A stretch of DNA of 63,992 bases, the filler included, from Circinaria calcarea (taxonomy: Eukaryota): assembly GCA_051942165.1 (NCBI GenBank). It is 6 parts of 6 records of this genome, joined end to end, with 100 filler letters (N's around TTAATTAATTAA, not from the genome) between each part and the next. Parts side by side here need not be neighbours in the genome. Positions count along the whole stretch, not along the records: positions 54,032 to 63,992 come from JAVECS010000865.1; 5 more parts are not named here. The stretch is one strand, 5' to 3'. A program made the translations under genes and the position numbers. Under the pieces are notes generated by a model, which made no database searches, was not told the origin of the DNA, and saw only the letters and a program-made list of their open reading frames with translations. Within the stretch, counting starts at the first letter, position 1. Each line of letters begins with the position of its first letter. This document shows positions 1 to 63,992 of this stretch, piece after piece.

Positions 1-360
1 ATATAGAATTATATTATATTAAATTTAATAAATTTAATAAATTTAAAAAAATTAAAAAAATTAAATTTAATAAAATAAAAAACTAGATTTAATCGAGCGA
101 AAAATTAAATCTTTTTAAATTAATTTCAAAACCAGAATAAGAAATATTATAGAATTTTGGTTCGGTTCGGAAAATCTCCCGCCGAAATTAAATTTTTTTA
201 TTTCGTTTCATTTCGTTTCAGGGCAAATGGTACTTTAAACAGAGTACCCGTAGAAAGGATATTAAAATAGATTTTCGGCGTAATATATAATAGGGGGGGA
301 AAATATAAGGAAAGTATTTATATATTTTTTTTATATATATATTTTATAGAGTATGTTAAG
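1..360. repeat. AT-rich, RIP-like degenerate repeat remnant at segment start
   Basis: Very high A+T with abundant TpA and almost no CpA/TpG. Short iterated motifs TTCGGTTCGG and TTTCGTTTCATTTCGTTTC at about 161-220 resemble transposon subterminal repeats. Confidence 0.55.
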
Positions 361-675
361 AATAATCGAAAGGGTCCGTCGGTGATAGGGAAAAAGATGC
401 GGAAGAGTAATAGAGGAGGAGGGGGGTGCGTGGCTGATACAGTGGAGTGCGTGGGAGCGGTATATAGTATCTTCGGGGGGTGCGTGGCAGATATTCGCCG
501 TAAATAGGAGCTGCGGCATGGCGCAGCATTCCAGAGCATCCCCTTATATTTGGAGTCGTACTTTTCAATGTAACGCTACTTCGCCACTATTAAAGCTTCG
601 TTCTCCAGCTAACTATACATGCGCACCATAAAAGGCATATCGAGCTTAGCATATTGATCTTGGCATATCGGCGTA

Positions 676-2568
676 ATGAGTCTCTCCGACGGTAAATCGT
701 CTGTCAGCACCTACGGAAACACTCGCGGGAGAAGGTTCTCGGTCAACAAGGAACCAAGTAGTACCAAGTGAGAGGAGATTACCTTCCGTTCCATGTCATC
801 CTCTAATCCACCTCAGCGAGCTTACCTCCAAGGTTCATCGTCAATTTCGCGCTGCGCACAAGGGTCATCAAGCCCATGCAGGTCTCGATAGCAGCAGGTT
901 TTAGTCTTCTGGCATTCTTTGACTTGGCGAAGCTAACAGCCCTGATAGGGCGTCTACTGGTGTAGTCTGGACTACTGAGCGAGCCTACGTAATTTAGTGG
1001 AATAATTCCCTCTGGCAGCGGTGGATGCTCACTGCTTTTCCACAGGAACATGGTTTTCTTGATGACCCATCTTCCTGGGCCAACCTTGGCCAAGGAGCGC
1101 CCGAGGTAGACGACGATATTGAAGGCAGTTTCGAGCGCCCTCAAACGATTGACGTGAGCATCAATGGTCGAGAATATGGCCCTACGGCAGGAATCAAGCC
1201 TTTGAGAGCAGCGGTTGCCAACCTCTACAATGCCCATCACAGGGAGGGCAAGGAGAGTCAGTACAGCTGGGAGAACGTCTGCATTGTACCCGGGGGAAGG
1301 GCCGGACTCATCAGGATCGCGGCGGTACTGAACGAGGCTTATCTGGGGTTTTTCATTCCTGACTACACTGCTTACAATGAGATGTTGTCCCTGTTTAAGA
1401 ATTTTGCTGCTGTACCATCGCCTCTTTCCGAAGCAGACGGATATCACATCCATCCCGAAAAGATCTCCGAAGAAATTGCACGAGGCACGTCAGTCATTCT
1501 GACCTCAAACCCGCGCAATCCGACTGGGCAAGTCGTTGCCAATCCAGAGCTTGCACAGATTCAGGACATATGCAGAGATCGGGCCACGTTGATTATGGAT
1601 GAGTTCTGTAACGTCTCCCTCCTCTCTCATTCTTCCTCCCTTTTCAAAGCCCCCTTCTAATCTCAAACCTAGATGGGGGCTACAACTACACCTCGAACTG
1701 CGATGGAACTACTGTTAGCTCCGCTGAGAATGTTGTAAGTTGCACCGCCACGCTAACATCAAGCTGCCTCGATGCTAATATCTACAAGGAAGACGTGGAC
1801 GAAGATGACGTGCTAATAATCGACGTGAGTATTAGTAGATTTAGTTGATGATATCAATTGACATTATTTCTAAGGGTTTGACCAAACGCTTCCGCCTCCC
1901 TGGCTGGCGCATTGCGTGGGTCATTGGACCGAAAGACTTTATCAAAGCCATTGGTAGCTGTGGCTCTTACCTCGATGGTGGTGCCAACGTACCCTTCCAA
2001 GAAGCTGCGATTCCAATGCTCGAACCTGATCGTGTGCTCAACGAAATGAAAGCCCTCCAGAGGCACTTTCTTGCAAAGCGCGATTTTGTACTCGGACGTC
2101 TCAAGGAGATTGGCTTCAAGTTTTCACAAAACAACATCCCCGACAGCACCTTCTACATCTGGTTGGATCTTAGCTGTTTGCCGGAGGGAATAAGTGATGG
2201 TCTGAACTTCTTTCAGGTATATTCAAAGCATCATTCAGATAACAGTCACATATTGCTAACCTAAGGTCAGGCATGCTTAGAGGAGAAGGTCATCGTGGTA
2301 CCGGGTATCTTCTTTGACTTGAACCCGTCCAAACGCAGAGACTTGTTTGATAGCCCTTGCCATCATTTCGTTCGCCTCAGTTACGGGCCGAAGTTGGACG
2401 TCCTCAAGATGGGACTAGACGGGATAGAAAGGATTGTGAAAAAGTACGTAAATTGACCTATTCCGCCGCCCTAAATAGCTTCCGGTGGGGTTCTTCTCGT
2501 TTTCTACTTTGGGTCCGACTCGTCAACCTAACACGTGCAACTCTAGACATACCGCTAGGAAGAAGTAG
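676..2568 (+). CDS. PLP-dependent aminotransferase class I/II (aspartate aminotransferase-like), multi-exon
   Basis: Spliced product MSLSDGK...HRQFRAAH...TGVVWTTERAY-EHGF...NLGQGAPE...SNPRNPTG...IMDEFY...IDGLTKRFRLPGWRIAW (PLP-lysine motif)...PGIFFDLNP...FVRLSYGP. About 8 short GT-AG introns. The last micro-exon and stop at 2566-2568 are inferred. Confidence 0.88.
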
Positions 2569-4428
2569 GAACCTTGGAACTAATCAATAGAGTTCCACGA
2601 AGTATGATTAGTTAAAGATTACACTCGTTACAATGACATCGGCAGGCTTTCGCATCAGCTTAGAATTAGACTAGATAAATGCAGTACAACGGATCATCGA
2701 TATACAGCTCTATATTATCAGTAGGTTTATCAATAAAGGCCTCTTGACTGACAAGGACATCTCTGATCCGACATGTAACACATTGCTGAATGAAGAAATC
2801 GATGCTAGGTGCCCTCTGCAAAAGCATCTAGTTATTGCCCTCAATGCCAGGAGAGGTCCAGCTAGGATTTAGAAGCATATCGGCTATGAGTATTCCATAG
2901 GATTCCGACAGCCTCCCAGGAACCCAGGTTGCACGATCATACTCCTCTATCGCTCTTAGAGAACGACGCTCCTTTCGGAACCATAGCCACTCGAGTTGGC
3001 TAACGCCTTCAACCACAGGAAACAACAAAGCGGTCTTGGTAGAAAAGCATGTTGGCTATTGTGGTCAACCGTGTTTGTTCTGTATAAGTACACTGACCAG
3101 ACCGCTGAATGTCGCCATACTCGGGGCGCACGCTCCCTACCCACAGAACCAGTAATCACCCATTATGTTCGCTTGACTTTGGTTTATCTTCGTGGGCGGT
3201 TCGAGACCTTCTTCGTTGCGATTCGCAAGGGAAACAAGGTGGTATTTTAATGGTAGGACTGGCTGGCATTACTGAGGTCGACCGGTGTTGACGGACGTTA
3301 AGGGCGCGGTCAGATGTGCAACAAGTGATTCTTGCCCTCAGGTCCGAGGTTTGCCCATCTTTCATCGGTATCACGCTCTCGCCTGAACATTTCCTCTCCG
3401 CGGGAGCTTGTGGTGATGGCATATACCGCAAACTATGTTACCAAAGAGCGCCTTGGTGCTCCAATGCTGTGGCGCTATGCGAAACTGGTGGCTCAAACAG
3501 CGGCGTTGTTGCTAATCCGCTATCATGGTAGGGGCCCATGGACTTGAATATACGTAGATGGCATTTTGCGTCACGACGGTAGTAATCGCTATTCTCGAAA
3601 CTATACGGGCACCAGAGAGAATGAAGGATGCAATCAAGATGGCCGGAAGGCTTTATATGGTGTAAAAGCCAGGTTGGGTCAGAATCCCAAGGCGCAGAGC
3701 CAAAGTGTCAGGCCATCTTATCTCGTGATAGAACTGACTGTTGGCTATCCTTCGCTGGGAACGGCGAGGACCCTACATGATGTCAGCCATTCATGCAGTA
3801 ATAATATTTCTCTTACGATAGGCAAGCTATAGTAATAACGCAAAGACAGCAGTTGCCTGATCGCAGGAACAGGAGTTCCCATATAACCTTCCGCGGGCGT
3901 CCACAAACTTAACTAGAGTGACCTTGATCCTGCGGCGAGGATATGCATTCTCCGGGGTTTGACTGTCTCAGATGTACATAGGGGAAGCAAGATTGTCCTA
4001 AAAAAAGATGACTGATGATAACACAAGAGATTTCCCGCTCTAGTATTCACGGTCACCTCCAGTGGCCATGCGCAGAGTTCCATCGGGAATTCTGACCTCT
4101 CGAAAGCTAAGGTGGGACTTGAACTTTTGGAACGGGTGTTTAATAGCTTGAGTGCGTAACTCAGCTATCGGCGTATGTGTTGAAAGCAATGTGTGTCCCC
4201 ACAGTAGGGTGTAGCCTGAAGTGCCTGTCTGCGTAACAAGCGATACAACATGGGTAGCTCATGACGCTTTGTGACAACTGAATATGTATGCCCTGGTCAG
4301 ACCCGCAACATACAAGCCATGGAAAAGATACTAATCTCACCGAACACATGAGTTACCCTCTAATTTACATGAATAAAGCAAATAACTCCAAGGTGCTAAA
4401 CGGTGAACATAATATACCGGATTATCCC

Positions 4429-7400
4429 TTATTCGCCCTTGTACTTTTCTTGTCTCACGTTAAAAGCTTCTTCTAACAAATCTATCTCCTCCTTCAAATG
4501 ACTTGCTTTAAGCCCCGTTGCCACACTCGCGCTAGGATTCCGCCCAGCATACATCACGTGCTTTCGGTTATGATGCTCAGTCTCGTTCAGTAGCGTCTCT
4601 ATCCTTGGTTGAGTAAAGCTCCAACCACCGGCATTGAGAGGTTCCTCCTGACACCAAACAATGTTCTTAGCGTTGGGATACATGTCAAGGTTCTCCTTGA
4701 GCTGCGCCCACGGGAATGGGTTCAGTTGCTCGATGCGGGTAATTGCGGCATTCTTGTACTCCTTACTTGCACGATGTTTGTGTAGAGCAACGTAGGCCTG
4801 ACCGGTACACAGGATTACTCGCTCGATTTCCTCCGGTGGGGCTATGGTCTTCCCATGTTCAGGGTCAGGAATGATCCACTGAAAGTGCGATTCACCGGAG
4901 AAGTCTTCAATTGGCGAGCGAGCGAGCGGATGACGAAGGAGAGACTTTGAGAAGAACAGGATAAGCGCTAAAGCTTCTTGTTAGCAGAGCAACATAGATG
5001 TAGGGATTAGACATCTTACGCTTCCTAAATTGTCTATTCATCTGCCTTCTGAGAATATGGAAGAGATTTGAGGGAGTGGTCATGTAACAAATCTGCATGT
5101 TGCAGTCCTGATGTTGGCGGTCGAGTTTGTCCGGTGAGGGAAAGATCCTTGGATCCTCGTTGCAAAGCTGTAGATACCGTTCCATCCTACCGGACGAGTG
5201 TTCTGGACCTTGCCCGTCATACCCGTGTGGTAGGGACATTACAAGGCCGGAGCGCTGTAACCATTTCACTTCGCCAGATGCGACAAACTGATCGATAACG
5301 CACTGAGCATTGTTAGCAAAGTCACCAAACTGCGCTTCCCATATGACAAGGGCGTTTGGCGAAGACAAAGAGTATCCGTATTCGAAACCAAGTCTAGATC
5401 ATAAAGTAAGCTTTGTCTGTGCAAATTTTAGAGGAAGCTTACACGCCGAACTCGCTCAGTGAGGAGTTGGAGATGATAAAACTAGCTTGCTTATCGCTAA
5501 CATGCTGCAAAGGCGTATACGTTGATTCGTTCTCTTGGTCGTGCAAAACAGCGTGCCTTTGGGAAAAAGTTCCTCGTTCCACATCCTGACCGGATACTCT
5601 CACGTGGTGGCCCTCGTCACAGAGGGAGGCGAATGCAAGAGCTTCGGCGGTCGACCAATCAATGTTTTTGCCTTCGTCAACCGTCTTCTTTCTGGTTGCC
5701 AAAATTCGTTGCAGATTTCGATGCACATGAAAGCCGTCTGGAGCACTTCCAATCACATTGCCGTAATGCTTGAGACTTTCAACAGGCACGCCCGTAGGAT
5801 TATGGGGTAGGACCTCCGTCGCAAGTTCCTTGGGGGATTTGAATCCGTTCCACGCCGAGGTGAGCCATTCCTTAGCACTGGACTGGTAGTCTTTGCTACG
5901 CTCAAAACTATCGCTGAGCATCCCCCAAACCCACTTCTTGTGTTCTTCAATATCATCTTTTGTAAAAGTCTTTTCATTCAGCAGCTTATCCACGTATTTG
6001 TCTATTATAGGTTTTTGAGCCGCGATCCGCTTATACATCAGTGGTTGAGTAAATGATGGCTGATCTGTCTCGTTATGTCCTGACTTCCGATAGCATACTA
6101 AATCTATAACAACATCCTTCTTGAACTCTGCACGCCAATCCGCAGCAAGTTGGCAAACGAAGTTAACAGCCTCAACGTCGTCCCCATTAACGTGAAAAAC
6201 AGGTGCGTCGATGGATTTTGCAATGTCTGAACAGTAGGGAGTAGAACGGGAGAAGCGGGGATCAGTGGTGAACCCAATTTGGTTGTTGACGATGATATGA
6301 ATAGTTCCCCCAGTGGAGTATGCCGGCAGTGCATAAAAGCCCATAGTCTCATACACCACACCTTGACCGGCAAAGGCAGCGTCTCCGTGAAGAAGTACTC
6401 CCATTGCAGTATCGAATTTCGTCTCGTCATTGTTATAGTGTTGGATAGCTCGAGTCTTTCCCAGGACAACAGGATCCTCTGCTTCAAGATGCGATGGGTT
6501 TGCGACTAGAGATAATTGCACGCGTTTCCCGGAAGGTGTCGGCCTTTCAAAATTCATACCCAAGTGATATTTGACGTCTCCAGAGCCTTCGTCAGATGGT
6601 TCGGCCGAGCCACCAAACTCGCTGAAAATAGACTCGTTTGGCTTGCGTACCACATTGCTCAAAACGTTGAGGCGACCTCGATGAGGCATCCCAATCACAA
6701 TATCCTTGATTCCATAGTCCACACTACGATCGATGAGCGCTTTCATACCAGGTACGAGGGATTCGCCGCCTTCCAAGCCGAACCGTTTATCATTAGGATA
6801 CTTTGTTGATAGGAAAGCTTCAAAGCTAGAACTCCAGATCAACCGGTCTAAGATCCGTCGTTTCTCGTCTACGGAGTACTTGTAAGGTTGGGGAATTTCC
6901 ACGCGGTTACGGATCCAGTCGCATTGCTCTCTATCCGGAATATGGATGTATTCAATGCCGTAGGACCCGCTGTAAATTCTTTCACAAGCCGCAATAATCT
7001 CCCGTAACGTCATTTTCTCTCGAGTCTCGGTTTTGAATCTGGGCAGTATGCCAGGACCCAGGGAGTATTCTTTGTCTAGATCTTTCTCGGTCCATTGGTA
7101 GTGCTCTAGTTCTAATTCCTTTGGTCGATGATAACCAAAAACTTCCGCTTCGCCACGGATGCCGAGAGGATCTGTTCGTGCCTTGTGATGTCCACGCGCT
7201 TGATAGGCTCGTACAAGCAGCTGTACTTTGAGATGGTTTGTCACGTCCGTTCCTTGCCCTGCCCATTTGGCTGTACCAGTAGAGATACCACCTGCCAGGT
7301 TTGGAATAAGATTGGGCGGAGGCTGAAAAGCTTGCGATATCGGCATGTCGCCATCTTCCACGTTGCGAAAGTATACCTGCCATGAGATGTGTACGCTCGA

Positions 7401-7651
7401 AGGATCACGTTTCCATTGCATATACATTTCGTCCATGTAATTGGCCGTATTGCCTTGGAGGAAGGAATCATTGGGATCCTAGGCTAAATCAGCTACAAGC
7501 GCTCTAAAGCTTTCTGGATGCTTACCACGCCCTTATTCGTATCCTCTGCAGCAATAGCATAGCATCTTCTCTGGAGGAGAGCCGGCACTCTGCTACAAGG
7601 CCTGCCTCCATAGAGACGCCTACCCGAACTGCGAAGCGGTAACCGAAGCAT
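4429..7651 (-). CDS. KGD1: 2-oxoglutarate dehydrogenase E1 component, mitochondrial
   Basis: Arg-rich presequence [12 protein letters not shown]. Motifs [36 protein letters not shown] (ThDP), [44 protein letters not shown]. Three introns at about 7480-7525, 5393-5441 and 4967-5017. Confidence 0.97.
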
Positions 7652-7908
7652 GGTATTGACAAGTATGCTTTATATGAGTGAGCTACCCAGGCCGATGAGG
7701 CGACGAACTGAATGAAAGCACAATCTATATCTGTAGAAATTGAAGCTACCTCTCTAAGGAGCTTATGTCACGTCACAGCACAGAAACCTATGATATACGC
7801 TCGGCCATCAACCGGGCCGAAGCTACTCTAGCCTCTTTCGTCACAATATATTCGTTGTTGACCGTCAGCTGAGCGCGTCTCTTTAGTAAACACGTCGATA
7901 GCAGCATC

Positions 7909-9926
7909 ATGGCAACACCGAAAGGTTCTGCTGCCTATAAGAAAAAGGACGGCACCCTTGCCTTGTCTAAAAATGCTCAATCGGTATCTTGGACGCCAAC
8001 GGCTCCACCAGGCTCACCACCCGCCGTGACACTGCCTGTCTCAAGCATTACCAGTAAGTATGAGCGGTGATACTTCGGAAGACCCTTATCTCTATTCGTA
8101 TAATCTGCCATCTGACACAGATGTTAGACCTACAGCAGACACCTGCAAGCAGTGCCAAGGTTATGCTTAAAATATTTGCACAACCCCCTGGATCAGCCGC
8201 ACCAGATACCCATGTATTTTCCTTCACGTCTCCTCTTAATGCACGGGGTGAAGCGGATGCTATCAAAGATGCTCTTAGCAAAGCAATTCAGTCTGTCAAA
8301 ACTGGCATCCCCACTCCAGCAGCCCCGGGTAATGAAGGAGCCCCAATTTCAGCAGCCATGGCAATAGCCAGTGCGGTATCATCTACCCCAGGAGCAGGCA
8401 GAGGTGCAAATTCTATTTATGATGACGAACGTCTCAAGTCCGACCTTGAGTTACAGCAGTCGCTTTTCAAAGCCAATCCATCCTTGTCCAAGACGTTCGT
8501 GGAGTCGCAGCGTACCAAACCCGATTCAATATCGAGTTCCCAATTCACTTCACAGTTCTGGTCGTCTAGAGTACATCTACTTCGTGCACATGCTATAGAG
8601 AGAAGTCAAACGCGAGGAGCGTATAATGTTTTGTCAACCATTAAACCAAAGACCGTGGACAACGCCATCAGGCTGAGCATAAGTAAGGAGCAAATCCAAC
8701 TTATCTTCAGTCAACATCCTTTGGTCAAGCAGGTATACGACGAGAACGTGCCCCGACTGACCGAAGAGACGTTTTGGTCTCGGTTCTTTCAAAGTAGACT
8801 ATTCAAGAAACTAAAAGGGGAGAGGATCCAGGAGAGCGACCCTACAGATCCAGTTCTTGACAAGTATCTCCAGCATGACGATGAAGCGGAAAGGAATCGA
8901 AGGCTTCTAGCCTCCCATATTCCGCATATTATAGACGTTGAGGGTAATGAAGAAAACCACAGCCAGCGCAAAGGTAATCAGCCGGATCTTACGATGAGGC
9001 CAACTTCTGTCGACAAGGTACCTATCATCCGGACTCTCAATACGCTCAGCGAGAAAATCATGTCACACGTTACTCCCAACGATGTTAATCCTTCGGAACC
9101 AATAGGTATGGACGAAGAGACCTTCAATGCGCTTGCCCTTCGTGACCTTCAAGGTGATGCCGAAGAAAACCGAGTTATCCTCAACATCAAAGATCAGAGT
9201 CGTTTCTTTTCTGGTAATCAAGGTGACGGTGTTTCTGCCGATGCCCTTCTTTATGCCAAGCAAGAACCTGATCAGGTGCTGCGGTCTCTGCGTGCCGATC
9301 TTACCAGTACCGGTATAGATATCAATCTAGAAACCGCAATTGGTGTCAACGACGACAGCTCTGACTCAGGATCTGACGATGACCAGCCCAAAAAGGGACA
9401 TGTAGGTAGCAAAGCCAGTCTGCGAGCTGCAACGGCGCAGATCTTTGCTGCAATTGCTCAACAACGTTCCCAAAGTGACGACCTCTCCGCATCTGGCTTC
9501 GCCACTGTCGAGACCTCCTATACGGCTGACCTTTCAACATCCATATTCGACCGTCTTTCCCTCACCCACGCTACCACAACTGAGTTCCTCCACCATTTCT
9601 GGCTTGCCTTCCTATCGAGTGATTCAGCTCGCGCGGAAGAGATTGCCAAGTTGGTCGAAACCCTAGATAGAGCTATGGACCGGATCAAAGCGGTAGCGGA
9701 TGATGCCGAAGTGGAGCGGATGAAGGAGGTTGAGAAGGTGAAGAAGCAAGTTCGAGAGCATTACGAGAGAACGCAAAAGAAACTGAGATTTGACCCAGAG
9801 GCGATCAGAGGTGGCGCGAAGGCAGTCAATCAACTCATGGGGCCAACTATACAGGCGATCAGGGTGGCAATTGGGAAATACAAACAGGCATTGGCCGAAG
9901 AGGGAGGAATGGATGTCAGTCAATGA
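7909..9926 (+). CDS. TFB1: TFIIH subunit p62/Tfb1 (PH-like N-terminus, BSD domains)
   Basis: MATPKGSAAYKKKDGTL...ITNLQQTP (intron 8054-8127). BSD-type segments QFWSSRVHLLRAH and IFSQHPLVKQVYDENVPRLTEETFWSRFFQS. Also EFLHHFWLAF. Confidence 0.92.
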
Positions 9927-10718
9927 ATGCCGCCATCTGTAAGGTGCATCTTTGCATAGTTAGAAGCAGTGCATAGCGATGGCGTTGTTCTGTTACACGT
10001 TGTAAGAAACAGAGTATAGACTTGGTTTTATCTTCGGGCAGGTCATCTCAGCTATTAAGTCTAAGAGTACCTCTATGGCATATTCACTATAACACCATTA
10101 AAAAACAAGCGATAATTGATTCGATATCCAAGACATCCCTTTGATACGGTACTAGCGGGTTCATCCCTGGGCACATCCTGGGTGGACATCCCACCCCTAT
10201 TCCTACTCCCTGCTACTGAGACGTCTTCATTAGCCAAAACCCTTCCTGGTCGATCAGGGGCCATTCTGATCCGACTCTGACATACTCACTTAACATGATT
10301 ACTAGTGTTAGCCGAGCGAGCATTCAACGTTGATCGAGGACTCCTCGACATCTCTTTCCATACATGACTTTCTCAGTCTTGAGTTCTTTCCTCTTCTTTC
10401 ACCTAATACATTTCCTTTTCCCCTTCGAGCGGTGCCGTTCGCTTTCCACCTCAGCTCTTACTAACATCGTCATTGTGTATCTTCAGGTAGTACCTGCGCA
10501 TTAGTCTCGGGCTGAACAGCACCCCCGGACTTCCAATTAATACGTCGCACGGTCTCCTTCATCCCACTGCCAACAAACCTCATCACCCAATCCTTCACCG
10601 TTTTTATCTTAGTAATCTGCGGCTGGGTCACATCGGCACTATCCAGCTCCTTGCTACTATAGGCCCCCTTGCGATCGTTTCTATCTATCGTATTGCGGTA
10701 CAGCAGATGCAGCTTCGT

Positions 10719-10818
10719 NNNNNNNNNNNNNNNNNNNNNNNNNNNNNNNNNNNNNNNNNNNNTTAATTAATTAANNNNNNNNNNNNNNNNNNNNNNNNNN
10801 NNNNNNNNNNNNNNNNNN
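10719..10818. other. Artificial contig linker (44N-TTAATTAATTAA-44N)
   Basis: Identical 100-nt linker occurs five times; its core gives stop codons in all six frames. Confidence 0.99.
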
Positions 10819-12172
10819 ATACATGGCTATGGACAGTGCAGTTTCGACAGGGAGGTGAGGATCAGGGAGGGTTCAGGAGGGTGAGTATGTGGGCGCTTGA
10901 GTTGGAGGTTCGATGAGGATTGGAGTTAGAGGAGGGAGGTGGAAAGGGAAGGGTGATAAAATAAGCACTCATGCCTTATCCTACCCATCCTCTCCTCTCA
11001 ATCTACTACCCCCAAAAATACTTTCCGAAAATCCCCATCTTTCAAGTTATTTACCCCAAAAAACCCCCACCCCCCCTTTTCTTTTCTCCTTCTTAAATGA
11101 TCCAAAACCCGCTTTTTGGCTGGCTGGGCTCATTCCTTCTGATAATTCCAAAATTCCGTGCGCGCCCCAACAGGTTCAGTTTTTTTTTCGATAGAGAATC
11201 CTTTTTTTTTTCTTTGGCTGTTCTAGGTGCCTGGGGGGCGCGCGATTTACCAACGGTACCTATATGTATGTATGGTATGTATTTATGGAGATGTGTGTTG
11301 TGTGTGTGTGTTTGTGGTCTCGAAGCTGGGGGGAATATACTCCGTATAGGTAGGTAGGTAGGTAGGTACTTAGTTAGTGGTTGTAATGATGTTTATTATT
11401 TGTAGGGGGGAGGATTGTTGGGGATTTTTAGTTTGTTTTGGAGTTTAGGGAAGAAGGAAGCAAACTTGGGCAGGAGAGGGAGGGGAAGGGCGAAGGTAGT
11501 AGGTGTGGGGGTAATGTGGTATGTTGAAGCTAACAACGGAAGACTTAAAAGTCTGAAAAGGCTCTCTGTTACATATCGACTCCCAAACCCGGAGAGCAGC
11601 GTGTTGTACCTTGTGAACCGATGAGACAGTTGAAGCAAGAGGATACGACATAACTCGACAAGTACGATATCTATAAAGACGTTCATGACTTATGGTATCT
11701 ATCTTGATGAAGAAGGGAAAATTTGTGTATAAGAACCCATCTAAATGGAAATCGCGTGTCAGCTCCAGGTATCAGCATGACGATGACAGTTTCTGTGTGA
11801 TGTATCCTTGCGCTTTCTACTTGTCGTTTTGATAAACTCTTTAAAGCGATATCTGACAGCATTCATCATTTACATGTTCCCTTCATAGGCAAGTACATTT
11901 GGTCCGTAGGAGGCCAATCTTCCGGTCACATACTCACTCGCTGTTGAGTAGCGAAATGTATGGTGGCATTCATGCTATCTGAGTGTGTGTCACTAACTAA
12001 GCTATCTATGCAGCGAAAAAGCGCTTTTATGTAACGTGTAGAGTGTTGAGCATGGACCTCCTATGCAACACATGCTTCGGTAAGCCCTATGGCTTCCAAC
12101 ACTCGCAAGTCCGGAAAGTCTCAACATGCATGTACACTTTGACCCGCTTCACGATCCAACAAGCCAGAAAAA

Positions 12173-12397
12173 TCATCTTGCCTTCTTCGCAGCTGCCTCG
12201 TAAAGTGCCTTCACCAATTCTGCCCTCAACCGATCCAACTCCTCTTCCGCCTCCTTCTCCTCTCCAAACCCCGTAATCTCCTCCGTCAAGACTCTGACTT
12301 CTTCGGTCGACACAATGGCTTTCAATCTCCCGTATGCCTCTCTGTTACGTGCGGAGCAAGCTGCGCTCTCGGTGATGGCGTCGATCCATTCGTTCAT
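12173..12397 (-). CDS. Short hypothetical helical protein or gene fragment (5' exon unresolved)
   Basis: 74-aa ORF with charged helical composition (EEKEAEEELDRLRAELVKALYEAAAKK). An intron-like CTGAC...AG lies upstream, but I found no convincing in-frame first exon. Confidence 0.3.
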   Translation of the reverse strand: MNEWIDAITESAACSARNREAYGRLKAIVSTEEVRVLTEEITGFGEEKEAEEELDRLRAELVKALYEAAAKKAR

Positions 12398-13288
12398 GAG
12401 ATACAGTTTTTCGAAATAACTGGAGTTGGTCTATTCTCTGTTAACGGGGTCAGTTGGCGTTCTTTCAGAAGGAGGGTCGAAGGAGAGAGGGACTTGTCGT
12501 ATTCTTCCTTTTCTCCGTCGTCCATGGGCATGAGCAGATATATGTTGGTGACGAACATGGTGATCTAGAAGGAGTTGCGGATGGTGACGGAACGATGAAG
12601 AGAGAGAGAGAGAGAGAGTTGTTATGTTTATTGGTTCGTTGTGTTGCTGATGTGATGGAAAGGTCTGGTTGCTTCTTAACGGATACTATAGGGTAATTTT
12701 AGAGAGTGTAAGGAGGAGAAGGAAGAGGGGGTTAAAGAATCGAGGTACCTCTTATATTTGCCGTGAGTCACAAAGCCTTCTGTTAATCCGTAAACAAGTC
12801 TATAACTGACTAATCTCCAGAGTCATCATCCCAAGATCAGAACGCAGCAACGCGCATGCGTACCCAACTCCACTACCAACCTCCTGTATCTTTCCCCATT
12901 TTTTTCTCCCGGAAAGCGTCTTGTTCCTTCCGTAGGTGATGATTCCTAATTTCTCTATTTTCTCACGATTGTGAGGTCTGGCCATCCTTTTGAAGAAGAT
13001 TATTGAGATATAGCATTATGAGAGTGCACTCCTCCTCTAAATCGAGGTTCTTCCAAGGCCTAGATTATGTGGCTAGTTATGTTTGGCAAGGGGATAGGAA
13101 GAAAGGAAGGTTTCTTGTGAATAGGCCATTTTCCCCCCTGATCTCATCAAGGTTATCGCGAGTGACGAGGCTCAAAGCAAGGAAGTAGAAATTGGATAAG
13201 TAGGTTACCTAAGCAAGTGGTTGCTAACACAATAGACCTTAACCAAAAGATTCCTGCTGGTTGATATTTAGGATCCGTTGATGTAATT

Positions 13289-13430
13289 CAGGACTGCCAA
13301 TAGTCCCAACAGTGCAGTCCAGCCCGTGGACTGTGACTGGCTTGGCAGTTTAAAAGGGTGAACTGAGACTGGACTGCTAGTCTAAACTGCAGTCCGGACT
13401 CTCAGTTCAGCCCGGAACTGCCAAGATCTA
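13289..13430. mobile_element. Fold-back/MITE-like transposon-end remnant
   Basis: Nested inverted repeats CTTGGCAGTT/AACTGCCAAG, TGAACTGAGA/TCTCAGTTCA and GGACTGC/GCAGTCC, plus extra GGACTG/CAGTCC copies. Confidence 0.5.
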
Positions 13431-13742
13431 TATAGATATCGTTTAGTGGGCTCCAAATAAACAGATATACTATATATTTAATAGCCCCTCGTGCTAACCA
13501 TGATGCCTATAATATGTTTTATATTCCGCCGGTCTTCCTTAGTCCGGCGACATATACGAAAGGTAATATAAAAGGCACTTGACTTTGTCGAAGCAAATCG
13601 TCGACGGCCCCTACAAATAGTGTAGGGATTCTCGGCCCTTTTCCCTTTACGGAAAATGTGCCCTTACGCCATCCGCGTGGGCAGGAAACTCAAGCTCAAG
13701 AATAGTATAGATACCCTAATACGGAAGGAAGCCCTTACTCGC

Positions 13743-13980
13743 TTAGAGACCATCGTGGAACGTCGATGCGCTAGGGGAGTTGCGCGGAATGCGGAAAGTT
13801 GACTCCGCCTTGTTGCCCGGGGACGGAGAATTTGACTCCGTCCTCGTTGCCCGGCCATGGTTGAAGTTTAGGCCATGCTTAAAATGGTAATTAGAGACCA
13901 TCGTCGAACGTCGAACGCTAGGTGCGCTAGGCAATTTAACGCTAGGTGCGCTGGGTATTTAACGCTAGGTGCGCTGGGTA
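13743..13980. repeat. Direct and tandem repeats
   Basis: TTAGAGACCATCGT(G/C)GAACGTCGA at 13743 and 13891. TTTAACGCTAGGTGCGCTGGGTA occurs twice in tandem (13935-13980). The ACGCTAGGTGCGCT core occurs three times. Confidence 0.8.
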
Positions 13981-14583
13981 ATTTACCCAGCTGGACGTCC
14001 GTATTATTCGCCTTCTGCTACTAAAATTTCCTGTGAAACATTAAACTTTCCCCACCGTATGTATGTATATGGGAAAATAAATTAACCCTCTCTTGACGCT
14101 TTGGCATCACCTCGCCCATGCCTTCGATGTGGGAGCGAGACAACTGTTTTGCAAGTAATGTGACTATCTATATACGGTAGGTAGGGGTGTCGTAGATAAA
14201 CGAAGAGCCCCATTTTCCAAGTCGAATAGAAAGTTCCTCTGGGAAAGTCACGTAATTAATTATTGGCTCTGGGATTGGGAATCGTTCTGTGATGTGGTAG
14301 TTTGAAAACCGATTCTCTGTCTGAGAGAGAAGAATAGGTACCTCAGTCTAGGAGCGCAACCGCCTCCTATAGACAGCCATAGGACCTAGAAGCCTCGGCG
14401 CAGTGAGGGAAAGTGAAATGATTAGCAACACAATATTGTATTCAGATTTATTTTTGAGAACTTAAGGTCACAAGAGTGAAGAGGTTTCCACGTGCTTCGA
14501 GGGCAAGATGATAAATATGCAAATTCTCATCTTGCAATGTTAGCTGAAGCAATACGCATCTTGCCCACATCAATACTCAAGCT

Positions 14584-16726
14584 TCATAACCTCGCATTGC
14601 CGGCAATTAACATCTTCCATTCATCTTCCCCAAAACTCACATACCTAGTGCCTTTTGGCGGTATCCAATACAACTTATCTCGCTCGCCACCTTGAATTTT
14701 CGTCCCCTGCAACTTCGGCTCAACGCCTTCGTCTCGTAGCGGAGCTTTATTCTGCTTGTGGTTGTGACTTCCCAAACCACCAATCTCTCCCTCTACCACC
14801 CTCACGAATACCGGAACGGCATACCTTGGTAGCTTTTCGCGAGCATACGTTGCGAATGTTTTCCAATCGAATTTGTCTCGTTCAGCTGAGGCGAGCGTTA
14901 CGGCTGCACACCCAGCTCTCCCATCATGGCCCGGGACAAGGACACCGTAGACGATTGCCTCAAGAACCCCAGGGTACCGACCGAGGACTTCGCCAACGTC
15001 GGTCGTCGACACATTCTCGGATTTCCAACGAAAAGTATCACCCAACCGATCCAAGAAATACCAATAGCCGTCATCCGTCCGTCTCAAGGCGTCACCTGTA
15101 CGATAGTAGAGATCCCCTTTTCGGAAGACATCTCTAGCAAACTTCTTCTCCGTCGCAGCTGGGGCTTTCCAGTAGCTTGTGAAGGCGTTCTCCCTGGGAA
15201 TTCGGACAAGGATCTCACCACCCTCGCTGTAAGGCACTCGCCGTGCAAGACCAGTGCCGGGAGAGCGGTAGATGTCACCCGTTTCTATATCGACGGCAAC
15301 TGGGACCCATGTATTACGCAACATTAGACGTAGCAGCAAACCATGATGCCCGACAGCATTAATGCCGTATGGGTTTCTGGTCCAATTGAAAAGTGTCAAC
15401 ATGCCTTCCGTACTGGTGAAGAACTCAGAGACCTCGGGAATGTTAAAACGTTCCTGGAACTTAGCCCAGACGTCAGGACGCATGCCATTACCATGTATGC
15501 AGCGGATCTTGTGGGCTTTGTCGAGAGGGGATGGTGGTGCGGCGAGAAGGTAGCGGGCGGTCTCACCAACATAAACGAAGAAGGTCGACTCGGAGTCGCA
15601 GATGTCCGACCAGAATTTGGAAACAGAAAACTTGCTGCCGATAGCAAGGGAGATGCCTGACATTAAACAACTTACTGCATTAATGCCCCCAGTGCCGTGG
15701 TACCTGACATGGGGGTTAAACTTCGAGGTTTTGGGTAGGAGAGGAAGGACTCACATTGGCATGCAAATGTACCATCGATCGCCGTCTAGACCAGTTCTTA
15801 CATTATAGCTTTTGCCTTTGGATATCCCAGCCATATGGAGGCGCATTGTTATGAAGGGGTATGCTTTTGGAAGACCGGTAGTGCCACTGTTCAGTGCAAT
15901 TAGTTCAGTCGAGGAACTTGGGTCCGATTCAGATACCTGGTAAAGAGAAGAGCAGCTGGAGAGTTGCCTTTGACAAAATCACGGTAAGTATCTTCTGGCC
16001 GGGAGACATTCAAGTTGGAAATCTCTTCTTTGAGATCTTCCGAAAGCGTAACAATCTTGATGTCCAACTCGCCCACAATTCTATCTTTCTCACGTTGTAT
16101 ACGGGCCTGGCATCCAACATCCTCATCGACGATCATGACTTTCCCAGTCGAGATTTTGAGGCAATGTACCAAAGCATCTGCTCCAAGGCTACAGTTGATC
16201 ATTGCAGGTGCGCAACCTATTGCCCACAGGCTCAGCCACATGAAAATGAGTTCGGGGCTGTTCTGCATATATGATGCCACAATTGAGCCTGGCTGAACTC
16301 CTAAGGAGAGAAAGAAGGACGCATATTGAGAGACGCGGTTGTGTGCTTCTCGCCATGTATAGCACCCGGTACGGGACCATATTGCCCGCGCATCGGGGTA
16401 CTTTGCGGCGGCAGATTCGAATAGATAGTAACAGGACTCGCGATGCTGCTTGGCTGGAGGTTATACGTCTCAGCTTCGACTCGCTTGCCACAGAATAGAC
16501 TCGCCTCTTTCGGGTCACATTTACCATGTCTAAGATAAGCTTTCTCGGCTCCTTTGACAGTTGCGAGAAATCCGAGATCTTTGCCAATGCGAAATTTAGC
16601 ATCAAGGTACGCGGCCGCCACCGTGGTACCCGCTAATGCTGTTGCCGCAGTCGCTACAATATTATCAGCGATTCAAGTTTCCAAATGACAACCGGCCTTG
16701 TATTCTTTTTTACCCAGGGCCATCAT
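14584..16726 (-). CDS. FATP/very-long-chain acyl-CoA synthetase family AMP-binding enzyme (Fat1/CefD1-like), C-terminal PTS1 ARL
   Basis: Spliced product has AAAYLDAKF, the AMP-binding motif LLFTSGTTGLPK, MPMYHGTG, YVGETARYLL, GNGMRPDVW and FRKGDLYYRTGDALR...DRLGDTFRWKSENVST. Ends -ARL. Four introns. Confidence 0.9.
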
Positions 16727-17189
16727 GCATATAGGTTTGATTCCAAAAGCTTTCCCGGTGAAACATGAAAGAAAAGAAAGTTATACGCAGATGATGACTG
16801 ATTAAAGAGAGGAAGGATACCTTTCTATCCATAACCATGCGAACTGTTTGGACCGAGTAGTACTCCGTACAGGAAATTGAGCGCTGAGGCCAACCGAAGT
16901 TGCCGCCATCCGAACCTCACCTTTCTCCGCGCGTCTCCACAATTGATCGTGGATCGAATAAAGGCCTTTTGGTGATGCAGTGGGGAGAGGGTAACGGGAA
17001 CCTGACCCCCTGCCAGCGGCCAATGCGGGGATGAGACTGGACCATGCCTAAATACGAAAACTGAAATCGGTTTAGGGCTAGACTGCTGATCCTTATCTTT
17101 GGGATGGCTCCTCCATCGTCAGAGCGATATTGGAGTTACTCAGCTTCGTCGGACGGGTCCTGACAAAAAGGCCCATATCAACTACCGCA

Positions 17190-18730
17190 ATGGCTTCCAG
17201 TAAGCCTGCCAATCCCACCGTTCTCATAGTCGGAGCAGGAATCTTCGGCACCTCCACCGCTTATCACCTAGCTCTCAGCGAGCCAAATCCTGCAAATGTC
17301 ACGCTTCTGGACCGCGCACCGTTTCCCCTCCCACCCGCTTCAGATGCACAGAATCATCCATTGGGCGCTTCTGCCGATATCAATAAGATCGTCCGCGCCG
17401 ATTACTCGGTCCCTTTTTACATGTCCCTAGCCTATGAAGCAATAGACGCATGGTCATCGCTACCGGTAATCAAATCATTTTTCCATCGAACGGGGTGGGT
17501 ATCGCTGGACGAAAAGGGATCGGATCTGGCACAAAGAATTCGGAAGAACTTCAAGGAAAGTGGTAGGGAAGATCCAACCAAAGACATGACCTTTGAGGAA
17601 GTTCGAGAATCCTGGGGAGGTTTATTAAGGGAGGCAGATTTTGATGGGTATGGTTCTGCGTACTGGAATCCTGGCGCGGGGTGGGCGGAGGCTGATCGAG
17701 CTATGGGAGCCATGCTTAAAGAAGCTGTGGATAAGGGTGTGAAATATATACAAGGGGAGGTTGTCGAGCTGATCTTGCATGAGCACGAGTGGAGAGGCGT
17801 CAAGGGCGTACGGCTTGCAGATGGCAAGATAGTAGAAGCGGACAATGTGGTGCTTGCAACAGGCCCATGGACAAGCCTGACCCTCTCCACCACCGAGGAC
17901 AAGCTGAAGATGGAAAAAAGTGCTAGAATTGAGCGGCAAGTAAAAGCTGCTGGCGTGTGTGTTGCTCATTATGCACTGAATGCAAAGGAAAAGGAGAAGT
18001 TCGATAAGATTCCTGTAGTAGTTTACGGCAGCGACGGTTGGTTGGCCATCTCCTTAGCTTTAGCATCCGAGTGGCGGAGTAATATCTCTCAATCCAAACA
18101 TTTCCATACTCAAGCACTATTTGCGACTCGAGACTTACTGTCTGAGGATGTTTTGTTTTGGAATACTAAAGGTAAGAAGTCGCGGCGAATGCTTGGTTGA
18201 CATTGCAATTAGGTGAGATCCTACCACCGCCTCCATCCCGGCTTTTGAAATTTACCAACGCCAACTCTTTCACAAACACCATCACCACTTCATCCGGCCA
18301 CCGTGTCTCCGTTCCACCCAATACATCCCAGGGTGATGTACCTAAGACTCTCAAGTCCGAGACCCTCGACATCATCTCCCGCATCATGCCTTCCATGACT
18401 GCTAACGAGCGACCCGTGACATGGTGGCGTCTCTGTTGGGATTCGATAACACCCTCACAGCATCAACTAATCACCAAGCACCCGGATCCCAGACTCGGGA
18501 ACCTATACCTAGCTGTTGGGGGGAGCTTCCATAGCTGGAAATTCCTACCGATCATTGGAAAATATGTTGTAAATGTTCTCAACGGGATAAGTAATGGGGA
18601 AGAAAAAGATCGGAATTGGGCGTGGAAGAGCGAGGGATGGAATGAAGGTCAAAGAGGGGCGCACGAGAACGTGATTCCGCGAAGGGACCTTAAAGATCTG
18701 GAGGATAGAAGTGGGCAAAGCAAGCTGTAG
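17190..18730 (+). CDS. FAD-dependent amine oxidase (sarcosine/L-pipecolate/fructosyl-amine oxidase family), C-terminal PTS1 SKL
   Basis: Rossmann motif VLIVGAGIFGTSTA, ASADINKIVRADY, VVLATGPWT, RLCWDSITP, AVGGSFHSWKFLPIIG. One intron 18037-18212 (D-G|E-I). Ends -SKL. Confidence 0.9.
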
Positions 18731-20098
18731 GGGGAAGATTCCACAGCAGGAGTGACGAAATTATACAGGCCTGTTAAGGAGATGAGAGAATCTCGCAAAT
18801 GGATCTTGCCACCCGAATCTTTTCACCACATGCAGTTTTCTAAGCGATAATCCAAGACTAAATCAATATATAAACCAACTGTGCACATAATGACATCTAT
18901 TTCAGGAACAAACTAGGACATATTCCCCCTTACGAGCCAGTATCGCTGCCTGAACTATCAACTCCAGTGTCAGCAGAACGTACACATATAGTAGTCAGTA
19001 TCTGTGCCCCTTGTTCCATGCTTTCGGGGTTTTATCCGTCGATGCGATTGGCGGTGTAGCCAAGCATTTATTAGCCGGTGCCCTAATACCGCCGAGTGAC
19101 GTTTTCTCCGCCGTATCCCCGTGCACATGGCAGTGGTTTTAACGACATGATCGGGGCTCGATTGTTTTGCTTAGCATACGGTGACAATCGTAAAGCGAAA
19201 ATACCTACCAGTATCTGGCAGTCTATATACTTAGCTGTAGGAAGACCAGGCGGGGTGCGGAAACATGTACATAGATGGTTTACTCGTGTTGAACCTCGCA
19301 AATCTCCGTATTCTAAACTGACATTCTCCGGTACTACGTACAACTGACCCACAAAATCCTGCATCGACAAGTAATCATCATGGCAAGCCTAGCTAGACAC
19401 GTATGCATTTGCTCACAGCATGCTTCCTAAAAGACCTCATCGAATAAAAGCCCAATAAACACAGGTAGATCCGGATGAGCTCATCAAGCTTCTCTGTGAC
19501 CACCCCAAAGAAGCCCACGAACATCGGGTCCACAGCAACAGCCATGTTGAAAAGGCATCAGGAGCTTTTCTAGTCTGCTAGAGGATAGACAACATGGAAA
19601 CATAGAATAAATACGGGTGGAGCCCCTCAATCGAGTGAGTACATGGTAATCAAATTGCGAGGCTCCGGTTTCTAGATGATCGCCCAAATGTTTTGGCAGA
19701 TAGGCGGTTGGTGATGCTCTTGATTGACAGAACGTGAATGTCGTAGAAATAAATCCCCTCAATCAATACTTTACGGTAAAATCCGATTATAACTTCTACA
19801 AAGAGGAGTTTCTCCCTCGCATCTTGATGGTGAGCCTCTCTGAATTGGTATGGCAGTAGCACCGCAAGTGCTATTGAGACTGGCCAAATACTAGGCACTA
19901 TCGCCGATTAGTATTAATGGGTTCCCGCTAACTCTTGGAAGCCGATTAAGCGAAAAATATGCTGTGCCACGAATTATGCAATTGGCCTAGCTTAAAATTA
20001 TGTATTTTTGAACCTGCACGCTCTGATGGAATCTCCAGCCCTGAGGAGCTTCATGAGCTTCATCGTCACTACCTTGAGACCAGCTTGTCACGTCCGCC

Positions 20099-20703
20099 AT
20101 GTTTCGATTTGTAAGAGATACACCTTACTTTCGTCAATAATGCGAATAACTAATTAGTATCTCTGCACAGCACAAATCTCTTGATGTGATCACCCTCTTC
20201 CATAAACCCTCTCTTCCGGGCTCTATCCGAGTCCTTAACCTCCTTAAACAAGCCTCTGCATCTGCCTCCGAGACAGCGACTGAGGACCAAGCAACGGACC
20301 ACTCTCATCAAAATAAAGTACAACGAACACAGTTCGAGTTAAATATCACAGAGGATGCGCCCACGAGTGATCAATTAAGGAGTATTCTAGAATACGTGGG
20401 AGCGAGGAGGGCGAAAGACATAGTGGACGGAGCTAGAGATGCCGCAGATGCGATAAGCAAGCTAAAGGAGGATAAGGAGAGGTTTCGGCCACCGGTGGTG
20501 AGCAGAGCTGCCTGGTAGCTATGAGTTGAGTAAAGAGAAGATAATCTAATGAGCTGAATAGGTTGTGGACTGGAACAATGGTAAAGCAGGTACGTCTTCA
20601 GTGAGGGCATTAGTATCATCATACTAAGTTTCTCATAGTCATTGGGGAAAACGAGTCAGAGATCATGAAGATGATTGGTGAATTACCTACAGGATCCGGC
20701 TGA
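20099..20703 (+). CDS. Fmp46-like (DUF1687) thioredoxin-fold mitochondrial protein
   Basis: MFRF-HKSLDVITLFHKPS...FELNITEDAPTSDQLRSILEY...RPPVVVDWNNGKAVIGENESEI. Three introns, the first at 20111-20170. Confidence 0.82.
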
Positions 20704-20944
20704 CTGGATACGGGATTAAGCCCTTTGTAAATGCTGACAGTGAACTATGCAAAGCATATGTGGAGATAACTCTTGAATGAGCTTAAGCTTGATTGGCATA
20801 ACATGGCAAAAGCGTACATAGGAATGCTCTGCTCCCATGAGACCCAGCATTATACCTGTCCTACATCTCTGGTACTCACCTGAGACTGGATGGAACGAGC
20901 AGTGACCGTGGCATGTACCCGTTCAAAGGAAACTAACAATGATC

Positions 20945-21415
20945 CTCCGTTCATTGCCTACTCGAGTGGATCTAGTATCCCTGGAATGGGTATGACAGGC
21001 CCAAAAGTGTAAATGCATCTCATCCAAGATGATCTCTGCAAGCAGGTGACGACTCTCCTTTAGTATATGTTTAAAAACTAAATCCAAGAAGAACATGGGG
21101 TTACTTTCGCTACCCAAGGGTTAGGTGGTAAGCATTCTAAGGGGTGCTTCCAGGCCGCCCATTTTTACTTATTCTTGGAGGAGTGATATATTCTCATTAC
21201 ATTACCACATGACCTCGTCGACAAACATTCACCATGACCAACCCCCCCGTATTAAATGATGGTGCCTAGTATTGCGGAAATGACTAGTGCTTGTGTGTTG
21301 ACATAGGGCTTTCCTAATTCCGTAACCGAAACTTGCCAATCTCAATTCATCACAGCATCTTGAAAAACTGTCCCTCTGATCTCTAACATCTGCAACACAT
21401 CTCCTTGGGTAATCG
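20945..21415 (-). pseudogene. Decayed coding sequence of unknown identity
   Basis: One continuous frame (QGDVLQMLEIRGTVFQDAVMN*DWQV...TII*YGGVGHGECL...KNK*KWAAW...SWI*FLNIY*RRVV...LDPLE*) broken by six stops, each explicable as C>T from CGA/CAA/CAG. Confidence 0.35.
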
Positions 21416-21533
21416 ATTGGCTTTGCGTTCGTCTTAGCTATGGCAACAGTCACTACCTGATGGAGCCTTCTATCTTGGACTACGAGCAACTGGTACTTTC
21501 CGCGACTAGCTCTTAGTCGGTATTGTTCTTCGA

Positions 21534-21633
21534 NNNNNNNNNNNNNNNNNNNNNNNNNNNNNNNNNNNNNNNNNNNNTTAATTAATTAANNNNNNNNNNN
21601 NNNNNNNNNNNNNNNNNNNNNNNNNNNNNNNNN
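21534..21633. other. Artificial contig linker
   Basis: Same 44N-TTAATTAATTAA-44N linker. Confidence 0.99.
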
Positions 21634-22061
21634 GCTTTTAGTGGGGTTGGAGGGGGGGGACCACATTTCTTGGTAGCTTTGTGGCTAGGGTTGCGGGGCG
21701 AATTTAGCGGTGGGTGAGATTTAGGTTTGTATGGATGATTATAGCGGTTGAGAGGTCTGGATCAGGGTAGAATGAGGTTACTGAAGACCGGGTAAATCTG
21801 AGAGGTGTATGTGTTGACAGACTATAGTTGCTTGGCGGGGATGGGTATCATAAGGCTGAGGAATCTAGCAGAGGAATGCACAGTTATTCAGTTTCACGGG
21901 AAAATGGTAGGCCCTAATAACGGGTTTCTGAACTGGTAAATGTGCAATTGAGAGACTCAACGTCTCCTGAGAGATCTATCCCACAAAGAGTGCTTGCTAT
22001 CTGCAAAGCCATGCACCCTCCAATCCCCCCCCCCAAAAACACCGCTCACATCCACCCCTCC

Positions 22062-22898
22062 TCAACGAGTCTTAGCTGCAACTTTACTCGGTGCTCCTTT
22101 AGCTCCCATCTTGCTAACCTTCGCCCCGACAAGTCCTCTCGCAGCTCCCGCAGCTCCCTTCGCCTTCTCCATCTTCTTTTTGCTCTCCAATGCCGTTTTC
22201 TTCTCCTTTCCTTCTTTGATTGCGGCTTGGCGGGCCGCGGCACGCGCTTCAGGACGTTGCGCACGGCGTTCTTTGATCACGTCAAGGGAGGCACCGACGA
22301 TACCGCGTTGTTGCTTGACGGTGCGGCGGGTACGCTTTTTGGCAACTTCCTGTAGAGGGGAAAGAGATTATCAGTATAGACCGAGTAGGAATGTTCTCTT
22401 TTGGAAGGATACAATGACGGGTAGACTTGGAGGTGAGTGCAGGTAAGGGTATGTTGCATTCGAGTATGTGTAGTGAATGCCCAGTCCACCTCCACCTGAT
22501 CCACTCATGCTTCTTGCGCAGCTAAACTCCAATTTCCCCAAAAAGAAATGTGCAATTTTACGGACCTCAGAGATACCCTTCTTGTGTTGCCTCCTGAATA
22601 ACACCGTCCATGCAATTCTCCTCGGGTTCTTGCGCTGTAGGAAGAGGGATTCGGTCTTGCCGTTTTGGAATCTGAAAATTTTGCTGTCGCCACGAACGTA
22701 GAGTTTCCCCTATACAAAGAAAGATGACCATTAGCATCTATGCCCTTACTTAATTGCTCAATTCACCCTCCGCGCGTTCACTTGGTAGTAGGTTTGGTGG
22801 TGGGGCCGTGATTGATTTTGTGCAATCGCAAAGAGCGACGAACTCACCTTGCCAGGGTAGATCTTATCACCACTGAAGGTATCTTCGTAAGTACGCAT
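22062..22898 (-). CDS. RPL24: 60S ribosomal protein L24 (eL24)
   Basis: [94 protein letters not shown]. Introns at about 22711-22847 and 22352-22566. Confidence 0.97.
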
Positions 22899-23196
22899 CT
22901 TGGTGATTTTGTGATGCCTAGGCTCTTTGGTGGCTGTGGTGGAATAACCTGGAGTTTGGTGCCCAGACCTGAATGTTACGAATGACGGTATTTCGCGATT
23001 CGGCTCGCTTACTGTGGGTCAGGTGATTTAGGGCTCCTTACAGCCGAAACGGAATGTTTACTACAAGAATGCAAATTTGTGTAGTGGTTGAATTGATCAA
23101 CTACATAGCTCAGAAGTGCTCTATGACTCTCACTCATATTGTGCAGAAGCTTGCTCGCAGAACACATCCGAAGACCCAGATCAGATCAGTGTCGCC

Positions 23197-24968
23197 TCAT
23201 TTACCCTTGACCTTGCCTTCGCCTTTCTCTCCATATGAACCAGCATTTACTTCCACTTTGACCTCAAAAACAGGGATCTGGTAATCTTCATGCCAGTCAC
23301 AAATACTGAAAGGCTCGGGAACACATTTGTTGCAGCGCTTTTCCTGGCAGATTGAGACAGGGCAGATCCCAGAACAATCCGGGCAAACCCATTTGTAGCA
23401 TGTCTCACATTGCAGAAACGTATTCTCGTCGCGACCACAAACCATCATTTTCTTAATCTCGGTTAAAATAGATCTGTTCTTTTCCGCTTCCTTGGTCTGT
23501 AGATCCTTCCGAGAGGCTCTAACAAAGGCACAGCATGGTTTGCTGCAAACACCGCAGGCCATCTTACAAGTTGCACACCAAAGGTTTTCCGAATGCCAGT
23601 TTCGACCATGGTTGGGGTGAGGCGGACGCTTGTCTGTCTCTGAGTATCGGAAGATCTCAGAGTGGGTCATTTCACGTAAGTCTGTCTCCTAAATCAGTGA
23701 ACGGAATAGTTAGGGTTTTGCTGTTGCTGTAAGAGGTATATTGAATGGAGTACCTTCAACTGTGGGAGAGCTGTCTCCTTTATCTCAGCCTCCTCCCGCT
23801 CCGTCATTGCAGTCATTACCGCATCCACAAGGTAAAGAGCTTCATTTCGAGTGACCTTCTGTTCCTTGATAGCAGTGAGAAACGAGTCATACATGTCCTG
23901 ACCGAACAAATTGACACAACCCTGTGTTCTGGGATGTCCCTCCTTTCCCTCTTCCTCCCTCTGTTTCCCTTTGTCCATCTTTTTCTTCTGGGTCTTCTTC
24001 TGTCGCTTGGATAAGGCTTTTCCATCTTTACTAGTTTCCTCTTGCTTAGCCTCGTGCGGCTTTGCTTCATCTGGCTCTGCCTCATGCTTCTTAGCTTCAT
24101 GCTTCTTAGCTTCGTCCTGCTTAGCTTTCTTGACGAGGTTGACGACAGCAACGAAGATCTCAGGGCCGCTTGCATCAGGGTCGGCAATGGCATCAGAGAG
24201 CTCTCTGATTAAAGAGGGGAAGCTACGCGGAAAATAGCAAAGTAAGTCAGAGGTACCGGATTCTAACGTCTCGAGCAACGTTGCTTGGGTGACCTGAAGA
24301 TCCACATAGGTCTTGAAATCGATCAGCATACTCCCATCCTTTGTTCTCATGTGGTTGCCGACTTGTATGATGTCGTTGAGCGAAGCGTAACGTAGTGCTT
24401 CCTCAAGAGAGAGACGAGTAGAGTTTGAGGTACGCTTGTTACAAAGCAGTTTTGCGATAGCCGAAGGGGACTCCTTTGGGGCACGTCCCTCAGGTGAACT
24501 AACTACGTTGACATAGGAAGGGTCTTCTGAGATAGAAACTTTGGAGAGCTCCTCTGCTGCAGTAGAAGACGTAATCGTAGCTGTTTGCACCTTCGTGCCT
24601 GCAAGTAGGTTCTCCGTCGAACCAAACGCGGAAACATTTTCTCTGTTGCCCACAGAGAGCTGGTCGTATTCTTCATCTAATCTCCTATCAGTCTGCGGCA
24701 AAGCTTTGTAACGATGAGCAATGTTAGGTGTCGAGAAAGGCGACTGGATGCCAGTATTGACTGGTAATTCTTTACGTCTGACTCCTGAGGTAGGCACCTT
24801 GGGAGGAGCCGTCTTAGGAGTGGAATTGTAATTTGAAAGAGGCTTCCGCGGTATCATATTTAAAAACATTGAAAGATCGAGGGTGTCTGAAGAGGTGAGC
24901 AACGTACCATCAGACACATCGTAGGGTCCTTGAACCAAATGCCAGGGATCCTCACTATCGTTAGCCAT
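23197..24968 (-). CDS. Hypothetical protein with C-terminal Cys-rich putative zinc-binding domain
   Basis: ORFs 23694-24983 and 23197-23670 join in phase through a GTACTC...CTGAT-TTAG intron (about 23690-23754), giving QLK|ETDLREMTHSE. The C-terminus has many CxxC pairs and ends CDWH. Confidence 0.7.
24039..24113 (-). repeat. Coding 15-nt tandem repeat (EAKKH-like x5)
   Basis: Translates as EAKKH-EAKKH-EAEPD-EAKPH-EAKQE. Confidence 0.75.
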
Positions 24969-25705
24969 TTTCGCTAAGCACAAGCGTTGTTTGTGAGGCT
25001 TTAGGAATGATCGACAAGGAGCTACGGTAAGCGAGCAATATGGAAAGGTGATTGAATAGGAAGTTGTTTCTGTGGGTAGTTTAGGTTTAATTTCAGAAAG
25101 AAAAGTGAGGTATCAGACTTCACATAACGCAAACGTCTTAGTGTGGGCAATTGCTGCGATGACGGACCCTAATCTATCACCCATACAACCTGCAGCATGC
25201 AATGATCTTTCAATTAGCCCTTTCCCATCCAGCAGCTAAGGGTCTTCGTATGCGAAGGATCATAGAATAAGGGAAACAGATTGAGGTCATATGGGACTTC
25301 TCGGGACATGCAAACACATAGGCTATGTGCAGGACCAGTTAGTATGGGATCGGGGTCACCAAAAGTAACTCGGGGTGATGAAGGTCTCCAAACCGTAACA
25401 GGTAGAACCGAGTGGGTATCTAACAAATGGAATGTATGAATCAAGGAGATTATCTTTGGGAAGTCAATGCATAATGCTAGTCCCAGACTGAGGCGTGCGG
25501 CTGAAGTACCAGCCCATCGCAGGGAGACGAATATGGTTCCTAAGGAGATACCGACTTGAACACAACGGCATACTATCAAGAGCGATCCGCCGACAAGAAG
25601 CACACAGAATTAATATTGTTGGAACATAAGAATACCCATCAGTCTGAGAGCTCATGAAGTCATGCCTCATCATGCCAAGAGCACTCCATGTATTGCGCTA
25701 TTGAC

Positions 25706-26307
25706 TCATGTCTTCGCGTATGTGCGAGTCCATTCCCTGGCTGTCTGTATCGCTGCAGGTTCATCTTCTTTCCAACGCTGGGCTACATCGTTCGCTAGAG
25801 GGTCGTCGGGATTTGGTGCACCAAGCAAGGCTTGGATGGAGAGCAGTATCGTGCGAATTTGGAGAGCCGGTGACCAGTTACCTATGGCATATCAGCGTTG
25901 CTATAGTAAGCTCACAGCAATTCGTACTCTTAAGGACATCTAGGCAAATCCGACCCAGCTTGTCGATATTGGGGTGGTATATTTTTGTTAGGAAGCGTAT
26001 CTTGGGTGGAGTCATCGGGTAATCATCAGGAAGAAAAAGCTCGAGCTTGAAAATGCCTCCTAGATTGGCACCATCAGCGGCTAGCCAGGCAATGCACTCA
26101 TTTCCACTAACCTTCGTATGGCGATTGAGAGGGCCCATGTATCATCACGTCAAAGTATCTCAAGTTCTCTTCATGTGGGACCGCGCTGATTCCTGGCACC
26201 CTTTCGTTCCTTGATCAGTTTGATTTGTAGCACGAATTTGATGAGACACACGGTTCGGCCATTAATCGCTCGGTCTCCTTCACTATCCTTTTTGGTAAAG
26301 CAGCCAT
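25706..26307 (-). CDS. UBC13: Ubiquitin-conjugating enzyme E2 (K63-chain forming)
   Basis: [37 protein letters not shown]...[73 protein letters not shown]. Three introns. Confidence 0.96.
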
Positions 26308-27009
26308 GTTGGGTAGAACTTAGCCAACGAGCAGCTATCAAGCCTCGTTATAGTCCTGGGAGTATCACCGTAGCCCCTGGTATGAATAGGCGTAATTGGG
26401 TCCAAGCCCGTGTTTCGAGTGGAAGCCTTTCTAGAGTTGCCTTATCGTATTCCAATATTCCAACTTTAGGAAGCCAGGGAATTCAACCGCAGTGAAGCTG
26501 AGAGATAAACTCGCGTCTTGCGCAATAACTGAAGCACTGCTCTGCTGAACCTCAGCTAAGAACAAAGTGAATACTACGAAGCAAATAGCGCAGCCTCTTA
26601 AAGGAGAGCCAACGTCACATTGCGATTGCCAAGGGGCCACCACAGACGCGATTGCCGCGTAAGCTATTAAGGGTGTCGAAGTCCGTGACTTGGCCTCTAT
26701 CAGGCCACCTTCAGCTATTGCTTGTTATTACGGTCATTGCTCATCATAATACCACAGGAAATTTAAGCACCACACCTGAATTGTTGTAGTTGGCAGGCGT
26801 TCTTCGAGCCAAGATGGGTCCTGTTCATAAGCCACCTTGAGTACTTGCTGAGGGATACTCTTGACATTTGCGAAACGTACATCTTCCTAGGATGCTTCCA
26901 AAACTATCTATTAATCTATTGCAAATCCCCTTTGTTGAAGTTAAGGGTCAATCCTAAATGTAACTGTACGGCCTATTCTTTTTCTCGTGGTGATACTCTT
27001 TTCGTCATA

Positions 27010-30000
27010 ATGGAGGACAAGACATTTCATGGGCTGGCTTCAGCCTTCGATAGTCCTACGTTTGGCGAAGATAGCTCCTTTCGCCTAGACAAGCCCGTGG
27101 GCTCTATGTCCATCTCACCATGTGGTCGAGATGTCGTCCTTGCTTCGTGGGTATCCATGAATAGGTTGGGAGAAAGCTGCTAATCTACCGTAGCCGGCAG
27201 GGTCTTCATATTATTGATCTTGATTCTCCATGGGCTCCACCGCGACATCTACCTCATCACACTCCATGGGAGGTCGCCGATGTTCAATGGTCACCCTTTG
27301 CAGCCCGAGACTACTGGGTTATCAGTACTTCTAATCAGAAAGCTTTGGTGTGGAACTTGGCAATATCCAATGCTCAAGCATCCATTGAGTACATTCTCCA
27401 CGCTCATACGAGAGCTATCACGGATATCAATTTTTCAGCCCATCATCCTGATGTTCTTGCTACCTGTGCTGTCGACAGCTTTGTTCATTGCTGGGATTTA
27501 AGAAACCCGGCTAGACCAGCGATCACCTTTTGCGATTGGTTTGCAGGTGCTACACAGGTCAAATGGAACAGGCAAGATCCTCACATCATTGCGTCATCAC
27601 ATGATCGATTTCTTAGGATCTGGGATGATCGGAAAGGGGCGTACCCCTTGCGTTCCATTGAAGCCCACGATACAAAGATATACGGCGTAGACTGGAACAG
27701 AACATCATCAAATTGCTTGATTACTTGCTCTTTGGACAGAACCATAAAGTTTTGGGATTATTCCCGTGAATTACAGGAACCCGATCGGGTCATAAGAACA
27801 CCGTTTCCTGTTTGGCGAGCTCGTCATACTCCCTTTGGACAGGGAGTTTTAGCAATGCCGCAACGTGGAAATAATGATTTACATCTCTACAAACACAGCC
27901 GACAGGACGGCGTACCGCCGATTGATAGGATTGGACCGGTGCACCTTTTCCAGGGCCATCAAGATCAGGTCAAAGAATTCCTATGGCGGCAGCGAGGTGA
28001 TGTAGAAAACGGTATAGACAACCGGGAGTTCCAGCTAGTTTCGTGGGGTGCAGATCGTATACTCCGTCTTCATCGGGTTGACCAGCAAGTGTCAAAAGGC
28101 ATAGGTTTTGAAAAAGGCAAAGAAGTCTCGAGAAAGCTGAACTTCACACGCAAAAACGCCGAGTATAAGACTTTCAGAGATGACCCGGCCAAGTCAGGTA
28201 GTGGCTCTAAGAGGGTTACGTCGACTAGTTATTCCAATCTAGACCTACGGAACATGCGCAGCGCCATAAGTATGGGTATGAGTAAGGCTCCTATCCCAGC
28301 ATCCGTCGGCTTGGGCAATGGTGCTTTTATGAGTTCAAGGCCAAACGCAAGTACCAGCAAACTGGAGCGTAAAGATATTGATCCAATTGCTTGGATGAAA
28401 GGCGTCAAGATCGGTAAGCGGGAGGGACTAGATCAGAGTATAAGCTCTACTTTGTCGCCCAACTTCGGAGCGTGTAAGAACTGGGAGCCTTTCGAATCGT
28501 TAGGCGAGGAAATATCTCAGGTCGGAGATAAGTTCAGTAAGGTGACATTCGACGAGGTATGGTAACTCGTCTTATAGTCATCACAGCACACAACCAGCAT
28601 ACAACAACTAATGATGTACTTACGTAGATTGATGTCCAAAATCGCTTTGTTAAGTTATCTTTATCGGGTCCCTGGGGTTTCGGCAATGCCGCTGTATTTC
28701 TACAATGTCAAATATCGTTCCCTCCTAGTTACCCGAACACAGCAACGCCTCACTTAGGTATTGAGAAGACTGCAACTGTTGACCCTTCAGCTCTTACAAA
28801 GATAATTGAAGAAACCCAGATCATTACCCATGCATTCCTGCCGTACCAAAGGGGGGTTCTAGAGTCTCTCATACGATACCTACAAGGCGAACAGACAGTA
28901 GACGAGCTTACTGCCTGGACCAAGGAAGACCAAGAGCCCAGCAACCTCGAACTCCTGAACGACGAAACGAGCTCAAGCGACGAGGAAGATAATGGTGTTG
29001 ATGGTTACAACCGTGTTCTCGTAGATGAGACAGGCCTAAGCAGCTCAGGTCTGATCAGTTCTCCGATGAGTAACGACAATGTTCCTGTACGTAAAGCTTG
29101 TGGTGCCTTATGGGCGAGGAATGGGAGTTTGGTTTGCTTTTTCCTCTCAAGGGAGAAAACTTCGCAATCTGTGCTTGGTTCATTAGGATTACGGGGTATG
29201 GAGTTGAACGTGAAGGGGCATGGGAGGTTGTTTGCCGGATTCGGAAGATTGCACATGCACTCACCTGTTGGAAAGTCAAAAGCTTCAACGATGGGTACCA
29301 CTCAAGGTGGCTATTCCGATAGTGGTTCAGACTCCGAAGACTCTTATACTTCTTCATCATCGTCAAGTTCGTCTGCATCTTCCAAGGACCCTGACTATCG
29401 CAGTCATCGGCCAGCTCCGCCGTACGCCTGGCGAGGCAAAGCTTTTGCCAAGTCACGAATCGAATCGATCGTCGATGAGTCCCTAAATTCAAGTGCTAGT
29501 TTCGATTTAGACAGGCTTACAAGGAAGACTTCGAAATCCATTATCTCTGTTCAAAACCTTGAGGATCTCTTGCCCGCGAAACGTGAACTAGCACTACAAT
29601 ACCGTATCACCGGGTTGGATAGTTGTGAGCACAATATGAAGGTGGCAACTCTGAAAGGGAATCATGATTTAGCTAATGCGTGGTTGGTTTTGGACATGGT
29701 ATTACGAAAAGAGGTACCTTTGAAGATAGTAAAGGTGAAACAAAACGAAACTGCTATTCTAACTGTTGCGCCTCGCGCAATGCACAACTTGCCGAAGAAA
29801 GGCAGCCTGCCGGATTCGCCGTTGATAGCAGAGACAGGAGGATCAAGTCCGCTTCTCCAAACGATGATCAAATGGGGGCAGCACCCTTTGGGGGGTACAG
29901 GTCTAATAAAAAATCTGTAAGTTGTTTTACATGTTCTATGTAGTCTCCTACCCCAAGCTAATCATATAACAGGTTATCATACTTTGAGCAGCTTGGGGAT

Positions 30001-31503
30001 ATCCAGATGGTAGCTGTTCTATCTTGCGTATTGATTGAACGCAGCATTATGCCACCTCTAACAACAGCAGCTGAGACTGTGCACCGTCCAGATGGTACAA
30101 AGCTATCTCACGGCTTATCTGAGGCCGCTACGTACCTCCCCTTTGAGATGGCATCGAAGAGTTTTATAGACTATTTTCCTTCAGCTGAAGTGGCGATAAG
30201 TCTATTACAGCCTACGAGCCGCGCACAACCAGGAGTACCAGAGCCTGGCAAGCCGGCGATGGATGTCCCTTCTAGAGGATCTTCGCTAGGAGCTTCGAAC
30301 AGTGACCCAGTCACACCCTTCTCAACAGGTGTAACTCCACCGTCCAGCTACATGGCGGGCCGTCGGAGCCTTGAGCGTGTGTACTCGAATAGCCAGAGCC
30401 TGTCAACCTCACCAGAGCTGCTGAGACATGCTCATCGGTCGAATTCAAACCTTGCAATTGCTTTTACATCATTAGCGCGGCCCTTTTCGTTCACCGCATC
30501 TGCATCTTCATCGCCACCTAACGCGTACTCCAGGAAACGAGTCAGTCCTGTTGGAAGCTATGCCGTAGTGTCTACCCCGAGTGCAACGTCCGGTGTGAGT
30601 AGCGCCTTAGGTCGAACGTTCAGCGCAACGGAAGAGTCCAAATCTGTATACGCTATCCAAGGGTTGGAAGCACCAGATATCATTCCCACTACCAAAAAAC
30701 CGAGCATCAAGATCAATCTGAAAAATCAAGGTAGTTTCCATAACGAGGGCTACACGATGGCGCCGCTTCTTGATTCCGACGATGAGTGGCACTATCGAGC
30801 CTACAGAGAAGCTTATGCCCACCTCTTATCAATATGGGAGATGCCGATCAAGAAAGTCGAGATACTGAAATACAATTGCCAAACGGCCGGTTGTCGAAAA
30901 CCTTCGACGAAAGCCCGGGATGATCAGGCGCCCTCGTTGATTTCGATCGGCAGAATGAATGTGAGCAGCATGGCATCCTTATCCGACAAAGTCATTCTTG
31001 ACATCAGGAGGAAATGTACGGTGTGTAGGAGTTCTGGAGATGGGAACTCGAGCTTGCAACACTACAAGTGCGGAAGTTGTGCATCTAGGGAAATGGCGCT
31101 GCATTGTGTTTTCTGCGCCGAACGAATCCGAGGTCATGCAGCCCCGTGTCTCGCTTGTGGTCATGCTGTGCATTCACAATGCCGCTTGGCTTTGCTTGCG
31201 ACATCGTCCCTGACCACTGTGGAGCTTACTCGGCGTAGCCCCTGCGTTATCGGTTGCGGCTGTCAATGCGGCGAATCGAGCGGAGCCGAAGTCCAGCTTC
31301 CCGAAGATCCGCCTGTGAAGTCATCCACTCCGTCGACAATTGTGGGTAAAGAGGACGACGGAAGGCATGGGCGGCAGGATGATGGGGACGCATGGGAAAG
31401 TCTAACGAAAAATCTCCGAGCAGCGGGCACGAAGTACGTGCAGCCGAAAGCAAGTCAGATTTGGAGAGGGATGGAGCGGATACATAGTTCGCAGGGGCGA
31501 TGA
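27010..31503 (+). CDS. MTC5: SEA/GATOR2 complex subunit Sea3/Mtc5 (WDR59): WD40 + RWD + C-terminal RING-like zinc finger
   Basis: SMSISPCGRDVVLAS, HAHTRAITDINF, WRARHTPFG, RWD-type ISFPPSYP, DIQMVAVLSCV, YREAYAHLLSIW, CVFC...CLACGHAVH...CVIGCGCQC. Introns at about 27147-27193, 28557-28627 and 29917-29972. Confidence 0.88.
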
Positions 31504-32339
31504 GGGAAGTATAGGGACATATTTTGGGGTGTAAAAATAAAGTGTCACGGGAAGTCTGACGTTCCGATCGGGAGGGGGGCTCGGAGGAAAGGTCTTGTTT
31601 CTCAAGATACCCAATCGCTTTTACTGTTCGTATTTACTGTAGTCTGATAACACCGAGGTCGCTCCAATTCTCCGTATCGACTGCTTTTGAATACTACCTG
31701 CATATCTGACGGCTTTTCCCTTGAAGCCGGAGACTGGCTCCGCTCTCCATCAGTCGTAGCGCCGGCCGTGCTGCTGAACTGACACGGACCCAACTAACCC
31801 AAAGCGAAGGAGATGATAAAACGCCCGCATGATCTCTATCCAAAAGATCGCACTAATCAGACTCCCTCTGCTGGACACGAAGGTTCGGGCCTCCCATGCC
31901 TATTCCCAAACTTCCGACACACCCCCCTTCCCTTTGGAGATACTGTCATCTCAGCACACACCACATACCCCCCGGGTCCCTAGCGCGTCTCTGCCCGACC
32001 GAAAAGACCGACCGCGGCCCAACCGCGAAACCAAAGTCAATTCACCCATTTCTTCTGCCACCTAATTCGAATATATCTTACTCACACATTGTCACTATCG
32101 TAGCCTCATTTCTCGCTCATGACATTACATTTACCTCATCTTACCAACCCCGACACCTAAAGTCCTAGAAACGCCCTAAAGAAATGTCCTCGCCATCTAT
32201 CCCCGTCTCCCACCTCTAACTTGCACCTTCCTCTCTCCCTCCCTTACTCACCTTTCCTACCTCCCTCACCTCCTACCCACGAAAGAAACCAAACCAACAA
32301 GAAACCAAACCATGTCCCACCACCCCCCGCTCCCTCACC

Positions 32340-32439
32340 NNNNNNNNNNNNNNNNNNNNNNNNNNNNNNNNNNNNNNNNNNNNTTAATTAATTAANNNNN
32401 NNNNNNNNNNNNNNNNNNNNNNNNNNNNNNNNNNNNNNN
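32340..32439. other. Artificial contig linker
   Basis: Same linker. Confidence 0.99.
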
Positions 32440-32543
32440 TTGGTGGATGAGAAGACTCTTAATCCCAGTATCCCATCAGATGGAAATGGCCTCAATGACT
32501 TGTATGCTGCTCGGCGAAAAATTGATAGTGACCGGACTTCAAG

Positions 32544-35405
32544 ATGTTCCGTAAACCTCGCACTCAAACTCCGTCGGTCATCGACAACCCCCTGTCCCCA
32601 TCTACTGGGCGTCCCCCTACTCCTCCTTCGTTCACGACGATCAAAGCTGCATTTAAAGAGACTCATGCGGTGCCTTTTTCAACAACCAAGGTACCCCTAC
32701 CTCTTCTTGGACGGTCCCAGACAGTATCAAGATCTACCAGCCGCTCGGGCGTCACAATGGGGAAAGCCAAGGGGAAGCCAAATGGTAGCATCTTGAGTTT
32801 CTTCAAGAAGAAGGGCTCTCCAAGACGACCTACCGAGCAATCCAACACTGAAGAGGGAGATTTGTTCTTTCAGGAAAATGAATGGCAAAATAGTCAAGAA
32901 CCAACGCAGATACCGACGCCCCCTCGAGATGATGGGGCTTTCCTTACCCCCAGCAGGATTGACGGAGACGACGATTTCCTCCGATATAATGAGCACACGG
33001 GCTCAGTCAAACGACAGCGAGTGGCCGATCAACAACAGAGTCTAGTGCAAGGTGAGAACATAGATGGCTTATCTAATAGCTTGGGCGGGAGGGAGAAAGA
33101 TACAGGCTCGTTTACAGTTGTTTCGGGCAGTAATGAAGTGTCAACGTCCACTGCGCTACATATTGTATCAGTGCCTGCTACGTCGAGTACAAGGTCAACT
33201 ACTATGCCCGATAAAGTCAAGGCTGCAAGTGCTGGGCCTTTTGTCGAAGATTCCGAAAGCGAGGATGACTTAACAAGAGAACTGTCGAAGGCAGTATTCG
33301 GCATTGCTGAGCCAACAGTTGTTCCAGGGCCTAGTGAATTTATAACGGAGACAGTGCTGAAAGGCGAACCCATTGATGAAAACATCGAGGACCTTCGGAT
33401 AATCCCAACCCTGAAGCGAGAAGCGACAAGCATCGTTGGGGATGATGGATTTGATGGAATCGAGGACTTTATTGATGACGAGTTTCCAGAAGGTGGCGAA
33501 GAGTACATGGAAAGACAGTGGATGGACGAGCAGCGACGAATAGAGCTCGGCATCGAGGATGAAGAAGACGCAGATGAGGAAGTATTGGGAACAATAGGGA
33601 AAGATGATTTAGGTTTACAGGACAGGTCTTATAAAGAAGCAGATGCTAACTCATGTCCAATCTGCAACGTCGACTTAGGAGGTATTACATCCGAGGTAAG
33701 GACATTTGTTCAATGCTCTCCGAAGTTATTCTGATAAATAAAGGCGGCGTCCGTCCATGTCAACCATTGTTTGGATGGGAACCCTATACCACTACCGCAG
33801 CCGGTCGTTTCCAACAAAAAGGACGCAAAGAAGCCTGCCAGCACATCTCTGCACAAGCGTTTTCAACGGGCGGCCATCGCAAAACCAGGACAAGAGAACC
33901 CCTTTAACCTGGGGACTACCAAAACCAATGAGTCATCTGCCTTTTCCAAGCTAATGTCATCCCATGCCGAGGACGCTGCGTGGGCAACAGCCGCTGCATC
34001 TGAGCTGTCCTCAAGAGGGAAAGCGGCATATCAACGGACATGTCCATTCTACAAGATTCTTCCGGGTTTCTTCATTTGTGTGGATGCGTTTCGCTACGGT
34101 GCAGTGGAAGGGTGTAAGGCCTACTTCCTGAGCCATTTCCACAGCGATCACTATATCGGACTTACATCCTCCTGGTGCCATGGCCCTATCTATTGCAGTC
34201 ACGTTACGGCCAATCTCGTTAGGCGTCAATTGCGTGTTGATCCGAAATGGGTATTTGACTTGGACTTTGATCGCAAAGTCGAGGTGCCTGGAACGCAAGG
34301 TGTGGAGGTGACCATGATTCCCGCTAATCACTGTCCTGGTAGTTCCCTATACCTTTTTGAAAAGGTCGTGGGCAAGGGCAAAACTCCCAAGCTACAGCGT
34401 GTATTACATTGCGGTGACTTTAGGGCATGTCCGGCTCATGTGCAGCATCCGCTTCTCCGGCCAGACCTGATTGATAGTGTTACTGGTAAGAATACTGGCC
34501 AACAGAAGCTTGATGTATGTTACCTCGATACTACCTATCTGACCCCCAAATATGCATTTCCAAGTCAAGAAGAGGTTATCAAGGCCTGCGCGGACATGTG
34601 TGTCAGTCTTAGCAAGGATAAGGTTGACGAGACAGATGAGTGGGAGAAAACAAAGAAGGACCGAGCAGGTAGCGGGATGGTTAAGTTTGTGCGACAGAAT
34701 TCAGGAGCTGTGAAATTAGATGGGAATGAGGATGATATTGACGCCATGAAGGTCAACACGAAGAATGGCAAGAAGACCCGTGGTCGCTTGCTGGTCATTG
34801 TTGGTACCTATAGCATTGGTAAAGAGAGGATTTGCCTTGGTGTTGCACGAGCGCTGAATAGTAAGATCTACGCGCCTCCTAACAAGCAGAAGATCTGTGC
34901 TGCGTTGGAAGATGCGGAGCTCATGGCACGACTTACGGACGACCCATTGGAAGCCCAGGTCCATATGCAGATGCTCATGGAGATCCGAGCGGAGACCCTC
35001 GCCGACTACCTTACCGGATTCAAGCCACACTTTTCTCGTATCGTGGGCTTCCGACCTTCCGGTTGGAATTACCGCCCACCCAACGGTCGTTTTGTCGAGT
35101 CGCCCGCCGTGCAAACGGTCCTACACTCTGACAACTGGAAGTCCAAGTATTGCATGGCCGACCTGGTCCCACAACGTGGCAGTACGAGAGATGCGGGTTG
35201 CTTTGGGGTGCCCTATAGCGAGCATAGCAGCTTCCGGGAGCTGACCATGTTCTGCTGTGCACTACGAATCGACAAGATCATTCCGACGGTGAACGTGGGG
35301 TCGGCCAAGTCAAGGGAGAAGATGAAGGGGTGGTGCGAGAAGTGGGCAATGGAAAAGAAGAAGAATGGGTTGTTCAAAGTTCCAGACGGACAGGCAGCAT
35401 GGTGA
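32544..35405 (+). CDS. PSO2: DNA interstrand cross-link repair nuclease Pso2/Snm1 (UBZ finger + metallo-beta-lactamase/beta-CASP)
   Basis: CPICNVDL...HVNHCLD (UBZ, across intron 33696-33743), VDAFRYG, FLSHFHSDHY, ANHCPGS, LHCGDFR, YLDTTY, GTYSIGKER, VPYSEHSSF, IIPTVN. Start codon is uncertain because it lies near the contig edge. Confidence 0.93.
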
Positions 35406-35527
35406 ATTTTGGTCGCGGCGGTTGGGATTCTCTATCAAAGGGGAAATAGTATCCGAAGGTGACGCATTATGGAAAAGCAACTGATTTTGTCAAAGTATGC
35501 ATAGTCCTCTGGCGGTGATTGATGTAG

Positions 35528-35549
35528 GCCCCTAAGATATCTTAGGGGC
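35528..35549. repeat. Perfect 22-bp palindrome
   Basis: GCCCCTAAGATATCTTAGGGGC equals its own reverse complement. Confidence 0.9.
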
Positions 35550-36277
35550 TCCCATATTATGTGATGAAACTCGATAAGGCTCAAAGCTCTCACGCTAAAG
35601 GCGTTGGTGAAGTTCGTCTCCCTTTTGCCAATTTTCCATCTAACCCGTCTAAACTGCCAGCTCCATTTTGCTACCTGGGAACAGGAAAGTATAAGGTAGC
35701 TCGTACATACTGATATCCCCCCATGTGGCGCAGATTACCCCCAAGCCCCCTTGTCACAAGTCAATTGGGATATCGTGGGGTAATTATGGTAGTGGGATTT
35801 TCGGACGACAAAGCACTTGCAGAGATCGGCTCTGCAGTTCTGCATTGAACCTGCGTTTTGCGACGGAATAGCAAGCTCCGGTGGACTACTCCCTAGGAGG
35901 CTAGGAGGCACGCAAAGTAAACTTGGGGCTAGATAGATGAGGGTATTCTGGAGTTTGTCGAGAGTCTAGGTCAGCGTCACACGTGACCTGGACCCGAATA
36001 AGTACTGTGGGGCGGTTTCCTTTCCCAGAGGGGAAAGAGCAATATTTTCGTAGTATTAGAGGAGGGGTTCCCCGGAAGAAAATAGAAACCATTCCACTCC
36101 AAATTTTTGGTAGCAGAATAGTAGCTGTGATATCGCTGAATTCCCACGAACTCTTTCTCAGTACTGCTTACCCAGAGTCGTTTGGGCAGTTAGATATTAG
36201 AAGAGCGCTAGTCGAAATGATGGGCCGCTGGAGTATCTACACCCATATACAAAGACCGAAGTTGATATTGAATAGTC

Positions 36278-39200
36278 ATGGATGGGCTGTCCGTAGCCAG
36301 TGGTGTTGTCGGCCTCTTAAGTTTGTGCATCCAGGTGGGCAAGGCGCTGAGCGAGTATTCCACGGGAGTCGCGAATGCGGCCAAAAGTGTTCAAAGTTTG
36401 CAACACGAGTTGCTCACCTTGGAGCATGTCGTGACACAGCTGGAGAGCTTCCTGCGCAGTCAAAACTTCCAAGACACCTCTTTCGATCAGACGTCGGTTC
36501 TTTGTGCAGCGGTGGGGGGCTGTAAAGATCAGGTCAGTGGTATCCTCACAAAGTTGAAGCGGTCGGATGATGGGAGGATTTCTCGAGCTGTTAGGAGGCT
36601 GGCATGGCCGTTCCAGGAGAAAGAAGTCGTCAGTCTGGTGGAGAAACTCCGCAGATACATCCAGACCTTTGAATTTTCTTTGACGGTGGAAGGCTGGTCA
36701 GTGATTTCACACCTTACGGTTGTTCCCTCAAGCTGAAGTACTCGATCAGTACTCTCCTATCCCAGACTTCTAAAGCCGTTACGGCAGCTCTGGAAAAGCA
36801 GCTGGATACCTCGAAAAGGATATATGAGATGACAAAGGATCTCTCCACCTTCTGTGCCCTTGCTATGGAGGCTTCTCGAACTCTTAACCAGATTGAGGAT
36901 GTACTAAAACTTGTTAACTCATTTTCGGATGTTGGACAAGAGCTCGAGGACATATCTTGGGGCATTAGAAGATTAGAGATGAGGCTTGAAGGCAAGTATC
37001 GTCAAGACTAGCCCACCTTCCCATGACTTACACTACACTCCTGGCAAACAGATGAAAAAGAGAGGAACATTCTCGACTGGCTTTCACCTTCAGCATCTCT
37101 CCAGAAACATCACGACATCCAACTCCGACGGACACCAGGCACAGGGCAATCGCTGCTGCAGGATCCGCGGTTTCTGAACTGGCTGGGCGGGGCATCGAAA
37201 GATAAGGTGTTCCTGTGTCTTGGAGCCCCAGGTGTGGGAAAGACCGTCTTGGCGTATGTAAATGTCCATGTGCTTTAATACAGCCTCTCATTCTGTCTAG
37301 TTCCATTGTTGTTGATCACTTACTGGAGACATTCACCAGCCAAAATGTAGGGATTGCGTATTATTATTGCGATTATCGGGAGCAATCAGTACAGACGCCG
37401 GCCAACCTCGTAGCTAGTCTTCTAAGACAGTTCTGCCTCCAGAAGGAGTCCCTACCGACGCCAGTCTCCGATTTCTACAACCTATACCGGAGGGATGCGG
37501 TTAGGCTACAAGCTGACGAGCTCCTAGGAGTTCTTCGGAAGGTACTCGGAGAATTCGATCAAAGCTTTGTCGCCGTTGACGCCCTCGATGAGGCTGACGG
37601 TAAGAAGCAGCGTAAGGGGTTTCTTAAAGTACTGACAGACTTGGGTCTTGCCTCTACGAAAATATTTGTTACCAGTCGACCCCACTTGCAAGACGTCACT
37701 CAGACTTTTATAAACGCAAGTAAGGTCCAAGTTGAAGCCAGTGAAGTAGATATTAAACGTTTTCTATCGCGAATAATAGAAGACGACGAGGGTATGCAGG
37801 ATTTAATGGACGAGGATTTGAAGGAAGAAGTATGCGGCTCTATAGCACAATATGCCAAAGGCATGTATGTTATGACACATTCAATTCCATGAGTCAGTGA
37901 TACTGAAACAACGTGGATAGGTTCCTGCTACCAGTCCTACAGGTACAATCTATACTTGATCAGGTAACGAGGTCAGGGGTTCGGAGATCACTCCGTAATC
38001 TGTCTAGCAGTCTTGATGAAGTATTTCAACAATCTATCCAGAGAGTCAGGAACCAACGTGAAGGCCTCCGGCAAGTGGCTATGTTATCCCTCATGTGGAT
38101 GATTTACGCCCGGAGGGCGCTGTCTACTGAGGAATTACGCCATGCGTTAGCTACCCAACCCGGTGATTCTGAACTAGATCGAGACAAGCTTGTATCACCG
38201 AAGACTATACTGGAGAGTTGTTCTGGCCTTGTTACAGTTGATAGCGAAAGTTCCACCCTCCGGTTTGTGCATTACACCTTTCAGGACTATCTACGAAAGT
38301 ACAGAACGGAGTTCTTCCCGTCAGGTGAGTCGATTGTTGCCAACACGTGCTTGACGTACGCAGCATTCGATTCGATCGTTGAGTCCTTCCGAAAAGGGAG
38401 CGCGGATTTGAATTATGTTCTACAGGAGTACCCTCTCCTAAGCTATTCATCACATCATTGGGGCCACCATGCTAAAGCAGCTCCTCCTCAAGATATTGAA
38501 AGCCTTACAATGAAGTTTCTCCGTAATCAAACCAATGCCTCCGTTGCTACACAGATTCGAAGACTGGCCTTGCCTCGTTATGCTATGGGCAAACTCTCCG
38601 AATACGACTATTCTGATGGCGCCCTTCATGCTGCGGCAAGATTTGGACTGACAAATGTTCTATCCAACTTGATACAAGAGGGCAAGAAAGTTTGTAAACA
38701 AAACGATTATGGCAATACACCACTGCATGAAGCCGTGCGCCACGGAAACTGGGAAGCTGCCCAAATACTTCTAAAGAAAGGAGCAGATGTCGAGATGATA
38801 GATGACAACTTCATCACACCGTTATTTCTGGCAGCTTCTGGTGGGGATGTACGAATGGTTGACTTGCTGATTCAGTACGCAGCTGACGTAAACACGTCTT
38901 GTCATTACTCCTTGACTCCCCTTCATAAAGCAGCTGATAACGGACATAAGGATACGGTCAAACAGCTCCTGGAGCATGGCGCCTGGAAAGATGCAGAAAG
39001 CTCGAGGGGCCTAACAGCTCTTCACCGGGCAGCAGGAAGGGGCCATACAGAGGTTGTGGAACTACTGTTAGACCAAGGCTGTCTGATAGAATCCAAGACC
39101 AGGGACTTGTGGACCCCCCTGCATGGAGCATCAAGCAGCGGCCGGTACTCGACAGTGAAGGTATTGATTGAGCGAGGGGCTAGAATCAATCATCAGAGCC

Positions 39201-40108
39201 AAGATGGACAGACTGCTTTACACCGCGGATGCCGCGGTGGTCACCCCGAAACTGTCAAAGTGCTGATAGAAAAGGGAGCAGACCGGCTTATTAATGACAA
39301 ATATGGCCGCATAGCTTTGCATAGAGCAGCGAAAGGGGGAAACCTGTTTATTATACAGATGCTTCTCGACGTCCCCAAAGAGCTTCAACTGCACCAGCTG
39401 ACAACCCTCGACATAGATGCCTCAACAACTTACGATGTTGCGGTCTCTGCCGGTCAGTTTGAAAGCGCCATATATCTGTCACAGGCGCACTCACGAACAG
39501 AGGGACATGACTTAAAGGATACTACCAACGAGCTTATTCTGGCAATTGAAATGGGGAACGAAACCGAGGTTAACTTTCTGATCGCCCAGGGTGTAGATAT
39601 CAACCACCCAGTCAGGGATGGGTTTACCCCTTTACATCGCGCCCTCCAACTAGATAGAGATCGAATCGCCTTGCTTCTGGTAGAGAGTGGTGCTGATGTT
39701 GAAGCCAGCGGACCACAGGGATGGAACCCAATACTCATTGCTGCAAGAAGAGGCAACTTAATATCTACTAAAACATGTCTCGAGAGGGGAGCTAATGTAA
39801 TGGCTCGTACCAACAACAACTCGACGCTGCTTCATAAAGCATGCCGGAGTGGCAGTGTCGAGGTTGTCAAGCTTTTACTAGAGGCAGGGGCACAGCTCGA
39901 AGCTCGTAATGATTGGGGCTCTAAACCACTTCGTGAGGCTGCTGCCGGTGGTCACGAAGCGGTGGTTCGATTACTGCTTGAAAATGATGTGAAATTGAAG
40001 GCAACAGCCTTCGACGATTCCATCCAAGCCTGTGCAGCGAGAGCGGGACACCATGATCTAGTTGAGTTTATCAGGGGGTGTACAAAGGAGGAAGAATATT
40101 ATCGATAG
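36278..40108 (+). CDS. Fungal NLR-like STAND protein: HeLo-like/SesA-type N-terminus + NACHT-type NTPase + ankyrin repeats
   Basis: MDGLSVASGVVGLLSL...RLAWPF N-terminus, ILDWLSP, Walker A LGAPGVGKT, AYYYCDYRE, Walker B FVAVDALDE, FVTSRP, GMFLL, RFVHYTFQDYL, then more than 10 TPLH-type ankyrin repeats. Introns 36697-36749, 36992-37051 (GC-AG), 37254-37300 and 37865-37920. Confidence 0.92.
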
Positions 40109-40616
40109 GAAGATTTAACCTAGCATACAACGTCCGCTTGAGCCACAGACACCTTGGTAACTGGAAGCTATTCACATGGCGATACTCGTGCAACCAATAA
40201 ATGTCTCTCCCAGGAAGCCAGACAGAAGTAAGGAGATATGAGATTCAAAACAGAGTAGATGCAGCAGGCGGAAAAGAGGTGGCGAAGCACAATCTTTCTT
40301 ATCTGTTACTGGAACGGATGCCGGTAGGGAGACTACGAAAGTATTAGGATTGGAATCGAACAGATTCCCCCCCCCCCACAAAACCAATTCACTTTCAAAG
40401 GGATTTTCGACTGAAGATATATATCGAATCAACGCGGCTACCGACGGAGAACTTATACTTGCCAGCCCAGACGGCCCTTGTTCTTCACGTTTTCCGAGTT
40501 CAAAATCCAACAAAGGAGGGTGATATACATCCATCATAGATTACGGGAAGAGATAGCCCTAACCTCTATGCTTTCAAGAGCATCTATCTTACAAGAAATG
40601 AACTAGACCATTCTAG

Positions 40617-42518
40617 CTATTTCGCAACCGGGGACCGGCAACTAAACGACGGCGGAGACCCAGCCGCATACGCGTCGATGATTCCAATCACGGCCGAGTA
40701 GATACCTAAGATAGCCGTCGCGGCCGAACCGAGGAAGAAGACGACGTGGAAAGTATTGAGCGGCCAGCTTTTCATGTACCCGCGCCGCCAGCGCCGGAAG
40801 CCCGTGTCGAGACGTACTGTTCGCCCAGTCGAGGCATCGAAGCCCTCCCCTTGCACCATCGCATCCTTTTTGATTCGGTAGCCGAGCATCAGGAAGGGCG
40901 GGAAGGTGTAGGAGAACTGTAGGATGCAGGCCGCTGCGATGAGACCGGCCAGATTACTGACTTGCGGGATCGCGGCTGCAACCACGAATGCAGTTCCCCA
41001 GTATACAGGCACGACACCGCACCACAAGTACTTTCCCTTGGTGGTGGTCAAGGAAGGAAACTTGAGGAGGTCCATGAGGACGTTGCTGTAGATGACCTTG
41101 ATGCCGATATTGCCGTACAATAAAGCAGCGATGAGCCCCGAAACCAGTCCAATCGAGTTGGCAGCCGTTTGCCAGCCATACGACGAAATGCCTTGATAGG
41201 CCACGATGACGGTAAACTGGCCCTGGTAGGAATATACAAAAAGGCCGAAAAGAAGATAGAAGAAGAAAATGAAAGTCTGAGCGCAAAGCATGCCCTTCCA
41301 AAAGTCCCATGGTCTCTTCATCTCGGCCATGAACTCGACGAATAGCATGGCGCCACCATAAGAATAGACGGCTTGCATGAGACCAACGATCTGACCAGAG
41401 AAGTCGATACCCGGCGGTGGCCCTGACGTGGTTTGAACGGGACCCGGTGTTACAAAATTGCTGGCGATTCCGGCCTCATAATTTGGCGGGCTGTGTGCAA
41501 CGATACCCATGGTGAAGAAGATGACAAACAGGTTCATCCAGATTGCTGCATTGGCCAGCCAGCCGAGCCTCTGCAGTGTTCGGATTTGACCAAGAATCAT
41601 CCCGGCGATCGCCCAGACGAAGCAGAGGATAATGAAACAGACGGAGTTTTTGGAGATCTGCGAAAGACTTTGGCCATTCGCTATAATGATGATACCGACG
41701 TTGAAGAGCAACTGTATCGATTGGATGACGTTTATACTATGACGCGCGATCGTCCCGTATACACGAAAGGCAATGTCGCCGTAGCTCTTGAGAGGATAGC
41801 GATCGGAGTCCAGGCCTAAGAACATTCGCCAGAGGAGGAAACCGCCACTGCAGAATCATTAGCCAGGAACAAACCTCCTGAGATGGCGGTACTTACTATC
41901 CAGCAAAGGCTCCGAAAATCGTGTACAGAACGGTTGCTGGGCCGTATCCCAAACGATAAAAAGCCCACCTTGGTAGGTTAGAATCAGGTTCAACCAACGG
42001 ATGTCTCGTCGATTATACCGGAATACTTACGGCGTAGAGAAGGGTCCGAGAATGTCGGTAGTGATGAGATAGAAGACAGCGCCCCAGGTAGCATTGCGAG
42101 CCGCGCGTGAAGCGGTTATATATTCATCGTCTGATACAGTGCTGTATGCCGGTGCTCCTCCCTGAGGTGGTGTATCCCCTCCGAATGCCTTCTCGTCCTT
42201 GACTGGACCCTCTGCTCTTTTCTCGTCGCCGGTTATTCCTTGACCATGCGTCTCGTTTGTCGCCGCAGGGTAGTCGATAACGGTTTTGCGCTTGAACAAA
42301 TTGTACGACCGCTCTCGGTCTTCATATCGAGTGTCGGCGCGGGAAATCTTGGCAAAATGCACGTACTCTTCAAAGGTGACATTGGGATCGTGCAAACCCC
42401 CCTGGACGGAGGAATGTGCCGGGGCCAAGTCGACGCCGTGGCCCAGTCCAGCCGGCGAGTCTTCTCCTCGAGGGTCCCCGCCATCGAGCGCAAGGGTTCC
42501 AACCGCTCCGCTAGCCAT
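40617..42518 (-). CDS. Amino acid/auxin permease (Aa_trans) family transporter, Mtr-like
   Basis: ATWGAVFYLITTDILGPFSTP, SYGDIAFRVYG, QIRTLQRLGWLAN, AVYSYGGAMLFVEFMAEMKRPWDFWKG, LYGNIGIK. About 11 hydrophobic helices and two introns. Confidence 0.9.
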
Positions 42519-43034
42519 TCTTCAAACTGCCCGTGTCCGGGTATGGGTATCCGGTTGCGAAATCTCAGACAGAAGGTTCACTCGAGGGACTAACTAGGAC
42601 GACAGACAAGAAGAAACAAAATCCACGAGGAGGCATTTCGGAAAGATATATAAAGTGATTGTCTGCCCTCCCCCCTTTCTGTTGAGGGAGCGTCCCCTAC
42701 CGCTTCCCTTGAGTCCCCCCCGGGTCCCCGTCCTCTTTTCGCAATTCTCCATATCAAGGGAATATCTAGTGTAAGTGTAGTTGTATCTGAGTGGAGGATG
42801 GGGGTACGGAGTTAGCTCCCACCCCGCAGCAGTAGCCCTTATCTATCCATTAGACATCACCCCCATGCAAGACTTGCAAAGGGCTTACAAGCAAAGGCTG
42901 AGCAGAGCCGAGCCGACCTGCCTCTCCTGGACCTTTCTCCTCCCCCGGGCGCGAATTTTCGTTGTCAATCATGAACTCCGTAGATAATGAGAGATAATGA
43001 GAGATACGGTATGCTTACCCCGTAGAACTTTCCA

Positions 43035-43097
43035 CCCAATCCCAATCCCAATCCCAATCCCAATCCCAATCCCTGTCCGGTCCGGTTCGGTCCGGTT
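43035..43097. repeat. Microsatellites (CCCAAT)n and (CCGGT)n
   Basis: About 6 CCCAAT units followed by about 4 CCGGT-like units near the contig end. Confidence 0.85.
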
Positions 43098-43137
43098 GCC
43101 GTGCGCGCCTCTCTCTCTGACTCTTGCTCCCTAACCC

Positions 43138-43237
43138 NNNNNNNNNNNNNNNNNNNNNNNNNNNNNNNNNNNNNNNNNNNNTTAATTAATTAANNNNNNN
43201 NNNNNNNNNNNNNNNNNNNNNNNNNNNNNNNNNNNNN
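43138..43237. other. Artificial contig linker
   Basis: Same linker. Confidence 0.99.
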
Positions 43238-44533
43238 ATCACCATTTTTGCCCCGAGCAACGATGCTTTCGCAAAGTTGCCCTATCAGGTGCTAGGTCCC
43301 GCGTTTGCGACAAACAATAGCGATGCAATCCACGAGTTCCTCCAGTATCACGTATTACCGAATGTCTACCCTTCAGACTTCTTCAATGGGACCTTTAAGT
43401 TCCTGCCCACGTTTCTGCGCGACCAACGGTATGAAAATGTCACAGGGGGGCAAGTGATTGCAGGCGTGCAGCAAGCAGGCAAAGTCTGGGTTGCGGTCAG
43501 CGGACTGGGTTCCAGGGCGACCCTTAGCAATCTAGTAAGTGACTCGCATATACAATTCCCGACTACTCCGCCATTGACCTTTTTGGGATAGGATCTCCGC
43601 TTCCAAAACGGTGTCCTCCACATCATCGATACTTTCTTCATTCCTCCCCTCCCGTTTACCGCTTCAGCTCGGCAATTCAATCTCTCGTCTTCCCTCGGCG
43701 CCGTACTCTCCGCCGGCCTTGCCTCAACCGTTGACGAAACCCCTGACCTGACAATCTTTGCCCCAAACAATGTTGCTCTTCAGAACCTTGGCTCCACGCT
43801 CTCTTCCTACTCTGTCGAGGACCTTTCAAGGCTCCTAAGATACCATATGGTCAGCGGCATAAAGATGGTCGGCGCGGCTACTAGCGGTACCAGGGCAAAC
43901 AGCTCAGGAACAAATAGCACAGCAGCTTCCGCTGAAGGATCCGTCCACTACTCCTCCAACCTCCCCTCCGCCTACCTTTACCCCAATGGCACAACCCTCA
44001 CGTCCCTCGAAGGCTCCTCCCTCCACCTCACCTTTTCCCCCAACAGCATTTTCGTCAACTCGGCCCGAATCATCCAGCAAGACCTCCTCCTGTCCAATGG
44101 CGTCCTCCACGTCATCGACAACGTCCTAAACTACAACCTCACGTCCGCCACTCCCATCCCAACTCAAGCGACTCAGATCCCCGTTGTTACCGGGTCGAGT
44201 ATAGAGGGGAATGTATTGCCGTTTACGACTGCGCTACCGAACAGCACAAGCATCTTGTTTAGTGCTGTCCCAACGACTGGTACGATTGCCAACGGAGGAA
44301 GCACGGCGACTGGTACGATTGCCAACGGAGAGAGCACAGCGACGGGTACGATTGCCAACGGAGGGAGCACGGCGACTGCGACGGAGAACACGACGTCGAG
44401 TAGTACAGCCGCGGCGTATACGAGTGTGATTGCCAAGGATGGGGAAAATGGCGCAGTAAGGGTGAAGGGCTTGGGGTTCGCAAAGTTGTTAGTTGCGGGT
44501 GGATTTACTTTGGGGCTATTTGGGGTCTTGTAA
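43238..44533 (+). CDS. Fasciclin (FAS1) domain cell-surface protein, 5'-truncated at contig edge, probable GPI signal
   Basis: Two FAS1 repeats: ITIFAPSNDAF...LQYHV...NGVLHIID and LTIFAPNN...LLRYHM...NGVLHVIDNVL. Intron 43535-43591. Ser/Thr-rich tail and hydrophobic C-terminus. Confidence 0.88.
44276..44374 (+). repeat. Coding 33-nt tandem repeat x3 (TGTIANG[G/E]STA)
   Basis: Three near-identical 33-nt units in the fasciclin stalk. Confidence 0.9.
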
Positions 44534-45372
44534 GGTGGAGGGGACTTTTGCAATGTGTATCTGTTATAAGTTGGTGGGGGGTGCGTGGCGATTGTTTCAC
44601 CCCAAGGGGGAGGGAGGTTCGTTTTGCCGAATCCCCTCAATAGGATCTCAAGAGGCTATGATACCAAGATCTCTCTTTGCTAGATCTAGCATGTAAGGAT
44701 AATCGCACTTGTAGTACTCTGTCTGTAAGAGTAGCTCTAATGTCTAATCCATCTCCTCGATACCAATGGAATTGCATCGGTCAAATGCTAATAGGTTGGC
44801 ATGCGCGCTAGATATCTCTGCTACCATAACCGGTCCAAACTTGTTGCGATAGGGTGGTTTTGCTTTGTTTCCTGGGTACATGACATGTGATAACCAGGTC
44901 CGGGACTCGGCTGACTTTGACATTCATTTATTATCATTTTTTCTCATCTCTGAGATGAACGAGAATACGTAGGGGATACTTTTGCCAGAACGAGATACTG
45001 ATATACAAAACGTACACACAAAAAGGCTCAGCCGACGAAAATCTATTCCCATCAATGCCTTCTCTTCGGTAGTAAACAAAACCTACTACCTTACCTTAAC
45101 GCCTCCTTTTCTGTTGTGCTGAGTTCTACTTAGTCAATCCTGCAAGACAGGTTTCGGAGTAGCTAGGGCAATATTATGGTATTAATCTTACACTAGAAAT
45201 AATATGATTCTCCTTTCTATAAGGTGATGAATGCCGAGTTTCTATTTTGGGTTATATGGACCATTCTCAACACCTCTAGATAGATCCCTTTGACGGCCGC
45301 AATATAAAATACACTCCTCCACGTGAGATCTAGGTCGGTCAAAACCGGTATGACTTCACAATCCACACATCT

Positions 45373-47292
45373 CTAAATCAAGGCCTGCCCCATAAACATC
45401 CCCTGCCTAACCTCCCTCACCACATCCTTCCGATCGCCCTTCCCCACCAGCACGATCCCCCTCCCTCTCCTGCCCATCCGCCCCGTCCTGCCGAGTCGAT
45501 GGATGAAATCAATGGTCGAGTGCGGCACATCATACAGGATAACATGCCTGACAGCTAGGGTATCGATACCACGAGAGCCTAGATCCGTCGTAACAAGGAC
45601 CTTGGTATTGGGGAGACTGCGGCGGGGCGGCGGAGTATTGTTTTGAGGGGAAGAAACTGCGGGTATGTAGTTTGGTCCCGATGGACGGTAGGCGGGGGAA
45701 GGAGGGCTTGGAGTGGACGGGACGGAAACGGTCTCAGGGGTAGCGGAAGTGAAGGAGGCGAGGAGTTCGGATTGGCGTTGCTCCGGTGTGTCACGGTTTA
45801 GTGCAATGGCGTCGATACCTTTGGACCGCAGGTACTCTGCTACTTCGGTCGTTTTTTCGCGTTCGTTGACGAATACGAGGATGCGCTTGATATCCATACG
45901 ATCGGTCTCTATTGAGCCAGAGTGCGAAAGCACGTGCTCTGCTGCCGCTTTGCCTATAGACCAGATGGTATCTGCACAGGCAAGAGTCTTGTTGTTGCGG
46001 TAAGGATCTTTTTCGACGTCTACGACACCAAGCTGAACGCGTCGCGGAATAGCATGGAGATTTGGTGTGACGAGACGACGCATGTCAGGAAAGCGCTTGT
46101 AAAGATAGGAGTCCAGAGAACGTGGGATGGTAGCAGAGCACAGTATGAGTTTTTTTAGGGAAGGCGTGGCGCGATCGATAATGGCGGAGGTGGTGGGAGC
46201 AAAGGATCGGTCCATGAGGGAGTCGGCTTCGTCAATGACTAGATGAGAGACGCGGGAGAGGATATTGGGGTCGGATTCGGCAATGCTGGAGAGAAGGTGA
46301 GGTGTAGAGATCAAGATATCGATTCCTGAAGGGGTGAATAGTCGATTGCGGATAACGCGACCAGTGTAGGCGGAAGAGATCATGCTAGAGCGGAAGCGTA
46401 CCGTGTGAGAGAGGAGTTTTGTAAGATTGCCGACCTGGGTGACTAGTTCAGACGTGGGAAGGAGTATGACTGCTCGCGGGCGCCCAGTTGTAGGGTGTGG
46501 TTGGTTTGTCAGCGGTGGAGCTTCCACAGCGTACGGGTTGAAGATCTGGTTTTCCTGGGCTAACGCCTTTTCCTGGGCTTCTGCATCGAGATCGACTGCT
46601 TCAGCTCGCTTGATGGCATCGATGACTGGCAAGAGATAGGCCAATGTCTTCCCAGAGCCCGTTTCCGCAGCAATCAGAAATTGTTCCATTTCTTGAGTCT
46701 TTGCAGTCGATGGTTTTCGTCTATGTGATCCTGTCTCTTGCCCTAAGAACGCCGGTATAGCTATGCGCTGTATAGGAGTGGGAGTGATCTCCTCCATACC
46801 AGCAAGGGCCTGTGTAGCTATTGAGTCCTTGACAAGGGGCAGTAGTGAAAATTCGTCGAAAGTTTCGATCTCTGCAATCCTCTCCTTGACAAAGCTTCTT
46901 TGCTTGTAAGATACAGGACTTAGAGTCCTTTGCATCTTCAAAGCTTTGAACGTCTCGGGAGTTCCTCTTATTTCCCTCTGCGGCCTCTCCCTTCCCCGTG
47001 TAGATCTTTTAAGCTCCGCTTGAGAACGTCTATCAGGTTCTCGATTTATTTGCGCTGACCGCATGTTCATGCCTCCAAAAGGACTGTTGGAACTTCTCTT
47101 GATAGGCTTTCCACTCGGCGTAGTCCTCTCAACCGGCCTCGAGACTTTGGGGGATAGGGCCATCCTTGACGGAGGCCGGCGTTGGACTTGCGCAAAGCGT
47201 CGTATTTGCTGCCATGTTGAGCTTTGTAGTCTCGCACTGACTAGAATCGAGGATGCACGATATTGGCAAAGTAGACATATTGAGTTTGCCAT
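45373..47292 (-). CDS. MRH4: Mitochondrial DEAD-box RNA helicase
   Basis: Intronless, with an Arg-rich presequence. Motifs PTPIQ, AETGSGKT, PTSEL, IDEAD, CSATIP, TDLGSRGID, HRLGRTGRMG. Ends MFMGQALI as in fungal Mrh4. Confidence 0.88.
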   Translation of the reverse strand: MANSICLLCQYRASSILVSARLQSSTWQQIRRFAQVQRRPPSRMALSPKVSRPVERTTPSGKPIKRSSNSPFGGMNMRSAQINREPDRRSQAELKRSTRGRERPQREIRGTPETFKALKMQRTLSPVSYKQRSFVKERIAEIETFDEFSLLPLVKDSIATQALAGMEEITPTPIQRIAIPAFLGQETGSHRRKPSTAKTQEMEQFLIAAETGSGKTLAYLLPVIDAIKRAEAVDLDAEAQEKALAQENQIFNPYAVEAPPLTNQPHPTTGRPRAVILLPTSELVTQVGNLTKLLSHTVRFRSSMISSAYTGRVIRNRLFTPSGIDILISTPHLLSSIAESDPNILSRVSHLVIDEADSLMDRSFAPTTSAIIDRATPSLKKLILCSATIPRSLDSYLYKRFPDMRRLVTPNLHAIPRRVQLGVVDVEKDPYRNNKTLACADTIWSIGKAAAEHVLSHSGSIETDRMDIKRILVFVNEREKTTEVAEYLRSKGIDAIALNRDTPEQRQSELLASFTSATPETVSVPSTPSPPSPAYRPSGPNYIPAVSSPQNNTPPPRRSLPNTKVLVTTDLGSRGIDTLAVRHVILYDVPHSTIDFIHRLGRTGRMGRRGRGIVLVGKGDRKDVVREVRQGMFMGQALI

Positions 47293-47934
47293 CAAATGAT
47301 CACATAGGCCTTCTCCTATCTCCCTGGAGGCTCGCGGTCAAACTTTGGAGGACTGTAATTTTTTGTAGCCTGGATGGTCCGTGCTCTGCGCCTTACGGAG
47401 GTACCCATGAGACTCGCGACCCTTGGGACTACCTAAATCGAAGAAAAGTACATACAGACCTGTAATTCTAGCAACATACAAGCCAGAACCTCTACTGCAA
47501 ACTTAGAACTAAATATTCACAGAAGTCTCTTCATGCTGACCTACCGGGTTGCTTGCGTGTGGCCGGCTTTTGGGTTCGCGCTAGGGTTGCTGTGGAAACA
47601 GCGAAACAAAAAATAGAACACTAAGTACGCGATTCTACCTACTCTTGTTGTGGGCCCCGCCTTCTTTTCTCCATGCTTCAAGCTCAAGCACACTGCTATC
47701 CCTCATTCGCATTGCTTGGTCCCTAGGTTTTAGGACTGACATTCGTTTGCAGCTTCTATTCATTGTTGGATTGAGTTCAATTAATATTGAAAGGGCTGAT
47801 GATTTGATATTGCGAGAGCATTCCTGCCATCTCATCGTGCATTCTTCAATAGGTATCTAGCGTCCACCACTCAGGACTACAGAGCAGTGCTCTAGAAACG
47901 GATCTAGGCCACTGTCAAAAGACCCTGCTTTACC

Positions 47935-50900
47935 ATGTCTCAAGCAGTACGTATCACCGCCTAAACGCCAAGGTTACGCAACCCACAACACTGACAATTG
48001 TATAGATTCAGCCACTCCGCATACAAAAAGGCACCCCGTCCTCTTCACCAACTAAGATGAATGGCGCTGCTATTCAGAGACCACTTGGCGAGCTTGGCCT
48101 CACCGAGCGCAGGCGCAATTCACCAAGCTACAATCAGAGTAACAAGGTAAAGGAAGCTGATGATACTTCGAGTCGCCTACTGACATGAGAGCAGCAGGCA
48201 ATGTTTGGTGGCGATTCCTCCCCATTTGACTCCTCGCCTTTCGCGTCGAACTCTCCACGCTTGTACTGGCAAAACCGCGATTCTGCATCTCCAACTCGCC
48301 TGAGCGCCGAAAACCAAAACATATTTGGGCAACGAGATTCCTCTCCATCGCCTGCTAAGCGATCTTCGCTTGAAAACCTAAAGCGCGCCTCTAGGGTGAA
48401 GAACAGCAACATGTTTGCGCGAGAGCAGAACCAAGAGTATGACCCTACGACAAGTCCACTGATAGAACGACCCTTAGCTACCGGGAGACCTCTTAGTTCC
48501 CAGGTGCAAGGCAACACTTATAGTGCTAGGGGCTTCGACAGCGGTCGTAACGATAAATCGCAGGACAAGACCAAATTCCCTATTTATAGCCCATTGAAAT
48601 TTGTCAACCAGACGGATGGGTTTGCTGAGCCACAAAAATCCCCAACTCGTGGTCAAGCATCCCCTGCCAAATCGTCACTCTCGAAGAATAGTCGGTATGC
48701 ACAGGCGCAAGTCTTCGATCCGGAAAACGGTATGTGGTCTGATGACGAAGACTCAATTGCAGAACGTCAATTGCCACCTGGAAAATCACTACATAGCCAT
48801 GCGAAGAGCGTGACGTTCGACGCTGCTCCTCCACAAATCAACGAATACGAAATGACTACCCCCGTTCCATCTTCAGTAGCCTCTGGGTCGCGCGAAGGCA
48901 GCTACGAATCTGCGATTGAAGAGGAGGAGAGCTTTGACCGCGGCTCCTCCATTGACCACGACGATAGTTTTGACGCGTCATTAGAAGATACCGATAAGAC
49001 CCCGGTGGTCCTGCCGGAAGACTGGCGGTTCATGAGCCCCGGCGTTGCAAACGAAGATCTAGCTGCTCACATGGAAGATCCGTTTGAAGGTGATCAAAGC
49101 AGTCCTGCACCAGCAGTAAATCCTACGTCTGCTCTTAATGCTCGCACATCACCAACAAGAACGGATTCTGTGAACTCGAGTGGCGAGCGGCGGCCTTTGC
49201 CACCACTTCCTGGTTTGAATATGCCAGCGTTTCCAAGACCTAGATCAGACTCCAACAATAGCCTCTCTGCAACTGCAACGCGCGTTAGTAGCTCTCAACG
49301 TGTGCTTCCATCGCCACCTCGTCCAGCATCGATCACCAAGTCCGAAATCCAGGGAATGGGGGGTTGCTCGATGTCAATTGAAGATCGCCTTCGTCTGATG
49401 ATGCTTCAGGATGAAGACAAGTCAAGGAGCCCTGCTGAAGAACAACGTGACAGGCGGCTACGACGAGGGGACGCGAGGGAAAAGAGTGCTGAGCCCCAGA
49501 TTGATGATGTTGCAGATGATGGGATCAAAATACATGAGGATGAAATCGAAAACGACAACGTTGCCGATCTCGGAGAATATCAATTACCACCAAGAATCTC
49601 CAGAGAATCCATCTTGCGTAAGGTCAAAAGCCAGAGCCAACATATGAAAGAGGCAGAGTACGAATATTCGTCTCCAGTGTCTAGCCCAGACAGACAAGAT
49701 GTTACTAGCCTAGATCCCGACACACCACTACCTTCACTAGAAGAGCAGCTACCTACAGCTGATACTGAAGTCAGTGTTATGATCAAGCAAGAGGAAGACG
49801 AGGAAAGTGAAGTGGATGTTTACTCGATCCCTGACATGTATCAGCATGCTGCGTTAGCAGAGTCCATGATAGGTTCCAACGTTGGCTTTGGGGGTTGTGT
49901 TTCACAGGGGAGCCGTGCTAGCAACCAAGGAGACTACGACGACGACGAGAGCCACTATTCTAATGATTCTGCAGGCGAGCAATTCGACAATCCCAAGTCG
50001 AACAGTGCAACGGAAGATGAAGGACCCCCAACACCCAAAGCTCATAGCCCAGCTGCCACGGTACATGTCCCGGAGAGCAAGACTGCCCATCGAATGTCGC
50101 TTCCTCAGTTCGCGACCATGCTTGGCGATGATGACTTTGGCTTGAGTTTCGATCAATACCTGACTCCAACGCCTCCAGTGGTAGAAGAACCGACGAAGAC
50201 CGACGTAATCGTCGAGCCCAGCCTAACTGCTCTGCCAATCGAACGCCCTATGACTCCCATAGAACAGCTTGATCCCCCGAGATTTCCAGGATATGGTATT
50301 GATAATGATGATGAACCCAAAACCCCGGACTCGGTGATCCGTCATCCGATCTCAAGAGGATCAACCCCTGAATCACCAAGTGTGCCGGAACCAATCGCAA
50401 CGATTAAAGCCCCCGGAAGCAAGCTAAAGACCCGACCATCTCTTACACCAGCAGACACTGAGGTAATGGCCGAATCACGACGCCAGATCAGTGCACAGCA
50501 CCCAGTCATCCCCCTAATATCAGAAACTAAGTCTGATACCTCTTCCCTCTCCGAAAATGGAGATAGCGTTCGGGGACGGTCTGCAAGTGAGGTTAGTTCG
50601 GAAACCGATCGCGTGAGAAGCGTGAAGAGAAAAAGTAGCTTGATCCCCCTGGAAGTCCCTGTTGAAGACCTTGACGAAGGTCTCTCGATTGGTCTAGACA
50701 AAGAGTTTGACCGAGTCATGGAGGCTCAAAAGGTGGCGTTTGCCCTTTCTTTACCATCTACTGAAACTTTCTCAAGTATCTCAGGCTCTGCAGATCATAT
50801 CGCAGGACAAAAAACTAGGGTGCCCTTGGAGAATGATGCTAATGTGACCAAACGAGTACAGAAAGGTTATCTAATGCGGCAGAATACCAAAATGGTTGTA

Positions 50901-52708
50901 GCCAGCAGTGCCTCCCATGATTCAGCCGAAGATCCTACGGATATCCGTTTACCACCTACCAGGGGTACACGTTCGGCAGGTAATTCACCAAGGAAGCCAA
51001 GCCATACTCAGACTTGGACAACAGAGCCTTGGAACGGTAAGATGAGGCGGAAGAGCACACGACAATCAGCTGGTAGTCCGCAAAAGAAATCGACGAATGG
51101 TCCTGCACCACCTATGCCAGGTCAGCCTAGCAATGTGACTGGTGGTCTAGATAGTGTTACCGAAGACCAAGTTTTACCTAATGCCGAAGATCTAGAAGAC
51201 GGTACTGAGAAGGGCCGACTGTTTGTAAAGGTTGTGGGAGTAAAGGAGTTAGACTTGCCATTACCTCGTGGTACACTTGATCGTTACCCACAGATGAGAA
51301 TTGAAGGCTGACTGTTGTTCGTAGGTGAGCGGTCATATTTTGCGTTGACTTTGGACAACGGCCTTCACTGTGTTACTACAGCTTGGCTTGAGTTGGGGAA
51401 ATTTGCTCCAATTGGACAAGAATTTGAGCTTGTGGTTCTCAACGACTTAGAGTTCCAACTCACGCTTCAGACGAAACTAGAAGAACCAAAGCCAGCTCGA
51501 AAACCCGTTGTCGAATCGCCAACTAAGAGTCCTTCCAAGGTACAAAAACAGTCTACGTTCAGTCGCGTATTTGCGTCACCTAGAAAGCGAAAGGAATTGG
51601 AGATGAAGCAACAGGAAGAGGCAGAAAGAGTAGCGAGGCAGAAGCAGGCGGAGGCACAAGCCAACAAGCGGAATACGCAGCCCACTGCGTGGGATCTGCT
51701 GCATGGACTTGTCGCTAAAGACGGTAGCTTTGCGCGGTCGTACGTGTGCCTCAAGGATCATGAGTCCCAGGCATATGGTAGGTCTTACTCAGTGGACGTA
51801 CCTTGTTTTAACGAATGGGCTACCGAGGAGATACGGACAATTAGCAGTATGAAGAGTAACCGTGGAAGTACTGCGATCACCACCCAGCGCAAGGCGCCCT
51901 ATAAGATTGGGAAGCTTGAGTTACAGCTCCTTTTTGTTCCGAAGTCTAAAGACGCCAAAGAGGAGGAAATGCCGAAGAGTATGAACGCCTGTATTCGCGA
52001 ACTGCAAGAAGCAGAACTAGCGACAGATAAATCGTGGGAGGGTCACCTGAGTCAGCAGGGTGGAGATTGCCCGGTAAGCGGTGAAGCTTCTACTCTTCTC
52101 AACGCTAGGCCTAACCGTATATATAGTACTGGCGTCGTCGCTTCTTCCGCCTTGAAGGCTCCAAGTTGACTGCCTACCACGAAGCTACCCGCCAACCTCG
52201 AGCCACGATTAACCTTGCTAAAGCTAGCAAACTTATTGACGATAGATGCGCCCTAACGCAAAAAGAAGTATCCGGCAGGGGTGGGTCCCGTCGAAAGTCG
52301 GCCTTTGCCGAGGAAGAAGAGGGATATATGTTTGTCGAAGAAGGCTTCCGTGTTCGCTTTGCAAACGGCGAGACCATTGACTTCTACGCCGACAGTGCTA
52401 CCGAAAAGGAGGGTTGGATGAGAGTGCTGGCAGACGTGGTAGGCAAGGACTTCAAAAAGGCGAAGACTTGGACAGAGCTTGTGTTAGCTAAGCACAGAGC
52501 CATGGCTCAGAGAGTACCACGGCCTGAACACACTCAAACAAAAGCGACGTCATCGGGAATGAGGTCTGCACCACCGACTCCCGGACCAAGGCATGGCTCG
52601 CAAATGGGAAAAGGAGGTGTTGCGCCGCCACCAGTGGAAAAGGACGCGAGACATGCGGGACCAAATGCAGAACAGAGGAGGCAGAAAACGAAGTCGATGG
52701 TTTTCTAG
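47935..52708 (+). CDS. BUD4: Anillin-like Bud4 (DUF1709 + C-terminal PH domain)
   Basis: MSQA|IQPLRIQK..., KSVTFD, EFDRVMEAQK-KGYLMRQNTK, GRLFVKVVGVK, LTLDNGLHCVTT, PH domain WEGHLSQQGGDCP|YWRRRFF...FANGETIDFYADS. Introns at about 47947-48005, 48147-48194, 50733-50861, 51271-51324 and 52074-52126. Confidence 0.9.
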
Positions 52709-53931
52709 TGAGGGGGTGTGATGCCATTGTGAAGGCTAATGTCTATTCTGTAAATGAAGGAAAAGGGCTTTTTAAATGCTTTGAATGCACAGGACGGTTG
52801 GCCTTTTGCCTCAAAGGCATGACTGGGTTGTTTCATATCAAAAACTTCAATTCTAGACGGGCGACGGAGAGAGGCTTGGGGCTACCTCTTGTATTGTACG
52901 GCTTTTCTACTTTGTACACTGTACGGAAGACGTATGGCGTTTGGACTGTTCATAGCGCATGGTATTACGGGGAAATCCGACAGATATTCGGGCAATCCTG
53001 AAACCAAGTTGGTGTCGTTCCTTGCGTTTGCCTTCGAGTAGAGGAACTGGCATCTCGCCATCCGCCTGGTTCCGTCTTTGGCCTATTGTGCTCTATGGCC
53101 TCATTCTCCTCCTCATCCTGCGTTATTTGGCTGCTGCATGCTTTCGCTCCCGTCTTGAAGGCTGAAGACCCTAAATACCAGTACCTCAGCCTAACAGGGA
53201 GGCCCTTCACCAGTGCTTTACGGGGGTAGCTTTAAGCGAAGGAGATCCATCCCGCCCCCCCACCTCGATGACTCGGCTGGGAGAGACGGATAAAACTATA
53301 CCAAAGGTGATGGTTTAGCTGAGGGGTTGCGGATATTTCGTAGGCAGCCGTCAAAAAAGGATTGGCTCTACCCGGGGGAAGTCTCCCGTTATGGAATTGT
53401 TTTTCATGTATGCGTGAGTGAAACCGCTGAGCCACATGCTTGCAGTTTACCGTGCATTGCATTTTGCAAATACTTGCATATGGTACATAACACACATACC
53501 CTGGTCCAGTCAGGCTCAAACTCCCATTCCCGCCCCCCAATTCCCATTTTCCTGCCATCTACCTGCATTCGCTTTTGGAATCTGCGGTCCTAGGGGTCCA
53601 TGCACTCACAAGCTTTGACTCTTTTTACAAAGTCGATCCCTTTTAGTTTACCTGTACCGGGCGTGCTGCCTTGCCTTGCTTTTTTTTACTGACTCCCCCG
53701 CTCGAACTGCATAAGGAATCCCCCTCCCCCCCTCCAACCGCACATTCCATTTCTTTCTTTCTTTCCCTTTCCCTCCGTCCCACAGCCCTCAAGGGAAATA
53801 AAAAAGAAGAAAGAAGAGAAAAAACCCCCCGCGCCCATCCCCAAACCACAAAAGGAAAAGAAACAGAGAAAAAAAGAAAAAAGATGAACTCCTCCCTCTT
53901 CGACCCCAATGCCGCCAGAACCGCCTACAAC

Positions 53932-54031
53932 NNNNNNNNNNNNNNNNNNNNNNNNNNNNNNNNNNNNNNNNNNNNTTAATTAATTAANNNNNNNNNNNNN
54001 NNNNNNNNNNNNNNNNNNNNNNNNNNNNNNN
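53932..54031. other. Artificial contig linker
   Basis: Same linker. Confidence 0.99.
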
Positions 54032-57000
54032 CGTTGCCCCGGGGGGGGGGCGGGACTTTTTGTTTTGGTTTTGGTTTTGGTTTTGGTTTTATACAGGTGT
54101 TTGTTTTCTGGACTTCTAACTCCGTACCCGATGTAACCGCAATACAGACGGTAATTCGCATCCAACTTTTACCGCCTTCCCTTTATTCCCTTCTCTCCCC
54201 CCTCCCTCCCCGTCCCCTCTCTCCTGCTGGAGATTTCCCACATCCATTACGAAAGACCAATACTACGGTACCTCTACATGCGAGATAATTCCCCATTTTT
54301 GCAACAGCACGCTGGAAACCTAGGACGTGCTCGATGGGAAAGATGATAACATGTTGCCTACCGTCACGATTGGGAATTGGGGATTGGGGATTGGGGGTTT
54401 CTAAACTTCCGTACCTAGCTGGAAAGTCGTCTGGATCTGGGGCTTCGTGTTCTCTAAACGGACCCAGAGCAGGGGGCGGGGTTTCGAAGGCTGAAGGTAT
54501 ACAAGGGAGATAGAGTCGGGTGAGGGTGCGTGAGAGGTTTATGATCATGCTTGGGAAGCCTTTGCCAAGGGAAGGGGGGGGAGGTGGGCAATATATCAGG
54601 TGCAACTTTAAAGATATATCCTAAAGTTGTTATATCCAAGTCGGCGGAGTCCGCCCCTCCTACGCCCTTTGTAAACCAGAACAAAAGTATATAAAGCAGG
54701 GCAAGATCCGCCGGCTGAGATGAGATAGAAAATGTACATCCCCATCGCCGTTGAACCTTTGCTTTGCGTGTAATATACAGTACGTTGGCGCATTAATATA
54801 CTCTTTTGTAATTGAGGCAGAATAGAGTCTGTCTAGTTGCCTGGCGGTTCTTGACGGTATTGAGGTTAGCCAAACCAACAAGATCGGTCCACTCCGTCTT
54901 GGAGGAATTCATTCTGCTGAATGTCAAGCATCGTGACTACCTTCTCCTTTTGTGTCTGGTGCTTGGCAACACCACAGGTAGGCCAATCAGGATGCTCTCT
55001 TTGCTACCGCAGGAGAATCATCTGCTGGATGCCAAGTATCCCCACTGTTTTCTTCTGATCCCATGTGGAGGCAAGGGATCCCGCAAAATCGGTCAATTCG
55101 GTCATCCGTAGCTTCCCCCGGAACTTCGGCAGCACGGCAGGTAAACAAGGTGGGTCTCTTCAGAGTCAAAGGACAGCTTACCTGCTGAATGCCAAGCATT
55201 GATTGCGTCCTCTGCTAGCATATGGAAGTAACGAATCTCAGTACTCGGTCGGACCAAGGGCAGCCAGAAAGGACTCTGGGCGTTCGGGAAATCAACGTTC
55301 CCTTGCGCAACGTCTAGGTAGCGGAGAATTGTCTAAGCCAGACTAAGATATCCTGGAGTGCCGGAAATACCGCCTTGGAAAAAGAAGCAATGCAATTTCG
55401 AAAATCAAGAAACGCAAAGAAATGGTAGAAACTCACAACTAAACGTTCCCAGGAACATGGAAGAGACGAAATGACACTTCATCAAACCCTAGACCATGCC
55501 ACCTCGTGGGAGGGTCTTCTAAGAGGCATTTTTGAATAAGATTGACTGAAAAGGGTAAAGGCTGTCGGGGATAAAGCCAACTCTGGCGTTACCCCAGCCT
55601 TTCTTCTTGATTGTTACAGTATGACAGCGGTTTCCAAGGGAGGAATGAAGAAATAAGGCTCCTTTTCTAAGCTTCTTTTGGTACCATATTCCCAATCCTG
55701 GCGTAAGCTAAAGGTAACAGGATCATCTGCGAGAGCGCTAATTGGATCGTGGAACAAAGCAATGACAGCGGCTAAGGAGCGCATTACGGGGCGAATTGGC
55801 AAGACCCTGCAAATCATTGTACCCATGGCAAGTCCCGGCAGGCTAAGATATGAATGGCGTTGTTGATCATTTAGAGAGTCGGTAGCCTATCGACTGTCCA
55901 TAAAAAGGTGTCTGTTCTATGAATACATTTCGCTTGAGAGGGGATCGTCCGTCATGGCATGATCTGCACCGCTTCGATAATTTTGGACGTTGCGAACTCG
56001 CGATAGGATTTGAACACGGCGTTGGTTGCTGTCTGCTGGCGAAATGAAGGAATCAGTCCGGAGGCCTGGGGACCTTGAACGCCAGCTGGATTGAAGGAGC
56101 ACGTTGGTGTGCAATCTCGCTTAATCCGAAGAGTGTGGGGGGAACAAAGCCCGGTCGTGTTCATGGCGTTCTCTTCTGGTAGAAATCTACAACCGTTTTG
56201 AGGCGACAAAATGTGTACTGCGCACTGCTCTGATCAGCATAGCATCCCGATACTCGGACAGTAGATCATGGAAGAGACTTGTCCGTGGCTCCCTTTGGGA
56301 TGGTCAAGATTTTCAAGTAGATCTGAGGTCCCGAAGATCCGGAAATAACGACAAGCATGGTTGAAGGGTTGAACCCAACAGACGATGACACGAAGGACGC
56401 CTTACGGTAATCAGCAACTACCAAATGAACAAATGGCCGGAGGCTATGCCGAAGGAGGTGTTGATGTCCAATCCAAAATACCTAGACACCGAACTGCAAA
56501 AGATCGTCCAAAGTAAAGAGCTGGCCAAGTTTATATTTACCTACGACTCACATCAGTCAGTCGTGAAGTATTATAAAAGCATCTGGTGTCATCCGGCGAG
56601 CGGGGCGGCTGTACTCCTATCAAGCTTTCCAAACGTTTTCTTAATCTCTTTTGCATGACGCCTTACCCGTTCCACTTTGGGCTTCGTCCAGGCAGCCTAG
56701 CACAACGTTTATGTTTCAGTTTTTTGCCTTCGCATAAGTTTTCCGGCCCATGATGCCCCTGCATACGTATGGAAAATGGCCTCTTTTGCCGAGCCATAGG
56801 GTGGATCGAATCCCCCTGCAAGATACCGTTGATCCCAGGGACAAGTGCCATTGGCGTGTAACTGTCGGTCTTCTTCTTTGGGCTATGTTCGGGTGTAATG
56901 GTGTAACGGCATAGGCATCTGAATAAGCTGTGCATAACTCTAAAGTCCAGGCAATGGTACGGGGGGATCTCTTGCGAAAAACCGTCGGCGTTTGTCTCTC

Positions 57001-57867
57001 CAGTTCCCGCTTTTAGTGCTAAGCCTGCAAGATGATCGCCTGTGATACATCAGATGGCAGCGGTGAAAATCCTGACCTATTTTCTCTCCAATGCTGCGGC
57101 CTATCAATCCGATAAAAATAAAAATCCCCAGCAGGGGACCACGTACGAACGGGCCAGTAAGGCAATGGGGCACAAGGAAGCGTAGGGGTTGGGCTCTTCG
57201 GTCGGAATAAGGAATAGCCGTTTGGGCCGGAGCTACGGAGTACGGTCACCTTCTTCCTGCGGCGAGCTTAGTCGGCCACGACCAACTCCCCTACCTGCCT
57301 CGCCTGCCCCCATCAAAAGCCCGCAATCCCGCATTCGAAATTACTCTGCCTACTTTGCCCTTCGCGAACCTCCTTGTACACGACGACTGTCTTTCTTTAC
57401 GTGGCGCCAACGTCTTTGGGTGATACCGCAGTCCGCTCGCTTCTTCTTCGCGATCACCACAACCAGCTCCCAGAGCCTTCTCCACCAACGGAGGACCGCG
57501 TGTAACGGGCATCTCCACACCCTATCCGCGACTACCGCATTGAGGTTGGCGTGTATGCTCCGACCGTTTTCCCTTGGGAAAGTCAAACGCAACCGCCCTT
57601 CAACGAAGGAACTCCAAATACTTGAGCTGTCACTCTTTTTGCTTCTCTCGTTGTCGGGTGTGAGACTGCATCTCATCACGCTCGTTACATTACTCTGGCT
57701 GTCCGGAACTTCGTGAGGATTCATCGGCATCGAGCGCAAGCGCTATTGGGGTGGGAATATCGTCACCGAGACAAACTGCGTGGAGAAGAACTCTCCGAGC
57801 TCGAAACCGACCTTTAAGTCATCCGGTCGCATCTCAGAGTGGACATTCACTGAAGGCATCACTTGCA

Positions 57868-60483
57868 ATGGCTCCTTCCCCTCCTAGGTTGCGTATTCTC
57901 TCAGGTGAGTCCTTGACGCTAGCATCGAGTGCGCACATTCCATGGTGCTCGCTCGTAGAAAGTCTACCCCTTCACGCCAGGAGTAGTCATCTAACCTTTC
58001 CATTGTGCTGCCTCCAAATGCTAATATATATCTGGTAGTGGGCGGCAATGCGGTTTCGGCGTTTCTCTCATGGAGACTTCAGGCTACAAATGCTTGCGAT
58101 GTCACATTGGTATGGAAATCTGGGTTTGATTCGGTATCACAATATGGGATTTCGTTCAAGTAAGCACGTCGGGTACCTCTGCCATTCTGCCATGGTCATT
58201 GACTCTCTATTTAGGTCAAAATTATTCGGAAATGAAAGATTCAAACCACGGCACGGTAAGATCTCAATCCGTCGCCGAAACAGCTTCACAGGCAGCGATA
58301 CTAATTGGCGTAGTTGTGAGATCTCCAGAAGACGCTGCCGACCGGAAGGCTGCCTTTGACTACGTCCTCCTATGTGTCAAAGCGTTGCCGGACGTATACG
58401 ATATGGCCTCTGTCATTGAATCGGTGGTCACCCCGCAACACACCTGTATCCTTGTCAACACCACACACACCTTGGGCGTGGAATCACATTTGGAGGAAAG
58501 ATTTCCAACCAATGTGGTTCTATCACTAGTCTCTGGTGCACAACTCACGCAACTGGGAGCGAGCGAGTTCGAGCATCTTGGTGCTACGGACATATGGGTC
58601 GGTCCAGCAAATAAAAACCCGGCGATCCCTGTTGCAATACAGAATGATATGGCAGAGGCCCTCGCGATGACGTTGAGCACCGGTCAGGTCGACTGTAAAG
58701 TGTCCCACAATATCCGACAGCAACAGTACGAGCGGATGATCGGGTTAGTTTGCATCTTGGAGTCACTCGCTCCCTTTTCGGCTCGCTAACAGGTTCTAGT
58801 CCAATCGCCTTTCATCCGGCAAGCGTCCTATTCGAGACACCCTCCCATGCCGAGTTAATCTCGAAGGTCGGGGTTAAACCAATGGTCTCGGATATCATAG
58901 AAGAGCTCCTGCAGATTGCGACCGCGCAGGGCTGTAGCTTCGCGAGTGATTTCAAAGAAACCACCATAGCGTCTATGCTTAAACCGTCCGACACGAATAG
59001 CATCATGTACCAGGATTTCACCGCAAAAAGACCCATGGAAGTTGAGACTTATCTTAGATCGCCTATAAGACTCGCACAAAGCAATGGTGTGCGAGTCCCT
59101 CGAATCGAAACCCTATATGCTCTCCTTCATCACTGCAACATCGTCAATCAAACTCGGCCTCCACCGTCAGCATCACCTCCCACAGGCGCAGGTCCACCTC
59201 CATCTGCTCGCATAACGTCCGGGCCTCTCCCTAGGATACCGCAGAATGGTGTATCAAATGGCGGTGGTGCACGCGGTGGCAGAGCACCTTCCGTGGGTCC
59301 TCCTATGCGAAGAGGGCCTCCTCCAATGAACGGGTACCCGCCTCGTATGGCCAACGGGTACCATCCTCGAGGGCCCCCGCCGAATCAAATCTCGCGCCGG
59401 CCTTCTTTTGAAAATAATGACTTGGAGGAGTTCAGTCATCTGGTACATTACGATGATATACCCGAAGGAGGGGTGGCAGGTGGTTATTCCGATATGCCCA
59501 ATGGGTCATCATCGGATTTGGCCTTGCGAGAAAGGGAACTCATGTTACGTCAGAAGGAATTGCAATTACGGGAACAAGAATATCATATGAGGCGGGGAGG
59601 TGGTAGAAGACCTCCTCCGTCCCATCGAGGAGGCTTTGACGAAGATGACGATGACGACGATTACTTTGATCCGATGGCATCACGCGGACCACCTCTTCCT
59701 CAGATCGATCCAGACAATTTTGACATGATGAGCGTAACCTCCAGACGCAACCGAAAAGCCCCTAGTGCCAGTCAGTTACGCAAGAACCCTGAATTTGGAG
59801 TATCAGGGGGCGGCGGTGGCCCCCCTCGTCAGAGTCATTCATTTGGTGGACCTAGACCTGGGATGAATAGGAATAGGGCATCAACGCGGATGCCATTGGA
59901 TGTTCCGGGATTGAATGATCCCTTAATGGAGAATCCTCTAGTAGGGTATTCCTCGAATCGGTACGGGAACGTGGACAGAAAAGTTATCAGCGATGAATCG
60001 AGAACGAGCTCCCTAACAGCGGCTCGGTTAAATGAACTGCAAGGGGCGGGGGTGAATGCTGGTATGAACGGAGCCTATCCAACCCCGCGACGTATGAGCC
60101 TATCGCCTGGTAATCCTTTAAACATTGGTGCTGGTAGGCCCATGGGAAGACCATCACCGCCTGGTGACGGCTATTTGACGCCAAACGGTGGGCCCCCGAA
60201 CGGTAGACCGTCGCCGCCGGGAATGATGCGGCAGCCTGTACCAAGACACCCCCCCGGTCAAGGTAATGCAGTGGCACCGCAACAGGTCGAGCAGCATGCA
60301 GGGGTGAGCAACCTATATCCGCCCAAAGGCCCTCCATCAAAAGTCGTACGCAGTCTGACTGGTAGTGCGAGTGCTAGCGCGGGGAGTGGTGATAGCGGTG
60401 CCAGCGCTCAAATAGATTCGGAGAACTCTGCGCACAGCAGTCAGAGTAGCCTCGGGCCACGAGCGTCGACCGGCGTCAGGTAA
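57868..60483 (+). CDS. Ketopantoate-reductase-like (ApbA) fold protein of the Svl3/Pam1 family with long Pro/Gly-rich C-terminus
   Basis: MAPSPPRLRILS|VGGNAVSAFLSWRLQATNACDVTLVWKS...FDYVLLCVKALPDVYD...SIMYQDF...PMEVETYL...PRIETLYALL. Four introns at about 57905-58038, 58161-58214, 58255-58312 and 58744-58798. Confidence 0.85.
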
Positions 60484-61507
60484 TGAATTCACGATACCCC
60501 ATATAGCATGTCAACTTTGGTCATATCGAAGGATCGGTTTCTTTGCACGCCCTAATCGTCATATAAGGCTTTGGCTTAATCTATTGTTCACAGCACACCC
60601 TACTCGACATTTTCAGTTTGACACACGTCTGAAGACGCCGGGAAACCTGACCAAGCTTTCGCCAGGCCGCGATCCGCCGTGGGGGAAGTGGAGGAAGGAA
60701 GGCATAATATACATAGGCCTAATGACGGGAGGGAAAGACTGGGTGGACCAGCGTTTTCAAAGAATACAGATTAGGGTTTGCTTTCCGTACATACATATTA
60801 CGACTGTCCTTGCGTTCTGTGGTTCTCTGCATAATATGGCATGGGCAGCGTCGTTACAGGGTCTATGCTTTTTGACTCTCTCCTGTATTGTGTCCTCCTA
60901 TATCCGTAATCGCATGAGTGAGTGCGAGCCATCAGCGGGATGGGGGACTGGAGGATTGGAGATGGAAGACAACCTTCACCTTTGAGGTGGCTGGTGTATA
61001 ATAGCTATATCATTGGCATGGGATGGGATGGTGGAAGAGAAATACTACATCTGACAGCTCTAGAACTTGGGAGTCTGAAAGGTGAAGGGTTTGCATTGAC
61101 TGTCACACAAAAACAAACTAAAGGATCCGAGTACCAATTTAGCAACTTGAGTTAATACTGCGCCCAGTCATAAAAGTCAACCTCGCAGATTGATAGCTTC
61201 CACCTGAAGACAGTTTATCCTACTTGCTCCTACACGAAATTAGTAGCTTCTTGCTGAGAAATGCACTGCCCTGTTAAGGCTCTTGACAAGTTAGCCCTCC
61301 AAGTATGAGGCTCGACCGCCACAGCGAGGCTGCGGAGCTAAAGTATGACTCCGAGCTCCCACCAAGTCAGTCAGCAGAGGTACATTCAAAGTGGCTGTTG
61401 AATCAATAACGACCGTGTAGCCCATCCCGTTTCTATAAGACGAGATCTTTACTGCTTCCAGGTTCATTTAATAATTCCACTCAGTCTCGTAGGCTTACCT
61501 GGCCAAG

Positions 61508-63290
61508 ATGAGTTTTGGCATTGGCGACGCCATCTCTGTTGGCGACCTGATCTTGAAAGCATGGAAGACCTGTTCTGAAGCTCCTGACCAAATGGATGCG
61601 GCCGCTGAAGATGTTAAGAATATGATGGAGAATCTACATTATCTAGGGGAGACGGTGGGCAAGCCAGATTCTTTTGTCCAAACGAGGGGTCGGAAACTGT
61701 AGGGCTCCTACGGCTAATATCGAGGGCTTTTGGTTTAACGGATGATGCTGACTGTAGTCTGTAGGGCATCAATGCTAGAGCAGAATATGAAAGATCTCAT
61801 GACTGATCTGAAGCGTATAGAGAACCTTATAAAGAAGTGGACGAGGATATGCTCATTAGGTTGGTTCGAGGCAACTATAAAGAAAGGCAATTTCATCATA
61901 AAGGATCTCAGGGAGGTAGAAGACCTGAATTTAAAGCTCGAGAAGCACGATAAGAGAATCGGTCGTCTTCTCCGAACCCTTCATATTGGAGTTAGCGAGG
62001 GGATATACGCCGCATTGGAGAAGCAGAGAAAGCAGGATGCCGCGGAGTCTAAAGAGCGTGCCAAAGAAAGCAAGAAATGGAAGAATTATCTCGACGAAAA
62101 CGGAACCGAAAAACTGTCTCAGGCTGTGCGAAGTCCCGATGAGAAAGTATGGGAAAAGCTGAAGAACGATTTGACCAAGAACGGCATCTCTGAAATCGAT
62201 ATGGAGGCTACAATGAGAATGATCCAGAACAATCTTCATAAGCTCAAGGTGGAACCTACACCCGCTTCTTCCGTCCCGGCGCCTGCAGCTGCTGCAATAC
62301 AAAAACCCCCGCCACCGCGGAAACAGGAGCATATCCGGATTCTTTGTGTGGACGGATCTAACAACATTGGTATAGATATGGTAGTCAAATTTTTATGTTC
62401 TGTAGCGAACTGACAATGCAACAGTACGATCTGTGATCGCCCAAGCCTATCTTGAACTTGTCAGAGTCTGGACAGCAAATACGAGCAAGCAGTGGTTGTT
62501 CAAAGAGGTTGAATCTGCTAGCTGTGGGGTGGTGTCAATGTTCACCAAGAAATATCAAGCCGAAGCCCAAATCAAAACAGCACTCCAGCCCCGTGCAAAG
62601 CACTCGAACAACAAGGCCCTACGTGCGCATTCCGAACAAGATCACTTCAGATCGGAGGAAAGGACTGAAATTTTCCGAAGGCTCTTGAACTCCACGTCTC
62701 GCGGAATCAATGCAGTGCATTTCAATGACTTTGATTATATCATATACTTTGATCAGCCGACACATGATCTGTTGGAAAACTTAAAGCCGTATGCGAAGAA
62801 TTGCGCGGCTGGGAAACCACAAAGAGCGAAACTTGTCCTCTTCAAAGGAGCGGAACTATTTGAGGATTTGGATAAAACCATCCATGAGGTGAAGATGGCG
62901 ACCAGAAGATGGTTGGAGCATGAATTCAAGTGGGTAAGGCCACTTGCGAGCATCAAGAATGGCCCCTGGCGGACCCGGCAGATGACGATCCCGGACGAGT
63001 GCTTCAGCAGACTGACAGCGAAAAAAGGGGCAGGAAGGGAAGAGATCGAAGCAAAAAGTGGTTGCAAGCTGTGGATCTCTTCTAAACGCCAGGATCCGCA
63101 GACCTTACTGTCGATTGTAGGACCGCAAGAGGTATTGTCGAAAGCAGAGGCACTGGTCAGAAAACTTTTCCCTGAGCAGCAGGCTCCACCTAAGACTCCC
63201 AAACCCAAGAATACTCCGGAAGTCACCCCACGCATTGTTGTCATCACGCCGAAGGGCAGTAAGGAAGGCGACACCGTGGTCAGCAAGTGA
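61508..63290 (+). CDS. Hypothetical 553-aa protein: SesA/HeLo-like N-terminus + LMW-PTP-like domain + KH-like domain
   Basis: Exons 61508-61698, 61765-62369 and 62425-63290 join in frame through canonical GT...CTGAC...AG introns (1662 nt). Motifs are described under findings. Confidence 0.8.
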
Positions 63291-63355
63291 TACACCAGTC
63301 ATATGTTCACATGCCCTCTTCGCAGGTTTAAACTTCTTGGCGATTTCACCCAGAG

Positions 63356-63430
63356 GAGTTTATGGTTGGGCAACGGACAGTACCTATCGTGACTTATGGG
63401 GAATGGACAGTACCTATGGGGACTTGGACT
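63356..63430. repeat. Short imperfect direct repeat (about 30 bp x2)
   Basis: TTATGG...GGACAGTACCTAT occurs twice in the 3' flank of the last gene. Confidence 0.6.
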
Positions 63431-63992
63431 TGTTACGGATACCTGGTTAATGAGTTATGACATTCTTTGGAGCTGGAGGCAAATTTGATTTTCCTATATA
63501 TGTACACCCCATGGAGGGGGTTACGACTACGAATGACAACGGGGTTTGCGCCGTTAATGAGTGATGGGAAGCAGGAGGTTTACCCCCAACAAAACCATGA
63601 TATCTGGCCTATGAAGCATTGCAACATACGTTCCCTATTCCAATTTACACCGATCACCGTAAGAAACCACTTTTCGTCCGCAAGCTATTGAAAGGATTAG
63701 GTAGTTCCATTATGTACCGAAATTAGTATCTCCCTTTTATCAAAACGATCAAGGTAATCTGGATATATATAATTCGTGCCCGGCAAGGAGAGTCAAGAGA
63801 GATTTCCTGCTACATAGAATCTTTCTCGGGCTCATGTTAGGTATTTTCTAAAGCGAAAAAAGGGGGTTCCCCGCATAAAATAAGTATTTCCCATCCGATC
63901 ACGTGCACTGCTCGTGTAGCCCCACTCTCCCTATTTACCTTCCCATCCCCCCTTATCACTTTCATACACTCCACCCACCACCCCACAAACTC

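Follow-up and report, generated by a model that had tools for sequence, protein, structure and literature searches.

The gene at positions 61508-63290 (+ strand) of the window, the 63,992-nt stretch of Circinaria calcarea DNA that was analysed, encodes a 553-aa protein, P0004, in which a SesA/HeLo-like helical bundle is followed by brace-like helices and a linker, by an LMW-PTP fold carrying Asp where the nucleophilic Cys is expected, and by a type-I KH fold (Table 1). The combination of these domains seems to be undescribed, as the original prediction had proposed: no relevant paper was found on a SesA/HeLo-like or MLKL-like domain joined to LMW-PTP and KH domains, or on the N-terminal peptides, no named family was found, and the database names of the family members are 'hypothetical protein' except for two automatic entries of 'protein-tyrosine-phosphatase'. 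In the main text of a paper on the fungal pseudophosphatome, Ltp1 variants are mentioned and a term search for 'KH domain' gave no hit (PMC13216928). The fusion is not a one-off: P0004 belongs to an unnamed family of Pezizomycotina with 188 cluster representatives, accompanied by a sister clade without the KH domain. The structural evidence consists of an AlphaFold (AF2) model with a mean pLDDT of 87.7 and of the Foldseek and VIA matches obtained with it and with a model of an N-only relative.

Table 1. Positions in the window of the exons, introns and protein features of the P0004 gene
Feature	Position	Strand	Residues	Remarks and evidence
Exon 1	61508-61698	+	1-63 and two bases of codon 64	MSFGIGD at start; matches the start of P0004
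Intron 1	61699-61764	+		66 nt, GT..AG, CTGAC branch motif
Exon 2	61765-62369	+	64-265 and first base of codon 266	
Intron 2	62370-62424	+		55 nt, GT..AG, CTGAC branch motif; within the P-loop coding region
Exon 3	62425-63290	+	remainder of codon 266 to 553	TGA stop at 63288-63290
SesA/HeLo-like helical bundle	61508-61987 (intron 1 included)	+	1-138	AF2, hhalign, VIA
Charged helical 'brace'-like region	61997-62245	+	142-224	AF2 helices 142-176, 178-186, 190-202, 207-224
Pro/Ala-rich flexible linker	62252-62317	+	227-248	pLDDT <50 over 227-248
LMW-PTP-fold domain, Asp for nucleophilic Cys	62330-62933 (intron 2 included)	+	253-435	Foldseek, VIA, family profile
P-loop equivalent D260-G-S-N-N-I-V-R267-S268 (D-X6-R-S)	62351-62432 (split by intron 2)	+	260-268	
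Type-I KH fold	62964-63164	+	446-512	Pfam KH_1, AF2 topology, VIA
KH GXXG-loop position, AKKG	63018-63029	+	464-467	alignment to hnRNP K KH3
Pro/Lys-rich low-confidence tail	63165-63287	+	513-553	pLDDT 45-59; motif TPRIVVITP at 63225-63251

Gene model

The original prediction had joined three ORF fragments into one 553-aa protein, and this was borne out by the spliced translation, which is identical to the independently deposited P0004 ('MAG: hypothetical protein Q9187_004413 [Circinaria calcarea]'); all peptide strings quoted in that prediction were found in the gene product. Frame reading of the window showed that the frames of all exons are open. Both junctions are backed by the residues flanking them, which are conserved and colinear in the Xylographa orthologues P0006 and P0166. 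For intron 2, there are in addition 10 of 86 relatives whose database gene calls read through an insertion at the same point. At the site of intron 1, several database gene calls begin at M72, just downstream of the intron. On these sequence grounds, the interval is regarded as a real three-exon gene of this lichen-forming ascomycete, encoding a single protein.

It is very improbable that the gene is instead an annotation artefact, in which two adjacent genes were joined by false introns, or a decaying copy or pseudogene. The interruption of the P-loop by intron 2 and a one-codon insertion in the P-loop of the Circinaria calcarea copy would be in keeping with such an explanation, but it is contradicted by the GT..AG ends and CTGAC branch motifs of both introns, by the uninterrupted frames of the exons, by the conservation around the junctions, by the recurrence of this domain order in several fungal classes (55 of 153 relatives), and by a structure model that is confident across all three predicted domains.

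The N-terminal helical bundle

In the AF2 model the N-terminal bundle consists of helices at residues 5-20, 27-50, 62-93, 97-110 and 112-138. The N-terminus of P0004 itself gave no Pfam match at E <= 10 to SesA (PF17107), PigL_N (PF17111) or MLKL_N (PF22215). It was nevertheless assigned to the SesA/HeLo-like domains, because it shares homology with the N-terminal regions of relatives matching SesA or MLKL_N: when P0004-type N-termini (13 sequences) were aligned with those of such relatives (nine sequences) by hhalign, a probability of 99.1% and an E-value of 1.1e-18 were obtained over 141 columns, and a local phmmer search aligned residues 3-131 of P0004 with residues 5-132 of P0065. Among 71 relatives, SesA was matched by Pfam in 10, of which one, P0020, lay above the cut-off (33.8 bits vs 26.3), and MLKL_N was matched in two, the best at 26.4 bits vs a cut-off of 27, so that none exceeded it. 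The SesA/HeLo-like identity that had been read by eye from the sequence was recovered through the relatives. In addition, no NTPase follows the bundle, as had been stated, since no NACHT or NB-ARC Pfam match was found in P0004 at E <= 10 and the model contains no P-loop NTPase domain; P0004 does not show the combination of a NACHT or NB-ARC NTPase with C-terminal repeats by which a fungal NLR/STAND protein is recognised.

The homology to these relatives places the N-terminus among the SesA/HeLo-like domains and, together with the matches to MLKL, suggests that it belongs to the MLKL four-helix-bundle superfamily. The family profile matched mouse MLKL (4btf) with an E-value of 1.1e-5 over positions 9-198, and the same profile also matched viral fusion coiled coils (E ~4e-5). 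In VIA, the P0004 model matched MLKL at Z 10.2 and 10.1, with an alignment to 4btf that covers model residues 2-233, and matched Rx CC and NRG1 CC-R at 9.8, while an N-only relative reached Z 12.8 (rmsd 2.2, 97 aligned) and 12.0 against MLKL; none of these MLKL values exceeds the level of Z ~13 up to which VIA advises caution with helical proteins, and unrelated bundles, namely IncA (Z 10.7/12.8), GCP4 and designed proteins, score like MLKL. Foldseek returned no match at E <= 0.001 for the N-only model (probabilities of 0.93-0.99, but E > 0.3). Direct relatives of the N-domain gave weak matches to Rx_N, PigL_N, SesA and RPW8. HET-s HeLo and Ssu72, which may still be relatives, do not appear among the 50 matches listed by Foldseek and VIA. 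Atlas neighbours carry PigL_N and SesA at scores of 0.91-0.92, which serve as a lead only.

An LMW-PTP fold with Asp in the P-loop

The assignment of the central domain to LMW-PTP, made at first from motifs, was substantiated by structure and profile comparisons. VIA matched the domain to Primo-1 at Z 15.1 (rmsd 2.2, 138 aligned), to yeast Ltp1 at 14.5 and to ArsC at 12.5, Foldseek matched it to yeast Ltp1 (1d1q; E 1.7e-4, TMt 0.68), and the family profile matched mouse Acp1 with an E-value of 2.6e-10. For P0004 alone, LMWPc (PF01451) stayed below threshold (12.6 bits vs a cut-off of 23.2, E 0.16), and the best E-value of a single-sequence phmmer search against the PDB was 0.11. Among the 71 relatives, 14 matched LMWPc at E <= 0.01 and three passed the cut-off (P0151 at 32.7, P0142 at 24.5 and P0118 at 23.6 bits). 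An Atlas search with residues 249-520 returned LMWPc clusters at a score of 0.77, again as a lead only.

In the column of the nucleophile, Asp occupies 77 of 87 family rows, none of which has Cys. The term 'pseudophosphatase' used in the original prediction is supported by the profile and structure evidence. The other P-loop columns retain Asn (74/88), Arg (65/92) and Ser (75/92), with hardly any variation at these three positions among the full-length sequences of set A3. The profile of the sister clade aligns D/N/R/S with Cys12/Asn15/Arg18/Ser19 of human LMW-PTP, and by reading of the alignment 19 of the 20 sister-clade rows contain D-X5-R-S. Across the family, 37 of 86 rows, some of them incomplete sequences, fall outside D-X5/6-R-[ST]. 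The P-loop pattern first proposed was upheld as far as the alignment to LMW-PTP is concerned, but its X5 spacing was not: P0004 reads D-X6-R-S, with one extra residue and an AAC AAC repeat at 62360-62365. In the nearest relative the P-loop differs again from that of P0004, and the pocket may be decaying in this lineage. P0004, P0006 and P0158 show a gap where the general-acid loop would lie, and P0004 has no Asp-Pro at this place. The sister clade, which has the N-domain and the phosphatase-like domain (NP), keeps 'LLGxY...(D/E)P', aligned with the general-acid 'IIEDP' of human LMW-PTP, and Asp or Glu was read at the general-acid position in about 12 of its 20 rows. Judged by these alignments, Asp stands in for the nucleophilic Cys throughout the family, and the KH-bearing clade has lost the Asp-Pro general-acid loop as well.

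Compared with the LMW-PTPs, such as yeast Ltp1, human ACP1 and Drosophila Primo-1, the domain shares the fold, the P-loop Asn, Arg and Ser, the SAG motif and SRG(I/L), and the (F/Y)DYI(L/I)xFD of the P0004 family aligns with FDYILCMD. It differs from them in the Asp for Cys, in the absence of the second P-loop Cys, in the deleted general-acid loop of the P0004 clade and the D-X6-R of the P0004 copy, and in its fusion to other domains, whereas an LMW-PTP is a stand-alone enzyme of ~160 aa. The same exchange is seen in EGG-4/EGG-5 of C. elegans, in which the catalytic Cys of a PTP-superfamily active-site motif has also become Asp; they act by binding a phospho-regulated kinase and not by catalysis (PMC8622459). 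However, EGG-4/EGG-5 have a classical PTP fold, are animal proteins, and contain neither a helical bundle nor a KH domain.

The KH domain

The C-terminal domain had been read as a type-I KH fold, and this proved correct. Residues 450-511 match Pfam KH_1 (PF00013) with 28.5 bits vs a cut-off of 21.5, the AF2 model has the beta-alpha-alpha-beta-beta-alpha topology (E448-455, H456-466, H468-477, E480-483, E491-498, H500-511), VIA gave Z 11.2 to Nova-1 and 10.8 to PCBP2 KH3, and Foldseek matched PCBP1 KH3 (TMt 0.82, rmsd 1.4). The domain therefore shares with the type-I KH domains of hnRNP K (KH3), PCBP and Nova both an above-threshold KH_1 match and the topology, and differs from them in the GXXG loop. 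The function that had been attached to the fold fared less well: nucleic-acid binding appears doubtful, because AKKG aligns in P0004 with the GKGG of hnRNP K and the loop is degenerate in most relatives, just 9 of the 97 family rows showing GxxG at the corresponding alignment columns. The best-conserved KH residues are R448, T449, C479 and G498, which are not classical nucleic-acid contacts.

Family and distribution

The order of N-domain and phosphatase-like domain was found in 55 of 153 family sequences, of which 26 also have the KH domain (NPK) and 29 are NP, in several fungal classes, and some of these N-plus-P members are single uninterrupted ORF calls. In an unrooted tree, the members that combine this N-domain with an Asp-type phosphatase-like domain and lack KH form a sister clade, to which sequences from Cyphellophora and Knufia belong. 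A profile search with set A3 for homologous proteins gave only 10 close relatives. A phosphatase-like domain with KH alone was present in 68 of the 153 sequences, and was rejected as a genuine architecture for most of these rows; many of them start right after intron 2 or are without exon 1, as would be expected when genes on fungal contigs are called in prokaryote style.

A possible MLKL-like switch and its alternatives

It has been described that mammalian and plant MLKL and the fungal HeLo-like-(pseudo)kinases share one architecture (PMC12881547), and the model of P0004 resembles it in the predicted succession of an N-terminal four-helix bundle of the executioner type, brace-like helices and a degenerate enzyme fold. 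The SesA and Helo_like_N profiles align with the MLKL executioner domain (PMC9815663). By this analogy, P0004 may work like MLKL with a pseudophosphatase in place of the pseudokinase, a reading to which we give a little less than an even chance. The LMW-PTP-like/KH module would be a non-catalytic receiver, whose P-loop pocket, with Asn, Arg and Ser retained, would still be shaped for an anion or phosphate, and which could bind a phosphorylated partner or be itself regulated. This event would free or cluster the N-terminal bundle, which could then act on membranes, with ion leak or regulated cell death as the outcome; the oligomerisation, the link to cell death and the phospho-ligand sensing that the original prediction had put forward are likewise putative. 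Within the receiver, the KH fold would more likely have a structural or protein-docking role than bind RNA in the classical way. A more general form of this proposal, namely that the Pezizomycotina own a second MLKL-style executioner, in which an Asp-type LMW-PTP pseudophosphatase, with or without KH, is the switch and the binding of a phospho-ligand releases a membrane-permeabilising HeLo-like bundle, is advanced only tentatively and is on the whole doubtful. In contrast to MLKL, P0004 ends in an LMW-PTP fold with KH where MLKL has a protein-kinase fold; it is not known to have a RIPK-like activator, and its cell-death activity is putative. With the SesA/HeLo-like domains (HELL, PigL_N/Helo_like_N) of fungal NLRs and amyloid-controlled executioners, it shares a helical domain at the extreme N-terminus, the MSFG..GD start and a downstream (D/E)AP, but it has no NACHT or NB-ARC, no amyloid motif was identified in it, and it lies below detection by the SesA Pfam model. 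Several observations speak against the MLKL-like switch: P0004 has no SesA, PigL_N or MLKL_N Pfam match of its own, the scores of unrelated bundles, the null Foldseek result for the N-only model and the viral coiled-coil matches of the profile apply to its bundle, no NLR or amyloid partner gene lies close to the gene, the pocket may be decaying in the lineage of P0004, and the strictness with which the sister clade conserves the Asp and the P-loop could be a sign of catalysis, not of binding alone.

The last point leads to another explanation, in which the protein is an active atypical hydrolase; the conserved Asp of its LMW-PTP-type P-loop would be the nucleophile or base, and the enzyme would dephosphorylate a protein, an RNA end or a small phospho-metabolite, with the N-domain and KH serving only for targeting or scaffolding; an Asp nucleophile would, on this account, also confer resistance to oxidation. 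An Asp in 77 of 87 rows is more than would be expected of a dead site, and the near-invariant Asn, Arg and Ser of set A3 and the 'LLGxY...(D/E)P' of the NP clade point in the same direction. We nevertheless consider catalysis quite improbable, since the general-acid loop is deleted in the very clade that contains P0004, the P0004 copy has D-X6-R, many rows have lost the Arg or the Ser, an acidic residue at the general-acid position is kept in only part of the NP clade, and natural Cys-to-Asp proteins of the PTP fold, for instance EGG-4/5, are treated as pseudophosphatases (PMC8622459). Alternatively, P0004 could be a non-lethal scaffold, in which the N-terminal helices form a generic SNARE-like or coiled-coil-like oligomerisation or adaptor bundle and the KH domain binds RNA, thereby linking RNA regulation to phospho-signalling without membrane damage. 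The KH_1 score above the Pfam cut-off and the two lysines kept in AKKG are compatible with this, as are the matches of the N-domain to IncA, CBL 4H, GCP4 and talin-like bundles at Z-values equal to those for MLKL, weak syntaxin-N matches in one relative, and the housekeeping nature of the neighbouring genes. Such a scaffold is unlikely, however, given the scarcity of GxxG in the family and the sequence profiles, which tie the N-domain specifically to SesA/MLKL_N/Rx_N-type domains; furthermore, the entire sister clade is without KH, and therefore RNA binding cannot be the core function of the family.

If the more general proposal were true, evolution would have co-opted the phosphatase fold to sense phosphorylation in regulated cell death or immunity. 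Three control routes are known, namely NLRs, amyloid templating and (pseudo)kinases (PMC12881547), and control by a conserved fusion partner that is a pseudoenzyme of phosphatase fold would be a fourth. The family would also define a clade of LMW-PTP pseudoenzymes that seems not to have been described before, marked by the change from Cys to Asp in the whole family, and, because relatives occur in culturable Chaetothyriales, would be a tractable system for how pseudophosphatases read phosphorylation. If the Asp were catalytic instead, an LMW-PTP-fold enzyme with a new nucleophile would be at hand.

Surroundings of the gene and the C-terminal tail

The neighbours of the gene are an anillin/PH gene and an ApbA-like gene, and no NLR or amyloid partner gene was found near the locus; neighbouring NLRs, for which the original prediction had suggested a search, are thus not found beside the Circinaria calcarea gene. 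No recognised amyloid signalling motif was identified in P0004. A six-frame scan of the window for the tail motif TPRIVVITP returned the gene's own copy and no second one, and this motif is also kept in P0005, P0007, P0009 and P0167.

Gene structure and genomic neighbourhood

The gene under study encodes, in a single polypeptide, a helical bundle (N), brace-like helices, a flexible linker, an Asp-type LMW-PTP fold (P) and a KH fold (K), in this order. When the + strand stop-to-stop frames of positions 60900-63992 were read, three frames were linked via two short introns, both with a CTGAC branch motif 10-14 nt upstream of the acceptor, and the spliced exons gave 553 codons and TGA. A search with the exon-3 peptide retrieved P0004 ('MAG: hypothetical protein Q9187_004413 [Circinaria calcarea]', 553 aa), which is 100% identical to the spliced product, and therefore the same gene model was reached by independent annotation. 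The splicing originally predicted, including IRILCVDGSNNI joined to VRSVIAQAY over intron 2, is that of P0004. Both junctions also appear to be supported comparatively, with colinearity over them in Xylographa orthologues; in close relatives called by prokaryote-style gene finders, intron 2 is read through at the same place, or the protein starts right after an intron. The position of this P-loop intron is conserved family-wide, and therefore prokaryote-style calls in metagenomes cut the fungal genes into exon-sized 'proteins', which inflate the apparent stand-alone phosphatase-like+KH architectures.

Neighbouring NLRs, which the original prediction proposed to look for, were not encountered: no NLR-like gene was found among the neighbouring genes in the window, which ends about 700 bp downstream, and the neighbours are an anillin/PH gene and an ApbA/PanE-like gene, the latter encoding a low-complexity Pro/Gly-rich tail of about 400 aa.

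Features of the gene and its surroundings
Feature	Position	Strand	Remarks
Anillin/PH-domain gene	48189-52708	+	long low-complexity protein, Anillin + PH domains; upstream
Run of N (translated X)	about 53930-54030		between anillin/PH and ApbA-like genes
ApbA/PanE-like (ketopantoate-reductase-like) gene	58130-60483	+	ApbA/ApbA_C; upstream
Exon 1	61508-61698	+	sequence reading, translation
Intron 1	61699-61764	+	66 nt, GT..AG ends
Exon 2	61765-62369	+	sequence reading, translation
AAC AAC tandem codon repeat	62360-62365		extra P-loop residue
Intron 2 (P-loop intron)	62370-62424	+	55 nt, GT..AG ends
Exon 3	62425-63290	+	sequence reading, translation
TPRIVVITP motif	63225-63251		disordered C-terminal tail

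Distribution and clades

An exhaustive phmmer search of 1.84 billion representatives gave 188 family members at E <= 1e-3; of these, 78 passed 1e-10 and 12 passed 1e-30. Where names are given, the sources are lichen-forming or rock-/lichen-associated Pezizomycotina, including Lecanoromycetes (Xylographa, Loxospora, Caloplaca), Peltula, Dothideomycetes (Rhizodiscina, Bathelium) and Chaetothyriales (Knufia, Exophiala, Cyphellophora), and the proteins are called 'hypothetical' or 'uncharacterized', except for two automatic 'protein-tyrosine-phosphatase' names. A 57-aa hypothetical protein of 'Deinococcus taklimakanensis' (P0160), which shares a 90%-identity cluster with the fungal P0016, probably comes from a fungal contaminant contig within a bacterial assembly.

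When the domain content of 153 sequences was classed with HMMs from the family's own alignment, which is partly circular, 26 were N+P+K, 29 N+P, 68 P+K, 14 P only, 14 N only, and 2 had none of the three; exon fragments account for many of the P+K and N-only rows. In N+P proteins the sequence stops directly after the phosphatase-like domain, and KH is therefore truly absent from them. The N+P pairing is kept in several fungal classes. A maximum-likelihood tree of the P domain, restricted to 34 full-length rows out of 153 and unrooted, without a canonical LMW-PTP outgroup, split 20 N+P rows from 13 N+P+K rows and P0151 with support of 100/99.

The phosphatase-like domain

P0004 alone matched LMWPc at 12.6 bits, under the Pfam cut-off of 23.2, and LMWPc was listed at E <= 0.01 in 14 of the 71 relatives scanned (above cut-off in 3/71). 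The family profile matched mouse Acp1 (E 2.6e-10), and that of the N+P sister clade matched human LMW-PTP (E 5e-11). An AlphaFold2 model of P0004 (148-sequence alignment, mean pLDDT 87.7, pTM 0.63) matched yeast Ltp1 in Foldseek (E 1.7e-4, TMt 0.68), and aa 253-435 were aligned by the structure-alignment tool VIA with Primo-1 (Z 15.1, rmsd 2.2, 138 aligned), Ltp1 (Z 14.5) and ArsC (Z 12.5). The LMW-PTP-like domain proposed earlier is thus upheld by profile, Foldseek and VIA matches.

In the HMMER alignment, the family sequence 'iiFVDseNegRSvvAeay' falls on 'VLFVCLGNICRSPIAEAV' of human LMW-PTP, and therefore the family Asp occupies the position of the nucleophilic Cys, while the family Asn, Arg and Ser align with those of the human P-loop (Cys, Asn, Arg and Ser, which we take to be residues 12, 15, 18 and 19). 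Asp was present at the Cys column in 77 of 87 rows and Cys in 0/87, the other residues being G (3), S (3), N (2) and E (2). Asn, Arg and Ser were found at their columns in 74/88, 65/92 and 75/92 rows, respectively, and this retention suggests a putative anion or phosphate pocket. Among 86 P-loops, 38 were D-X5-R-[ST], 10 carried a long insertion separating D..N from R[ST] due to intron read-through, 37 had Arg, Ser or Asp replaced or were truncated, none was C-X5-R, and only the gene under study had D-X6-R-S.

In the N+P clade, 'LLGxY...(D/E)P', aligned with 'LLGSY...IIEDP', was kept by eye in about 12/20 rows, and the general-acid loop region has a gap of about 21 columns in P0004 and close relatives. 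With Asp at the Cys position and this loop gapped, the earlier label of pseudophosphatase would be the best description of the KH-bearing clade. Asp-based catalysis may be possible in the N+P sister clade. The family as a whole seems to form an undescribed Asp-type clade of the LMW-PTP fold.

The KH domain and the C-terminal tail

The type-I KH fold originally read from the sequence was confirmed by KH_1 in P0004 (aa 450-511, 28.5 bits, cut-off 21.5) and by the predicted beta-alpha-alpha-beta-beta-alpha order. The KH model matched KH3 of PCBP1 (Foldseek TMt 0.82, rmsd 1.4), Nova-1 (VIA Z 11.2) and KH3 of PCBP2 (Z 10.8). The best-conserved positions are W435, R448, T449, C479 and G498, the first three at or just ahead of the phosphatase-like/KH junction, and the KH fold may belong integrally to the C-terminal module. 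GxxG was present at the aligned columns in 9/97 family rows and anywhere between the two helices in 15/97, and classical nucleic-acid binding is apparently not the common denominator of the family. It may be possible for P0004, because its loop, AKKG in the alignment to hnRNP K, keeps two lysines.

The tail carries the short pseudo-palindromic motif TPRIVVITP, possibly a short linear motif or one that forms beta structure. It is conserved in the form VTPxIVxITPK in P0005, P0007, P0009 and P0167, all close relatives, but Xylographa orthologues lack it, and no second copy was found when the window was scanned in six frames.

The N-terminal helical bundle

SesA, PigL_N and MLKL_N were not matched by P0004 in Pfam even at E <= 10. 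Among 71 relatives, 10 had SesA listed, with P0020 exceeding the cut-off of 26.3 bits at 33.8, 2 had MLKL_N (P0025 at 26.4 bits, just below 27) and 1 had Rx_N; direct N-domain relatives gave weak SesA, Rx_N, PigL_N and RPW8 matches, all under cut-off. Local phmmer aligned P0004 aa 3-131 with 5-132 of the SesA-listed P0065, and hhalign matched 13 P0004-type N-termini to 9 SesA/MLKL_N-listed N-termini (Prob 99.1%, E 1.1e-18, 141 columns), the target rows having been picked to leave out those already linked by phmmer. The whole-family profile matched mouse MLKL (4btf, E 1.1e-5, positions 9-198) and also viral fusion coiled coils (E about 4e-5), a warning of composition bias.

The P0004 model is helical over aa 5-224 and matched in VIA IncA (Z 10.7), MLKL (Z 10.2 over model aa 2-233, and Z 10.1 with rmsd 3.3 over 135 aligned residues in a second match) and, at Z 9.8, Rx CC and NRG1 CC-R. 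The model of P0153, a natural N-only relative (221 aa, pLDDT 84.5), matched IncA and MLKL equally at Z 12.8 (MLKL rmsd 2.2, 97 aligned), followed by the MLKL NTD (12.0), NRG1 (10.9), Rx (10.8) and AtMLKL3 (9.2), and Foldseek paired it with entries for the MLKL executioner domain (prob 0.93-0.99, TMt about 0.6), but at E > 0.3. These Z values are at or below the caution line for helical bundles, and therefore the fold evidence is suggestive. Sequence profiles carry the probable assignment to the SesA/HeLo-like superfamily, made by eye in the original claim, through homology to relatives and not through a direct Pfam match in P0004. The N-terminal consensus named in the original claim is seen in relatives such as P0153, P0112 and P0155, which begin MSFG(Y/F)S(V/I)GDF. 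In the 713-aa relative P0144, the same domain is joined to ankyrin repeats, and it is therefore a mobile module with varied C-terminal parts. In published work, SesA and HeLo-like domains are assigned to the superfamily of the MLKL four-helix bundle (PMC9815663, PMC12881547).

Proposed mode of action

The N+P+K architecture was not found in full-text searches of openly accessible literature, and Pfam scans of P0004 and 71 relatives gave no dedicated family. P0004 would be an executioner architecture of the known MLKL/HeLo type with a new regulatory pseudoenzyme. We tentatively favor an MLKL-like logic, though with less than even confidence, in which the C-terminal pseudoenzyme module would be the receiver and the N-terminal bundle the effector of a switch. 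The Cys-to-Asp change is shared with EGG-4/5, kinase-binding pseudophosphatases that provide a precedent (PMC8622459).

A non-lethal scaffold for RNA or phospho-signalling is less likely, and an active hydrolase using Asp is somewhat less likely still. An annotation artefact or decaying copy is very improbable, and a share of the probability goes to none of these four readings. The extra P-loop residue arises from the tandem AAC AAC repeat, unique in the 86 rows, and the nearest relative, P0168 (80% identical), has a P-loop one residue shorter with Asp at the conserved Asn position; the P-loop is therefore changing fast in this lineage.
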